The notes below the pieces were generated by a model, which was not told the DNA's origin, did not search any database, and was given only the letters and a program-made list of their open reading frames with translations. Below are positions 1-64,000 of a DNA stretch of 64,000 nt, piece after piece (within the stretch, counting starts at the first letter, position 1; every line of letters begins with the position of its first letter). Made by a program: the position numbers and the translations under genes. Origin of the DNA: an uncultured Chromatiaceae bacterium (GTDB lineage Bacteria; Pseudomonadota; Gammaproteobacteria; SZUA-140); NCBI GenBank assembly GCA_964605155.1, contig CAZSAK010000017.1:136-64135 (forward strand), in the 5' to 3' direction.

Positions 1-646
1 CATGTTCGACCAGAAATGCCTGGGTTATGGTTGATTCAGGATGCTCCCGCTCATGGGCGGCATCGAGTAAACGTTCGAGATAACGGGCGATTAAATCCAC
101 CTCAATATTGACCGTTGTTCCGCTCGTATATTCTCCGAGGATGGTTGCCGTGCGGGTATGGGGAATGATATTCACTGTAAACTCACTGTCCCGAACATCG
201 TTCACGGTCAAGCTCACGCCATCCACGCAAACGGAACCCTTGGGGGCAATATATCTGGCGAGCCGGACCGGTATTGCGATCCGCATCCGCACTGAACGGC
301 CTTCATCAACGATATCATTGACTACACCCACATCATCGACGTGACCGCTGACGAAATGTCCGCCAATCGGCATGGTCGGCAACAGGGCCTTTTCAAGATT
401 AACGTGATATCCGGGCTCAAGACCTGAAAGCGTGGTACAAGAGAGTGTTTCAGCTGATATATCGACATGGATACCGTGTTCGTCTGAGTCTGCAATGGTA
501 AGACACACGCCGTTCACGGCGATACTGTCACCATTTATCAAATCTGCACAATCGAGCCCGCCACAGGAAATCAGCATGCGCACATCCTGCTGCTGGGTTT
601 CGATGGTCTCTATTGTTCCAAGCGCCTGTACAATACCGGTGAACAT
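1..646 (-). CDS. ribE: Riboflavin synthase alpha chain (3' end runs off the window)
   Basis: Not in the ORF track; manual translation from ATG at 646 gives MFTGIV...GDSIAVNGVCLT...VNLEKAL...GGHFVSGHVD...KGSVCVDGVSLTVN, open to base 1; directly follows ribD. Confidence 0.95.
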   Translation of the reverse strand, partial: MFTGIVQALGTIETIETQQQDVRMLISCGGLDCADLINGDSIAVNGVCLTIADSDEHGIHVDISAETLSCTTLSGLEPGYHVNLEKALLPTMPIGGHFVSGHVDDVGVVNDIVDEGRSVRMRIAIPVRLARYIAPKGSVCVDGVSLTVNDVRDSEFTVNIIPHTRTATILGEYTSGTTVNIEVDLIARYLERLLDAAHEREHPESTITQAFLVEH

Positions 647-648
647 GA

Positions 649-1785
649 TCAAATACCCAGTTTGTATATCCGTGCGATAATACGCCAGTCACGACCGACA
701 GGACGTATATCCGATATATCAAGGTCAATGATATCCTTCATGGAATCCAGACCAGGCAGATGAAAAAGCCCGCGTCCCGTATCACCAAGCAATCGCGGCG
801 CCACATAGAATATAAACTCATCGATCAGACCTGCCTGCAGCATTGCGCCGTTTAATGTCGGTCCCGCCTCGAGCAAAACCTCGTTGATCTGCAACCCGGA
901 GACATATTTCATCACAGAAGTCAGCTCGACCCTGCCGGTACTTCCCGGGAAATCGCTGATCATCGCACCCTTTTGTAGCAGTTGCCGCCTTGCATCGTCC
1001 GGCCCGTTTCCCGCACTGGCAATAAGGATCCGGCCCGGTGTACTGAAGACAGACGCTGTCGATGGCGTCTTTAGCCCACTGTCAATAATGATACGCCATG
1101 GTGGTTCGATAGTATTGACAGCGGCCTCCCGGTCAGTATCGATCAAATCGTTCGCACGTACATCCAGACGCGGATCATCCGCCAGTAGCGTCCCGCTGCC
1201 TGTCATGATAGCTGAACTCCGGGCGCGGAATCGCTGGACGTCCCGGCGCGCTTCGGCAGACGTGATCCATTTACTTTCTCCGGTCGCAGTCGCGGAACGT
1301 CCATCCAGCGTCGTTGCGATCTTGCACCTTACATACGGGCGACCGGCGATTGCGCGCATGATATGGCCCGGATTCAAACCCCCGGCTTGTGACTCGCACA
1401 TGCCGGTTTCAACCGTAATGCCAGCGGCACGCAGTCGTTCGATACCCTGACCGGCAACGGCAGGATTCGGATCCGGCATTGCCGCGACAACCCGTCGTAC
1501 GCCCGCATTTATCAGCGCCTCGGTACACGGTGGAGTGCGTCCGTGATGGCAACAGGGTTCCAGCGTAACATATACAGTTGCACCGCGCGCCCTGTCGCCG
1601 GCACGGTCAAGGGCGTCGACTTCGGCGTGAGGCCCGCCCGCCCGTTGATGCCAGCCCTCACCGACGACCTCATTGTCCCTGACGATGACACAACCAACAC
1701 ACGGATTTGGACGTGTGGTGTAGGAACCACGCGCTGCCAGCTGCAGTGCACGCACCATGTATTGGTGATCGGAGATGGCATTCAT
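649..1785 (-). CDS. ribD: Bifunctional riboflavin biosynthesis deaminase/reductase
   Basis: PNPCVGCVIV, HAE, TLEPCCHHGRTPPC zinc motifs; GESKWIT reductase motif. Confidence 0.97.
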   Translation of the reverse strand: MNAISDHQYMVRALQLAARGSYTTRPNPCVGCVIVRDNEVVGEGWHQRAGGPHAEVDALDRAGDRARGATVYVTLEPCCHHGRTPPCTEALINAGVRRVVAAMPDPNPAVAGQGIERLRAAGITVETGMCESQAGGLNPGHIMRAIAGRPYVRCKIATTLDGRSATATGESKWITSAEARRDVQRFRARSSAIMTGSGTLLADDPRLDVRANDLIDTDREAAVNTIEPPWRIIIDSGLKTPSTASVFSTPGRILIASAGNGPDDARRQLLQKGAMISDFPGSTGRVELTSVMKYVSGLQINEVLLEAGPTLNGAMLQAGLIDEFIFYVAPRLLGDTGRGLFHLPGLDSMKDIIDLDISDIRPVGRDWRIIARIYKLGI

Positions 1786-1816
1786 ACAAGTGACCCGCCT
1801 GCCCTGGTATCGCGGC

Positions 1817-2335
1817 TCAACCGTTGTCTGTCCTGCCCTTCAACGGCAGTAATGACATCTGTCTCTTCTTGAGTTCGGGCGAGGCCTCATTTTGCAGGCG
1901 CTCGATCTCCTCGCGGAAGGCGTTCACATCCTGAAAACTCTGATAAATGGACGCAAACCGTACATAGGCGACCTCGTCGAGTTCACGCAGCTCCGCCATT
2001 ACCCACTCGCCCAGTTCACGTGACTTGATCTCGCGTTCTCCGCTGGCGCGCAACCGTGTCTTGATCCGGCTGATTGCGGCTTCGATATCCTCAACTGACA
2101 CGGGTCTTTTTTCCAGGGCACGTGAGATGCCGCCGCGCAGTTTATCCTCGTTGAATGGTTCACGCGTGCCGTTATTCTTGACTATACGGGGAAACACCAG
2201 TTCCGCCGTCTCGAAGGTAGTGAAACGCTCCCCGCACGACTGACATTCACGGCGTCGTCTCACCGCGTCGCCTTCGTTCGCGAGCCGCGAATCAATAACC
2301 TTGGTATCACCGGCATTACAGAACGGGCAACGCAT
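1817..2335 (-). CDS. nrdR: Transcriptional repressor NrdR
   Basis: MRCPFC...[15 protein letters not shown] zinc ribbon, ATP cone, [10 protein letters not shown]; ATG at 2335 preferred. Confidence 0.97.
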
Positions 2336-2379
2336 ATTCAATCATACAGCACAATTAACAACGACTCTTCCATCGCCAC

Positions 2380-3648
2380 CTAGCCAGTGGATTGATATAC
2401 CGGAAACTGCTGGCATATATCCAGGACGTTACTTCGAACCTTGTCGATGGTGTCCTGATTACCGATATCATCCAGCACATCACAAATCCAGGCCGTGAGT
2501 GAACGAATCTGGTCTTGCTTGAATCCACGCGTCGTTACGGCCGGCGTGCCTATGCGGATCCCGCTCGTGACGAACGGTGATTTGGGATCATTCGGCACAC
2601 TGTTCTTGTTGACGGTTATATTGGCGGCACCCAGCGCCGCGTCGGCGTCCTTGCCCGTCATGTCCTTGCTGATCAGGTCGACCAGAAACAGGTGATTATC
2701 CGTGCCTCCCGAAACGATTTTATAGCCCCGCTCCTCCATCACCGCGGCCATCAGGCGCGCATTCGTAAGCACCTGTTGTTGATACACCTTGAAATCCGCC
2801 TGCAGGGCCTCCTTGAAGGCGACTGCCTTGGCGGCAATCACATGCATCAGCGGACCACCCTGCGAACCCGGGAAGACCATCGAATTCAGTTTCTTTTCGA
2901 TCTCGGCATTGGCACGCGCGAGAATAAAACCGCCCCTTGGCCCGCGCAGCGTTTTATGGGTGGTCGAAGTCGTGACATCCGCTATCCCTACAGGACTTGG
3001 ATAGATACCCGCTGCGATCAGACCTGCGACATGGGCCATATCGACCATCAGGTAGGCACCGACCTTGTCGGATATATCCCGAAAGCGTTGCCAGTCAACG
3101 ACCCGTGAGTAGGCACTGAAACCGGCGACGATCATCCTTGGCTTGTGTTGCAATGCCAGCTCCTCGACCTGATCGTAATCGATCTCACCGGTGTCACCAT
3201 GCAGACCGTATTGAACGGCGTGATACAGCTGACCGGAGAAATTCACCTTTGAACCGTGTGTCAGGTGCCCACCGTGGGCAAGGCTCATACCCAGGATGGT
3301 GTCGCCGGGTTTCAACAATGCCATGTACACGGCGGCATTCGCCTGCGAACCGGAGTGAGGCTGGACATTTGCGTAATCGGCCCCGAACAGTTGCTTGACG
3401 CGGTCAATGGCAAGTGTCTCGACCTGATCGACAAATTCGCAACCACCATAGTAACGTTTGCCGGGATAACCCTCGGCATACTTATTGGTCAATATTGAGC
3501 CCTGCGCCTGCATGACGCGCGGGCTCGCATAGTTCTCGGAAGCAATCAGTTCAATATGTTCCTCTTGCCGCCTTGCCTCGTCCTCGATTGCTTTCCATAT
3601 TGCATCATCAAAGCCGGCAATCGTCATATCCGCTCCAAACATATTCAC
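2380..3648 (-). CDS. glyA: Serine hydroxymethyltransferase
   Basis: [33 protein letters not shown]; start may be ATG at 3642. Confidence 0.98.
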
Positions 3649-3875
3649 CTCTCTATTCGTAAGCCTTTAATATTCCGGAAAAAACTGAAATGATACCCGA
3701 TTACGTGGAACGACGCATCTGGTTGTTAATCAAGCAGTCACCAGCAACGCGATGATGCACCTTTCAGCAACCATCTTCGACGTTCGGTCCCGTCGATGCA
3801 TCCATGTCATCACGTGGTGTGGTCTTTGATCATGAGTATATGCACCTTTCCACCGGGATGTCGGCATCCTTTACA

Positions 3876-3963
3876 TATCATCAGCTTACAATCACCTTCA
3901 AGGCGCGCAAATCTTATAATATTTTGTTTTTATTAAACAAAACCCCAATGGCATGCTTTATGC
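3876..3963 (+). promoter_or_regulatory. Sigma54 (-24/-12) promoter with upstream IHF-like site for the GGDEF gene
   Basis: TGGCATGCTTTATGC at 3949-3963 (GG-N10-GC); TATCATCAGCTTA at 3876-3888 is one mismatch from WATCAANNNNTTR. Confidence 0.65.
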
Positions 3964-4130
3964 TGATTACCTGTCTATAGGTAAACACATCGATATGTGT
4001 ATGACGTATACTTGACGTAAATAACAGGGTTCACACATGCTGTTTATCCCGGCGAATTCGTAGTAAGAGACAACAGAATAATAACCTCACGGCTCGCCCA
4101 TCGGGCTAATCTATCAGGGGAACAATCAAG

Positions 4131-5489
4131 TTGGTACAAGCAGAACGACAAATCAAGGATGCCATCTTCAGTTCCAAGGTCTTGTCTCTGCTGGATGCCT
4201 TGCAACAAACACGACAAGGCGCCGCCGTCTATGAACACGTTAAAAGCGTCCTTGAGTATTACGAGACCGATACCTGCAGGATACACGAAGGCTACGCCTG
4301 TCTGTTGCGTGAACTGCTCGATGCCTATGTCAACCTGTTGCCCGATGACTCACCGTTGCGCGTGCATCTGGTTATGGTGCAGAAAAGGCTGATGCCGCCT
4401 CTGTCCATATCGGAATTATCAGGACTGCGCGAGTACATAAATACAGTGGCGGAATCAATCACCCAGGGTAACGAGGCCGGGAGCAGGTCGATGGAAAAGG
4501 CCTTGATACCTCTACTCCGCTCATTCGGCATCAAGAATTCACCATCCTTTCCGGCACAACAGAAACCACCCGCCGGCACCACAGAGAAATCCGCCGAGAC
4601 CGAGGAGGAGGTTACCGGAACCCCTCAGGATACCAACAGACGCGTGGATATTACATACCGGCAACATCTCGACGAAAAACGTCAACGAATCCAGGAGATC
4701 CAGGAGATCCTGGCACATCACGTCGCGGAAGTGGTCAAGCAGAATGAAGAATTCGGTGTTTTACTCGAGATCGAACACGAAGCCTTGCATAAGACGGAAG
4801 ACATACAGGAGGTTAAAACACTCAGGGATGCTCTGATCAATGAGGTTGATAAACTACTCAAAGGACATTCGACACTTGCCAACAAGCTCGACAGTGCCAA
4901 CAAATATCTGCAGATCATCGAGACGGAAGGCCAGCATCTGAATGACGAACTGACCCGCGTGCACATACTCAGTCTGACGGATGAACTGACCGAACTGCCT
5001 AACCGCCGCGCCTTCCTGCGCCGGCTTGAAGACGAGGTTGCACGCGTGCAACGTTACGGTTATCCACTGTCACTTGGATTGATCGATCTGGACGGCTTCA
5101 AGTCCATCAACGATCAGTTCGGACATGCCGCCGGAGATGAGGTATTGAATAACTATGCTGCCAACATCCTCTCGATATTCCGTCATCACGACATGGTAGC
5201 GCGTTACGGAGGAGAGGAATTTGCGGTGTTACTGCCCAATACCAATATGGAGGGTGCCTTGCAGGCGTTAAAGAAGGTACAGAAACGCGCAGCGGAAACA
5301 ACCTATACATACGAAGGGATCTCCCGCCCCATGCCGACGTTTTCTGCCGGCCTTTCTCTCTACAAACCGGGCGAGACTCCCAGTAACCTGATCGAACGAG
5401 CTGACAAGGCACTCTATCAGGCCAAAAACCGCGGCCGCAACCGCATTGAGATCAATAACAGCGAAGGCGCGGATAACTTAAACGATTAG
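4131..5489 (+). CDS. Diguanylate cyclase with soluble helical/coiled-coil N-terminus
   Basis: DELTELPNRR, DLDGFKSINDQFGHAAGD, RHHD I-site, GGEEF active site; no TM segment; start uncertain (TTG). Confidence 0.92.
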   Translation: MVQAERQIKDAIFSSKVLSLLDALQQTRQGAAVYEHVKSVLEYYETDTCRIHEGYACLLRELLDAYVNLLPDDSPLRVHLVMVQKRLMPPLSISELSGLREYINTVAESITQGNEAGSRSMEKALIPLLRSFGIKNSPSFPAQQKPPAGTTEKSAETEEEVTGTPQDTNRRVDITYRQHLDEKRQRIQEIQEILAHHVAEVVKQNEEFGVLLEIEHEALHKTEDIQEVKTLRDALINEVDKLLKGHSTLANKLDSANKYLQIIETEGQHLNDELTRVHILSLTDELTELPNRRAFLRRLEDEVARVQRYGYPLSLGLIDLDGFKSINDQFGHAAGDEVLNNYAANILSIFRHHDMVARYGGEEFAVLLPNTNMEGALQALKKVQKRAAETTYTYEGISRPMPTFSAGLSLYKPGETPSNLIERADKALYQAKNRGRNRIEINNSEGADNLND

Positions 5490-5509
5490 GTCGCCTTCCT
5501 GTTGCGGTT

Positions 5510-6478
5510 CTATAATGCGTCAGATCTGAACGAATCAATGTAAGCCTGCAGGACCGCGCACCATGCCTCGGCCAGATTCGACCTGTTGTATCCTCCCCCG
5601 CCCAAAGCCAACACACGTCCATGACCGATACTGTCGGCGATACGACACAGGCCCAATGCTGTTGTGTAGTGTACATTTGTTGAAAATTGCATATGGGTGA
5701 TAGGATCTCCGCTGATGGAATCCGCCCCGCATTGAAGTATGATGAAATCCGGCCGGGCGTCATCGATGAATGTCTGGATTTTGTGCCAGTAACGAAAAAA
5801 TGCCTCGTCATCAGCCGCGGGCGGCAGGGGAAGATTCAGTTTGGTTCCCCTGGCGGCGTCGATTCCGGTTTCATCGGCACTGCCGGTTCCCGGGTAGAGA
5901 TAATGGCCATCTTCATGGACATCGACGATCGTCAGGTCGGTATCACGTTCATACGCATAAAAGACACCGTCTCCATGATGTGCGTCTATATCCACATAGG
6001 CTATACGCTGCAGTGAATATTGATTGCGTAGAGATTCAATGACCACCCCGCAATCATTGAAGACACAGAATCCTGATGCCATATCACGACGTGCATGATG
6101 CAGTCCTCCGATCGGTACCAGGGCCCTTGAGCACTTGCCTTCCATAATACGTGCCATGGCATCGACACTGGAACCGACCACATACGCAGCCGCGGTATAG
6201 ATGCCCTGCACAGCGGGCGTATCACCGTAATCCAGAAATCCTTCACCGGTTTCCGACAGCGCCTTGACCCGCTCGACATAATCATGGGTATGAAACTGTT
6301 CAATGATCTCCTGAGATGCCAGCTGCGGTTTGCACACTCGCACCTTGTGTTCCAGATCCCGCCGCCTTGCTTCATTCCAGAAGGCATCCAGCCTGTCCGG
6401 ACCAAATGGGTGACCGTTTCCAAAACCGTAGCGGGCCAGGTCTTCACCGACATATACGCAGACAGCGGGATCAGGCAC
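5510..6478 (-). CDS. Histone deacetylase family (AcuC-like) Zn-dependent deacetylase
   Basis: GGLHHA, SGFCVFND, DIDAHHGDG, GADSISGDP, GGGGY motifs. Confidence 0.92.
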   Translation of the reverse strand: MPDPAVCVYVGEDLARYGFGNGHPFGPDRLDAFWNEARRRDLEHKVRVCKPQLASQEIIEQFHTHDYVERVKALSETGEGFLDYGDTPAVQGIYTAAAYVVGSSVDAMARIMEGKCSRALVPIGGLHHARRDMASGFCVFNDCGVVIESLRNQYSLQRIAYVDIDAHHGDGVFYAYERDTDLTIVDVHEDGHYLYPGTGSADETGIDAARGTKLNLPLPPAADDEAFFRYWHKIQTFIDDARPDFIILQCGADSISGDPITHMQFSTNVHYTTALGLCRIADSIGHGRVLALGGGGYNRSNLAEAWCAVLQAYIDSFRSDAL

Positions 6479-6493
6479 ACCGACACCTCAGAC

Positions 6494-6516
6494 AAAAAAG
6501 CCCGCGCAAGCGGGCC
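6494..6516 (-). terminator. Intrinsic terminator after secF
   Basis: Minus strand GCCCGC-TTGC-GCGGGC followed by TTTTTT. Confidence 0.8.
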
Positions 6517-6541
6517 TGCCGATGTGCCGGTAAAAGTACAA

Positions 6542-7477
6542 TCACGGCCTGTCCGTCTCCAGGCCCTCTTTCTTAACCGGCATCAAGTCGGCTTTACTGA
6601 CACCGAGTGCTAGCACGAACGTGCTGGCCACGTAGATCGATGAATAGGTACCGATGACGATACCGACGATCAACGCGGTGGCAAAACCGTGAATGATCTC
6701 ACCGCCAAAGAAGAATAACGCGATCAGCACCAGCAATGTCGTAAATGACGTCATGATAGTGCGCGATAAGGTCTGGTTTATCGAGGTGTTCAATATCTCT
6801 GCGGGTGAACCCTTGCGCATCTTGCGAAAGTTTTCCCGGATGCGGTCAAATACAACGATGGTATCGTTGAGTGAATAACCGATCACCGCCAGGATCGCCG
6901 CCAGTACCGACAGATCGAACTCAATCTGCAGGATGGAGAAAAAGCCTATGGTAATGATAACGTCATGGATCAGGGCAATCACTGCACCAAAGGCGAAACG
7001 TTTCTCGAAACGCAGTGCAACATAGATCAGGATGCCGATCAGTGCATATAACATTGCAAGCCCGCCATCCTCGGTCAACTCATCACCGATCTGCGGGCCG
7101 ACAAATTCAACGCGACGCAGTTCGACCTGATCGGGGTAGGCCTTTTGTAATACACCGAAGACCTGTGTGCTGATCTCGGCACTGCTCAGTTCTTTACGGG
7201 GCGCGAGGCGGATAAGGACATCACGTGAGGTTCCGAAATGCTGCACAAGAACGTCCTCGTAACCGGCCTCAACCAGATTGTCACGCACACTGCTGGGATC
7301 GATTGACTGGCTGAATTCGAGTTCGATCAGGGTACCGCCGGTGAAATCAATCCCGAGGTTGAGTCCGCGCATGGCTATCGAGGCGATCGCTACAATGATC
7401 AACGTAATTGAAAAGGCAAGCGCCACCTTGCGCTTGCCGATGAAATCAATAGTGGTGTTTCCCGAGAAGATCTGCAT
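6542..7477 (-). CDS. secF: Protein translocase subunit SecF
   Basis: LGIDFTGG, GYSLNDTIVVFDRIREN, GTYSSIYVA. Confidence 0.97.
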   Translation of the reverse strand: MQIFSGNTTIDFIGKRKVALAFSITLIIVAIASIAMRGLNLGIDFTGGTLIELEFSQSIDPSSVRDNLVEAGYEDVLVQHFGTSRDVLIRLAPRKELSSAEISTQVFGVLQKAYPDQVELRRVEFVGPQIGDELTEDGGLAMLYALIGILIYVALRFEKRFAFGAVIALIHDVIITIGFFSILQIEFDLSVLAAILAVIGYSLNDTIVVFDRIRENFRKMRKGSPAEILNTSINQTLSRTIMTSFTTLLVLIALFFFGGEIIHGFATALIVGIVIGTYSSIYVASTFVLALGVSKADLMPVKKEGLETDRP

Positions 7478-7481
7478 TTGC

Positions 7482-9341
7482 CTATATCGCCAGTTTTTTC
7501 ACTTTACGGCCGCCGTAAACCAGGTTGATCACGGCGCGTGAGCCCATGATGGCGGTAAACATCGATGTCAGGATACCGATAGACAATGTCACAGCAAAGC
7601 CCTTGATCGGACCGGTGCCAAACCCGTACAGCACGACTGCGGCGATCAGGGTGGTAATATTGGCGTCGGCGATCGTAGACAATGCCTTCTCGTAACCTGC
7701 GTTGATACTCGCCTGTGGACTGTTGCCGTTACGCACCTCTTCACGGATACGCTCGAAGATCAGCACATTGGCGTCTACAGCCATGCCTATCGTCAGGACG
7801 ATACCTGCGATACCTGGCAGGGTCAGGGTGGCCTGCAACATGGACAATACCGCCACGATCAATACCAGATTAAGGGCCAGGGCAAGGTTGGCGACTAGGC
7901 CGAAAGCACGATACCACACGGCCATAAATACCAGCACCAGTATAAATCCGATGACAACCGACATAAATCCCCGGTCGATATTATCCTGGCCGAGGCTCGG
8001 GCCAACCGTGCGTTCCTCGACAATTTCGATCGGAGCGGCCAGTGCACCGGCCCGCAACAACAACGCAAGGTCACGTGCCTCCTCGGTACTGTCAAGTCCG
8101 GTAATCTGAAAGTGCTTGCTGAATTGATCTCGAATGGTTGCGATATTGATCACTTCCTCGACCTTCTTGGTCGTCTTGACTTGCTTGCCGTCGACCATAC
8201 GTGTCTGGGCTTTGTTTTCGATGAAGACCACCGCCATGTTTTTGCCGACATTCTCGCTGGTGGTCTCACCCATTTGTCTTGCGCCCTTGCCATCAAGCGT
8301 AATCGACACATTGGGACTGCCCGTTTGCTGATCGATTCCCGACGCCGCATTGATGATCTGGTCACCGGTTACAATGATCTCCTTCTGCAACAATACGGGA
8401 TTACCGGCCCTGTCCCTGTACAGGTTTGAACCGAAAGGCACCTGGCCAGCCGCCGCCTGGCTCGCATCATGGGTTTCATCCTGAAGATGAAATTCCAGTG
8501 TAGCCGTTGCACCGAGGATCTCCTTGGCACGCGCCGGATCCTGTACACCCGGCAGTTGCACCACGATCCTGTTCTGGCCCTGTTGTTGTATAACAGGCTC
8601 GGCCACGCCCAGCTCATTCACACGGTTGCGCAGTGTCTTGATATTCGTTTGCAGCGCCAGTTTTTTGATCGATCCGATCTCCTGTTCGCTGATCGATGCC
8701 TGAATGTAGTATTCATTATCCTGATCAATATCCTGCAACGTGAGTTGCGGATACTCCTTGTTTAAAAACTCGTGACCCTGTTGACGTTCATTACTGTCAC
8801 GGAACTTGATTGAAACACCACCGTTGTCACCCCGACCGATTGCGAGGTAACGGATCTTCTCGCCGCGCAGACCTGCGCGTATATCGCTGACGTAGCGTTC
8901 TTCGGCCTGCCGGACGGCGGCATCCATATCGACGCTCATCAGAAAGTGAACACCACCACGCAGATCCAGCCCGAGATACATGGGTAATGCATTAATGCTC
9001 GTCAGCCAGTCGGGTGTTGCCGAGACAAGATTCAGGGCCACCACATAGTTGCTACCAAGCGCAGCGGACACGGCGTCACGGGCCTTTAGCTGATCTTCAG
9101 TATCCGAAAATCGGACCATGATTCCACGTTCAGTCCTTTCAATCGCCTGGTAGCTGATATCCACGGATTTTATCTGCTCTATGACCCGTTGCTGCGTAGC
9201 ATCGTCGATCAGTGCCGATCGCACGGGCGCAATCTGGATCACCGGCACCTCGCCGTATAAATTCGGCAACGCATACAACACGCCAATGATTATGACAACG
9301 ACGATAAGCAGATATTTCCACAACGGATACTGGTTTATCAT
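7482..9341 (-). CDS. secD: Protein translocase subunit SecD
   Basis: LGLDLRGG, RVNELGVAEP, GMAVDANVLIFERIREE. Confidence 0.97.
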   Translation of the reverse strand: MINQYPLWKYLLIVVVIIIGVLYALPNLYGEVPVIQIAPVRSALIDDATQQRVIEQIKSVDISYQAIERTERGIMVRFSDTEDQLKARDAVSAALGSNYVVALNLVSATPDWLTSINALPMYLGLDLRGGVHFLMSVDMDAAVRQAEERYVSDIRAGLRGEKIRYLAIGRGDNGGVSIKFRDSNERQQGHEFLNKEYPQLTLQDIDQDNEYYIQASISEQEIGSIKKLALQTNIKTLRNRVNELGVAEPVIQQQGQNRIVVQLPGVQDPARAKEILGATATLEFHLQDETHDASQAAAGQVPFGSNLYRDRAGNPVLLQKEIIVTGDQIINAASGIDQQTGSPNVSITLDGKGARQMGETTSENVGKNMAVVFIENKAQTRMVDGKQVKTTKKVEEVINIATIRDQFSKHFQITGLDSTEEARDLALLLRAGALAAPIEIVEERTVGPSLGQDNIDRGFMSVVIGFILVLVFMAVWYRAFGLVANLALALNLVLIVAVLSMLQATLTLPGIAGIVLTIGMAVDANVLIFERIREEVRNGNSPQASINAGYEKALSTIADANITTLIAAVVLYGFGTGPIKGFAVTLSIGILTSMFTAIMGSRAVINLVYGGRKVKKLAI

Positions 9342-9377
9342 GGCCTTGAACTTGCCTGCTTTGAATAGACCACGATA

Positions 9378-9710
9378 TCAGTCGGACTTCATGGTTCCCT
9401 TGGGCATCAGGGAACTGACTGCATTTTTCTGCACTTTCACCTCGATGCCTTTTGCCACCTCGATCACCATAAAGCTGTCACCGAGCTGGGTGACCTTGCC
9501 GAGCAGGCCGCCATTGGTCACAACCTCATCACCCTTGGCCAGCGACTCGACCATCTTTTTGTGTTCCTTGGCGCGCTTGATCTGTGGGCGAAGCAATAAA
9601 AAATAGAAAATAACGAAAATCAGTATCAACGGTATCAGGCTCATTAATCCCGATTGAGCACCCGCTGCGGGAGCATTCTGGGCCCACGCTTCTTTGACAA
9701 AAAGACTCAT
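9378..9710 (-). CDS. yajC: Preprotein translocase subunit YajC
   Basis: FYFLLLRPQ..R.KEHK, KGDEVVTNGG; between tgt and secD. Confidence 0.96.
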   Translation of the reverse strand: MSLFVKEAWAQNAPAAGAQSGLMSLIPLILIFVIFYFLLLRPQIKRAKEHKKMVESLAKGDEVVTNGGLLGKVTQLGDSFMVIEVAKGIEVKVQKNAVSSLMPKGTMKSD

Positions 9711-9777
9711 GCTTTATCCTCTTGGTAGTGTCATCCTGTAAATTGCCAGCGCGATATTACCATATATAACAAATATT

Positions 9778-10890
<1,113 letters not shown>

Positions 10891-10958
10891 TTACACGGAT
10901 CATGAAGTATCCAGCTTCATTCAGTTATTTATTTATTCAAATCGCTACCGGCACTGTT

Positions 10959-11993
10959 TCACCTGCGAGTCCCGCGGGTGATAAACATGGCGTCTCCATA
11001 ACTGTAGAAACGGTATCGCCGTTTGATGGCATGTCCGTATGCGGCAAGGACATTGTCCTTACCGGCGAAAGCGCAGATCAGCATAAGCAGTGTCGATTCT
11101 GGCATGTGAAAATTCGTAATTATCGCATCCACAGTGCGAAATTCATAACCCGGATATATGAAGATGTCGGTTTCGCCCTTGTACGGTGAAATCCCGTCCT
11201 CCCTGCTCACGGCTTCCAGGCTGCGCACTACCGTTGTCCCCACAGCAATCACCCTGCCACCGTTCCTGCGTGTCTCACGTACCTGCTCACATACGGGCGC
11301 AGTCACCTCGAAATATTCACGATGCATGCGATGTTCACGGATGTCATTAACGCGAACCGGCTGGAATGTTCCTGCCCCGATATGCAAGGTTACATAGGCA
11401 GCGTTAACACCAACGGAATCCAGACGGGCCATCAAGGCCCGATCAAAGTGCAGACCCGCGGTAGGTGCGGCGACCGCCCCGTCAAACCTGGCATAGACGG
11501 TTTGATAGCGTTCGATGTCAACGTAACTGTCGCCCCGCCCGAGATAGGGGGGTAGCGGTACATGCCCGATTTCCTCAAGGAGACTCAAAACGGGCCTTGT
11601 GTCATCAATATGCAGGCGATAAAACCCGGCCTCACGCCCTTCGATCCGCACGCGCACCCCGTTCTCGAGTTCAACGTGACAGTTTATCCGCAGCGGTTTG
11701 CTTGCACCAATTTGCGCCACGACATGATTGTTATCCAATATCCGTTCGATAAGCACTTCGACCTTGCCACCGGTTGGCTTGGTGGCGAAAAGTCGCGCCG
11801 GTATCACCCGTGTATTATTGAATATCAGCAGGTCGCCGGGCCTTAAAAGTGTGCATAGCTCATCAAATTTCCTGTCCATGACCTTTCCGTCGGAACCATC
11901 AAGGCACAATAACCGGCTGCTGCCGCGCTCAGGGAGAGGCTCCTGGGCGATAAGCCCTGCGGGCAGGTCATAATAAAAATCTGAACGCTGCAT
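10959..11993 (-). CDS. queA: S-adenosylmethionine:tRNA ribosyltransferase-isomerase
   Basis: LPAGLIAQEP, AAPTAGLHF, TNFHMPESTL, YRFYSYGDAM. Confidence 0.97.
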   Translation of the reverse strand: MQRSDFYYDLPAGLIAQEPLPERGSSRLLCLDGSDGKVMDRKFDELCTLLRPGDLLIFNNTRVIPARLFATKPTGGKVEVLIERILDNNHVVAQIGASKPLRINCHVELENGVRVRIEGREAGFYRLHIDDTRPVLSLLEEIGHVPLPPYLGRGDSYVDIERYQTVYARFDGAVAAPTAGLHFDRALMARLDSVGVNAAYVTLHIGAGTFQPVRVNDIREHRMHREYFEVTAPVCEQVRETRRNGGRVIAVGTTVVRSLEAVSREDGISPYKGETDIFIYPGYEFRTVDAIITNFHMPESTLLMLICAFAGKDNVLAAYGHAIKRRYRFYSYGDAMFITRGTRR

Positions 11994-12057
11994 CCTGATT
12001 CCCTGTTAATACCAGCTTGTCACTTGAGTCATGTGGCTTGTATACTTGAGCGTTATT

Positions 12058-12144
12058 GCCGGGGTGGCGGAACTGGTAGACGCGCCGGACTCAAAATCCG
12101 GTGGTTTTGCGACCGTGAGAGTTCGAGTCTCTCTCCCGGCACCA
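12058..12144 (+). tRNA. tRNA-Leu (CAA)
   Basis: GCCGGGG/CCCGGC acceptor stem, D loop AACTGGTAGAC, anticodon arm CCGGA-CTCAAAA-TCCGG, long variable arm, GTTCGAGT, encoded CCA; 87 nt. Confidence 0.97.
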
Positions 12145-12407
12145 GTCAGGCTCCGGGCCCGTTTTCTCCCGGTTGACAGGCATGACGATAACGAAAATAT
12201 AATTAAGCTACACTTAAACAACCATTATTAGTCTATTAAATTTAAAAACAATAAATTATACGACTTGATCACCATAATTGTTCGCGCTCATTCCCGGCTC
12301 TGGTTCAATATTATATATATGGCGCATGTGTACCTTAATTGTATCAACAGCGGATGTGAGGTAGTGACATACAACTACATCATGGGTAACAGGATATTTT
12401 AACAGAC

Positions 12408-14966
12408 ATGTCAGGCACAAGCTTTACACTCGAGATCCGGCCTGTCATACCTGCGCGCTTAAAGCGTCTGGACGACCTCGCCAATGATCTGTTATACAGC
12501 TGGGACAGCCAGGTCAGGAGCCTGTTCCAACGGCTTGATCCCGAATTGTGGAACACCTGTGGCCACAATCCGAAGGTGTTCCTGCGCCGCATCTCGCAGC
12601 ACAAACTCGAACTAGCCGAAAAAGACCGTGTCTACATACAAGACTATAATCGGGTTTTATCGGTCTATGACACCTATCTCGAAGACAAGATAAAACCGGA
12701 AATCGATCAGCTGCTCGATGCCGACCAGGACCTGATAGCCTATTTCTGCGCCGAATTCGGTTTTCATGAAAGTTTTCCAATATATTCCGGTGGCCTCGGG
12801 ATATTGGCCGGTGATCATTGCAAGGCCGCCAGCGATCTGAGTTTACCGTTTGTCGCAGTCGGTCTGTTATACAGGCAGGGTTATTTTAACCAGACCATCG
12901 ATGGTAACGGCAATCAGGTGGCACATTACTTCCAGACCGACTCGGCCGACCTGCCCATAGTTGCGGCAACCGATACCGACGGCAAGGAAATCCGTGTCCG
13001 GGTTGATTTGCCCGACAGTTCTGTTGAATTAAAGGTATGGAAAGCCAAGGCGGGACATATCACCCTCTATCTGCTGGACACCGACCTGCCGGAGAACGAC
13101 GAGACCCTTAGAGGTATCACATACCAGCTCTATGGCGGTGATATCGACACCCGTATACAGCAGGAGATCGTGTTGGGAATCGGTGGCGTTCGTGCCTTGC
13201 GTGCCGTCGGCTGCACCCCCACGATCTGGCACATCAATGAAGGACATGCTGCATTCCAGATCCTGGAGCGCTGTCGCGAATATGTACAAAACGGTCTTGA
13301 CTTCCATACCGCACTCGAAATCGTCGCCGCGGCCACGGTATTTACCACCCATACACCGGTACCAGCAGGCCATGATATTTTCGAACACAAACATATAAGC
13401 TCCTATTTCGATAAATTTGTAGCTGCGCTCGGGATTGAGATAAAGCAATTTCTGGATCTGGGCCACTATCCCGGCAGCGAAAAAAGCTTCAATATGACCG
13501 CCCTCGCCATGCGTACATCCCGTTTTCACAATGGGGTCAGCCGTATTCATGGCGGAGTGGCTTCCCACATGGAAGGATATGTCTGGCCCGAGGTCCCCCC
13601 CAATGAAAATCCGATCGGTTATGTCACCAACGGTGTACATGTCCCGACGTTCCTGGCGCGTGAATGGGTAAGTCTGTTCGATATCCATTTTGGCGGTGGT
13701 TGGCGCAATGAACTCCTCAATGAGGATTTCTGGCAAAACCTCGACGACATACCCGACCACAGTTTCTGGAGCACGCGGCAGTCATTGAAGACGAAATTAT
13801 TCGAGGAGGTCTACAAACGTGTTGCGCAGCAATATCGTCGTAATGGGTGCAGCCCGACACAGATAGAACGTCTGACTCAGCATATCGCCTCACAGGACCC
13901 TGACATCCTTACCATAGGTTTTGCACGACGTTTTGCTACATACAAGCGGGCGTCACTGTTATTCTCCGATCCGGAACGTCTGGCACGACTTGTCAATGAT
14001 CCCGAACGCCCGCTGTTATTCATCTTTGCAGGCAAGGCCCATCCACATGATATTCCCGGACAACAGATGCTCAAGACCATTCATGAGTTTTCCCATCAAC
14101 CGGATTTCGAGGGCAAGATTATCCTTGTCGAGGGATACGATCTTGCCCTGGCCCGCAAACTGGTCACGGGTGTCGATGTCTGGTTGAACACTCCCCAGTA
14201 TCCTCTTGAGGCAAGTGGTACATCAGGTGAAAAGGCGGGTATCAACGGCGTAATCAATCTCAGTGTGCTGGATGGCTGGTGGGGGGAGGGCTTCAATGGC
14301 GAAAACGGCTGGGCGATTTCACCTCACGATGCGCATTTCGATGAAGCATTTCGTAACAGGGAAGAGGCCAATGAATTGCTGGATCTCCTCGAGTCTCAGG
14401 TCATAAGCCTGTACTATAACCGCAACGGTCACGGTTACTCCGATGAATGGGTAAAAAAATCCAAGAATTCCCTCAAATCCTTGATGCCAAGATTTAATTC
14501 ACAACGCATGGTGATGGATTATGTGCGGCAGTATTATTCCAGGGCAAAGCAACAATTCGGCACCCTGTGCGGTAACAAGTATAATCCTGCAAAAGAACTG
14601 GCCAGCTGGAAAAAGGCTGTTGCCAAGTCCTGGCAGAAGGTGTCTATCCGTCGCCTTGATTCATCGCCCACGGCCATCAAGGCTGGAGACACGCTGCCGA
14701 TCGAGATCGCTGTTGATCTCAATGGCCTGCAGCCCGGGGACATCTTCGCAGAATGCCTGGTGGGAACAGAATCGGAAATAAACGAGTTTGTCGTCAACGA
14801 TGTGTATCAAATGGAGGCCGTCGGCATGACAAGTTCTGGTGAAACACACTTCAAACTGGAATTGCGTTCACCCCTGCCCGGCCTGCAAAAATACAAGATC
14901 CGCATCTATCCCTATCACAAACTCCTCAGCCGACGTTTCGAAACGGGATTCATGCGCTGGCTATAA
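12408..14966 (+). CDS. glgP: Alpha-glucan (glycogen) phosphorylase
   Basis: YSGGLGILAGDH, HINEGHA, GFARRFATYKR, EASGTSGEK PLP-lysine motif. Confidence 0.95.
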   Translation: MSGTSFTLEIRPVIPARLKRLDDLANDLLYSWDSQVRSLFQRLDPELWNTCGHNPKVFLRRISQHKLELAEKDRVYIQDYNRVLSVYDTYLEDKIKPEIDQLLDADQDLIAYFCAEFGFHESFPIYSGGLGILAGDHCKAASDLSLPFVAVGLLYRQGYFNQTIDGNGNQVAHYFQTDSADLPIVAATDTDGKEIRVRVDLPDSSVELKVWKAKAGHITLYLLDTDLPENDETLRGITYQLYGGDIDTRIQQEIVLGIGGVRALRAVGCTPTIWHINEGHAAFQILERCREYVQNGLDFHTALEIVAAATVFTTHTPVPAGHDIFEHKHISSYFDKFVAALGIEIKQFLDLGHYPGSEKSFNMTALAMRTSRFHNGVSRIHGGVASHMEGYVWPEVPPNENPIGYVTNGVHVPTFLAREWVSLFDIHFGGGWRNELLNEDFWQNLDDIPDHSFWSTRQSLKTKLFEEVYKRVAQQYRRNGCSPTQIERLTQHIASQDPDILTIGFARRFATYKRASLLFSDPERLARLVNDPERPLLFIFAGKAHPHDIPGQQMLKTIHEFSHQPDFEGKIILVEGYDLALARKLVTGVDVWLNTPQYPLEASGTSGEKAGINGVINLSVLDGWWGEGFNGENGWAISPHDAHFDEAFRNREEANELLDLLESQVISLYYNRNGHGYSDEWVKKSKNSLKSLMPRFNSQRMVMDYVRQYYSRAKQQFGTLCGNKYNPAKELASWKKAVAKSWQKVSIRRLDSSPTAIKAGDTLPIEIAVDLNGLQPGDIFAECLVGTESEINEFVVNDVYQMEAVGMTSSGETHFKLELRSPLPGLQKYKIRIYPYHKLLSRRFETGFMRWL

Positions 14967-14999
14967 AAACCGCGGGCGGTAAAACTTCCCGGCTCGATA

Positions 15000-16493
15000 T
15001 CAGCTTATACGGCCATATAAATGTGTGTAGTGCCGCAGGCGTTCGTCTGCACCCGAAGGTAATTGCTCCCACTGGAAACGCCATTGCCAGTTGTCACTCA
15101 TTGTCCCGGGCGTATTCATGCGGAATTCGCTGCCCAGCATAAGAATATCCTGCATCGGAACAATCGCCATTCTGGCCACCGATGCGTGCGCGCAGCGAAT
15201 CATCGGCCAAGGCATCTCTTCGTCCACATTACCGAGGTAATCATCTACGTAGCGACGTGTGTTGTCGGATAACTGCTTGTACCATCCCAGGGTTGTGTCA
15301 TTGTCATGAGTACCCGTATATACAACTGTATTTTGCCCATGATTGTGCGGCAGATAAGGGTTGTGGCTGTCGCTGTCAAACGCAAATTGCAGGATACTCA
15401 TGCCGGGCAGATGATATCTTTCCCGCAGCGCCTTGACTTCAGGCGTAATCAGTCCCAGATCCTCGGCTACGAGGGGCAACTCCCCGAACGACTTGTATAG
15501 TGACTGAAATAATTCGTCTCCGGGGGCCCTGACCCAATGTCCTCCCCTGGCATCCATGTCTCCTGCCGGAATCTCCCAATAGGACTCGAAACCTCGAAAA
15601 TGATCGACACGGATAAAATCGAAATATTTCAGTTGCGTTTTGATGCGATCCTTCCACCATTGGAAATCGTCATCCTGCATAACCTCCCAGCGATAATGGG
15701 GATTGCCCCAGCGCTGGCCGGTGGCAGAAAAATAATCGGGCGGAACGCCTGTCACGATGGTCGGTTTCCCGTTTTCATCGAGTGCAAAATAATGTCGGTT
15801 TGTCCATACATCAGCGCTGTCGTAGTCGACAAAGATTGGCAAATCGCCGAACATCAAAATGCCATGGTTATTTGCATAGGCCTTGAGCGTGCTCCATTGC
15901 CTGAAGTATATAAACTGCTCGAAGAATATCTGATGAATCAGCTTATGCAGTCGGCTCTGTGCCTTTTTCAGTGCGGCCGCCTTTCTGTCCCGCAACTGCG
16001 GGGGCCAAAGTGACCAGTCCTTACCCTTGTTCTCTTTTCTTAAAGCCTGGTATAAGGCGTAATCCTGCAGCCAATGTTCCTCTGCCGTGATAAAGGCTTC
16101 CAGGGCGGCCTTATCTTCTTCCGTCGCTTTTTCACAAAAGCCATGGTAGGCGGATTCCAGAAGGTTGTAGCGAAATTGCTTGTGGTTCTCCTTACCGGTA
16201 GCTGGCGCGGATTCGAGCGCGTGCGTATCCAGCCAACCTTGCTTGATCAGCTCCGCGGGACTGATCAGCAAATGATTACCTGCGTGTACCGAAAGACTCT
16301 GATAGGGGGAACCATGGAAATGTGTCGGTCCGAGTGGCAACATTTGCCATACTGTCTGACCGGTGGCATTGAGAAAATCTACAAAGCGATAGGCCTCCTC
16401 GCCCAGATCTCCATTACCCCACGGCCCCGGTAACGAAGTGGGATGCAGCAGAATCCCGGACCGTCGTCTGTTGAAGTAGTCTGAAGGGGTCAA
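15000..16493 (-). CDS. malQ: 4-alpha-glucanotransferase (GH77)
   Basis: GILLHPTSLP, GVPPDYFSATGQRWGNP, RVDHFRGF, AEDLG, YTGTHDNDT. Confidence 0.96.
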   Translation of the reverse strand: MTPSDYFNRRRSGILLHPTSLPGPWGNGDLGEEAYRFVDFLNATGQTVWQMLPLGPTHFHGSPYQSLSVHAGNHLLISPAELIKQGWLDTHALESAPATGKENHKQFRYNLLESAYHGFCEKATEEDKAALEAFITAEEHWLQDYALYQALRKENKGKDWSLWPPQLRDRKAAALKKAQSRLHKLIHQIFFEQFIYFRQWSTLKAYANNHGILMFGDLPIFVDYDSADVWTNRHYFALDENGKPTIVTGVPPDYFSATGQRWGNPHYRWEVMQDDDFQWWKDRIKTQLKYFDFIRVDHFRGFESYWEIPAGDMDARGGHWVRAPGDELFQSLYKSFGELPLVAEDLGLITPEVKALRERYHLPGMSILQFAFDSDSHNPYLPHNHGQNTVVYTGTHDNDTTLGWYKQLSDNTRRYVDDYLGNVDEEMPWPMIRCAHASVARMAIVPMQDILMLGSEFRMNTPGTMSDNWQWRFQWEQLPSGADERLRHYTHLYGRIS

Positions 16494-18205
16494 CTCGTTG
16501 CCATTTGCCCTGTACGCATAACACCTCCCTGTGCCGGGCTGCCACTGCCATGACTGACCACATGTGTCAGTGATTCGGGAGGCAGTTTACCTATCAAATG
16601 ATAGAGAGCGGATAGATGCAGCCGGAATAGATGTTCAAAATTACTGACACTTTCCGCTGGATTATAATCTCCAAACCACCAGAACCAGTCCGAACCCTCA
16701 CATACCGCCAGTTGCCTGTATGCCGCCTCGAGTTGCTCGCCTGATAATTGGCCGGCTGCCAGGACCGCATCAAAGGCCTGTTTTGCTTCACACAACAGGT
16801 CCCAGCCCCGGTTTTTGTCGACATCGCCAATCCATGTGGAGAATGTACCGTGCACCCAGCTACCGGCGACAAGCGATGGCATATCATGAACAACACCGGC
16901 ATTTTCAAGAAAATCCCCGAAAGTTGTCAGATTGATACGGGGATGTTCTGACAACCTTTTATAAAGGGCGGTAATAAAATGATAACCGTTTTCCGGATAG
17001 TATTCCCATGCATTCTCACCATCCAGGATGATCGATACCAGTCGATCATGGTCCCCGTTGTACCCCTCCGCGATGGTTTCGAGATGACTGATCAGATTAT
17101 TAACTGCATCATCGGCGTGCCAGGTGGAATAAGTGAAACCGATAAGATCCGACAATCCGTCATCCCGGAAAAAACAGGCAGGGCCCGTTTTCCTGACACG
17201 ATATACCCGGTGCAGTCCGACTTCCGGAACGACCGGTCCGGCGGATGCCGGCCTCGACAGACTGTTACGTAAAACATTCTCGCCGCTGGCGGCCCAGCTG
17301 AACCGATACCGGGTAAGCAACCTGAGAAATTCTGCACTGACGCCGCCCTCTGCGGGCCAGCAACCCCTGGGCTCAATGCCGAAATGACGTTTGAACACCT
17401 CTATACCTTTGCGAATATGCCACTCAGAGCGATCCTCGCCCCCTGGATAGGCGCTGGCGACCGGCAGTGTTACATCGGGCATCGCTTCACTTGCACTGTT
17501 GAAATCCAGCAGCAAAGGCAGCATGGCATGTGCATACGGCGTCATGGATAATTCTATCTGACCGTTTTCTGCCAACCTGCGGTAGCGGCCTATGATATTG
17601 GTGATGATTTCACCGATGACCTCCATCAGCGTGCGTCTGTCCTTGAGTGTAAACAGCTTGCCCTTCTCGATCAGCATCTGCACCCGTACATCATCCCGGC
17701 GCACCGTCTCACCCAGCCAGGCAAGGTGATACCACATCAGGATGTCAACCAGATAACCATCCTGAAAATAATCAATAACCTGCTGGTCCTCGATTACCAT
17801 GGACGCCAGCTTGGCCAGTTTCCTGTATGGCTGGTAACGGTTGATCAAACGCTGTTCGTTGGCGCGCAGACAGGCCTTGATGAGAGCGATGCGTTCTTCC
17901 CTGGTATTGGGCAAAGACGGCATTGCAAGGGCCGCCAATAAAGGATCCTTGATCTCCTTGCCCTGGGTAAGGTAGCCGTTTATCTGAAGCGCGTAATCCT
18001 CTATCTGCTCCAGCAGGATGGGAACGAAATTCACCACCGCGCGTGCCTTGGGTATCCTTTCCATGATCACCGCCATGTCATGGTAGTCCTTGATCGTGTG
18101 CAGATACGTCCAGGGCAAATGATAACGGCCGTTGATGGCATCACGGTATTCGGGCTGGTGCATATGCCAGCATAGAACAACATTCAAACGCTTGTTAACG
18201 CCCAC
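16490..18205 (-). CDS. Glycoside hydrolase family 57 (amylopullulanase-like)
   Basis: [14 protein letters not shown] nucleophile, ILDGENAWE acid/base, EGSDWFWW. Confidence 0.92.
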
Positions 18206-19472
18206 GATGATACTCCTGTCCCAGCATATCCGGAGTTATCAGTATTACGCCACCGGGGCTGATGTAGAAACGTTTGGCATCTTCTTCCGGGTTTTCTCCG
18301 ATGACCGTACTATCCGGTATACGGCAACCCTTGTCTACCACGACCTTGGTCAGGCGGCAATGTTCACCGATTTCAACATCAGGCAGGACGACACAATCGA
18401 CGAGTTTTGAAAAAGACTGTACATAGACATTGGAAAACAGCAGTGAACGCTGGATGGAAGCCCCGGATATAATACATCCTCCCGATACCATGGAATCGAC
18501 GGCCATCCCCCTTCTATCATTGTCATCAAAGATAAATTTTGCCGGTGGTAACTGGGCCTGATAGGTCCATATCGGCCATTCATCATCGTAAAGATTCAAC
18601 TCCGGCGTCACGCCGATCAATTCAATATTGGCCTGCCAAAAAGCATCAACCGTACCTACATCACGCCAGTATGCCTGAACGCCGGTATCCGCCTCGCGGA
18701 ATGGATAGGCATAGACCCTGTATCTATTGATCACGGAGGGGATAATATCCTTCCCGAAATCATGGCTGGAGGAAGTATCATCGGCGTCCTTGATCAATTG
18801 CTCGTAGAGGAACTGGCTGTTGAATATATAGATCCCCATTGACGCCAAAGCGAGATCATCCTTCCCCGGCATGGGCTGTGGTTGCTCAGGTTTCTCGGCG
18901 AAATCCAGCACGTAACTGTTATTATCGACGGACATCACTCCGAATGCCCTTGCCTGTTCCAGTGGAACCTCGATGCAACCAACCGTCATATCCGCTTTGG
19001 TTTCGACATGGCAGGCCAGCATCGGACCATAGTCCATCTTGTATATATGATCACCCGCCAGGATCAATACATATGATGGATCATAACTGCGCAGGATATC
19101 GATATTCTGGAATACGGCATCGGCCGTACCTGTATACCACGAAGTGGCAATCCTCTGTTGCGCCGGTACCAGTTCGACAAACTCACCCAGTTCCGCGCGC
19201 AGAAAATTCCATCCTTTTTGAATATGACGTATCAGGGAATGCGACTTGTACTGCGTCAGGACCGCAATCCTGCGAATACCCGAATTGACGCAATTTGACA
19301 AGGGGAAATCGATGATACGAAACTTGCCACCGAAAGGTACCGCGGGCTTGGCACGCCATTGCGTTAGATGTTTGAGGCGTGAACCGCGTCCGCCCGCAAG
19401 AATAAGGGCAATGGTATCTCTCGTTAATCGGCTAACAAAACGTGCAGAGTGGTCTCCTTCTGCCTTGCTCAC
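18195..19472 (-). CDS. glgC: Glucose-1-phosphate adenylyltransferase
   Basis: [40 protein letters not shown]. Confidence 0.97.
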
Positions 19473-19710
19473 TCTTTCATAACCTCCGCGTGCCTGTCAT
19501 TTCACGAGGCACGATGTGTGACTCCCGGGTTCCGTCAATAAATGACAAATATTGAAGTAAATTATCTAGTTATAAATGGAAAACAGCGGATATACGCCAA
19601 TTCCGTCGGACTCGTGGTCTGTTTAGATTATGTTATCATTATTTTTAACCGATGGGCGATAGCCATATTATGCGTTTATTAAAAAATATAACAGCCAATG
19701 GTAAGCTGAA

Positions 19711-21921
19711 ATGACAAAATTAGCGGTTACTCAGGATTCCTCGACCACTAGCTCACTCACATCCGACGCGCAACTGATTATCCAGGCGCGTCACCACGAC
19801 CCCTTTGCCTACCTCGGCAAACACCCGCGGGACGGCGGCATCGTCGTGCGCGCATACATTCCGGGTGCCAGTCACATCACCATTGCAGATGGCAATCATT
19901 CCATGCAACGGCTGGAAAATACCGACCTGTTCGAATGGCAAGGCAAGGCTGAACAGATACCTGACCGTTATCAATTACAATGGACGGATCGCTGGGGCAA
20001 CACCCATACCGCGTATGACCCTTATACTCTTCCGCCACAAATCCCTGATTTTGACATTCACCTGTTTGGAGAGGGCAGACATCAACATGCCTACAGGATC
20101 CTCGGCGCCAATCCGCGAATTATCGACGGTATCCCGGGGGTATTGTTTGCAACCTGGGCCCCCAATGCAGAGCGGGTGAGCGTCGTGGGTGATTTCAACG
20201 ACTGGGACGGTCGTCGCCATCCCATGCGTGCGCGCGGCGGCAGCGGCATCTGGGAATTATTTATCCCCGGTATCCAGACAGGGGCCTTGTACAAATTTGA
20301 AATCCGCAACCGGAACTCGGGGGATATTTTCATCAAATCCGATCCCTATGCACGCAGCTTCGAGTTGCGCCCCAGCACCGCCTCGATCATAACAGACGAA
20401 TCAGGCTATGACTGGGAGGATGCGCACTGGATACAACAACGCTCTCACGCTGATTGGCTGCACCGGCCAATGTCGATCTATGAAGTGCATCTTGGATCCT
20501 GGCAGCGTGATGATAACGGAAATTTTCTTAATTACCGTGAGCTTGCCAGGCGCCTGGTGGAGTATATACGCAATCTCGGCTTTACCCATATCGAACTGTT
20601 GCCGGTTACCGAACATCCACTGGACGCATCCTGGGGCTACCAGACCACCGGCTATTTTGCCGCAACCAGCCGCTTCGGCGATCCGGATGACTTCAGATTC
20701 TTTGTGGATTACTGCCATCAAAACAATATCGGGGTTATCCTTGACTGGGTTCCCGGTCATTTTCCCAAGGATGCGTATGCGCTTGCCCGGTTTGACGGTT
20801 CAGCGCTCTATGAACATGAGGACCCACGCCGGGGCGAGCACCGTGACTGGGGAACCCTGATCTTCAATTACGGTCGCAACGAGGTCAGGAACTTTCTGAT
20901 ATCCAACGCGCTCTTCTGGCTCGAAGAGTTCCATATCGACGGATTGCGGGTCGACGCAGTTGCCTCCATGCTCTACCTGGATTATTCACGCAAGGAAGGC
21001 GACTGGGCTCCGAATATCTATGGCGGAAATGAAAACCTCGAGGCCATTGACTTTATCCGCCAACTCAATGAACTCACCCACACGCTGCAACCGGGCACCA
21101 TGATCATGGCCGAGGAAAGCACGGCGTGGCCGATGGTCTCGCGCCCGGTATGGCTTGGCGGTCTGGGCTTCAGTATGAAATGGAACATGGGTTGGATGCA
21201 CGACACACTCGAGTATATGAGCAAGGATCCTGTGCACAGACATTATCATCACGATATGCTGACATTCAGCCAGCTGTATGCCTTTACTGAAAATTTCATT
21301 TTGCCGTTCTCCCACGATGAAGTCGTGCATGGTAAAAGCTCGATGATCTACAAGATGCCGGGGGACGAGTGGCAACGGTTTGCCAACTTGCGATTGCTGT
21401 ATACCTATATGTTTACCCATCCGGGTAAAAAACTGCTGTTTATGGGTTGCGAATTCGGACAGGGAAAGGAATGGGACCACGCCACTATTCTTGACTGGTA
21501 TGTACTCGATTATCCGTTACACCAGGGCGTACTTGACCTGGTGGGCAGTCTTAACCGCCTGTATCGCGAATCAAGCGCCCTGCATCATTATGATTTCGAA
21601 CAACAGGGCTTTGAATGGATCGATTGCCATGACTCCTCGCAGTCGGTTCTGACGTACCTGCGCCGCAGCGATGACGAAACCATGATTATCGCACTCAACT
21701 TCACCCCTGTGCCCCGTTATAACTATCGCGTAGGTATTCCGCAGGAGGGTGAATACGAAGAGGTGATGAATTCCGATTCAGTCTATTACGGTGGCAGCAA
21801 CGTCGGTAATGCCCATACGATTCTCGCCGAAACCATACCCTGGATGAACCGGCCATTTTCCATTAACATCACGCTGCCACCGCTGGCGGGTGTCGTCTTC
21901 AGGGCACCCACTCAGGGTTAA
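19711..21921 (+). CDS. glgB: 1,4-alpha-glucan branching enzyme
   Basis: [38 protein letters not shown]. Confidence 0.97.
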
Positions 21922-21926
21922 GCTGA

Positions 21927-22685
21927 TTATTTCAGGATTAATCCGGCTGCAACAAACATCATGCACATCACAACGGGAAGCAGCCACTGTAAGACCGCGG
22001 GCGCATTACAACCGTAAATGGTGACGGAATTGACAGGCATATTCTCTGCATGATGGGTCACATTATGGAACACACCGGCGGCAAAATCACCGATATCATC
22101 AAGCGACCTCACACGCCCCCTGACTTCGGCGAATGCATCCTTGACGACTTCCTGTACTTCTCCGATCATTTCAAGTACCAGGGCAATGCGTATCGATAAC
22201 CGCTCCCGCGATATACCCAATATGCGTAACGGGAATGCGAGCCAGTAGAGAGCCATGACCAATTGCTGTCGCGAAGTGCAACGCAGTAACAGGTTGACTG
22301 CCATCAGGATCAATGACAGTGACGTTGCGCGCATTAGCCCTGAAACAATACCCTCAGTGGTCGGCAACCATGATGCATAGGGGGTAAAAGGAAACGCCAC
22401 CGCCTGGCCGGGTGTCAGCCATGAGTAAATAATAAATATGGACAGGAAGAACCACCGCATTCTGCGGATCATTGCAAATGCCGATATTAGATAGACAGGC
22501 TTTGCCAGACAGTACAGGGTTACAAGCAACAAGACGCCGGTGATCAGTTGACTGTTGCCGGCGAGGGAGACAAACCCGGCGAATATCAGGAATATGACGA
22601 TCCGTATAACCGGGTGAACTTTATCAACAATCGTGGAATTGAAGTCCTGACCAGACTGCGCAACAGGTTGCATCATCAATGACAC
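21927..22685 (-). CDS. EcfT/CbiQ-like membrane protein (orphan ECF transmembrane component)
   Basis: HP at N-terminus, several TM helices, RRMRW, TS..QL..AL..L..PL..LG..R.S.R..L pattern typical of EcfT; start uncertain. Confidence 0.6.
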   Translation of the reverse strand: MSLMMQPVAQSGQDFNSTIVDKVHPVIRIVIFLIFAGFVSLAGNSQLITGVLLLVTLYCLAKPVYLISAFAMIRRMRWFFLSIFIIYSWLTPGQAVAFPFTPYASWLPTTEGIVSGLMRATSLSLILMAVNLLLRCTSRQQLVMALYWLAFPLRILGISRERLSIRIALVLEMIGEVQEVVKDAFAEVRGRVRSLDDIGDFAAGVFHNVTHHAENMPVNSVTIYGCNAPAVLQWLLPVVMCMMFVAAGLILK

Positions 22686-22691
22686 TTGCGG

Positions 22692-25600
22692 CTAACCAAT
22701 CTGTTGAATAAGTTCCTCAGCTTCCCGTTTCTGTTCTTCATTACCCTCACCTACCACCTCGGTTAGGATGCCACGCGCGCTTTCCTTGTCATCCATATCG
22801 ATGTATGCCTTGGCAAGATCAAGCTTGGTGTCAACCTCATTGCCATCGGAAATAAGATTATCGTCCTCCATCTCACCAGATGAATCATCGTCCAGCGAGA
22901 TTTCATCATCGATATTGGAAAGCCACTCGATATCATCATCCAGACTGGTATCGTCGTCGCCAGACTTCTTGCCAGCCTGCAGATCCATCTCCTGCGCATC
23001 GTCGGTATTTGATTCGCCGGAGGGCGTGCCGGAGATTGCCTCATTTCCGCTTGAATCGTCATTGGAATCAATATCCGAATCAAAATCTTTGTTCAAGGCA
23101 TCCAGTTCGAAGTCGAGCGCATTTTCCCTTAGCTCGTCATCTCGGCTTGTATCAACACTGGCATCGATATTGGTTTTATCCTTATTGTCATCCTCGGAGT
23201 CTAGTGCTGCGCTCAGCCCCGACTCGAATTCTATGCTATTGCCCATATTCTCCGCAGACGTTCCGGAAGCCCTCTCAGTCTTGGCTACATCGGACTGTTG
23301 AGCATCTTCTAGGGAACTTGCAACTGCCAGGCCCGGTTCAAAATTGATGACATTACTCTTGTCTTCGCTGGTTTCATCACGGGCAGATTCTTCGGCCCGG
23401 ATTTCATTCGTCTCCGCAGGGAGATCCTCCAGGGATGTCTCTGACTGTTCGTCCATATCAAAACTCGGCAGATCGTCATCGGCCTGATTGAGCGCTGTTT
23501 CATCCGATGGCTCGGCTAGCGACCCTGATCGATCATCTATGTCCTGGTTCTCGTCATCCGTCATGGCAAAGGATGCGGGCTGTTCATCAGCATCGAATAA
23601 GGCGACTGATTCCTCCGGATCGGTGGTGACTGTATCCTCGGTCGCTGCTTCATTTGTCCCGGACAGCTTTTCTGTCTTCTCCTCGAATGACAGGTCTTGA
23701 TCCATTCCCTGCTTGCCGGGATCCTCGTCGATATCGATCTTGTCTAACGTATCAGGGCTATCGGAGAAGATCGTCGACAGGTTATCGTCAATATCGTCGT
23801 CAATCATGGCGCCAGGCTCGCTGGGAATGCTGCTGTGATCATCGGCGCTGCTGAACAGCGGATGATCCGGCGTCAGCTTTTTGCCTATCTGAACCACTTT
23901 ATCCCATACCGGCCCACCCTGTGGACCGATAGTGGCATAGAGTTCCTCGGCCTGTGCAACAAAACCGTCAACGTCCTTGCTCTCGGCATATACTTCCATC
24001 AATTTCAGCTTGTAATCATTCCGGTCGGGTTCATTCTGCAGGGCGCCATTCAATAACTCGATGGCCTTGTCAAAGCGGCGATAGGCAAGATAGACATCGG
24101 CCTCAGCGAGGACGTCCATTTCATCGGAATCGGTTTCAATCGCGTCCAGAGCCGATTCCGCCGTATAGCCACTCACGGCGCTCGCGATTGCAGAATCAGA
24201 TTCATCGGCAACCTGGTCTGCAGCAGCCAGAATTCCTTCCTCAAATCCGTCTGATGCCACCTGGCGCTGACGGACCTTCATCCATATCAGGATCAGGACA
24301 ATCACGACCACCAATCCACCCAGTCCCAGTGTCAGCGGATCCCTCATTAACATGGTGAAAGCGCTGTCTCCTGCAGGTTGCGCGGCAGGCGGCGCCGGTT
24401 TCGGTGGTGTTGCCGGTTGCGGCGGCGGGGCTACCGGCTGCTGTGCCGATTCCGGTACTTCAACCTCGGCGAGCGGTGCTGCTTCGGCCTGTTCCGTTTG
24501 CGGTGTGCCACCCGCAGCCTGTTGTTGTGTCGCACTACCCTGGATGGCGGCCATGGTGTCATCCTTCAAAGTAACCAGCCGCTGCATGGAAGCAAGCTGA
24601 TCTTCCAGGGCGGATATCCGGTTACGCAGTTCCTCGTTCTCCTGGCGGGTCACGTCCGATGTCTCGAGCGCCATGTTCAGTTCTTCGCGCAGAGACTCCA
24701 GTTCTGCGTTCACGTTCGCAAACCCTGCGCCTGTTTCCGACCCGGACTCCCCTGAGCTCGGGGCTACCAGTTTCAATTGCGCCTGGCCCCCGGTCTGTTT
24801 GCCGGCTGTCGCCGAAGGGGCGCTTGATGATGCATCCGTGCCGACAGCACGTTGTCCGGCCGCTTGTCCGGCATTGCGTTTCGCGTCCAGCCATTGTTGA
24901 TACTGGAGCCGGGACTCCCGCAACGCCTCCTGGGCACTCATCGCGTTAATCGAATCCGGATCGCTGATGCGCAGGACATAGCCGGCCTTCAGTTCATTGA
25001 TGTTATTGTTATAAAAGGCGTCCGGATTATTCTTCAGCAAGGCCATCATGACCTGGTGCACGGTCACAGAGCTATCCGGCCGCAATCGGGTTGCGATCGA
25101 CCACAGGGTATCGGTTCTAGTGACAGGCCCGTATTGCAGCCCACCGGAAGCACTATGCAGTGGTACCGCCTGATCCGGTCCACGAGATACAGATGTACTG
25201 GCCGTCGTATTTTCGACACTTGTTTCCGGGCCCGGGCGCGGTTGTTGCGACGGCCTACTGACGGTTTCGGTGGCCGCCTCAACCGGTGACGGTTTTTCAT
25301 TCAACAATACGGGGGGATCCAGCAACACGGTATATTCCCGCATCAATCGCCCGTTCGGCCAATTAACCTCTACCAGAAAGTCCAGAAAGGGCTCCTTGAT
25401 AGCATCTTTCGATGACACCTTGATATACAGGCCGCCTTCCGGTTTCTTGTCGATTTCGAATTTCATCGACGACAGGTACACGGGACGGTCCAGATCTGCG
25501 CGGGCAAAGGCATCACTCGATGCCAGATCTACCTTGAGTTCGTCGGGATTGATGGAATTAGCGGATAAAAGTCCGATTTCGGCGTCCAGCGGCTGGTTCA

Positions 25601-25697
25601 GAGCAGAATGTAAGCGAATATCACCCAATCCCAGGGCGTAGCTGTTGAAAGGCAAAAGTAACGACAATGCGGCAATTCCAATCGCCAGACTTCGCAA
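22692..25697 (-). CDS. fimV: FimV/HubP polar landmark protein
   Basis: ALGLGDI...SALNQPL.AEI, REYTVLLDPP, LysM (DTLWSIA), one TM, EADVYLAY TPR, acidic linker, TKLDLAKAYIDM C-terminal motif; TTG at 25697 with AGGAG 8 nt upstream preferred to the longer ORF start. Confidence 0.95.
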   Translation of the reverse strand: MRSLAIGIAALSLLLPFNSYALGLGDIRLHSALNQPLDAEIGLLSANSINPDELKVDLASSDAFARADLDRPVYLSSMKFEIDKKPEGGLYIKVSSKDAIKEPFLDFLVEVNWPNGRLMREYTVLLDPPVLLNEKPSPVEAATETVSRPSQQPRPGPETSVENTTASTSVSRGPDQAVPLHSASGGLQYGPVTRTDTLWSIATRLRPDSSVTVHQVMMALLKNNPDAFYNNNINELKAGYVLRISDPDSINAMSAQEALRESRLQYQQWLDAKRNAGQAAGQRAVGTDASSSAPSATAGKQTGGQAQLKLVAPSSGESGSETGAGFANVNAELESLREELNMALETSDVTRQENEELRNRISALEDQLASMQRLVTLKDDTMAAIQGSATQQQAAGGTPQTEQAEAAPLAEVEVPESAQQPVAPPPQPATPPKPAPPAAQPAGDSAFTMLMRDPLTLGLGGLVVVIVLILIWMKVRQRQVASDGFEEGILAAADQVADESDSAIASAVSGYTAESALDAIETDSDEMDVLAEADVYLAYRRFDKAIELLNGALQNEPDRNDYKLKLMEVYAESKDVDGFVAQAEELYATIGPQGGPVWDKVVQIGKKLTPDHPLFSSADDHSSIPSEPGAMIDDDIDDNLSTIFSDSPDTLDKIDIDEDPGKQGMDQDLSFEEKTEKLSGTNEAATEDTVTTDPEESVALFDADEQPASFAMTDDENQDIDDRSGSLAEPSDETALNQADDDLPSFDMDEQSETSLEDLPAETNEIRAEESARDETSEDKSNVINFEPGLAVASSLEDAQQSDVAKTERASGTSAENMGNSIEFESGLSAALDSEDDNKDKTNIDASVDTSRDDELRENALDFELDALNKDFDSDIDSNDDSSGNEAISGTPSGESNTDDAQEMDLQAGKKSGDDDTSLDDDIEWLSNIDDEISLDDDSSGEMEDDNLISDGNEVDTKLDLAKAYIDMDDKESARGILTEVVGEGNEEQKREAEELIQQIG

Positions 25698-25824
25698 TAT
25701 CCTATCTCCTATTTTTTCCGGGCAGATCTTCATTGAGCGTCCAATCTGGATCAAACTGAAATGTATAATGCAATTTTTATTCCAGATAATTGCCACCCTT
25801 GGTTACCCCGAGACTTGCAAACAC

Positions 25825-26850
25825 CTAATTAAGGAATTCTTTTACCAGAATTTCCGCTATTTGAACACTATTTAGTGCCGCACCCTTGCGTACATTATCC
25901 GAGACCACCCACATATTCAAACCATTGTGACATGAGAGATCCTCCCGAATACGACCGACATACACCGGATCAGTACCGGCCGCTTCCGTCACTGCGGTCG
26001 GATAACCTCCCGGCTTGTGTTTATCCAGCACTACAACGCCGGCGGCCTTTTTGAGTAACGTGCTGGCATCTTCGGCACTGATCTTGTTTTTTGTTTCAAT
26101 ATGCACTGCTTCCGAGTGCCCGTAAAAAACCGGGACACGTACACAGGTCGGATTCACCAGTACGCTGTCATCTTCCAGGATCTTATGGGTTTCCCATATC
26201 ATTTTCATCTCCTCTTTGGTATAGCCATTCTCCTGAAATTCATCGATATGGGGTAACACATTAAAGGCGATCTGTTTCGGATACACGCCGGTTTGAACCG
26301 GTTTGCCGTTCAACAGGTCGGCGGTCTGCCTCGCCAGTTCTTCGATGGCCTCCTTGCCGGTCCCGGAAACGGCCTGATAGGTACACACATTGACGCGGTT
26401 GATGCCCACCGCGTCGTACAGAGGCTTGAGTGCCACTACCATTTGAATAGTGGAACAATTGGGATTGGCAATAATATGACGGTTATTGTAGTCGGCGATC
26501 CGGTGCGGATTGACCTCCGGAACCACCAGCGGAATATCCTCATCGTAGCGAAACCTGGAGGTGTTATCGATCACGATGCAACCCGCGGACGCCGCCTTGG
26601 GTGCATATTCGGCCGATACACCGGCACCGGCAGAAAAGAGTCCGATCTGAACATCTGAAAAATCAAATTCTGCCAGATCCTGTACCAAGATATCGTTTCC
26701 TTTATAACTGATCCTTGAACCAGCGGAACGGCTGCTTGCCAATGGAAAGAGCTTTTTCAACGGGAAATTCCGCTCCTCCAGAATGGCGATCATGGTCTCG
26801 CCAACCGCCCCGGTTGCACCGACAACTGCCACGTTGTATTGATTATTCAT
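25825..26850 (-). CDS. asd: Aspartate-semialdehyde dehydrogenase
   Basis: GATGAVG, ANPNCSTIQ, CVRVPVFYGHSE, DNVRKGAALN. Confidence 0.97.
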   Translation of the reverse strand: MNNQYNVAVVGATGAVGETMIAILEERNFPLKKLFPLASSRSAGSRISYKGNDILVQDLAEFDFSDVQIGLFSAGAGVSAEYAPKAASAGCIVIDNTSRFRYDEDIPLVVPEVNPHRIADYNNRHIIANPNCSTIQMVVALKPLYDAVGINRVNVCTYQAVSGTGKEAIEELARQTADLLNGKPVQTGVYPKQIAFNVLPHIDEFQENGYTKEEMKMIWETHKILEDDSVLVNPTCVRVPVFYGHSEAVHIETKNKISAEDASTLLKKAAGVVVLDKHKPGGYPTAVTEAAGTDPVYVGRIREDLSCHNGLNMWVVSDNVRKGAALNSVQIAEILVKEFLN

Positions 26851-26930
26851 CGACCAGAACTTCCCTACCTTAATATATTAACTACCGTAAATACCTTGAT
26901 CTTTATCACAGATATATATATCGAACACTT

Positions 26931-28004
26931 TCATATAGCTGCAGCAATCGCATCACCCATTTCAGCGGTCGTCACCCTGTTGGTGCCCGGCGTATGGATA
27001 TCTGCAGTACGGTAGCCGTCATCCAGTACCCGATTCACCGCTGTCTCGATGCGCGCAGCGCATTGCATCTCACCCAGCGAATAACGCAGCAACATGGCGA
27101 GCGACAGGATTGTCGCGACTGGATTGGCAATCCCCTGGCCGGCGATATCCGGTGCCGAGCCGTGAATCGGCTCGTACATGCCCTTGCCCTCCTCATTAAG
27201 TGAGGCGGACGGCAGCATTCCGATGGAACCCGTCAACATGGCGGCACAATCGGAGAGGATATCACCGAACATGTTGGTTGTAACAATAACATCAAATTGC
27301 CTGGGCTGACGCACCAGTTGCATAGCAGCATTATCCACATACATATGACTCACTTCCACATCAGGGTATTCTCCGGCGACAGTTGTCATGACCTCACGCC
27401 ATAACTGTGTACACTCAAGGACATTCGCCTTGTCCACAGAACAGACCTTTTTGTTCCGCTTCTGTGCGGTTGTGAATGCGACACGGCCGATACGCTCGAT
27501 CTCTGATTCACTGTAGACCATCGTGTTAAATCCTTGCCGCTCACCGTTATCAATCACGCGTATTCCACGTGGCTGACCGAAGTAGATACCGCCCGTCAAC
27601 TCCCGCACGATCATGATATCCAGTCCTGAGACAATGTCGGGCTTCAGTGAAGAGGCATCCGCCAACTGTGGAAACAACACTGCAGGCCGCAGATTGGCAA
27701 ACAGGGACAACCCGGAACGAATACCGAGCAATCCCTTTTCCGGTCGCAGCGCAATATCAAGTGATTCCCATTGCGGTCCGCCGACGGCACCCAACAGCAC
27801 CGCATCGGCCTGTCTGGCCATATTCAGTGTCTTTTCCGGTAACGGATGTCCCGTCGCATCGATCGCGGCACCGCCGATCTGTGCATGCTGGATATCAACC
27901 GACAAGCCGTGAGATGTTTGCAAACGCTCCAGTATCTTTTCCGCTTCGGCGATGATCTCCGGACCGATACCGTCCCCAGGTAACACAAGAATTGTTTTTG
28001 TCAT
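26931..28004 (-). CDS. leuB: 3-isopropylmalate dehydrogenase
   Basis: [40 protein letters not shown]. Confidence 0.98.
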
Positions 28005-28026
28005 CGATCAACCATATGTTGCGTGA

Positions 28027-28680
28027 CTAGACCTTGCTGTTGTTGTTGAACAGCCAGGGGGCGCTACGGCGGCGATTTTCTTCATATCGTTTGATCTCAT
28101 CTGTATGCTGAAGCGTCAAACCAATTTCATCAAGGCCGTTCAACAGGCAATGTTTGCGAAATCCGTCGATATCGAACGCAAACACCTCGCCTTCCGGAAT
28201 CGCCACGGTCTGTTCGGGAAGGTTGACGACCAGCTTGAATCCCGGAAACACCTCGACCTGCTTGAACAGCTTGTCGATTAAGTGTGGCGGCATGATGACG
28301 GGCAATACACCGTTCTTGAAACAATTGTTATAGAAGATATCAGCAAAGCTTGGGCCGATAACCACCCTGAAGCCGTAATCAAGCAATGCCCACACGGCGT
28401 GCTCGCGGGATGACCCGCAACCGAAATTATCCCGTACGAGTATTATAGTGGCGCCGGCGTAACGCCGCTGGTTCAGTACAAAATCAGGATTCAGTGGACG
28501 TCCGGTGTTATCCATGCCCGGCTCGCCGTGGTCCAGGTAGCGCCATTCATCGAACAGGTTTGGACCGAAGCCGCTGCGCTTGACCGATTTCAGAAACTGT
28601 TTGGGTATGATGGCATCGGTATCGACATTGGCCCGATCCAGCGGCATGACGATACCCTCTACGATATTAAAGGCCTTCAT
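28027..28680 (-). CDS. leuD: 3-isopropylmalate dehydratase small subunit
   Basis: [24 protein letters not shown]. Confidence 0.98.
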
Positions 28681-28803
28681 TACTATTCCACCAAGAGAGA
28701 TATCAGATTAATGTAAAATTTCCCGCGCAATTGGCAAACCATCCACCTTATCATGAAATGTCACTGTCTCCCGGTTGCAGTGAACCGGATCTTTTGTGAT
28801 GAC

Positions 28804-30219
28804 TCAATGGGCGCGCTCCAGTTCCGAGACATCGACAAAATGTCCTGCCACGGCAGCCGCAGCAGCCATTGCCGGACTGACAAGATGGGTACGCCCACCT
28901 TGCCCCTGTCGGCCTTCAAAATTCCGGTTCGATGTGGAGGCACAACGTTCACCCGGTTCCAGTCGGTCGGCATTCATTGCAAGGCACATGGAACATCCGG
29001 GCTCCCGCCACTCAAATCCAGCTGCAAGGAAAATTCTGTCCAGGCCTTCCTCTTCGGCCTGGCGTTTAACCAGGCCGGATCCGGGAACCACCATGGCAAG
29101 CTTGATGTTGCCGGCAAGCTTATGGCCGCGCACGACCGCAGCGGCCTCTCGCAAATCTTCAATGCGCGAATTGGTACACGAGCCGATGAAAATCTTGTCC
29201 AGCTTGATGTCCCGAATCCGGGTTCCGGGCGCCAATCCCATATACTGCAAGGCACGCCGCATTCCCTCAATCTTGGTGGTATCGGTCTCACCGGCCGGGT
29301 CCGGTACGCGGCCATCGACCGGCACCACCATCTCGGGTGACGTACCCCATGAGACCTGCGGCCTGATCGTGGCGGCGTCGATATCCTCGACCTGATCAAA
29401 CTGTGCGTCTGAATCACTGTGCAAATCGCGCCACACGGCCACGGCCTGTTCCAACAAATCACCCTTGGGTGCTAAGGGACGGCCTTTTACATAGTTGATG
29501 GTCTTGTCATCCACGGCAACCATGCCCGCGCGCGCGCCGGCCTCGATACTCATATTACAGATCGTCATCCGGCCTTCGATGGATAGATCCCTGATCACAT
29601 CGCCGCCGTATTCGATTACATAACCGGTGGCGCCGGCGGTTCCGATCCTGCCGATGATGGCAAGCGCAACATCCTTGGCTGTCACACCCGGTGCCAGACG
29701 GCCGTTGACCGAGATCAGCATATTCTTTGATTTTTTCATGACCAGGCATTGCGTTGCCATGACATGCTCGACCTCGGATGTGCCGATACCGAAGGCCAGT
29801 GCTCCGAAGGCACCGTGGGTTGATGTATGGGAATCTCCGCAAACAATGGTCATCCCGGGAAGGGTGGCACCCTCTTCCGGACCGATGACATGCACGATCC
29901 CCTGGCGAGGATCATTCATGTGAAATTCGATGATACCCAGTTCCGCGCAATTACGATCGAGCGTCTCGACCTGGATACGTGATACCGGGTCCGATATCCC
30001 GCGGCTGCGGTCCGTCGTCGGGACATTATGATCCGGAACTGCCAGCATCGAATCTACACGCCACGGCATCCTGTGCGCCAGCCGCAAGCCCTCGAAGGCC
30101 TGTGGCGAGGTCACCTCATGCACCAGATGACGATCTATATATAGAATACTGGTCCCGTCATCATTCCTGCGGACCTCGTGGGATTCCCATAATTTGTCAT
30201 AAAGTGTCTTGCCGGCCAT
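28804..30219 (-). CDS. leuC: 3-isopropylmalate dehydratase large subunit
   Basis: [48 protein letters not shown]. Confidence 0.98.
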
Positions 30220-30401
30220 CGGTCATTGCACCCGTATCATTCATAACCATCTTCTCTATCATAGCACTATTTCACTATGCTAACCTATTGTATCAACAGG
30301 ACTACTGGCATTGCGCCAGGCGGTTATTCCGCTTGTATACCTGTTATCTGCATGCGAAGATTACAAAAAACAAGGTCATCAAGAGATTTATCAGCCACGA
30401 C

Positions 30402-31274
30402 ATGTCCACCGCGATAAAAGCACGCATCATCGATGGGAAAAGTATCGCCGCCGGGATACGCGGGCAGATCAAACAGCGGGTCACTGAGCGCATCGCCCGG
30501 GGTGCCCGACCGCCCGGCCTGGCGGTCATCCTGATCGGCAATGATCCTGCCTCCGAAGTCTACGTACGCAACAAACGCAGGGCGTGTGAAGAAGCCGGTA
30601 TTGTTTCCCGATCCCATGATTTGCCAGCATCCATCCCACAAAAGGAACTGGTCGAGCTGATCGACCGGTTAAACGATGACAGTGACATTGACGGCATACT
30701 GGTGCAATTACCATTACCCGAACATATCGATACCGAAACGATCATCGAACGCATCCGCACCGACAAGGATGTCGACGGCTTTCATCCCTATAATATCGGC
30801 CGCCTTGCACTGCGCATACCGCTGCTGCAACCCTGTACGCCGCGGGGCATCATGGTATTACTGGAGCATACGGGAGAACCCATCAGGGGAAAACACGCGG
30901 TGGTCGTCGGCGCCTCGAATATTGTCGGCAGACCGATGGCGATGGAACTGTTGTTGGCGGGCAGCACCGTGACGACCTGTCATCGATTCACGACTGATCT
31001 TGCCAGGCATATCTCACGTGCCGATATCATGGTGGTCGCCACAGGCAAGGCGGGCCTGATAAAGGGCGAATGGATCAAACCGGGTGCCATCGTCGTCGAC
31101 GTCGGCACTACCCGCAACGCCCATGGAAAACTGGTCGGTGACGTCGAATTCGATGTGGCGGCGGAACGCGCCGGATGGATCACACCGGTGCCGGGCGGAG
31201 TTGGCCCGATGACCGTTGCGATGTTGCTGGAAAATACCTTGTATGCTGCCGATCAGCTGCACGCCGAGATCTGA
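30402..31274 (+). CDS. folD: Methylenetetrahydrofolate dehydrogenase/cyclohydrolase
   Basis: [41 protein letters not shown]; ATG at 30402 (the longer ORF overlaps leuC). Confidence 0.97.
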
Positions 31275-31466
31275 CGAAAACCCACCCCATTTATTTCCGC
31301 AGACATGGCTTTAATAACGGCCAACTCCTGAAACCTGCCCCTGATGTGTAAAGCAGAACTTACAAAACACTTGAAAATCAAAGGATCTTTTGAACATCCC
31401 GACCCCAAGTAGTATAATAGACCTACCCTTCAATAATCATATCCGTAGGTATCAGTTGTAACAAAT

Positions 31467-34085
31467 ATGATCCGTCATGTTGAATCTGTGGCCTGCCACG
31501 CGTATCTTGGTATGTCCGGCATATCTCGCATGAGTGCGAATAAAAAAACAGCATCGCCACGCATACTCTCTGCATTAGTCGTGGGCGCCATATTCAGCGT
31601 CTGTGAACCCCTGTCTGCCGCCACCATTACAGTGGACAGTGATGTGGATGCACTTATCAGTGACGGAAATTGTACCCTGCGGGAGGCGATTATCTCATCC
31701 AATACGGATTCGCCGGTAGATGCCTGCACTCAAGGCAGTGGATCGGATGTGATTATATTACCTGCAGGGACGTATATCCTGACGATACCCGGAACGAACG
31801 AAAATGCATCAGCGGACGGGGACCTCGATGTAACCAGCAACCTGACTATCAGCGGTGAGGATGCAACCACTACGATAATCGATGGCAACGGCGCGATCAC
31901 CGGTGAACGCGCAATTACCATCGGATCTTCAGGAAACAGCAGCTTCTCCGTCACGATAAGTGATGTAACGATCAAGAATGGAGCAACCGCCACCATAGGT
32001 GGCGGCATATTAAATTACGGTAACACGACGCTTACGAACATAGTAGTAACAGGCAGCACAGCGACCCAAAATGGCGGTGGCATATACAACTTTTTGGGCA
32101 ACATGACGCTCACAAACGCCACCATATTACAAAATACTGCGGCAACCAACGGCGGCGGTGTTTATAACCTGTCAACGTTAACTATCATTGATAGTAATGT
32201 CAGCAATAATACAGCCACAACCGGATTTGGTGGCGGTATCGCAGCCTTAGGCAACAACTTTACGGTCACCGACAGCATGATTATGGATAATACCGCGGCA
32301 ATCTCTGGTGGCGGTATCCACGCTGCCTCGGGCGTAACCCATATAACCGGCTGCACGGTCAGTGGCAACACTGTAATCAATGGAAACGGTGGCGGTATCT
32401 ATAGCGATGGCGGTTTTGAATTCAATATAGCAGCCAGCACCATCAGTGGAAATTCAGCTCAGATAGGAGGGGGCGGTGTCAACATCGGCAGGGGTACTGC
32501 ACTGATCATCAATAGTATCATTAATGGAAATACATCTTTGGGCGACGGTGGCGGTATCAATAACAACGGGGCATTGACTGTGAATATGAGCGACATCAGT
32601 GAAAATACTGCTGTCAATCATGGCGGGGGCATCAGTAACGCAGCCAATATTGCAGCCAGGAGCACTACCATCAGTGGAAATACAGCTCAAGGTAACGGTG
32701 GCGGCATATGGAACAACAATGGCGGCGTGCAGATGAATAACGTAACCATTACCAACAATACTGCAGATAATGACGCTGACGATTCTGGTGACGGCGGCGG
32801 GTTGTACACGAATATCGGCCTGAACAACATCAGCAATACCCTCATCGCAGGAAATATCGACGGTAGCAGTAGTGCTGAAGTACCTGATTGCCTTGGCGAC
32901 ATCAATTCGCTCGGTAATAACATCGTTGGAGACGACACGGGATGTAATTTCACTAATAATACCGGAGATATCGTGGGTACTACAGGCAATCCTGTAAATC
33001 CGCTTCTGGGCCCGCTCGCCGACAATGGTGGCGACACCCGAACACATGAGTTGCTGGAAGAAAGCCCGGCGATTGACACTGGGAACGACGCGAGTTGTGA
33101 AGTCCAGGATCAACGTGGCATCGACCGTCCCCAGGACGGTAACAACGATAATGTTGCGATATGTGATATTGGCAGTTTTGAACTTCAGCTCAGTCCAAAT
33201 GTGGTTTATGTTGATCCTGTGAATCCGCCGGATGACCTGCAGATGCCGTTCGACAGGCGCGTGATCAATACTTTCCCTACGCTGGACCTGAGTGTAACGA
33301 ACAGTGGCAGACTCGATCTGTTAGTTCGGAGAATCGGTAGTTTTGAACGCCTGGAGCCACCGTTCTCCCTGGATGAAGACTGTACTACGGCTCCGATTCC
33401 CCCTTCCGGCAGCTGCGTTATTACTGTCCAGTTTTCAGTGGCGCAAGTAGGCCAGTTCTCCGACAGTTTTGATATCATTACCAATGATCCTGACGAGTCC
33501 ATCGTCGTCGTCGACGTCAGTGGCGAGGGAGTCCTTGCATTGAACAACACTCCCCCGTCGGCACCTGAACTGATTGCACCGGAGAACGGCGCGACTGGAC
33601 AGGATCCCGATAACGTTGATTTCCAGTGGACGCGCGCCGATGATCCCGACAACGACACGCTCACCTATTCGATATTGCTCTGCACAGACGCCACGCTGTT
33701 TATATGCCCAGACCCTCAACCGCTCCAGGGTCTTACGTCAAGCATTGATCAGGAATATCTCTATGCGGGCCTGGGGACATCCGGAATATTGTTTGGTCTT
33801 TTCGGTTTTACCAGCGGACGTATTCAACGCAGGACGCGCCTGGGATTGCTGATACTCGCCTCGCTGGCTGCCAGCCCGCTGCTGATTTCGTGCGATACGG
33901 GCCTCAAGGATGTCGATGTCTCCTCGGCACTCAACTCAACCCCGTTGGGTGTTTCCTTCGGTAATTTTACGCCCGGCACGACCTATTATTGGAGGATTGA
34001 TGTGGCTGACGGGAAGGGTGGTACCGCCTCGAGCAATGTGCGAAATTTCAAAACAGCGGACGCCCCGCCGGCAGACTCCCAATAA
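31467..34085 (+). CDS. Secreted CSLREA / GGGI beta-helix / choice-of-anchor Q surface protein with Ig-like and interrupted Fn3-like domains
   Basis: Signal peptide, CTLREA, many N.A..GGGI repeats, LGPLADNGG...SPAID.G...DQRG...CDIGSFE, ASH/Ig-like domain, Fn3-like C-terminus; start uncertain. Confidence 0.85.
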   Translation: MIRHVESVACHAYLGMSGISRMSANKKTASPRILSALVVGAIFSVCEPLSAATITVDSDVDALISDGNCTLREAIISSNTDSPVDACTQGSGSDVIILPAGTYILTIPGTNENASADGDLDVTSNLTISGEDATTTIIDGNGAITGERAITIGSSGNSSFSVTISDVTIKNGATATIGGGILNYGNTTLTNIVVTGSTATQNGGGIYNFLGNMTLTNATILQNTAATNGGGVYNLSTLTIIDSNVSNNTATTGFGGGIAALGNNFTVTDSMIMDNTAAISGGGIHAASGVTHITGCTVSGNTVINGNGGGIYSDGGFEFNIAASTISGNSAQIGGGGVNIGRGTALIINSIINGNTSLGDGGGINNNGALTVNMSDISENTAVNHGGGISNAANIAARSTTISGNTAQGNGGGIWNNNGGVQMNNVTITNNTADNDADDSGDGGGLYTNIGLNNISNTLIAGNIDGSSSAEVPDCLGDINSLGNNIVGDDTGCNFTNNTGDIVGTTGNPVNPLLGPLADNGGDTRTHELLEESPAIDTGNDASCEVQDQRGIDRPQDGNNDNVAICDIGSFELQLSPNVVYVDPVNPPDDLQMPFDRRVINTFPTLDLSVTNSGRLDLLVRRIGSFERLEPPFSLDEDCTTAPIPPSGSCVITVQFSVAQVGQFSDSFDIITNDPDESIVVVDVSGEGVLALNNTPPSAPELIAPENGATGQDPDNVDFQWTRADDPDNDTLTYSILLCTDATLFICPDPQPLQGLTSSIDQEYLYAGLGTSGILFGLFGFTSGRIQRRTRLGLLILASLAASPLLISCDTGLKDVDVSSALNSTPLGVSFGNFTPGTTYYWRIDVADGKGGTASSNVRNFKTADAPPADSQ

Positions 34086-34101
34086 AACTTAAGCAATACT
34101 G

Positions 34102-34569
34102 TTACTGCTGGGCCCGCAACATCCAGGCGGTCTTTTCATGTATGCGCATACGGTCGGACACCAGGGCGACAGTGGATTCATCTGTCAGCTCCTGGGCGAT
34201 TGACATGACATCGCGGCATGTCTTGACGACCTGTTCATGGCCCTTCGTAAGGATATCGATCATTTCCTGTGCTGAAGGCACGCCGTCGACCTCCTTGATG
34301 GAACTCAACTCCGCAAACGCCTTGTAGGTCCCTGGTGCGGGCACGGCCAGCGTGCGGATACGTTCGGCGATATCATCTACCGCAACTGCGAGTTCGGTGT
34401 AATGCTCCTCGAACATCAGATGCAATTCACGGAACTGCGGGCCTGTGACGTTCCAGTGAAAATTATGAGTCTGCAGATACAGTGTGTAGGAATCTGCAAG
34501 TAATCGCTTCAAGCCCTCGGCGATCCTGACGCGATCCGCCTCTTTGATGCCGATATCGATTTTGCTCAT
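34102..34569 (-). CDS. dps: Dps DNA-protection/ferritin-like protein
   Basis: [34 protein letters not shown]; ATG at 34569 with GGAG RBS. Confidence 0.95.
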
Positions 34570-34653
34570 ACTCGTCACTCCCTCTTTTATATACAAGATG
34601 AAAGATTATACAACTTACCAGAAAATCATATTGGAAAGACATACAGATACATA

Positions 34654-34690
34654 ATTGATTGTTGGTATTATGATCATAGCCTGATCCTAT
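34654..34690 (-). promoter_or_regulatory. OxyR-type binding site upstream of dps
   Basis: Minus strand ATAG-N7-CTAT-N7-ATAC-N7-CAAT versus consensus ATAG-N7-CTAT-N7-ATAG-N7-CTAT. Confidence 0.75.
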
Positions 34691-34795
34691 CAGAAAGCAT
34701 ATTAGCAGCCTGATATCAGCTGGATGATCCGATGGTACCTCGTCATGATAACACCCGTTATCATGGACTTTCTTACTGACCGGACTTGAAGGACA

Positions 34796-35047
34796 TTAGC
34801 CCTCCCAGAAAACCCGCGGCGCGGCATCACGCGTGGAATTCCGCGACAGGGCATCGATCCGGGCCTGCTGGCTTTCGATGGTTGACTGCTGTTCACGGAC
34901 AACACGGTTGAGTGACTCGAGATCGAGCACGTTTTCTTGCGTGGCCTCTACTTCCTGCCCGACGGCAGCAGGATGAGCGCAAAAATACAACGTGATACTG
35001 AATAAAACCGTGGCCCAACGGTGGGCAATAGACATGTATAACCCCAT
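34796..35047 (-). pseudogene. Probable N-terminal remnant of an exported/outer-membrane protein (signal peptide plus coiled coil), or a small exported protein
   Basis: Signal-peptide-like segment then LESLNRVVREQQSTIESQQARIDAL heptads, stop after 83 aa. Confidence 0.4.
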
Positions 35048-35149
35048 GCAATAAGCAGCTGTTTACAAACACTGGCTGGCTGCCTTTGCCTGGAGGCATG
35101 GGTGGCTGGCTGGTAAAGGTATCAGCCGCAGCTGCTACCCGATGTATAT

Positions 35150-35332
35150 TTATTTAGTCAGAATCAATTTTTCTTTACTGGTAATTCGCAAGCGATAATC
35201 CTGTTCGGCATGTTCGAAAATCAATTCCGAACAACCCCTCAACAGGTCATTGATCGAGATGCGATTAAACCTGTTTTTAAGGCCAGTACCCTGATCGTTG
35301 AACTCGACCAAACTGCGTTTTTCCTTTGTCAT
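35150..35332 (-). CDS. hemP: Hemin uptake protein HemP
   Basis: DLL.G..EL.FEH....YRLRITSKEKLILTK signature; ATG at 35332 preferred. Confidence 0.9.
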   Translation of the reverse strand: MTKEKRSLVEFNDQGTGLKNRFNRISINDLLRGCSELIFEHAEQDYRLRITSKEKLILTK

Positions 35333-35367
35333 CGCCTGTTTCCTTATGGTGCGATCATGCACGACCG

Positions 35368-35832
35368 TTACGATTTTGAAAATGGCGTGATATCGCCCGG
35401 CTTACGCAACATCTTGTCGACCTCACTCTGATGCATTTCCTCTTCTGTGATCAGGCGGCGGGCATAGTCTTCCAGCAACACGGAACGTTCCTGTACCAGG
35501 CTGAGCAATTCCCTGTAGGATCCCAGCGCGATCTGTTCCTGTTCCAGGGATTCGCGCAGGATATCGCCGATGTCATGTTTATGGGTTTCCAGCAACGGGC
35601 CGATTGCTAAAGAGGGATGACCGCCCAGGCTGGTAATCAGCTCTCCAGCCTCCTGGGCATGCAGCAAACCCTCATTTGCCTGTTCGCGAAGCCATGAAGT
35701 GATAGGTATCCGGTTATAACCGAATACCATGAATGCATAATGGGTATAGCGCACGACCCCGGCCAGTTCCAGCTCGAGAATCTTGTTGAGTACCTCAATG
35801 ACCTTGTCTTTATCCAGCGCATCTTGATTCAT
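35368..35832 (-). CDS. Ferritin-like protein (atypical bacterioferritin)
   Basis: LNKILELE, E...HA, LGGHP, LE.E, EEEMH di-iron helices; lacks the EEMxH haem-ligand motif in helix B. Confidence 0.85.
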   Translation of the reverse strand: MNQDALDKDKVIEVLNKILELELAGVVRYTHYAFMVFGYNRIPITSWLREQANEGLLHAQEAGELITSLGGHPSLAIGPLLETHKHDIGDILRESLEQEQIALGSYRELLSLVQERSVLLEDYARRLITEEEMHQSEVDKMLRKPGDITPFSKS

Positions 35833-35863
35833 ATTGAACCTCCCCCTTGGATTAAATCCTCTG

Positions 35864-36187
35864 TTAAATCCTCTTCACCAGATCAATCGGCACGACATCA
35901 TCCTTGCCGACCTGCTGCAGGCAATGATCGCAAAAGACGCATCTGTCACCCAAAGTCTCGAGCCTGCTGTGATGAGCCTGGCTGATTTCGTCAGCGCATC
36001 CGATCAGAAAGAGCTCCCTTGCCAATTGTTGCATACCGGATCCCCCTGTGCGGGAGACTATCTGCCTGCAAGGCACGGTATCCAGTTTATCAAGTCGCCA
36101 TTGATGGACAACAAGGCCGGATTCTTCCCTCACCATGCCAAGGCGGGGTTCACCATGCGTCATCCACGCAGTGATCCAGAAACTCAT
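35864..36187 (-). CDS. Cys-rich hypothetical protein, first gene of Fur-boxed operon
   Basis: 107 aa ORF right downstream of promoter/Fur boxes, co-oriented with the ferritin gene; CxxCxxC near C-terminus. Confidence 0.65.
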   Translation of the reverse strand: MSFWITAWMTHGEPRLGMVREESGLVVHQWRLDKLDTVPCRQIVSRTGGSGMQQLARELFLIGCADEISQAHHSRLETLGDRCVFCDHCLQQVGKDDVVPIDLVKRI

Positions 36188-36244
36188 AACACTATATTTA
36201 TAAAAGACTTATTGACGCTTGGTAATCTTCCGCCTGTTTTCATG

Positions 36245-36297
36245 AATAATAACTATTCTCATTTATATTGTCAACAATAATGATAATTATTCTCATT
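36245..36297 (-). promoter_or_regulatory. Sigma70 promoter overlapped by two Fur boxes
   Basis: Minus strand TTGACA (36274-36269), 17 nt, TATTAT; AATAATGATAATTATTCTC at 36276-36294 matches GATAATGATAATCATTATC at 16/19; second box at 36245-36263. Confidence 0.85.
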
Positions 36298-36496
36298 TTA
36301 TATCAATTCAGTCTGTGATCGGCCCGGTCTCTTCCGGCAGGTTAAATCGTCGCAGCCGACCCTATAAAAACGTCCAGATGTATTTTTAGCCCGGCACCGC
36401 TCGGGAATGTACAGTGACATCCCGGTGCAGGATTCAACGATGGGACAAGCTGTCAGGACCAATGGTGGTCATGACAGGATAGCGCAACCGGATTAC

Positions 36497-36715
36497 CTAT
36501 TGTTCGGTGTGAGACTCTTGCTCAAAAGAATCAATTGTTGCCTCGGCCTGTAACCAGTCTTCCACCGGATCACCTCCCTGGAATCCGCGCTGTTCGGCGA
36601 TGAAATAGGCCGTCTCGGCGATCTTGTGATAACGGTCATCCTGGTCGAAGGATATATGTTCCTGTGATTGAACTGAATGGTGGTTGATATCAGATGATGC
36701 ATATTGCTGTTCCAT
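36497..36715 (-). CDS. DUF2934 family small protein
   Basis: IAETAYFIAEQRGFQGG...DWLQAE motif; AAGGAG RBS. Confidence 0.85.
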   Translation of the reverse strand: MEQQYASSDINHHSVQSQEHISFDQDDRYHKIAETAYFIAEQRGFQGGDPVEDWLQAEATIDSFEQESHTEQ

Positions 36716-36820
36716 GGTTACTTCTCCTTCTCAGGTTAGATCGCTTTTAGAAACACCTGAATAATAAGACAACCTTATTACAAAAAAGTTACATGAAAAT
36801 CCTGCGGGTGTGTCACTCCA

Positions 36821-37010
36821 TCAAGGCATACCACACGACCTTCGAAAATTCATAATAGAACTTCCGGCTGTCAGCCCACTCCTTTTTAAAAAACCCTTTG
36901 CGCGGTGCGTATGGTAATTGGAGGTGACAATAATGACCTTTCCATAGCCATGTTGCTGTATATAGGGCAGAAGTTTCCTGACCTCCTCTTTGGTCGAGTC
37001 GGCGTCATGA
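36821..37010 (-). pseudogene. YdcF/DUF218 family fragment
   Basis: STKEE...VIIVTSNYHTHRA matches the ST.E / VTS.YH..RA motifs; no N-terminal part or proper start, abuts cysS stop. Confidence 0.6.
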
Positions 37011-37037
37011 CCGGCAACCCAGGTCTCACCGTTGTCT

Positions 37038-38453
37038 TTACTTTTTACGCCAGATGGTCCCGCCGGGGCTGTCTTCGACAATATACCCCTGCGCCTGGAT
37101 TACATTGCGTAGTCGATCGGCCTCCGGCCAGTCCCTGTTTTGCCTTGCCTCATCCCGCCGTTTTGCGAGCAGGCTGATCTCATCGTCACCGCCTCCGGCC
37201 GTGGATATCTTCAGAAACCGCACAGGATCAAGTCTGCCTATTCCGAGGCCATCAGCCATCTGCCGGAGTGTTGCCGCATGCTGCAACGCCTGATCGTCAT
37301 TGCCTTTATCGAGTTCGCTGTTGATCCCGGTGGACAACCTGTCAAGTTCGGCCATGGCATCGGCGGTGTTGAAATCATCATCCATGGCCGCCTTGAATGC
37401 CTTGCTGAAAACGGATTTGTCATCCGCTACTGCATTACCGTGATCTCCAGCGCGGTGCAGCGCGCGATAGATACCGGCAAGCCTTTTTTCAGCGGCCTTG
37501 AGTTCATCGTATCCATAATTCAGCGGACTGCGATAATGACTTTGCAGGATAAAGAATCGGATGATCTCACCCGCCCGCTCCCTGTCGTCACTGTCGACCT
37601 TATCGATGATTTCGCGAACGGTGAAAAAATTGCCCAGTGACTTCGACATCTTCTCTTCATTGATACGGACAAAGCCGTTGTGCATCCACACGTTGACGAA
37701 TTTTTTCCCTGTGGCCGCCTCGGACTGGGCGATCTCGTTTTCATGGTGCGGAAACATCAGGTCCATGCCGCCGCCGTGAATATCGAAATGATCACCGAGG
37801 CAGTGGACAGACATCGCCGAACACTCGATATGCCATCCCGGCCGCCCCGGCCCCCAAGGAGAATCCCATTGAGGCTCACCCGGCTTGGCCGCCTTCCATA
37901 ATACGAAGTCGAGCGGGTCACGCTTCGCAGCATCGATCTCGACGCGCTCACCTGCACGCAGGTCTTCCATGCGCTTGCCGGACAGCATGCCGTAATCTTC
38001 AAAGCGGTTGACGGCGTAAAACACATCATGATTGTCGGCTTTATAGGCCGCTCCCTTGTCGATGAGTTTCTGTATCATGGTAATGATGTCAGCCATATAT
38101 TCAGTGGCGCGCGGTTCGGCGTTGGGGTGTAATGCGCCCAGCAAATCCGCATCCTCGTGCATGGCCTTGATGAACCTGGCGGTCAGATCCTGTATAGACG
38201 ATTTCTTTTCATGTGCACGGTTTATGATCTTGTCATCGATGTCGGTGATATTGCGTACATAATTGACATGCTGCCTGCCATAAACACTGCACAGATATCG
38301 GTATACGACATCGAATACCACCATGACCCGTGCATGCCCCAGATGACAGTAATCGTATACAGTCATGCCGCAGACATACATACGGACATTGGTGGGATCG
38401 ATCGGAGCAAAGGGCTGTTTGTCTCTGGTAAGACTGTTATAGATCTGTAACAT
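37038..38453 (-). CDS. cysS: Cysteine--tRNA ligase
   Basis: YVCGMTVYD, HLGH, GRPGWHIECSAM, KMSKS. Confidence 0.98.
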   Translation of the reverse strand: MLQIYNSLTRDKQPFAPIDPTNVRMYVCGMTVYDYCHLGHARVMVVFDVVYRYLCSVYGRQHVNYVRNITDIDDKIINRAHEKKSSIQDLTARFIKAMHEDADLLGALHPNAEPRATEYMADIITMIQKLIDKGAAYKADNHDVFYAVNRFEDYGMLSGKRMEDLRAGERVEIDAAKRDPLDFVLWKAAKPGEPQWDSPWGPGRPGWHIECSAMSVHCLGDHFDIHGGGMDLMFPHHENEIAQSEAATGKKFVNVWMHNGFVRINEEKMSKSLGNFFTVREIIDKVDSDDRERAGEIIRFFILQSHYRSPLNYGYDELKAAEKRLAGIYRALHRAGDHGNAVADDKSVFSKAFKAAMDDDFNTADAMAELDRLSTGINSELDKGNDDQALQHAATLRQMADGLGIGRLDPVRFLKISTAGGGDDEISLLAKRRDEARQNRDWPEADRLRNVIQAQGYIVEDSPGGTIWRKK

Positions 38454-38584
38454 GTTAGGTCATTCGTGCTGTTTTCTCGTTCTTTTCATGGTCCGGGTTC
38501 CACAATTGACCCAAACACCTTATCATTTGTCTGTATTTTAAGTATGATCGGATCAACGACAACAATATAAATGGATTATAGACA

Positions 38585-39199
38585 ATGAAACAACTGTTCC
38601 TCGCCGCCCTCTCCCCTTTTTTGATCATCCCGCTCAGTCAGGCAGGCGCCGCCTCCATGGACGATTCGCATCCGCGGGTCAGCATGATAACCAATTTCGG
38701 CGAGATTGTACTTGAACTCGACCGCGAAAAGGCACCGCAGACCGTCGATAATTTCATCAGGTATGTCAAGAATGATCTCTACAACGGCACGATCTTTCAT
38801 CGCGTCATAAAGGATTTCATGATACAGGGCGGAGGATATTCCGCAGATTTCATCAAAAAAACCACCTTCGCTCCAATCAAGAACGAAGCGGATAATGGCC
38901 TGAAAAATGATCGCGGCACCATTGCCATGGCCCGCACCTCTGATCCTCACTCGGCCACCTCTCAATTTTTTATCAACGTGGTAGACAACGATTTCCTGAA
39001 TTACAGCTCACCCACCACGCAGGGATGGGGTTACGCCGTATTCGGGAAAGTCATCAAGGGCATGGATGTAGTGGACAAGATCCGCAATGTTCGCACCGGC
39101 AGAGGCGGCCCCTTTCCGGGCGATGTACCCGCCAGTACGGTCCTGATTGAAACCGTTACCATGATCCCTGATGACAAAGAGCAACAAGAAGAAAAATAA
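38585..39199 (+). CDS. Cyclophilin-type peptidyl-prolyl isomerase with signal peptide (PpiA-like)
   Basis: [38 protein letters not shown]. Confidence 0.95.
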
Positions 39200-39217
39200 T
39201 ACCCTTATGGCTTCATA

Positions 39218-39964
39218 ATGATCCTGTTCATCTCCGACCTGCACCTTTACAAGGAACGTCCGGAGATTACGGAATTGTTTCTGGAATTTCTGGAGCATCG
39301 TGCAGGTGAAGCAGAAGCACTTTATATCCTTGGCGATCTGTTCGAGGTGTGGATCGGCGACGATGCGGTCTCGAGCGAAAACAGGCGCATCATCACTGCT
39401 TTAAACAGGCTTTCAGACCGCGGTACCCGGGTGATGTTCATGCACGGCAACCGGGATTTTCTCATCGGAGAGGATTTTGCACGGATGTCTGGTTGCAGCC
39501 TTATCCCCGATTCCACGGTTATCAAGCTTAACGGCGAACCGACATTGCTGATGCACGGCGATACACTGTGTACCGATGATCTCGAATATCAGCAATTCCG
39601 TGCCAGGGTGCGTGACCCGCAAATCCAGCGTGACTTCCTGTCGCAACCCGTCGCAAAACGTTCGGATATCGTGGATCACTACCGTCAGGAAAGCCGGGAA
39701 CGTTCCCGACACAAATCGACGGAGATCATGGATGTCAACCAGGATGCCGTGATCAAGATCATGAAACAGTATCAGGTCAGACGTTTGATACATGGTCATA
39801 CCCACCGACCCGCGATCCATTCTCTCAAGATCGACGGACAGGATGCCGAACGGATCGTGCTCGGCGACTGGTATCATCAGGGCAGCGTGTTAACCGTGGA
39901 TGAAAGCGGCTTTCATCTGGAGGGATTCGACGGAACCAGTCTGCACGGCGCACATACCGGATGA
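39218..39964 (+). CDS. lpxH: UDP-2,3-diacylglucosamine hydrolase
   Basis: ISDLHL, GDLFEVWIGDD, GNRDF, HGD, HGHTHRP, LGDW. Confidence 0.96.
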   Translation: MILFISDLHLYKERPEITELFLEFLEHRAGEAEALYILGDLFEVWIGDDAVSSENRRIITALNRLSDRGTRVMFMHGNRDFLIGEDFARMSGCSLIPDSTVIKLNGEPTLLMHGDTLCTDDLEYQQFRARVRDPQIQRDFLSQPVAKRSDIVDHYRQESRERSRHKSTEIMDVNQDAVIKIMKQYQVRRLIHGHTHRPAIHSLKIDGQDAERIVLGDWYHQGSVLTVDESGFHLEGFDGTSLHGAHTG

Positions 39965-40698
39965 AGGGAAAGATTCATATCGGTACCTCGGGATGGCACT
40001 ACCCGCACTGGAAAAAACTCTTCTATCCGGAAGACGTGCCCAAAAAAGACTGGCTACACTTTTACGCGGACAGGCTGGACTGCGTTGAGATCAACAATAC
40101 CTTTTACAAACTCCCCGGGGCGGATACATTTTCCAACTGGTCCGAGCAAACGCCTGACGGTTTCATCTTTGCTGTCAAGGCCTCGCGTACTATCACTCAC
40201 CGCAAAAAGCTCAGCAACTGCCAGGACGCGATCGATACGTTCTTCGAGGTTGTCGACGGATTGGGCAACAAGCTTGGTCCCGTGCTGTTTCAGTTACCGC
40301 CACGCTGGCATTGTAATACACGACGACTGAATGAGTTTCTCACATTACTGCCCGAACATCATCGCTACACCTTCGAGTTCCGGGACCCCAGCTGGCATAA
40401 CGAGGAAACCTATTCCGTACTCAGGTATTTCAATGCCGCCTTTTGCACCTTTGAGCTGGGTGATATGAACACACCGCAAGTGTGCACCGCTGACTTCAAC
40501 TACATCCGACTGCATGGACCTGAAGGGCCATATACCGGCAATTATTCGTCCCGCCGCTTACGCAGATGGGCGGAAAAACTGTCGGGCTGGCAGGCGCAGG
40601 GACAGGATGTCTATCTATTTTTTGATAACGATGAATCGGCGTATGCCGTCAAGAACGCACTGCTGACAGACAAGCTGATAAAGGATCTCGATCGTTGA
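39961..40698 (+). CDS. DUF72 family protein
   Basis: IGTSGW.Y, VEINNTFY, LFQLPP, EFR..SW, Y.RLHG, FFDND. Confidence 0.92.
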   Translation: MKGKIHIGTSGWHYPHWKKLFYPEDVPKKDWLHFYADRLDCVEINNTFYKLPGADTFSNWSEQTPDGFIFAVKASRTITHRKKLSNCQDAIDTFFEVVDGLGNKLGPVLFQLPPRWHCNTRRLNEFLTLLPEHHRYTFEFRDPSWHNEETYSVLRYFNAAFCTFELGDMNTPQVCTADFNYIRLHGPEGPYTGNYSSRRLRRWAEKLSGWQAQGQDVYLFFDNDESAYAVKNALLTDKLIKDLDR

Positions 40699-40790
40699 TC
40701 CCCGGCAATGCGGTATATCACTGCAGAGGCGCCCCGCTGTGTTGTGCTTCACCAGATCGCATGATGCCTGTAGATATCCGCAACAGTGAT

Positions 40791-41753
40791 TTAATGTAAC
40801 GCACGCTTTGCCAACCACATCCCGGGGATCATAGGCATCCACAGGGTAAATCCTCGCAGCAACAAGGTAGCAGTAAGGGCCGCTTCCACAGGCACCCCCA
40901 TAACACCCAGCATACTGACGCAGGTAACTTCAAAAGTGCCGAGTCCCAGAGGAATCAGCCCGATGGTGGCGACCATGGATGCCACTACAAAACTTGGGAA
41001 AACCCCCCAGAATGAAGCCTGTATGCCAACCACCTGCAACATGACCCATAAGGTAGCCGCATCCAGCAAAAACACAAAGCCATGCAATAGTGAAGCGCTC
41101 ATGACCAATGCCGGCTTTCTCAATAATTCACTGGGTGCGTTTGCAATTGCACTTAGCAAATTACTCAACCCGGGTATTCTCATCAATAACGCCGGTAATT
41201 CCCTTTTCGCAAAACTACGCAACCACAGCGCTCCCGCAGGAATGCCGGCCGCAAAAAACGAGAATGCCAGCACGACAATCACTATCCAGGCATGAAGGGC
41301 ATGGTAGAAATACAGTAACAGCACGGAAAGCAATCCAGCGAACAGGTAGGCGCTGTAAAATGCCACCATACTTAATAACAGCGTAGCCATGCACAGGGAT
41401 GATGGAACCCCGCGACGATTCAATGCTGTGATGAAAAAGGCGATACCAGTCATCCCTCCAGTGGGCATCGCCTGATCGGAAAACAATTTCGCTACACCAA
41501 GCGGGACCAGCGACAGCAGTGGAAATTCCTCCCCAGCCTGTCTCAAGGCCAGATACCAGACAGCGGCAACACTGAAGTAGGTGGTGATCTGAAGCAATAA
41601 TGCGACAAACAACCACACCGGTTGAACCTGACGTACGAGGACAACAAATTGTTGCAGTTCGCCAATGTGGGTTACTACGAGTATCAACGCCGCCAACATC
41701 AGCAGGCCGATGAACCAACCGGAGTACTTGTGCCAGCCGGATTTCTTGTTCAT
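40791..41753 (-). CDS. Lysylphosphatidylglycerol synthase TM-domain / UPF0104 flippase-like membrane protein
   Basis: Multi-TM, PTGG, PLGLGTFE, LLLRGFTLW.P motifs. Confidence 0.8.
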   Translation of the reverse strand: MNKKSGWHKYSGWFIGLLMLAALILVVTHIGELQQFVVLVRQVQPVWLFVALLLQITTYFSVAAVWYLALRQAGEEFPLLSLVPLGVAKLFSDQAMPTGGMTGIAFFITALNRRGVPSSLCMATLLLSMVAFYSAYLFAGLLSVLLLYFYHALHAWIVIVVLAFSFFAAGIPAGALWLRSFAKRELPALLMRIPGLSNLLSAIANAPSELLRKPALVMSASLLHGFVFLLDAATLWVMLQVVGIQASFWGVFPSFVVASMVATIGLIPLGLGTFEVTCVSMLGVMGVPVEAALTATLLLRGFTLWMPMIPGMWLAKRALH

Positions 41754-42075
41754 CTGTTTATACAGGACACCTTCACGACACCCTGTACGAATACGCCTGA
41801 TGAATACGGATCCGCGTAATCGAGTTCGAGATCATGCAATTGGAACCCATTTCAATTCACGGCATTTATGCAAATAATTGTGGAATTACCCAATATATTT
41901 CACCCATATGAAATTGTTGAATATTTATTTTTAAACACGTATGCAACTTCGCGAATACTGCAATGTCTTATTTCTCGTCTGGCAACTAATGCCGGTTAAT
42001 GGGTAACCGACGCAATCAGACAAATATGAACTTTTGGCAGTGCAATTAAAACTGCCAAAAGGCAGGAGTAGTTAA

Positions 42076-42540
42076 ATGATCAACATTATCAATATCTCAA
42101 GTTACAAGGCAACCCGGATCAGAACCTTCTCAAGGATTGTGTACCTGGTGTCTGGACTGGGCATGGCAACCATGATCTCCGCCTATCCACCGCTAAAGCC
42201 TGAATGGATTGTGGTGGGCAGCATGCTGAGCATTGTATTAACGTTATTCGGGATAATCGGTTTATGGCCACGCATAAGAGTCACTATTTTCGGTCATATT
42301 CTCAACAACAGGATTGTGCATACTGTTGTCTTCTTTCTGGCAGGTATAACCGTCATCATGATGACCTATTTCAACCCGCCTGTCGCAGACGCATGGTACG
42401 CATTTTTCAGCCTTGTGGGTGCCTTAATGGTCTTTGACGCAATAGCGTCCACGGCCTATCGACTGAAATCGAAAACAATCCCCAGGAAAATAGCCCCTGC
42501 TATCTATCCTCTGCACAGCAGTCATAATAAAGCGGCCTAA
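42076..42540 (+). CDS. Hypothetical four-TM membrane protein
   Basis: AGGAG RBS, four hydrophobic segments in two similar halves, downstream terminator. Confidence 0.7.
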   Translation: MINIINISSYKATRIRTFSRIVYLVSGLGMATMISAYPPLKPEWIVVGSMLSIVLTLFGIIGLWPRIRVTIFGHILNNRIVHTVVFFLAGITVIMMTYFNPPVADAWYAFFSLVGALMVFDAIASTAYRLKSKTIPRKIAPAIYPLHSSHNKAA

Positions 42541-42572
42541 CGAAAACCAGACACATGATATCTGTGTGGATC

Positions 42573-42607
42573 AAGCCCCCGTTCACATCCTGGCCGGGGG
42601 GCTTTTT
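42573..42607 (+). terminator. Intrinsic terminator
   Basis: AAGCCCCCG...CGGGGGGCTT stem followed by a T run. Confidence 0.6.
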
Positions 42608-42773
42608 GCAGGATGTCATCATTACTGATATCGTCTATGGTTATCTGCTGTTATCGGGCAGGTATCATCTTGTAAATCAGGCGGGCGATAATTCGCTCGC
42701 CGGGATATGCTGACGTTTCACATTGCTGGATTGAATGGAAATAATGGCCTCATGAACAGGTCAAGGCACGTGA

Positions 42774-43919
42774 TTATCGCGCAGCACCTTGCGCCAGCGC
42801 CCGCTGCCGGCTCTGTTCCAGTTCGCCGGATTGTTTAGAACTGTCGTAACCGGGATCCGTCTCGGGCCAGCCCCGGGTGTGTTTGATAACCAGTTCTGTT
42901 AGTGCACGAATATGCTCGGGCCTGTCGTTCAATGCCGGGATATAGTGATAGCGCTGGCCGCCCGCGGAAAGAAATATATCCCTGTTCTGCATATCAAGTT
43001 CCTCGAGCGTCTCGAGACAATCCGCGGCGAATCCGGGACACACCACATCGACGCTTTTCACACCCGACTTCGCCCACGTGCGCAATGTCTGGTCACAGTA
43101 TGGCTTCAACCATTCCTGACGTCCGAAGCGCGACTGGAAAGCCGTTTCCCATTGCCCCTCCTGCAACTGTAACTGTTCGGCGACAAGTCGAGCGGTCGCC
43201 TGGCACTGGCAATAATACGGATCACCCGCCAGGTGCGTGCGTTTCGGCATGCCGTGGAAGGAAAACAGCATGCGTTCGGAACGTCCGCGTATCTCCCAGT
43301 ATTCACGTACACTCGTCGCTACGGCGTCGATATAACCCGGATCGTCATGGTAATGGGTAATCATGCGTAACTCCGGTATCCAGCGCCAGGTCTTCAACAC
43401 GTCGGAGACGGCATCGAATGTCGATGCCGTCGTGGCGGTGGAATACTGCGGATACAAAGGCAACAGGAGGATACGTTGCGCGTTCGCCTCGCGTAATTGA
43501 TTGAGCGCCGATTCGATAGAGGGATTGCCGTAACGCATGCCGAGCGCGACAACCACTGGCCCGTCTATTGATTGCCCCAGTTCAGCCTGTAAATTCTTCG
43601 CCTGTCGTTTGGAAATCGCCAGCAAGGGGGAACCTTCATCAGTCCAGATCTGCTGATATTTATGCGCCGAACTGCGTGACCTGAACGGCAGGATAATGCC
43701 GTTGAGGATCATCCACCACAGCCAGCGCGGTATCTCGATTACACGCGGGTCCGAGAGGAATTCACGCAGATACCTGCGCATGGCGGAAGGTATCGGGGCG
43801 TCCGGTGTTCCAAGGTTGTTTAGCAGGATCCCGGTAACCGGCATAGTGCCGTGCGTGTAGTCCTCGTTGCCCAGATAATTTGTCATGGTTTGCCTGAAGT
43901 ATCGTTGATCATTTTTCAT
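42774..43919 (-). CDS. hemH: Ferrochelatase
   Basis: NLGTP, FLSDPRVIE, PLYPQYS, SFHGMP, FQSRFG..EWLKP, DCLETLEE; start may be 43887. Confidence 0.97.
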   Translation of the reverse strand: MKNDQRYFRQTMTNYLGNEDYTHGTMPVTGILLNNLGTPDAPIPSAMRRYLREFLSDPRVIEIPRWLWWMILNGIILPFRSRSSAHKYQQIWTDEGSPLLAISKRQAKNLQAELGQSIDGPVVVALGMRYGNPSIESALNQLREANAQRILLLPLYPQYSTATTASTFDAVSDVLKTWRWIPELRMITHYHDDPGYIDAVATSVREYWEIRGRSERMLFSFHGMPKRTHLAGDPYYCQCQATARLVAEQLQLQEGQWETAFQSRFGRQEWLKPYCDQTLRTWAKSGVKSVDVVCPGFAADCLETLEELDMQNRDIFLSAGGQRYHYIPALNDRPEHIRALTELVIKHTRGWPETDPGYDSSKQSGELEQSRQRALAQGAAR

Positions 43920-44499
43920 TCAGTATACATGCGCCACAACAAAATAGCAGACGTCTGAATATCCTGTTACGATCGCGCTGCGAAATTATTACAAAACCGG
44001 ATATCCATTCCGGATACGACAACCGAATCTGCGTACAGACTGCTCAATGCTTTCGTTATACATTATCAAGGCGAACCGATCGCGACGATCGCCGCAAATG
44101 CTCAAAACCCGGCATCACAAAGCCACCGGGAATGCCTCATAGTGATTTTATCCCGTCAACACCGGTATTTCTAATGGACAGTAAAAAAAACGGAAACATA
44201 GCAGATTTTCACACTACCGACCTGCCTTTACGCGATCAGCAAAAAACCATGTGAGGTCCCGGGATTGTCGATGGACTCATGCCGGCCGGCCTTGAGGCCG
44301 GTGACAACAATAATATTATTGCGGACTTCAGTGATAGGGCAAACGGTAACGTGGCCCCGGCAGGATTCGCCAGATGGTGGATGGAACCTGTCGCGCGTAT
44401 CCCACGATTACGTCCGTTGACGTATCGCCGGCTTACGTCAGCGCCGGGCGGCTTATACAGGCGTATACGGCACCGCGGCGGCGGCAATGATCGTTCGTA

Positions 44500-46398
44500 T
44501 CAGCCGCGCAATGACAAGGTCAGCAACAGGGAGTTCAACCTGCTGACAAACATGGCCGGATCATCCAACTGCCCGCCTTCACTGAGCATCGCCTGATCAT
44601 AAAGGATATTCGTCCAGTCATTGAAGCGTTGCTCGTTCCCTTCTTCCTTGAGGCCTTTTACCAGCGGGTGCTGTGGATTGATCTCGAGGATCGGTTTGCT
44701 TGTGGGTACATGCTGTCCCGCCGCCTCGAGAATCTTGCGCAGGTTGATGGCGATATCCTGATCCTCGACTACCAGGCAGGAAGGGTAATCCACCAGGCGA
44801 TGTGTTACCCGCACCTCCTTGACCTTGTCGCCCAGGGTATCCTGCATCTTCTTGACCATATCCTTGTAATCATCCGCCGCCTTGTCCAGCTGTTTCTTTT
44901 CTTCGTTGTCTTCCAGCTTGCCCAGTTCCAGGTCGCCCTTGGCAACGGATTGTAACTGCTTGCCGTCATACTCGGTCAGGTAGGACATCATCCATTCATC
45001 GATACGGTCATGAAGTAACACTACCTCAATGCCCTTTTTACGGAACACCTCGAGATGGGGACTGCTCTTTGCCGCGGCGAAGGTTTCGGCGGTGACGTAA
45101 TAGATCTTTTCCTGTCCCGCCTTCATGCGCTCGATGTAATCATCGAGAGAGACGTCCTGGACATCGGTGTCGTTATGAGTCGATGAAAAGCGCAACAGTT
45201 TTGCGATACGTTCCCGGTTGTTATGATCCTCGACCGGGCCCTCTTTCATCACCCGCCCGAATTCCTGCCAGAATTCTGCATATTTTTCCTTGTCGTTTTT
45301 GGCCATGTTCTCCAGCAGGCCAAGCACCTTCTTCACCGATGCATTGCGTATGGTGTCGATCTGCTTGTTATGTTGCAGTATCTCGCGCGATATATTCAGC
45401 GGCAGATCATCGGAATCGATCACACCGCGTACAAAACGCAGGTAATTGGGCATCAGCTGGTCGGCGCCATCCATGATAAACACCCGGCGCACATACAGCT
45501 TGAGGCCATGGCGCTGATCACGGTCCCACAGATCGAACGGCGCGCGCCTGGGAATAAACAGCAATGATATGTAGGACTGTTTGCCCTCTACATGGGAATG
45601 GACATGGGCCAGGGGCTCTTCGAAGTCGTGAGCGACATGCTTATAGAACTCATTGTACTCCTCATCTTTGATATCCTGCTTGTTGCGCGCCCACAATGCC
45701 GAGGCATGGTTAATGGTCTCATCTTCACCCTTCTTGTCCTTGTCTTCCGATTGCATGACGATCGGCAGCGATATATGGTCGGAATACTTTCTGATAATCC
45801 CGCGCAGCCGGTAACCATCAAGGAATTCATCTTCATCGTTGCGCAGGTGCAACACGATGTCGGTACCGCGCGACGCTTTCTCGACCGTCTCCAGTGTATA
45901 ATTTCCCTCGCCCCGTGACTCCCAGCGTACGCCGTGTTCGGGACCGAGCCCTGCGCGACGCGTGGTGACAGTCACCTTGGCCGCAACGATAAATGCCGAA
46001 TAAAATCCGACCCCGAATTGCCCGATCAGCCTGGCGTCACTGGCCTGATCTCCGGTGAGCGACTGAAAAAACTGCTGGGTACCTGATTTCGCGATGGTAC
46101 CGATATTGTCCATCACCTCATCGCGGTTCATCCCGATACCGTTATCACTGACGGTGATGGTGCGTTTCTTCTTGTCATAGGACACGCGCACCTTGAGATC
46201 GGCATCCCCTTCATACAGTGCGTCATCGGTCAGGGCCTCGAAACGCAATTTATCGCACGCATCCGAGGCATTGGAGATCAGCTCCCTGAGGAAAATCTCC
46301 TTGTTGGAATAGAGAGAATGGATCATCAACTGCAGCAGCTGACTGACCTCGGTCTGAAAATCCAGGGTTTCTTTATGTGCCTCAACAGTGCTGCTCAT
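44500..46398 (-). CDS. htpG: Chaperone HtpG (Hsp90)
   Basis: [36 protein letters not shown]. Confidence 0.98.
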
Positions 46399-46587
46399 GG
46401 TTCCAAAACGCTCCTTTTGCCTTATTTATTAACTTGATATATATAGTAGAATTAATCCAGCCGGAATTTTATATCTTATGCACGACAAGCCTGTAAAAAG
46501 ATCGGCAACCTATTATAAAGATTGTTATTTCAGGCTCAAGTCAGCTGGATTACTCGTCATTATGTATTCACCATACGCAAAACATAC

Positions 46588-46742
46588 TCAAAATTAGCGA
46601 GCGTGGGCGAGACTAGACAAAAATGAACGAGGAACCGGAGTTTACACGCAGTCTGCCACATTCGCGGCCCCGGATTCTAAGTTCATTTTTCCTCGGTACC
46701 CCCGTGGGGTGAACGCAGTATCGCCGAGCGCAGCATTTTTGA
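46588..46742. repeat. Palindromic MITE-like intergenic element, degenerate
   Basis: Imperfect terminal inverted repeats TCAAAATTAGCGAGCGTGGGCGAGACT / AGTATCGCCGAGCGCAGCATTTTTGA and inner perfect pair AAAAATGAAC (46619-28) / GTTCATTTTT (46681-90). Confidence 0.6.
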
Positions 46743-46784
46743 CCCTGTTCTGCTCGATTTCCAGTACTACCTATGATCCAATGA

Positions 46785-48446
<1,662 letters not shown>

Positions 48447-48593
48447 TGGTAATCCAGATATCCTGTCAGGTGGCTTTCCCGCCCATATGATAATCAGTAT
48501 CATGGTAGATTCAGGTTACCGGTTCGGCAATCGCAACAGGCCCCCGAAGATATTTCACACGCAACCATATTTATTCAGACTTTTTAATTATAT

Positions 48594-51002
48594 ATGCAGT
48601 ATATCCGCCGCTTCTCCGAACTGAACATGGACGATGTGCCGCTGGTAGGCGGCAAGAATGCATCGCTGGGTGAGATGTACAGCTCGCTATCATCGCTGGG
48701 CATCAAGGTTCCCAACGGCTTCACCATCACCGCGGACGGTTACCGCCACTTCATCGAGCATAATCAGCTGCAGGACAAGATCGACGAGACCCTGTCGAAG
48801 CTGGATACCCATAACTACACCTCGCTCGCCGCCGCGGGTGCGTCCATTCGCGAAGGAATCATGCACGGTGACATGCCCGATGACCTGGTCGAGGAGATCT
48901 TCCGGGGCTACGATGAACTGGCACAGGAATACGGCGACAATCCGGATGTCGCGGTGAGGAGTTCCGCCACCGCCGAAGACTTGCCCGGCGCCTCATTCGC
49001 GGGACAACAGGAGACCTATCTCAATATCCGCGGCAGGAAGAACCTGGTATCGACCTGCCGCCAGGTGTTCGCCTCGCTGTTTACCGACCGCGCCATCTCC
49101 TACCGGGTAGACAAGGGCTTTGCCGACATGGATATCGCGTTGTCGATCGGAATACAAAAGATGGTGCGCTCGGATATCGGCTGCTCCGGTGTGATGTTCA
49201 CCATCGACACCGAAACGGGATTTCGCGATGTCGTCTTTATCACCGCTGCATACGGCCTCGGCGAAAACATCGTCCAGGGCAAGGTGAATCCAGATGAGTT
49301 TTATGTCTTCAAGCCCACGCTGGAAAAGGGCTGCAGGCCGATTCTCAAACGCCAGCTCGGTGACAAGGCCATCAAGATGATCTACACCAGCGACTCTATC
49401 GCGGGGATCTCGACACGCAATGTCCATGTGCAACGCGAGGGCCGCGAGAAATTTGCCCTCACCGACGACGAGGTGCTGGAACTGGCACGCTACGGCGTCA
49501 CGATCGAAAATCATTACTCAAAACGCGCAGGGAAACCCATGCCAATGGATATCGAATGGGCCAGGGACGGCGAGACAAATGAACTGTTTATCCTGCAGGC
49601 GCGCCCGGAAACGGTGCAGGCGAGCGCCGACACCCACTTCCGTGAAACCTTTACGCTGAAGACCCGTGGCAATGTACTCGCTACAGGCAAGAGTGTCGGG
49701 CAACGGATCGCCACGGGCAACGCGCGCGTGATACTGGAGGCGGCACAGATGGGTGAACTCAAGCCCGGCGAGATACTGGTATCCGATATCACCGACCCGG
49801 ACTGGGAACCGGTAATGAAGATCGCTGCGGGGATCGTCACCAACCGCGGCGGGCGCACCTGTCATGCCGCGATCGTCGCGCGGGAACTCGGCATCCCCGC
49901 CGTCGTCGGTTGCGGCGATGCTACCCAGGTTATCAATTCCGGCCTGCCGGTCACCGTCTCATGTGCCGAGGGTGATACCGGTTACATCTATGAAGGTGCA
50001 CAGGAATTCGAAAAGAACCGCATCGACCTGACGGACATCAAGCAACTCAAGACACGGATCATGGTCAATATCGCCAACCCTGAGCAGGCATTCGATGTCT
50101 CGAGGCTACCCTGTGACGGCGTGGGTCTGGCACGTCTTGAGTTCATCATCAACACCAGCATCCGTATCCATCCCCGTGCCCTCATCGAATATGACACACT
50201 CGACAAGGATACCCGGAAAAAGATTGACCGGATCACCGCCGGCTACCCCGACCGCAAGACCTTTTATATCCAGCGACTTGCTGAAGGAGTCGGGATGATC
50301 GCGGCGGCCTTCCATCCCAGGCAGGTCATCGTCCGCTTCAGCGACTTCAAGTCCAACGAATACGCATCCTTGATCGGCGGTGGCGGATTCGAGCCGACAG
50401 AAGAAAACCCGATGATCGGCTTCCGCGGCGCGGGTCGCTATTTCTCGGAACAGTTCGAGGAATGTTTCATCCTCGAATGTCAGGCCATCAAGGCCGTTCG
50501 CGAAGAGATGGGACTTGATAACGTCTCTGTAATGATCCCATTCGTCCGCACCGTAGAAGAATCCAGGAGCGTGCTGGAACTGATGTCGAAGCAGGGCCTG
50601 AAACGCGGTGAACACGGTCTTGATATCTACATGATGTGCGAGATACCCGTCAACGCCCTGCTGGCCGGAGAATTCCTCGAGAATTTCGACGGCTTTTCCA
50701 TCGGGTCAAATGACCTGACGCAACTGACACTGGGCGTCGATCGCGATTCGAGCATCGTCACCAGTTTCGACGAACGCAACCCCGCTGTATTGATACTGAT
50801 GGAAATGGCCATCAAGGCCTGCAAGAAGGAGAACAAGTATGTCGGTATCTGTGGACAGGCGCCGTCCGACTATCCCGAGATCGCAAGGTGGCTGGTGCAA
50901 CACGACATCGATTCGATATCGCTCAACCCGGACAGCGTGCTTTCGATTACCCAGGTCATTAACGACATCGAACAGCAGGCACACCACAAGAAATCAAATT
51001 GA
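48594..51002 (+). CDS. ppsA: Phosphoenolpyruvate synthase
   Basis: VGGKNASLGEM, AVRSSATAEDLP, GGRTCHAAIVARE, SIGSNDLTQ. Confidence 0.97.
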   Translation: MQYIRRFSELNMDDVPLVGGKNASLGEMYSSLSSLGIKVPNGFTITADGYRHFIEHNQLQDKIDETLSKLDTHNYTSLAAAGASIREGIMHGDMPDDLVEEIFRGYDELAQEYGDNPDVAVRSSATAEDLPGASFAGQQETYLNIRGRKNLVSTCRQVFASLFTDRAISYRVDKGFADMDIALSIGIQKMVRSDIGCSGVMFTIDTETGFRDVVFITAAYGLGENIVQGKVNPDEFYVFKPTLEKGCRPILKRQLGDKAIKMIYTSDSIAGISTRNVHVQREGREKFALTDDEVLELARYGVTIENHYSKRAGKPMPMDIEWARDGETNELFILQARPETVQASADTHFRETFTLKTRGNVLATGKSVGQRIATGNARVILEAAQMGELKPGEILVSDITDPDWEPVMKIAAGIVTNRGGRTCHAAIVARELGIPAVVGCGDATQVINSGLPVTVSCAEGDTGYIYEGAQEFEKNRIDLTDIKQLKTRIMVNIANPEQAFDVSRLPCDGVGLARLEFIINTSIRIHPRALIEYDTLDKDTRKKIDRITAGYPDRKTFYIQRLAEGVGMIAAAFHPRQVIVRFSDFKSNEYASLIGGGGFEPTEENPMIGFRGAGRYFSEQFEECFILECQAIKAVREEMGLDNVSVMIPFVRTVEESRSVLELMSKQGLKRGEHGLDIYMMCEIPVNALLAGEFLENFDGFSIGSNDLTQLTLGVDRDSSIVTSFDERNPAVLILMEMAIKACKKENKYVGICGQAPSDYPEIARWLVQHDIDSISLNPDSVLSITQVINDIEQQAHHKKSN

Positions 51003-51019
51003 TAATCCGGCGCTGCCGG

Positions 51020-51316
51020 TCAAACCAGAAAGAAAACTGAAACACCCAAAAACAGCAATATCACCCAGCCCAGCATCGCAACAGCCGCGGATGAGTTTTG
51101 TGGTGTTTTGAAATCGGACGCAAAATATGCCATGAATCCCCACGTCAGAAGATAATCTGACCAGAAGTCACTGAACCATACCATGGTACCGGCCAGCAAA
51201 ATCAGGACAGAACCGGCAAACAGCATCTCCCCTTCCCTGAAAAACACCAATCTCAGGATGATCAACAAGGCTATGCCGGCAAAGACTGTGCGACTTTCTC
51301 TCATGGTGTCAGGCAC
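51020..51316 (-). CDS. Small hypothetical membrane protein
   Basis: 98 aa with about three TM segments, fills the gap between ppsA and the motA promoter. Confidence 0.6.
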   Translation of the reverse strand: MPDTMRESRTVFAGIALLIILRLVFFREGEMLFAGSVLILLAGTMVWFSDFWSDYLLTWGFMAYFASDFKTPQNSSAAVAMLGWVILLFLGVSVFFLV

Positions 51317-51421
51317 CTTCGGTTAAATAATCTGCTTGTTTTCCAGATTTGGACAAGGCCGATGGACGTGTATCTTGTATATAGCGTCGCTGATCCGGGG
51401 AACCTGAACGGCAATACAACC

Positions 51422-51581
51422 CGGCAATCCTTGCCGTGACGGGTAAACTCATTGCGGCAATCCTTGTGCCGGTCTCGAACTCCCGCTCTAGCGATCTGGG
51501 TATGTGATCCATACCATCACAGCAATATCAACAGCTTACAAATCAATATCGCACGTCAATAAAACCTGGAACGGCGCTTGC
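51422..51581 (+). promoter_or_regulatory. Sigma54 promoter with IHF site and candidate enhancer palindromes for motAB
   Basis: TGGAACGGCGCTTGC 51567-51581 (GG-N10-GC); TATCAACAGCTTA 51526-51538 exact IHF consensus; CGGCAATCCTTG twice (51422, 51455). Confidence 0.7.
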
Positions 51582-51644
51582 AATCACACTGTTCAGCAAC
51601 GCGGTCAAACCGATGATCGCGCAACCATAAAAATGGAGAAGTGT

Positions 51645-52445
51645 ATGAATCAATCGACTCTGTTGGGATTGGGGGGCGGTTTGGCGCTGGTGATCGGCAT
51701 GATGGTGATGTCGCCGGAACACATGGGCGCATTCTTCAACCTGCCGGGCCTGATCGTGGTTCTGGGCGGAACGCTGATGGCCACCTTGATCAGCCGTCCG
51801 ATCAGGGATGTCTATGCCGTACTGCGCGGACTCCCGGGGCTGTTCAGCGACAGGCCCAGCATGCTGCATCAGGACATCAATCACCTGCTGAACTTCGCAC
51901 GCAGTTATCGTTCCTATTCCATCGAAAACGCTGAGCGACAACTGGCCAACATGGGCAATATGTTTTTGAAAAACAGCCTGCGCCGGGTACTGGATAATGA
52001 ACCCACGGAGGACCTGCTCAAATTCATGCAATGGCGTATCTCCGGGATCCGCAATACCGAACAGAACAAGGTGCAGATTCTCTATACCATGGCGACATTC
52101 GCCCCGGCCTTCGGCATGCTCGGCACCTTGTTCGGACTGATCCAGATGCTGTCGGTCATTGGCGACAGCGGCCTGAGCGAGATCGGCGGTGCCATGGCCT
52201 TCGCCATGATCACCACGGTATACGGTATCATCCTGTCCAACCTGTTCTTCAAGCCGCTCGCCATCAAGATGGAACGCCGGATGAATCACCGCATCACCCG
52301 CCTGAACGTGCTCATGGAAGGCGTGATCCAGGTCCACCAGCGCCGGCACCCGACACAGATCCTTGAAACGCTGGATGCCTATTACAGCCAGCATCAACCT
52401 GAGACGGAACCCGATAACAGGCTCACCCTTGTGAAAGAGAGCTGA
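51645..52445 (+). CDS. motA: MotA/PomA-family stator A subunit
   Basis: F.NLPGLIVVLGGT, APAFGMLGTLFGLIQML, AMITTVYG...NL.F.PLA.K; ATG at 51645 with GGAG RBS. Confidence 0.88.
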   Translation: MNQSTLLGLGGGLALVIGMMVMSPEHMGAFFNLPGLIVVLGGTLMATLISRPIRDVYAVLRGLPGLFSDRPSMLHQDINHLLNFARSYRSYSIENAERQLANMGNMFLKNSLRRVLDNEPTEDLLKFMQWRISGIRNTEQNKVQILYTMATFAPAFGMLGTLFGLIQMLSVIGDSGLSEIGGAMAFAMITTVYGIILSNLFFKPLAIKMERRMNHRITRLNVLMEGVIQVHQRRHPTQILETLDAYYSQHQPETEPDNRLTLVKES

Positions 52446-53294
52446 GTGTTGAACGCGAAACCTGACTCGATTCAACAGGCCGGTAACAATACGCCCGTCC
52501 CTTATGTCCCCGGCAGTCCACCCGGACTCGATGACAACGATTACGCCGTTGACTCGATCGTCAAACATGACAGCTGGTCAATGAGTTTCATCGACCTGCT
52601 GACACTGCTACTTGCATTATTCGTACTACTCCTGTCGTTCAAGAATGACGGCAATCCGGAAAATATACCCGTTGCTACGGCAAAGGCCACGCCTCAAACC
52701 CTGACGGTGATTCACAGCGACGAACCCATACCGGTCTCGCCGTTTGCATCCGTACCGGATGACACGCAGGCGCCTATGGTGCTGACCGAAACGGACACCA
52801 CCACGTATCCGCGCAGTGTGATCGAAGAGATCGTGGCAAAACTCACCAAGGATTACGATCAACAGGATGTCGCACACAAGGAACTGCGCATCAGCTCAGG
52901 CACCGACAGCATCAATCTCGAAATCAGCGAGGCCATCCTGTTCGCACCGGCCAGCGACAAGCTGACCGTTACGGGTAACCAGATACTCGAGCAACTGGCC
53001 GGTGTACTGGTCGAATATCCCTTCCGCCTGTCCGTCGAGGGCCATACCGATAACGTGCCCATCAACTCCGCGCAATTTCCCTCCAACTGGGAATTGTCGG
53101 CGGCGCGTGCCACCCGCGTCACGCGCCGGCTGATCGATAACGGCTTTCCCGCTGCATCGATCCGCAGCATCGGTTACGGCGACACGCGCCCGATCGCCAC
53201 TAACGATTCCCCCGAGGGACGGGCCCGAAACCGCCGCGTATCGATCGTTATGGATCTGTCGGATAATGACGTTACACGAACCGCAGGCAACTGA
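52446..53294 (+). CDS. motB: MotB/PomB-family stator B subunit
   Basis: WSMSFIDLLTLLL.LFVLL TM with conserved Asp; OmpA-like domain GHTD, NWELSAARA, GRARNRRV. Confidence 0.88.
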   Translation: MLNAKPDSIQQAGNNTPVPYVPGSPPGLDDNDYAVDSIVKHDSWSMSFIDLLTLLLALFVLLLSFKNDGNPENIPVATAKATPQTLTVIHSDEPIPVSPFASVPDDTQAPMVLTETDTTTYPRSVIEEIVAKLTKDYDQQDVAHKELRISSGTDSINLEISEAILFAPASDKLTVTGNQILEQLAGVLVEYPFRLSVEGHTDNVPINSAQFPSNWELSAARATRVTRRLIDNGFPAASIRSIGYGDTRPIATNDSPEGRARNRRVSIVMDLSDNDVTRTAGN

Positions 53295-53320
53295 ACCATC
53301 CCGACATCGATTTAGTTGCA

Positions 53321-55129
53321 TCAGTACAGATAGACCGCACCACTGCGGCTGGCCGAATTGTCGGCCTGGTCGCCTCCCATACCCGTAGCATTGCTGGCCT
53401 CGTTGTAGGCACCGACGGCCAGAATATCGCCGTCGGTTGATAGAGCGATGTCGATACCAAACTGGTCGTTCGCATCGGTGTTCGATGACTTGATGTAGGC
53501 CTGTTCTGTCCAGTTACCGCCACCATCACGGGTAAAGAGATAGACCGCGCCGCTGACGATGGCCGAGTTATTGGCTGAGTCGCCGTTGATACCGGAAGTA
53601 TTGCTGTCTTCCCGGGAGGCCCCGACGGCCAGGGTATTGCCGTCGGCGGCAAGGTCGAGACTGCTACTGAAGAAGTCACCTGCCTCTGCGTTCGATGCCT
53701 TGATGTAGGCCTGCTGACTCCAGTTCGCGCCGCTGCGGGTAAAGACATATACCGCACCGCTTTCGCCTGCCAGGTTGTCGGCCTGGTTGCCATCGATACT
53801 GGTAGCGCTGCTGTCCTCGAGGCGGGCACCGACGGCCAGTGTGTTGCCGTCGTCTGCAAGATCGACCACATAACCGAAGCGATCACCTGCCCCCGTGTTC
53901 GATGCCTTTAGGTAGGCCTGCTGACTCCAGCTTGTGCCGCTGCGGGTAAAGACATACACCGCGCCGCTATCGACAGCCGAGTTGTCGCTCTGATTACCGT
54001 CGACGCCGGTGGCGTTGCTGGCCTCGAGCTGGGCCCCGACGGCCAGGGTGTTGCCGTCGGCGGCAAGGGCTACGCTGATGCCGAAATCATCGAGCGCCCC
54101 TGTGTTCGAGGCCTTGATATAGGCCTGCTGGCTCCAGCTCGAACCGGTGCGAGTAAAGATATAGACGGCACCGCTGCCGCTGGCCGAATTGTCACTGTCA
54201 TTACCATCGATAGCGGTTGCGTTACTGTCCTCATCGGTCGCACCGACGGCCAGCGTATTGCCGTCGGCGGTAAGGGCTACGCTGGCACCGAAACGGTCAT
54301 CCACCTCCGTGTTCGAGGCCTTGACGTAGGCCTGCTGACTCCAGCTCGCACCGCTGCGGGTAAAGATATAGACAGCACCACTGCCGGTAGCGGAATTATT
54401 GTCCTGCACACCATCGATACCGGTGGCGTTGCTCGACTCGAGGTAGGCCCCGACGGCCAGCGTGTCGCCGTCGGCGGCAAGCGCGACACTGTAACCGAAA
54501 AAGTCACCGGACTCCGTGTTCGATGCCTTGATATAGGCCTGCTGGTTCCACCCGGTGTTGTCCCGGGTATAAATGTATACCGCGCCACTGAAATTGGCGG
54601 AATTGTCGGTCTGGACACTATTGATACCGGTAGCATTGCTCGACTCGGCGGTGGATCCCACAGCCAGGGTGTTGCCATCGGTGGATATGGCAACACTGAA
54701 TCCAAATTGATCATCTGCCCCGGTGTTCGATGCCTTCGCATAGCCGATCGCTTCAATCATCGTTCCGCTGACATTGACCGGTGCGGAGTCGGTGCACGTA
54801 TTGGCGTTACAGGCCTGGAGGATATAGCGGGCATTGATGCGGGCGGGAAGTGAAACCACGAGATCATGTGCTTGCGCATTGGCCTTGATTGTAGCAACGA
54901 GTGTATATCCCGAAACACTATCAGGATCTTCCAGCAAGCGGTACTCGGTCTCGCCTGTGACGTCACCCCAGCTGAAATGAAAGGTCTTGATACTCTGAAA
55001 CGTAAGGCTCAACACCGGGGCATCCGGCTCACCGGCATCACCCCCGCCGCCTCCACTGCAGGCACTGAGCAGCAACATCGACAACATCGACAACCATTCC
55101 TGCACGGAATACATGCGTGTGGGTCTCAT
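53321..55129 (-). CDS. FG-GAP (integrin-alpha-like) repeat lipoprotein
   Basis: LSAC lipobox plus Gly linker, Fn3-like domain, seven ~69 aa repeats Y.KASNT...FG.SV...DGNTLAVGA...SGAVY. Confidence 0.9.
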   Translation of the reverse strand: MRPTRMYSVQEWLSMLSMLLLSACSGGGGGDAGEPDAPVLSLTFQSIKTFHFSWGDVTGETEYRLLEDPDSVSGYTLVATIKANAQAHDLVVSLPARINARYILQACNANTCTDSAPVNVSGTMIEAIGYAKASNTGADDQFGFSVAISTDGNTLAVGSTAESSNATGINSVQTDNSANFSGAVYIYTRDNTGWNQQAYIKASNTESGDFFGYSVALAADGDTLAVGAYLESSNATGIDGVQDNNSATGSGAVYIFTRSGASWSQQAYVKASNTEVDDRFGASVALTADGNTLAVGATDEDSNATAIDGNDSDNSASGSGAVYIFTRTGSSWSQQAYIKASNTGALDDFGISVALAADGNTLAVGAQLEASNATGVDGNQSDNSAVDSGAVYVFTRSGTSWSQQAYLKASNTGAGDRFGYVVDLADDGNTLAVGARLEDSSATSIDGNQADNLAGESGAVYVFTRSGANWSQQAYIKASNAEAGDFFSSSLDLAADGNTLAVGASREDSNTSGINGDSANNSAIVSGAVYLFTRDGGGNWTEQAYIKSSNTDANDQFGIDIALSTDGDILAVGAYNEASNATGMGGDQADNSASRSGAVYLY

Positions 55130-55430
55130 GGTTTCCCCTTTCCCTGCCGGTGTGTCGGCAGTCAGACCGGATTTAACGTTACGTTTTTCAGCCCCGGGAA
55201 TAATCGGGCCGGATTACAATTACCTCTGATGCTTAACTAAAATTGTACTATGAGAATGTTTTTTTCAATCCTCACACCGGGCACAGTGGCGATTGGACTA
55301 AAGTGGGTAGGTGAAGTGGTGATTATAGCACTTGTGATGGAGTTTTGGTCCAGTCTATAGAGGAAATCCAGCCGGGATCTGGAGCCGGTTCGGCCGTCGA
55401 TTTCCCCCAGGTAATTTCTCCCAGGAAATA

Positions 55431-55459
55431 TCCCGGAGTAGCGGCTCGCCCGGGGCTAC
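55431..55459 (-). repeat. GTAG-type REP-like palindrome (single copy)
   Basis: Minus strand GTAGCCCCGGGCGAGCCGCTACTCCGGGA: GTAG tetramer followed by CCCGG/CCGGG stem. Confidence 0.4.
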
Positions 55460-55555
55460 GTCGCCGCGCTGCCGTAAATCGATTGCCGGATCAATCCGGG
55501 ATCGTCTTAATTATTCAATAAAGCCGGCTGACCGATACGACCGGTCTGTATAACA

Positions 55556-55777
55556 TCACCGGCCCCCGGTATCGCCGTTGATCTGAAATTCGTCCTTCAT
55601 CTCTTCCAGGAAGATCTCGGCTTCCATCCTGTCCACGTACGGACCCATTGGTTTACCGCCACGAATCCAGAAATACCAGCCGTTTTCCTTGCAGTCCGAC
55701 AGCGAAAGAAAGAACATCCGCTCCGTGCGAAAATAGAACGTTCTTTGACGAGATGCTGAAGAATTCATGTAACTCAT
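55556..55777 (-). CDS. Small protein, DUF6316-like
   Basis: FR.ER.F...GWYF..RGG..MGPY..R.EAE..L pattern; GAGGGGGAG RBS before ATG 55777. Confidence 0.7.
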   Translation of the reverse strand: MSYMNSSASRQRTFYFRTERMFFLSLSDCKENGWYFWIRGGKPMGPYVDRMEAEIFLEEMKDEFQINGDTGGR

Positions 55778-55810
55778 GTCACTCCCCCTCATAAATATAC
55801 TTTTTTATTG

Positions 55811-55839
55811 AAAAAAATCCCCGTTACAAGGTAACGGGG
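55811..55839 (-). terminator. Intrinsic terminator
   Basis: Perfect 9 bp stem CCCCGTTAC-CTT-GTAACGGGG then ATTTTTTT on the minus strand. Confidence 0.8.
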
Positions 55840-55934
55840 TATAAAATGAGTGTAAGTCTTAAGGAAGATAAAAGTATCTAAAACAAAACGTCAGTGACTT
55901 TAATTTAACAGGAGGCAATCAAGTGTTACGTTTG
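55811..55934 (-). ncRNA. Candidate small RNA (or terminated leader) with anti-Shine-Dalgarno motif
   Basis: Promoter TTGACA-17-TACGAT directly upstream, no ORF, CCTCCT motif, ends in CCCCGTTAC/GTAACGGGG stem plus T7; 5' end estimated. Confidence 0.55.
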
Positions 55935-55968
55935 TAATAATCGTAACACTTGTGCAAGGTCGTGTCAA
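55920..55968 (-). promoter_or_regulatory. Sigma70 promoter overlapped by 11-11-11 palindrome
   Basis: TTGACA 55968-55963, 17 nt, TGn-TACGAT 55945-55940; CAAGTGTTACG-N11-CGTAACACTTG at 55920-55952. Confidence 0.7.
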
Positions 55969-56285
55969 TCACTTCAATTAACATGTGCAATCAACTAGTT
56001 ATAGATATAGAAGATCGCATTCCCACCGTCCCCATGAGCCAACCAGGCCTGTCCATTCTCCATCAGCATCCCGTCCTGACATATCCACACCGCAAATCTC
56101 GCGATAATGATTACCTGATCTTTTACCGGGTTCGATCCGTTATCTGATCCCCCTGTTTTTTATTCCTCCGGCATGTAGGTGCGTCAATTAGTCACATACC
56201 GGACTTGCACCGTAGTTGTTATACTTGCGCGCCGATAAACAAGGCCCGCCGCATAGTGGATTTACACATTAACAGGTTATAAAGA

Positions 56286-57464
56286 GTGGATATGAATGTA
56301 AAAAAGCGTCTTCTTTCATGGTCGTTTGCCGGTATATGTTTTTCCCAGATTCTCTACACCCCGCCGGTCGGTGCCTTCGTAGGACTGTGTTGCACCAAAT
56401 GCGGCGGCAACATGCCGATGAACATACCCGGCGGCGGCGTTCCGGAAACTTATGAATTCCGTTTCAAGATAAGCCCCATGTTCATGCGCATGGAAGATTT
56501 GCGGGATGGGACAAACGATGTGAGCACCAGCTCGATCCTCGGTGTACCCGCTACCGGCGTCTTTATGGCGGCACCTACCAGTATGGATATGACCATGCTC
56601 AATTTCACCGCAGGCTATAGTTTTACCGATGACTTCTTTGCAGGCCTGATGATGATGTGGAAAAAAAATGAGATGGACATGAGTTTTAATACAGCCATGC
56701 AGACATTGACCGGGCAAAGCGGCTTTACCATGAAATCTGAGGGCATGGGCGATACCATGCTGATGACGAAATACCGCCTGTTCGCCGATGATCCATTGAT
56801 CCCTACAAGTCAGGGATCCCTGTTTCTCGGCCTCAGCCTTCCAACAGGCTCGATCAATGAAAAGAATAAGTCTCATCCATTACCGATACGTCAGCAGGAA
56901 CAACTGCCCTATGGCATGCAGCTGGGTTCGGGCACCTTTGACCCGACGATCGGCTTCCTCTACCAGGGTTCCAGCTCACCCCACTGGTGGGGCGTCAATG
57001 CCATGTATACCCCCAGGTTGTATGAAAACTCCCGTGACTATCGTCTGGGAGATGAATTGCGGTTTGATCTCTATGACATGTATCAGTTCCGTTACGACCT
57101 CGTATCCCAGGTGCAATTGAATATATCTCATCAGGGCAAGATCAGGGGTGAAATGGATGCTGCGGTATCCGGTGCATCCGGACATGCGGCGCAGGGCAAT
57201 GCCGGCTCCCCGTACATGACACCGCTGTGGGATCCTGATAATTACGGTGGAGATAAGATACTGGCCACGGTTGGCCTGCAGTGGCAGCCTGCAAGCATGC
57301 ACATTATCGATGTGAATCTCGGCATACCACTATACCAGGATCTTAACGGACCGCAGCTGAAGGAAGACTACCGGCTGATGTTTACCTGGTACATGGAGAT
57401 TCCGACTAAATCGAGCATTCGCAATCGGGGTAAAACATCCCGGGAGAGTCAACTGGGATTCTAG
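56286..57464 (+). CDS. Met-rich putative outer-membrane beta-barrel ('transporter', SphA/MetA-pathway-like) with N-terminal CCxxC
   Basis: Signal peptide, amphipathic strands, G.GD, GLSLPTGS, LPYGMQLGSGT, IPLYQDLNGPQL motifs, C-terminal Phe. Confidence 0.7.
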   Translation: MDMNVKKRLLSWSFAGICFSQILYTPPVGAFVGLCCTKCGGNMPMNIPGGGVPETYEFRFKISPMFMRMEDLRDGTNDVSTSSILGVPATGVFMAAPTSMDMTMLNFTAGYSFTDDFFAGLMMMWKKNEMDMSFNTAMQTLTGQSGFTMKSEGMGDTMLMTKYRLFADDPLIPTSQGSLFLGLSLPTGSINEKNKSHPLPIRQQEQLPYGMQLGSGTFDPTIGFLYQGSSSPHWWGVNAMYTPRLYENSRDYRLGDELRFDLYDMYQFRYDLVSQVQLNISHQGKIRGEMDAAVSGASGHAAQGNAGSPYMTPLWDPDNYGGDKILATVGLQWQPASMHIIDVNLGIPLYQDLNGPQLKEDYRLMFTWYMEIPTKSSIRNRGKTSRESQLGF

Positions 57465-57496
57465 TCAAGACAAACACCGGATACGCGGGAGATAGA

Positions 57497-57775
57497 ATGA
57501 TGAAACTGTGGTTGTCCACACCTCTTTTAATCTTGCTGGCTGCTTGTGCCGGCGGACCTACGTCGATACCGGAGCCTGACAGTGCCGCTGCACGGCTCTA
57601 TACCGAGAAATGCTCGGCCTGCCATGCCCTGCCTCATCCAAAGCGGCACACCTTCGCGCAATGGCAATCGATCTTCACACTCATGGAACAACGTATTGCC
57701 GAAAGAAAACAACCGGCAATTACAACAGATGAAAAAGAGTCACTCCTCGGTTATCTAAAAGAACATGCGAGATGA
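57497..57775 (+). CDS. Monohaem cytochrome c lipoprotein
   Basis: LAAC lipobox, single CSACH haem motif, W-x6-M distal ligand candidate. Confidence 0.85.
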   Translation: MMKLWLSTPLLILLAACAGGPTSIPEPDSAAARLYTEKCSACHALPHPKRHTFAQWQSIFTLMEQRIAERKQPAITTDEKESLLGYLKEHAR

Positions 57776-57804
57776 AAATGTTTCTGTGTAATCACAATCC
57801 CTGA

Positions 57805-58350
57805 ATGCGCCATTCTTTACATAACTTGAGGACCATATATCTCCTGATCCTCGCGGTCATAATGCCCGTCCCGGTGGCCGATGCCGCCGACCCGTTCGCC
57901 GATTTCGGTATAGAAATCCCCAGGACAAGGGTGGATGCCCCGGGGTTCACCCTCACGACGATAAAGGGTGAAACGGTAAAACTGTCCAACTATCACGGCA
58001 AGGTTGTGCTGCTTAACTTCTGGGCGACCTGGTGCGAACCCTGCCGGGACGAGATGCCGTCCATGCAAGCACTGTGGGGACATTTCAAGGACAAGGATTT
58101 TGTCATTCTGGCGGTTGCAGCGGACAGGGGCAACAAAAAAGGCATCGCCAGATTTGTCGGAAAATACAAGCTGACCTATCCCGTCCCACTGGACCCGGAC
58201 GGTACGGTAAGAAACACCTACGAGGTCGTGGGGCTGCCGATGACCTATCTGATCGGCAGGGACGGCAAGATATCCGGCCGCCTGCTTTCGTCCCGCGACT
58301 GGTCGAGCGCTGCAAGCATAGCTGTAATCGAAGATCTGCTGCAGCGCTAA
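57805..58350 (+). CDS. TlpA/ResA-family thiol-disulfide oxidoreductase
   Basis: Signal/anchor, GKVVLLNFWATWCEPCRDEMP, GLPMTYLI. Confidence 0.92.
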   Translation: MRHSLHNLRTIYLLILAVIMPVPVADAADPFADFGIEIPRTRVDAPGFTLTTIKGETVKLSNYHGKVVLLNFWATWCEPCRDEMPSMQALWGHFKDKDFVILAVAADRGNKKGIARFVGKYKLTYPVPLDPDGTVRNTYEVVGLPMTYLIGRDGKISGRLLSSRDWSSAASIAVIEDLLQR

Positions 58351-58461
58351 ACAGATTGAACAACAGAAGGATCTAACCCTGATATCCGTATGATGGACAA
58401 CTGGTGACGATCCTATCCTTTAGCTGTTACGGATCTGCAGACATTGTCCGATTGCCAGGGT

Positions 58462-60294
58462 CTAGCCAAAGGTAAAGGCAAAGGCCTGTACACCCGGGTC
58501 GAGGAAATGGATCTCGAAGGTGTGATCCATGACCTCGCCGTTCTGCCGCACCAGCTGGTAGAGGCGTTGACCGGTGACGATGCCCCGGCCATCGATGCCG
58601 GTATCCGTTCCGTGGTCATCACCGGGCGCCTTGCCGTCGAAGGTGACCAGGAACTGGACCGAATTACCGCTCGGCGGCGGTCCCAGCACCAGATGCAGAT
58701 CGCGGGCATGAAACCTGAAGACGATACTGCCCTCGTTGCTGTTGAGCGTGGCGTGTTCGCCGTCGATCGTCCAGTTACCCGCCAGCCCCCATTGATTGAG
58801 TCGCGGAGTATCCACCGTATAGTCATGAGGTTCGTCCTCGACTGGGCCGCCGGGCGAAACGAAATGCTCGGCGCGGTTATAACCGATATAGGTTTCATGC
58901 GATCGAACGTCGTGCCGATCGGATGCGGCCTCCACGCCCGATGCCTTGACCGTCGCCAGGCCTGCAGACAAATCGGACTGTCCCGCCTCGGCGAGCAGTT
59001 CCCGGATGACCTTTTCCGATTCATCGTATTCACCCTCACCGAAATGGTGATAACGGATGCGACCCTGCGCATCGATAAAATAATGCGCCGGCCAGTAATG
59101 ATTCTCAAAGGCCTTCCAGATGGCATAGTGATTATCGACGGCCACCGGATAATTGATATTGAGATCCGCGATGGCATTCTTCACATTGCCGATATCCTTT
59201 TCAAAGGCAAACTCCGGAGAGTGCACGCCGATCACCACCAGCCCCTCATCTCGGTATTTCTCGGCCCACGCCCGCACATAAGGAATGGTGCGCAGGCAAT
59301 TGATGCACGAATAGGTCCAGAAATCGACCAGCACCACCTTGCCTTTCAGATCTTCCCTCGTCAACGGCGGTGAGTTCAGCCATTCAACCGCACCGCTCAA
59401 GGGCGGCATGTTACCCTCAACAGGCAATCGCTCGGCCTGTGCCCGCAGGGCGGCGATCATCATCGGCGTTGCCTCGGAACCGCCATTCATCGCCACGGAT
59501 TTATCCGCCATAGACGTCGAGGACAATAACGCCGAGTCCTGTGCCGATACATCCTGACCGGATGCGGAATGGAATTCATCGAGCAGACCCTGCTCCAGTG
59601 AAGCGGTCCGCGCAAGGGATATCTTCGTCAACACGCCGGTATCGAGTCCCAGTGCGATGGCACCCACGGCGACAAGCACCAGAACGCCGATCCCCTTCCT
59701 GACCCATTCGCCAATGCCGAGCGAGCGTTTCATCGCTGTAAATACCCGGCCACCCACGAGCAGGGCGAGCGCCAGTGATGTCGCCGCACCGGCTGCGTAC
59801 GCGAGCAATAACAAGGAGGTCTGTACCGTAGCACCTTCAAGCGCGGCACTCGCCAGGATCAGGCCCAGTATGGGGCCCGCACACGGTGCCCACAGCAGGC
59901 CGGTGGCTACACCCAGCATCAGGGGAGCCCAGAGGGTACCGCCATGATCACCGCTATCGCCGTCGACCGACTGCGACAACCGCGAACCCAGGGCAACGAC
60001 GGGCCTCGTCAAGCGCTCGGACAAGGCGGGAAACACCAGCGTCAGACCAAGCAACGCGAGGACAACCAGCGCCACGATACGACCATATTCATTGGCCTGT
60101 ACGGCCCAGCCGCCACCAATGGCGGCAAGGGTTGCAACCAGGGCGAATGTCGCGGCCATGCCGATGAGCATCGGCAGTCCGTTACGCATGAAGGGTTGGT
60201 CGGCGCGGGCAAACACGAATGGCAGAACGGGCAGGATACAGGGGCTGACAATCGTCAGGACCCCACCGAGATAGGACAAGATAAACAGGATCAT
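58462..60294 (-). CDS. dipZ: DipZ (CcdA/DsbD-beta + thioredoxin + C-terminal beta domain)
   Basis: SPCILPVLP and WAPCAGP TM cysteines, DFWTYSCINC, GVHSPEFAFE, QAFAFTFG end. Confidence 0.92.
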   Translation of the reverse strand: MILFILSYLGGVLTIVSPCILPVLPFVFARADQPFMRNGLPMLIGMAATFALVATLAAIGGGWAVQANEYGRIVALVVLALLGLTLVFPALSERLTRPVVALGSRLSQSVDGDSGDHGGTLWAPLMLGVATGLLWAPCAGPILGLILASAALEGATVQTSLLLLAYAAGAATSLALALLVGGRVFTAMKRSLGIGEWVRKGIGVLVLVAVGAIALGLDTGVLTKISLARTASLEQGLLDEFHSASGQDVSAQDSALLSSTSMADKSVAMNGGSEATPMMIAALRAQAERLPVEGNMPPLSGAVEWLNSPPLTREDLKGKVVLVDFWTYSCINCLRTIPYVRAWAEKYRDEGLVVIGVHSPEFAFEKDIGNVKNAIADLNINYPVAVDNHYAIWKAFENHYWPAHYFIDAQGRIRYHHFGEGEYDESEKVIRELLAEAGQSDLSAGLATVKASGVEAASDRHDVRSHETYIGYNRAEHFVSPGGPVEDEPHDYTVDTPRLNQWGLAGNWTIDGEHATLNSNEGSIVFRFHARDLHLVLGPPPSGNSVQFLVTFDGKAPGDDHGTDTGIDGRGIVTGQRLYQLVRQNGEVMDHTFEIHFLDPGVQAFAFTFG

Positions 60295-60534
60295 GGTTGG
60301 CTATCCTTTAAACTCTGGATCGAATAAGAATCTAGTAACTTCAGATTCAAAGGATAGGTTTTATCTATCAACAAAGCATCACGATAGATTCACAAATTCA
60401 TCACGATCCTGCACCAGGGAGCCGTCCAATATTCGGATCCGGATAAATACAACTGTCATCTGAATTAATACAGGAAACGGATTAACCCCGGCAAGGAAGG
60501 GCCGACTCCGAATTCCATCTGTTCCCATACCATT

Positions 60535-60981
60535 TCAATCCGGAATCTCCGGCTCGACGAGTTGCGCTAGTTGCATGAGCGATTCCTGCCAACCGAGATA
60601 GCAGGCCTCGGGTGGAATCGCTTCGGGTATCCCTTCCTGCACGATATCCAGCTTGGTTCCGCAGGAAACCTGTTTCAGGGTGACTATTGTCTGCATTTCG
60701 CCGGGTAGATTGGGGTCGTCGAACTTGTCCGTGTATCGGATACGCTCGGAGGGCACAAGCTCCAGATACTCACCGCCGAACGCGTGGCCCTTGCCTGTCG
60801 TAAAGTTCTTGAACGACATCCTGTAGCTACCGCCCACCCGGACATCCATATGATGGACCGTGCAGGTAAAACCATACGGTGGAATCCATTTCGCCATCGC
60901 ATCGGCGTCGGTGAACGCGCGATATGTCTTTTCGGGTGTCGTCCGAAGCACCCGATGCAGTCGGATTGTGTTTGTAGTCAT
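60535..60981 (-). CDS. SRPBCC/AHSA1-like protein
   Basis: RAFTDADAMAKWIPP, DVRVGG.YRM, GEYLELVP.ERI, GWQESL. Confidence 0.9.
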   Translation of the reverse strand: MTTNTIRLHRVLRTTPEKTYRAFTDADAMAKWIPPYGFTCTVHHMDVRVGGSYRMSFKNFTTGKGHAFGGEYLELVPSERIRYTDKFDDPNLPGEMQTIVTLKQVSCGTKLDIVQEGIPEAIPPEACYLGWQESLMQLAQLVEPEIPD

Positions 60982-60983
60982 GA

Positions 60984-61232
60984 CTATCCCGCCTTTGCGT
61001 TATATTGCCTGATCGAATACTGCTGGCTTAAGTGTTTGATACTCTCACCGGCGCAGGCGTATTCATGATACATATCGTCAAGATAATCAACGATGTCTTC
61101 TGCCGGCATTGATGACGGAATTTCCAAATCATCCCCCGGCGAACGCATGCCCGTTCCCAGCCGATACACTACCCATGCATTGCCCTCTCGATGCATCTCC
61201 AGTTGAAAGCGTCCGTAGACATCGAATTTCAC
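60984..61232 (-). CDS. Small hypothetical protein
   Basis: FDVYGR...W.VYR.G...IP...YLDD.YHE; abuts the SRPBCC gene. Confidence 0.7.
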   Translation of the reverse strand: MKFDVYGRFQLEMHREGNAWVVYRLGTGMRSPGDDLEIPSSMPAEDIVDYLDDMYHEYACAGESIKHLSQQYSIRQYNAKAG

Positions 61233-61400
61233 AAATCAACACCGGTTAAACAAACTGCCGGTTTGACAATTATACTGGAACTTTTGGTTGCCCGGACTCA
61301 AGCCATCAGACGACCCTGTCTTGCCATCATCCCGTCTCCTCATGAATCCCCGCAGATCACCGATAAAGGCTTATCAAGCATCCAAAACAGGTGAAATACC

Positions 61401-61946
61401 ATGCAAAGACCAATGACCAGGCTATTGTTTATTATGTTTTTTTCTGCCTTCCTGGGCGCTTGCGGGCCCATGGCCGTACGGCCGGTCTCCAGCCCCGAGA
61501 TGGCAGCCGCCTACGGCAACATCACGCTGCCCGAGGGCAATATTACCAACGTCATGTTGTACAAGGTGGGGGAGGTCTATGCACCACCGTTCAAATCTCC
61601 TCCCAAGGGTCATATCTACACCAACGGTAATTTCTTTTTCGAAAACCTGCAGCCCGGCAAGTATTTCCTGATGGGTTTCATGTCAGGTCAGAAGGCCTTC
61701 TACTTCAACTACCGTGGCGTGGAGAAAGAGAAATTCATCCATGAGGTCGCCATCGACATCAAGCCTGGTTCAACCACCTATGTGGGCAGTTACGAAGTAA
61801 CGGGCATCGACCGCAATTTTTTCAAGAGTGATACCTTTGATATCAGACGCAGCGACAAGCCAGGCAGGAACACCATCCTGGCACACTTGAAAGAGGCTGC
61901 GGCCGGTACGGGCTGGGATGAACGTTTTGAACAGGCAATGAAATAA
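61401..61946 (+). CDS. Hypothetical lipoprotein
   Basis: LGAC lipobox; G.FFFENLQPGKY and IKPG..TYVG beta-sandwich-like motifs. Confidence 0.75.
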   Translation: MQRPMTRLLFIMFFSAFLGACGPMAVRPVSSPEMAAAYGNITLPEGNITNVMLYKVGEVYAPPFKSPPKGHIYTNGNFFFENLQPGKYFLMGFMSGQKAFYFNYRGVEKEKFIHEVAIDIKPGSTTYVGSYEVTGIDRNFFKSDTFDIRRSDKPGRNTILAHLKEAAAGTGWDERFEQAMK

Positions 61947-62206
61947 CCGGAACTTAAACCTGCAATGCTCCCCAAGTTATGAGGGCACCTTAATCTATGG
62001 GTGCACCTTATCTAATGGTCATCTGGATATCTACAGTAGATTTGCTGTTTCCCTTCTCTTTCCTAAATTGTCCTCGACAAGGATGTTATAAGGTGATTAT
62101 ATAATTACAGCCGTTCCAGAGTTTCCTCGTGGTATCTATTTTTTATTGTTTTCCTCTGGTCCGTACCGTTCCCTCACACCTATGCACATACATGGAGACA
62201 GCACAG

Positions 62207-63055
62207 ATGAAAAAGGCCTGGTATCCAGTTGCAATTTCGCTGTTAGCCTTGACCATCTACCTTGACGGTGATAACAACTTACTGCCGTCTATGGCACACG
62301 CCGCATCTATGCCGGGACCGAATATCGTAAATGTCGTAGCCAGAGACTATGAGTTCGAGATGCCGGATACCTTGTCGGCGGGACCGACCCTGTTCCACCT
62401 GACCAACGATGGCGAACAACTCCATCACATGACACTTGTGAAACTCGAACAAGGCAAGACCCTAGCAGATTTCACCGCGCTCCCTCCCGGCCCAGCCCCT
62501 GTATGGGCGGTATTCATGGGCGGGCCGAACGCGACGTTGCCGAAAGGCGGACAGAGCGAAGACATCGTTGACCTGTCACCCGGCAACTACGCCGTTATCT
62601 GTATCATCCCGGATGCAGACGGCAAGCTCCATACGATGAAGGGCATGGTCAAGGCACTGACTGTGACGCCATCCTCGCAGGCCCGGGCTATGCCGTCCAG
62701 CGACGTGACACTGACACTCACGAATTATGCATTTTCGTTATCTGCGCCTCTGACCGCTGGCAGGCATACCATTCAGGTCGTCAATCACGGAACCCAGATA
62801 CATGAAGCGGTATTATTCCGTCTCGAACCGGGCAAAACAGGTGAGGACGTCTTTAATTGGGTAGGCGGTGGTTTCCAGGGACCCCCGCCGGGCGCCCCGC
62901 TAGGTGGCGGTGGACCCGAGGCACCGGGCAAGATAAATACCTGGCCTGTCGACCTGACAGCCGGGCATTACGCGCTGATCTGCTTTTTGCCTGACTCAAA
63001 GGATGCGAAACCCCATGCCGCGCACGGGATGATCTACAATTTCGAGGTCCTGTAA
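62207..63055 (+). CDS. Exported tandem cupredoxin-like protein
   Basis: Two domains each with N.G.Q.H and L..G.Y..IC..PD...H...GM; ATG 62207 with GGAG RBS and signal peptide. Confidence 0.8.
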   Translation: MKKAWYPVAISLLALTIYLDGDNNLLPSMAHAASMPGPNIVNVVARDYEFEMPDTLSAGPTLFHLTNDGEQLHHMTLVKLEQGKTLADFTALPPGPAPVWAVFMGGPNATLPKGGQSEDIVDLSPGNYAVICIIPDADGKLHTMKGMVKALTVTPSSQARAMPSSDVTLTLTNYAFSLSAPLTAGRHTIQVVNHGTQIHEAVLFRLEPGKTGEDVFNWVGGGFQGPPPGAPLGGGGPEAPGKINTWPVDLTAGHYALICFLPDSKDAKPHAAHGMIYNFEVL

Positions 63056-63116
63056 ATGGCCTCGCATAATACATGTAGCTATCGATCGCAACATAATCAA
63101 CGGTATGAATGATTCT

Positions 63117-63578
63117 TTATACCTGTGTCGGACCTTGTTGCCTTTCCGACTCTTTCTTTAAGTCACTCAATGCCTGCGCCAGCACACCATCCAGTATCTT
63201 GTGTATTCGGCCGGCAAAGAGTGAAACGAACACACCTTCCAACGATTCTTCGGTGCGCACCTTTGTCCCGTTTTCATCGGGCTCAAGTTCACATACATGA
63301 ACTCCCTTTACGCCCATGACAGAGCCGGACCATGCAATCCGGTTTGGCTCGCTTACCTCTTTGAGTCGCGACCTGATCTTCAGGCCCTCCGCCACCCATC
63401 TAAATTCAGTTCCCTCTGCAACAGGCCCATGTAGATCCATCTCCGTGATACTTTCATTCCATTGCGGCCAGTTTTCCAGACCGCTCAATATGCCCCACAC
63501 CACTTCCAGTGGCGCATGTACAAACGTTTCACGGGAGGCGAAGGCGGGTGCATTCTTGTCGATATCAATACGAGTCAT
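63117..63578 (-). CDS. SRPBCC (polyketide cyclase-like) protein
   Basis: APLEVVW..L...ENWPQW, G..F.W, EP.RIAW.G; ATG at 63578 preferred. Confidence 0.8.
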   Translation of the reverse strand: MTRIDIDKNAPAFASRETFVHAPLEVVWGILSGLENWPQWNESITEMDLHGPVAEGTEFRWVAEGLKIRSRLKEVSEPNRIAWSGSVMGVKGVHVCELEPDENGTKVRTEESLEGVFVSLFAGRIHKILDGVLAQALSDLKKESERQQGPTQV

Positions 63579-63853
63579 CAAGAGTTCATGGGCTAAGAAG
63601 GAAGATTGAAGAGTAAATACAGGCTGCGTTATTTTATTATATATCAAGTTGGCCCGATCCTGGTTGATCAGACGCAACCTGCTATCATCAGTCCTGTTGC
63701 TCCGGGCACATGCACATAACACTTTTCTCTTGTGATCTGAATTCCCGTCACTGGAGAAGAATCTTGATTAAACCTGGAATGACTTGAGACCTCTTGTTAT
63801 CCTGCTCTCAAACGTGCTCTTGAGTAAACGATACAGGTGAGCGTGGAGGTGGA

Positions 63854-64000
63854 ATGATCATGACGTATAAACGGGTAATGATGGTGGGCGTGGTGCTGGC
63901 CCTGGCCGGCTGTAACAAGCCACCGCAGGATGATACGCCAAAGGATGCTATGCCGAAGGATGGTATGAATGCGCAGCTGGACAGGATCCGCACCCTGGAG
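63854..64000 (+). CDS. Lipoprotein, 5' part only
   Basis: GGAGG RBS, MIMTYKRVMMVGVVLALAGC lipobox, frame open to window end; absent from ORF track. Confidence 0.7.
   Translation, partial: MIMTYKRVMMVGVVLALAGCNKPPQDDTPKDAMPKDGMNAQLDRIRTLE

Follow-up and report, generated by a model that had tools for sequence, protein, structure and literature searches.

The window (the whole 64,000-nucleotide stretch of DNA that was analysed) carries at 31467..34085 on the + strand an ORF encoding an 872-aa protein, apparently an exported choice-of-anchor Q/CSLREA protein with a split-Fn3 hairpin tail. A candidate sigma-70-like promoter lies upstream (31390..31418, +; TTGAAC-17-TATAAT, 10/12), with the ATG 49 nt downstream of it; this is a match to the consensus only, in a region that has seven such sites against 4.7 expected. 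Residues 1–51 (31467..31619, +) are predicted to form an N-terminal export signal, composed of a basic KK..R stretch and the hydrophobic segment ILSALVVGAIFSV, with the likely cut site after LSA51. Three further regions precede the tail: a CSLREA N-terminal motif at residues 54–78 that scores under its cut-off (17.8 bits), the choice_anch_Q domain NF041518 at residues 511–574 (77.6 bits; cut-off 25), and a HYDIN/VesB-like Ig domain at residues 607–682 (35.5 bits; cut-off 25.5). An orthologue (P0002), also of 872 aa, keeps the layout of the N-terminal export signal and is 72% identical over the tail. A search of the organism's own genome found no second copy of the tail module, leaving this ORF as the sole one. 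Among the “choice-of-anchor” papers listed by our literature search, none was relevant.

The tail begins with the first half of an Fn3 domain (33552..33731, +; residues 696–755, PPSAPELIAPENGATGQDPDNVDFQWTRADDPDNDTLTYSILLC...C), which supplies strands A, B, and C and a loop between Cys739 and Cys747. Then comes a Gly-rich transmembrane segment, TM1 (33756..33809, +; residues 764–781, YLYAGLGTSGILFGLFGF), that starts with YAGLG and may act as a stop-transfer helix. The basic cluster RIQRRTR (33819..33839, +; residues 785–791) would serve both as a cytoplasmic loop and as the n-region of an internal signal whose h-region lies in the second segment, TM2 (33840..33890, +; residues 792–808, LGLLILASLAASPLLIS). 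TM2 resembles the hydrophobic region of a signal peptide and ends in the lipobox residues L-I-S; the lipobox Cys809 (33891..33893, +; codon tgc) and Asp810 follow. The second Fn3 half (33942..34064, +; residues 826–866) supplies strands E, F, and G and a TTYYW motif, and the 63 residues after Cys809 hold FTPGTTYYWRIDVADGKGG...VRNFKT. The original prediction had read the Fn3 halves, TM1, RIQRRTR, TM2, and LISC in a single frame, and the ORF sequence bears this out; the positions and the length of 64 aa counted from Cys809 were both right.

Lipoproteins processed by signal peptidase II carry the lipobox pattern [LVI][ASTVI][GAS]C after a basic n-region and a hydrophobic h-region. Judged by its residues, the tail fits that pattern, with RIQRRTR as n-region, LGLLILASLAASP as a 13-residue h-region, and L-I-S-C809 as lipobox, though its placement is not N-terminal: the signal begins at residue 785 of 872, behind TM1. 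Counted from the last Arg, Cys809 is reached after 17 residues, the mode of the family (47/101 modules), and the linker after the Cys (DTGLKDVDV...) is not G/S-rich, unlike that of most of the family.

The two flanks are predicted to fold together. AlphaFold2 models the first half at pLDDT 92–97, with strands at piece residues 13–15, 20–23, 28–32, and 44–50, and the second half at pLDDT 94–96, with strands at piece residues 138–142, 150–158, 164–166, and 170–174; the hairpin itself stays below pLDDT 50, and the sole helix in the model is at piece residues 102–112. Foldseek alone gave no match at E ≤ 0.001, and the clear Fn3 result came from structural re-alignment: residues 4..177 of the predicted model superpose on 7y8h_A over 90 residues of a 92-residue chain (rmsd 2.2, Z 9.8) and on 9kvu over 94 of 94 (rmsd 2.2, Z 9.8), and chains of IGF1R and IR are also among the fold matches. 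The Pfam model PF00041 does not reach its gathering score of 25 (12.8 bits, residues 829–859 only). The predicted structure is a seven-strand sandwich superposable on solved, single Fn3 domains, and the original prediction that both halves belong to one such domain is upheld at the level of the model. Its further proposal, that the halves complete each other as separate chains, is weakly supported: a two-chain prediction, which stood in for the hairpin-deleted fold, gave residues 1–66 against 120–183 of the piece a score of 0.43 (best of three controls, 0.02), passing a mark that 58 of 80 solved complexes reach, as do 2 of 110 mismatched pairs, although the passes at 0.60 or less comprise only 7 of those 80 complexes along with both mismatched pairs, and these calibration counts apply only roughly to the tail, a user-made alignment having been supplied. 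Across runs, the contacts agree by at least 83% and the partner pLDDT is at least 64; the pass may reflect the likeness of halves of known fold to solved Fn3 structures.

The tail recurs on other proteins. We call a match full-span when it takes in the whole query in one to three stretches and ends at its own C-terminus; among the best 150 of 2262 matches there are 62 such cases, in proteins of 165–1434 aa, and the module accounts for 62 or more clusters (50% identity) within these best 150 of 2262. Conservation of the lipobox Cys on unrelated passengers and folding of the two halves as one domain were refutation tests that the original prediction had set for itself, and the tail passed both, the second at the level of the model. 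The Cys is present in all 62 full-span matches (a broad form of the lipobox fits 61) and in 38 of the 39 hairpin loci of named genomes. Both P0002 and the more distant P0004 (630 aa, 29% identity) keep the tail layout, as does a relative in genome G010 that reads ...RHRRQTLWSAGLILAASLISAC-SGGGGG.... The genome loci were searched with an alignment (A2) smaller than that used elsewhere (A1); 54 were checked and the full module was found in 38, mainly in Nitrospirota and Desulfobacterota but also, in a few cases, in Gammaproteobacteria and Spirochaetaceae. The one hairpin locus that differs, L059 from a Bryobacteraceae MAG, has the TM-basic-TM hairpin without the Cys. Two database proteins considered as internal copies of the module, P0024 and P0115, were rejected, each proving to be a pair of ordinary Fn3 domains in tandem that align over a gap; the same explanation holds for Flavobacteriaceae loci that cover the full query.

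In the 27 rows of A1, the Cys column is invariant, the rows having been drawn from a list that required the Cys; in the first half, P8, P16, W32, D37, and C58 are invariant as well, and C50 is nearly so. Residue preferences were tallied over 101 unique modules, collected by a parser that likewise required the Cys. Position −1 is S in 64, A in 32, G in 4, and Q in 1 (S/A/G in 100/101), and position −3 is L in 55 and F in 20 (L/F/V/I in 89/101). The basic cluster has 3–5 K/R in 98/101, and the last basic residue stands 12–20 residues before the Cys, with a mode of 17. Directly after the Cys stands G in 58, S in 24, and D in 6, and G or S makes up 62% of the eight post-Cys residues. On this sequence evidence, the hairpin-lipobox tail is not a chance pattern, and the constraints on positions −1 and −3, the short h-region, and the G/S residues after the Cys are typical of signal peptidase II substrates, not of a plain TM helix.

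The original prediction presented this as a candidate new mechanism, which was an overstatement: NCBIfam release 20.0 already holds a curated model, NF058595.1 (invert_tail, the “lipo-invert” putative C-terminal anchoring domain), for a hairpin-lipobox tail in Acidobacteriota, and it matches 23 of 27 module proteins, every one under the cut-off. We found no paper on NF058595 or “lipo-invert” in the literature. Against residues 690–872, the model scores 14.1 bits (E 0.044; 14.8 bits in a six-frame genome search), short of its cut-off of 37, a level that no module protein reached among the 37 scanned (best 34.1) and that was reached in none of 10 module genomes. Other weak matches to it in the organism's own genome (at most 18.4 bits) were set aside as TM- or lipoprotein-like noise. 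The NF058595 layout, confirmed in true Acidobacteriota members (L109–L113), shares with the 872-aa protein the C-terminal order of TM segment, Arg/Lys cluster, helix resembling a signal peptide, lipobox Cys, and short beta tail, and its members share with the module family the G/S linker after the Cys. The hhalign program aligns the two hairpins with a probability of 95.4% (E 1.8e-8, 48 columns), but this overlap consists only of the compositionally biased hairpin, and the flanking halves do not align. The host domains differ: here an Fn3 domain with DPDxD and TTYYW is split after strand C, whereas in the acidobacterial tails the split falls in an Ig-like domain, ahead of its last two strands. 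Judged by sequence, the 872-aa protein is a variant of the lipo-invert kind; we set it outside NF058595 because of the score of 14 bits against the cut-off of 37 and because of the different host domain.

We think it rather probable that the tail is a C-terminal membrane and lipid anchor that applies the lipo-invert design to an Fn3 domain, and an internal substrate of Lgt and LspA. The N-terminal signal would direct export via Sec of a passenger of ∼700 aa (a CSLREA/choice-of-anchor Q beta-helix plus the Ig-like domain) until TM1 (764–781) halts transfer, leaving RIQRRTR in the cytoplasm. TM2 would then re-insert N-in/C-out and present itself as an internal lipoprotein signal peptide. Lgt would attach diacylglycerol to Cys809, LspA would cut between Ser808 and Cys809, and Lnt would acylate the new amino group. 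The resulting 64-aa lipopeptide would complete the Fn3 domain by adding strands E, F, and G to the A, B, and C of 696–755; since both sheets of the Fn3 topology hold strands of both pieces, the domain would persist as a two-chain sandwich, and through hairpin and lipid together the passenger would, we propose, stay fixed on the inner membrane's outer face. In E. coli, under the +2 rule, an Asp after the lipoprotein Cys favours inner-membrane retention; Asp810 would act likewise if that rule applies here. We infer lipidation and cleavage from the tail's sequence, and one point sits awkwardly with them: the N-terminal product of an LspA cut stays held by the hairpin, so that the lipid looks redundant. 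A step in the proposed scheme may be missing.

Set beside classical lipoprotein signals handled by Lgt, LspA, and Lnt, the tail has the same basic n-region, 13-residue h-region, L-I-S-C, and flexible stretch after the Cys, and the pathway genes are present in the organism's genome, all above their cut-offs (Lgt 287.6 bits, LspA 134.6, Lnt 332.7, LolA 175.2). The classical signal is N-terminal, whereas this one occupies residues 785–809 of 872 behind a TM helix, so its cleavage would sever the protein and not just remove a leader. We know of no case in which Lgt or LspA accepts a signal that lies behind a TM helix, and our literature search on an internal lipobox found no paper; among the papers listed by a wider search, “C-terminal lipobox” appears to mean the end of an ordinary signal peptide. 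There is a eukaryotic parallel for the split fold. In the insulin/IGF1 receptor, FnIII-2 contains the insert, and disulfides additionally link the chains. The alpha and beta chains are described as being parted at a furin site in the insert domain (PMC7039211). There too an Fn3 domain is broken by a long cleaved insert and the mature domain is formed by two chains, cleavage in our case being a proposal; the receptor differs in being eukaryotic, in having a disordered loop in place of a membrane hairpin, and in lacking a lipid.

An alternative that we judge unlikely is that the hairpin is never cut: TM1 and TM2 would tether the folded Fn3 domain and its passenger to the inner membrane, with the Cys lipidated in the uncleaved protein or conserved for some other reason. 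A hairpin in a loop is a topologically sufficient anchor, and from L059, which keeps the hairpin, one without the Cys can apparently serve as such; moreover, an LspA cut would leave the N-terminal product still anchored by the hairpin, so that there is little obvious gain from cleavage. This reading has more trouble with the conservation of the Cys (62/62 full-span matches among the best 150 of 2262, 38/39 hairpin loci) and with S/A/G at −1 (100/101), the short h-region, and the G/S linker, features that are not imposed on a plain TM helix.

Quite unlikely, in our view, is dual processing, in which TM1 and the basic cluster form a sorting signal cut by an enzyme of the rhomboid, rhombosortase, or exosortase type while LspA cuts at Cys809, so that the hairpin is excised and the passenger is left on the lipidated Fn3 strands only. 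C-terminal sorting signals pair with dedicated enzymes (GlyGly-CTERM with rhombosortase, PEP-CTERM with exosortase, LPXTG with sortase), and in GlyGly-CTERM and PEP-CTERM a motif is followed by a TM segment and a basic tail; the passenger here is of the choice-of-anchor families, in which signals of this type occur, and TM1 with the basic cluster follows the same order. Over the 101 modules, TM1 is 24% Gly against 5% for TM2 and has at least three Gly in 95, with AG.G in 58 and a [YF]AG.G opening in 48. The organism's own genome encodes a rhombosortase (163.7 bits; cut-off 84) and three rhomboid-family genes, and at two loci (L014 and L026) an exosortase + EpsI pair lies 0.2–2.5 kb from the module gene. 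Yet the hairpin is not at the extreme C-terminus (TM1 is 91 residues before the end), the GlyGly-CTERM model TIGR03501 gives no match on the 872-aa protein at E ≤ 1, and no dedicated enzyme was seen to co-occur consistently. Of five other module genomes (which may be incomplete), only two have a rhombosortase above cut-off, and no exosortase was found in the organism's own genome (G000, 100% complete) or in G010 (96% complete). The own genome has a borderline GlyGly-CTERM candidate elsewhere, which counts against this reading. Across the 39 loci there is no conserved neighbouring gene: apart from module proteins, any family occurs in at most three (a Crp/Fnr regulator in 3, the exosortase + EpsI pair in 2), which fits the use of housekeeping enzymes. 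Excision of the whole hairpin, which the original prediction had suggested, is not borne out.

Equally doubtful is a version in which the hairpin is a disposable assembly device, removed by LspA at Cys809 and by a rhomboid-type cut near the [YF]AG.G of TM1; a triacylated strand-donor of ∼60 aa would then carry the ∼700-aa passenger non-covalently, in most members via Lol to the outer membrane, given Gly or Ser after the Cys. If true, this would be C-terminal lipid anchoring through fold complementation with housekeeping enzymes only. An artefact, a frameshift or assembly error fusing the gene of a C-terminally anchored protein to that of a small downstream lipoprotein, is extremely improbable: the junction does resemble a gene end (TM + RRR) followed by a gene start (a lipoprotein signal), and frameshifts are present in two related loci (L049 and L054), but more than 100 independent sequences carry the same unbroken frame, the flanks are predicted to form one Fn3 domain, and a word-matching search of limited sensitivity found no stand-alone homologues of residues 785–872 among proteins of 48–154 aa.

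The tail-lipidation design had thus already been named by database curators, and the tail described here probably serves, on the evidence of its sequence, as a lipid anchor of that kind. To our knowledge, the accepted view is that lipidation of bacterial lipoproteins takes place only at a Cys that removal of an N-terminal signal has exposed. The module, widespread over several diderm phyla (62 or more clusters at 50% identity in the best 150 of 2262 matches), places a canonical lipobox ∼55 residues before the C-terminus, inside a domain that can fold only from both sides of the cut; it is missed by signal-peptide predictors and annotation pipelines, and the curated HMM does not reach the Fn3 branch. 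If Lgt and LspA do process the module, it would offer a general means of lipid-anchoring large exported proteins by the tail without a dedicated sortase, would extend the substrate rules of two enzymes that are antibiotic targets, and would provide a natural example of a split-domain tether.

The module-bearing ORF (window 31467–34085, plus strand; 872 aa) is a solitary gene, with FolD upstream, a Dps-like ferritin downstream on the opposite strand, and a candidate promoter-like site at window 31390–31418. Its product has a putative N-terminal export signal (residues 22–51, MSANKKTASPRILSALVVGAIFSVCEPLSA), a CSLREA motif scoring under its cut-off (54–78), a choice-of-anchor Q domain (511–574; 77.6 bits, cut-off 25) and a HYDIN/VesB-like Ig domain (607–682). 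The split-Fn3 tail at the 3′ end comprises a first Fn3 half (696–755, including Cys739 and Cys747), TM1 (764–781, YLYAGLGTSGILFGLFGF), the basic cluster RIQRRTR (785–791), TM2 (792–808, LGLLILASLAASPLLIS) and Cys809 (tgc, window 33891–33893), then 63 residues including TTYYWRIDV...VRNFKT; the ORF sequence matches exactly the anatomy claimed in the original prediction, of Fn3 halves, hairpin, basic cluster and lipobox Cys. Cys739 and Cys747 (C.D..F.xC, window 33681–33707) immediately precede the insertion; Cys747 is invariant and Cys739 nearly so in our 27-row alignment, and a disulfide between them probably closes the loop running into TM1.

The two halves were expected to fold as one domain, and structure prediction agrees. 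AlphaFold2, given residues 690–872 (the piece) and the 27-row alignment, produced a model (mean pLDDT 74.4, pTM 0.61) with pLDDT 92–97 in both flanks and below 50 for piece residues 65–132. Foldseek alone found no match to the model at E ≤ 0.001; on re-alignment, model residues 4–177 superpose on single Fn3 domains (7y8h_A, 90 residues aligned of a 92-residue chain; 9kvu, 94 of 94; rmsd 2.2 and Z 9.8 for each). Because of this superposition, both halves are predicted to make one Fn3, with the hairpin sitting in the loop past strand C. In Fn3 topology strands A, B, and C come from the first piece and E, F, and G from the tail, so each sheet needs both pieces. Predicted as two chains, piece residues 1–66 and 120–183 scored 0.43, as compared to 0.02 for the best of three controls, with at least 83% of contacts agreeing between runs and partner pLDDT at least 64. 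This is weak support: 58 of 80 solved complexes attained the mark, as did 2 of 110 mismatched pairs, with 7 of the 80 and both passing mismatches at 0.60 or under, counts that are only a rough guide since the prediction used our own alignment. Halves of a known fold can, moreover, pass through memory of solved Fn3 structures.

The module recurs on unrelated passengers. A word-indexed protein search with residues 690–872 gave three relevant proteins: an 872-aa orthologue (P0002; 72% identical) retaining the hairpin and LLISC, an unrelated 630-aa protein (P0004; 29% identical) with the parts in the same order, and an ordinary tandem-Fn3 protein without insert (P0003). Exhaustive phmmer search of 1.84 billion representatives (E ≤ 0.001) gave 2262 matches, of which we inspected the best 150. 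Among these, 62 (165–1434 aa) cover the whole query in one to three stretches ending at their own C-terminus; every one of the 62 carries the Cys, which sits in a broad lipobox in 61 and in IQLSC in the other. The remaining 88 are multi-Fn3 proteins without hairpin, including P0024 and P0115, at first taken for internal module copies.

Full-length matches occur in two of 41 genomes searched, the host's own (one copy) and that of a family relative, G010, whose 1134-aa frame ends ...YAGLGIPGAGLLGALMVLSIVPRHRRQTLWSAGLILAASLISAC-SGGGGG...TTYYWKV. Another same-family genome has a 2927-aa frame matching only the second Fn3 half (L003, G007:C26:29734–29868, minus strand; query 137–181, E 2.8e-4), probably an ordinary Fn3 repeat protein. 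Scanning named species genomes gave 79 loci; among the 54 with broad query coverage, which we checked, 38 carry the complete module, one (L059) a hairpin without the Cys, two are frameshifted, and the others are tandem Fn3 domains. L059 (1843–5544; Bryobacteraceae MAG), the sole Cys-less case among 39 hairpin loci, encodes a protein of 1233 aa in which TM-KKK-TM interrupts the final Fn3 and no lipobox follows TM2. The frameshifted module-type genes (L049:5929–6408, best segment 59% identical to the query, and L054:4969–6336) lose frame within the first Fn3 half or hairpin, and may be pseudogenes or assembly errors. Carriers, several with more than one copy, are mainly Nitrospirota/Thermodesulfovibrionia and Desulfobacterota MAGs, with a few Gammaproteobacteria, Dongiaceae, Spirochaetaceae, and one Bacteroidetes MAG.

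Our parser demanded a Cys, so Cys frequency comes from the match and locus counts; the remaining statistics derive from 101 unique modules. Position −3 is L 55, F 20, V 8, I 6; position −2 is V 28, I 20, A 12, S 12, T 11; position −1 is S 64, A 32, G 4, Q 1; and the residue after Cys is G 58, S 24, D 6. The basic cluster has 3–5 K/R in 98 of 101, the last basic residue lies 12–20 residues (mode 17) before the Cys, the tail past Cys is 42–76 residues, and Gly content is 24% in TM1 and 5% in TM2. Such constraints are what signal peptidase II substrates show, and a generic membrane helix would not.

We lean towards a five-step reading: Sec would export the passenger; TM1 would act as a stop-transfer helix, the basic loop remaining inside; TM2 would serve as an internal lipoprotein signal; Lgt, LspA, and Lnt would process Cys809; and a lipidated two-chain Fn3 would be left at the membrane surface. 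The host genome encodes lgt, lspA, lnt, and lolA, each over cut-off, and the absence of a recurring neighbour gene across 39 loci argues for processing by housekeeping enzymes. The insert of the eukaryotic insulin receptor lies within FnIII-2. It offers a useful analogy to the proposed cleavage: PMC7039211 describes the furin site in this insert domain, which divides alpha and beta chains. Asp, which follows a lipidated Cys in inner-membrane-retained lipoproteins under the E. coli +2 rule, follows the Cys here (Asp810) and in P0002, with Glu in P0007; if that rule applies in this host, Asp810 would cause inner-membrane retention. The weak point of Lgt/LspA processing is that the cleaved N-terminal product would stay hairpin-anchored, which leaves the lipid with no obvious benefit. 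The tail may instead be a plain hairpin anchor, a rival reading kept plausible by L059, where a hairpin exists with no Cys. The original prediction, partly supported through the predicted single Fn3 and the conserved Cys, also proposed that the hairpin may be cut out, which would remove the anchoring problem and for which the host does encode a rhombosortase (G000:C13:12206–12661, minus strand, outside the window; 163.7 bits, cut-off 84), but this part lacks support: the GlyGly-CTERM model TIGR03501 has no match on the 872-aa protein, rhombosortase is over cut-off in just two of five other module genomes, and exosortase was not found in the host or G010. Exosortase is present in all five other module genomes and adjoins the module gene in two of 39 loci, both Nitrospirota (XrtA-like, L014:6710–8178 and L026:8379–9838, minus strands; 208.8 and 221.5 bits, cut-off 208), where it and EpsI lie 0.2–2.5 kb from the module gene. 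The host has one borderline GlyGly-CTERM candidate (G000:C37:4352–4408, minus strand, outside the window; 15.5 bits, equal to the cut-off), ending a 934-aa frame.

We found no paper on this hairpin-lipobox tail design. In NCBIfam, NF058595.1 ‘invert_tail’ (‘lipo-invert putative C-terminal anchoring domain-containing protein’; cut-off 37 bits) matches 23 of our 27 aligned members, all below cut-off (best E-value 2.5e-8); individually scanned proteins reach 34.1 bits, our 872-aa protein 14.1, and ten further module genomes, none at cut-off, 31.7. Three genomes (G041–G043, of loci L012, L013, and L015) have 8, 4, and 4 sub-cut-off matches; Nitrospirota and Geobacteraceae thus carry multiple copies of the module, and our host one. 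True NF058595 members occur in six of 81 Acidobacteriota genomes (up to 98 bits and 14 matches per genome), their tails consisting of an Ig-like domain, TM, RRR, TM, lipobox Cys, GGGS linker, and two strands ...TVTVQ. Profile–profile comparison aligns them with our module (probability 95.4%, E 1.8e-8, 13% identity) over 48 hairpin columns, and the sandwich halves give no alignment; the two thus share a design and differ in host domain. Those columns are compositionally biased, so their alignment does not establish that the cassettes descend from one ancestor. The hairpin-lipobox tail is real and widespread, a putative anchor design already named by database curators, and the 872-aa protein belongs to an Fn3-based branch beyond the reach of the curated model.
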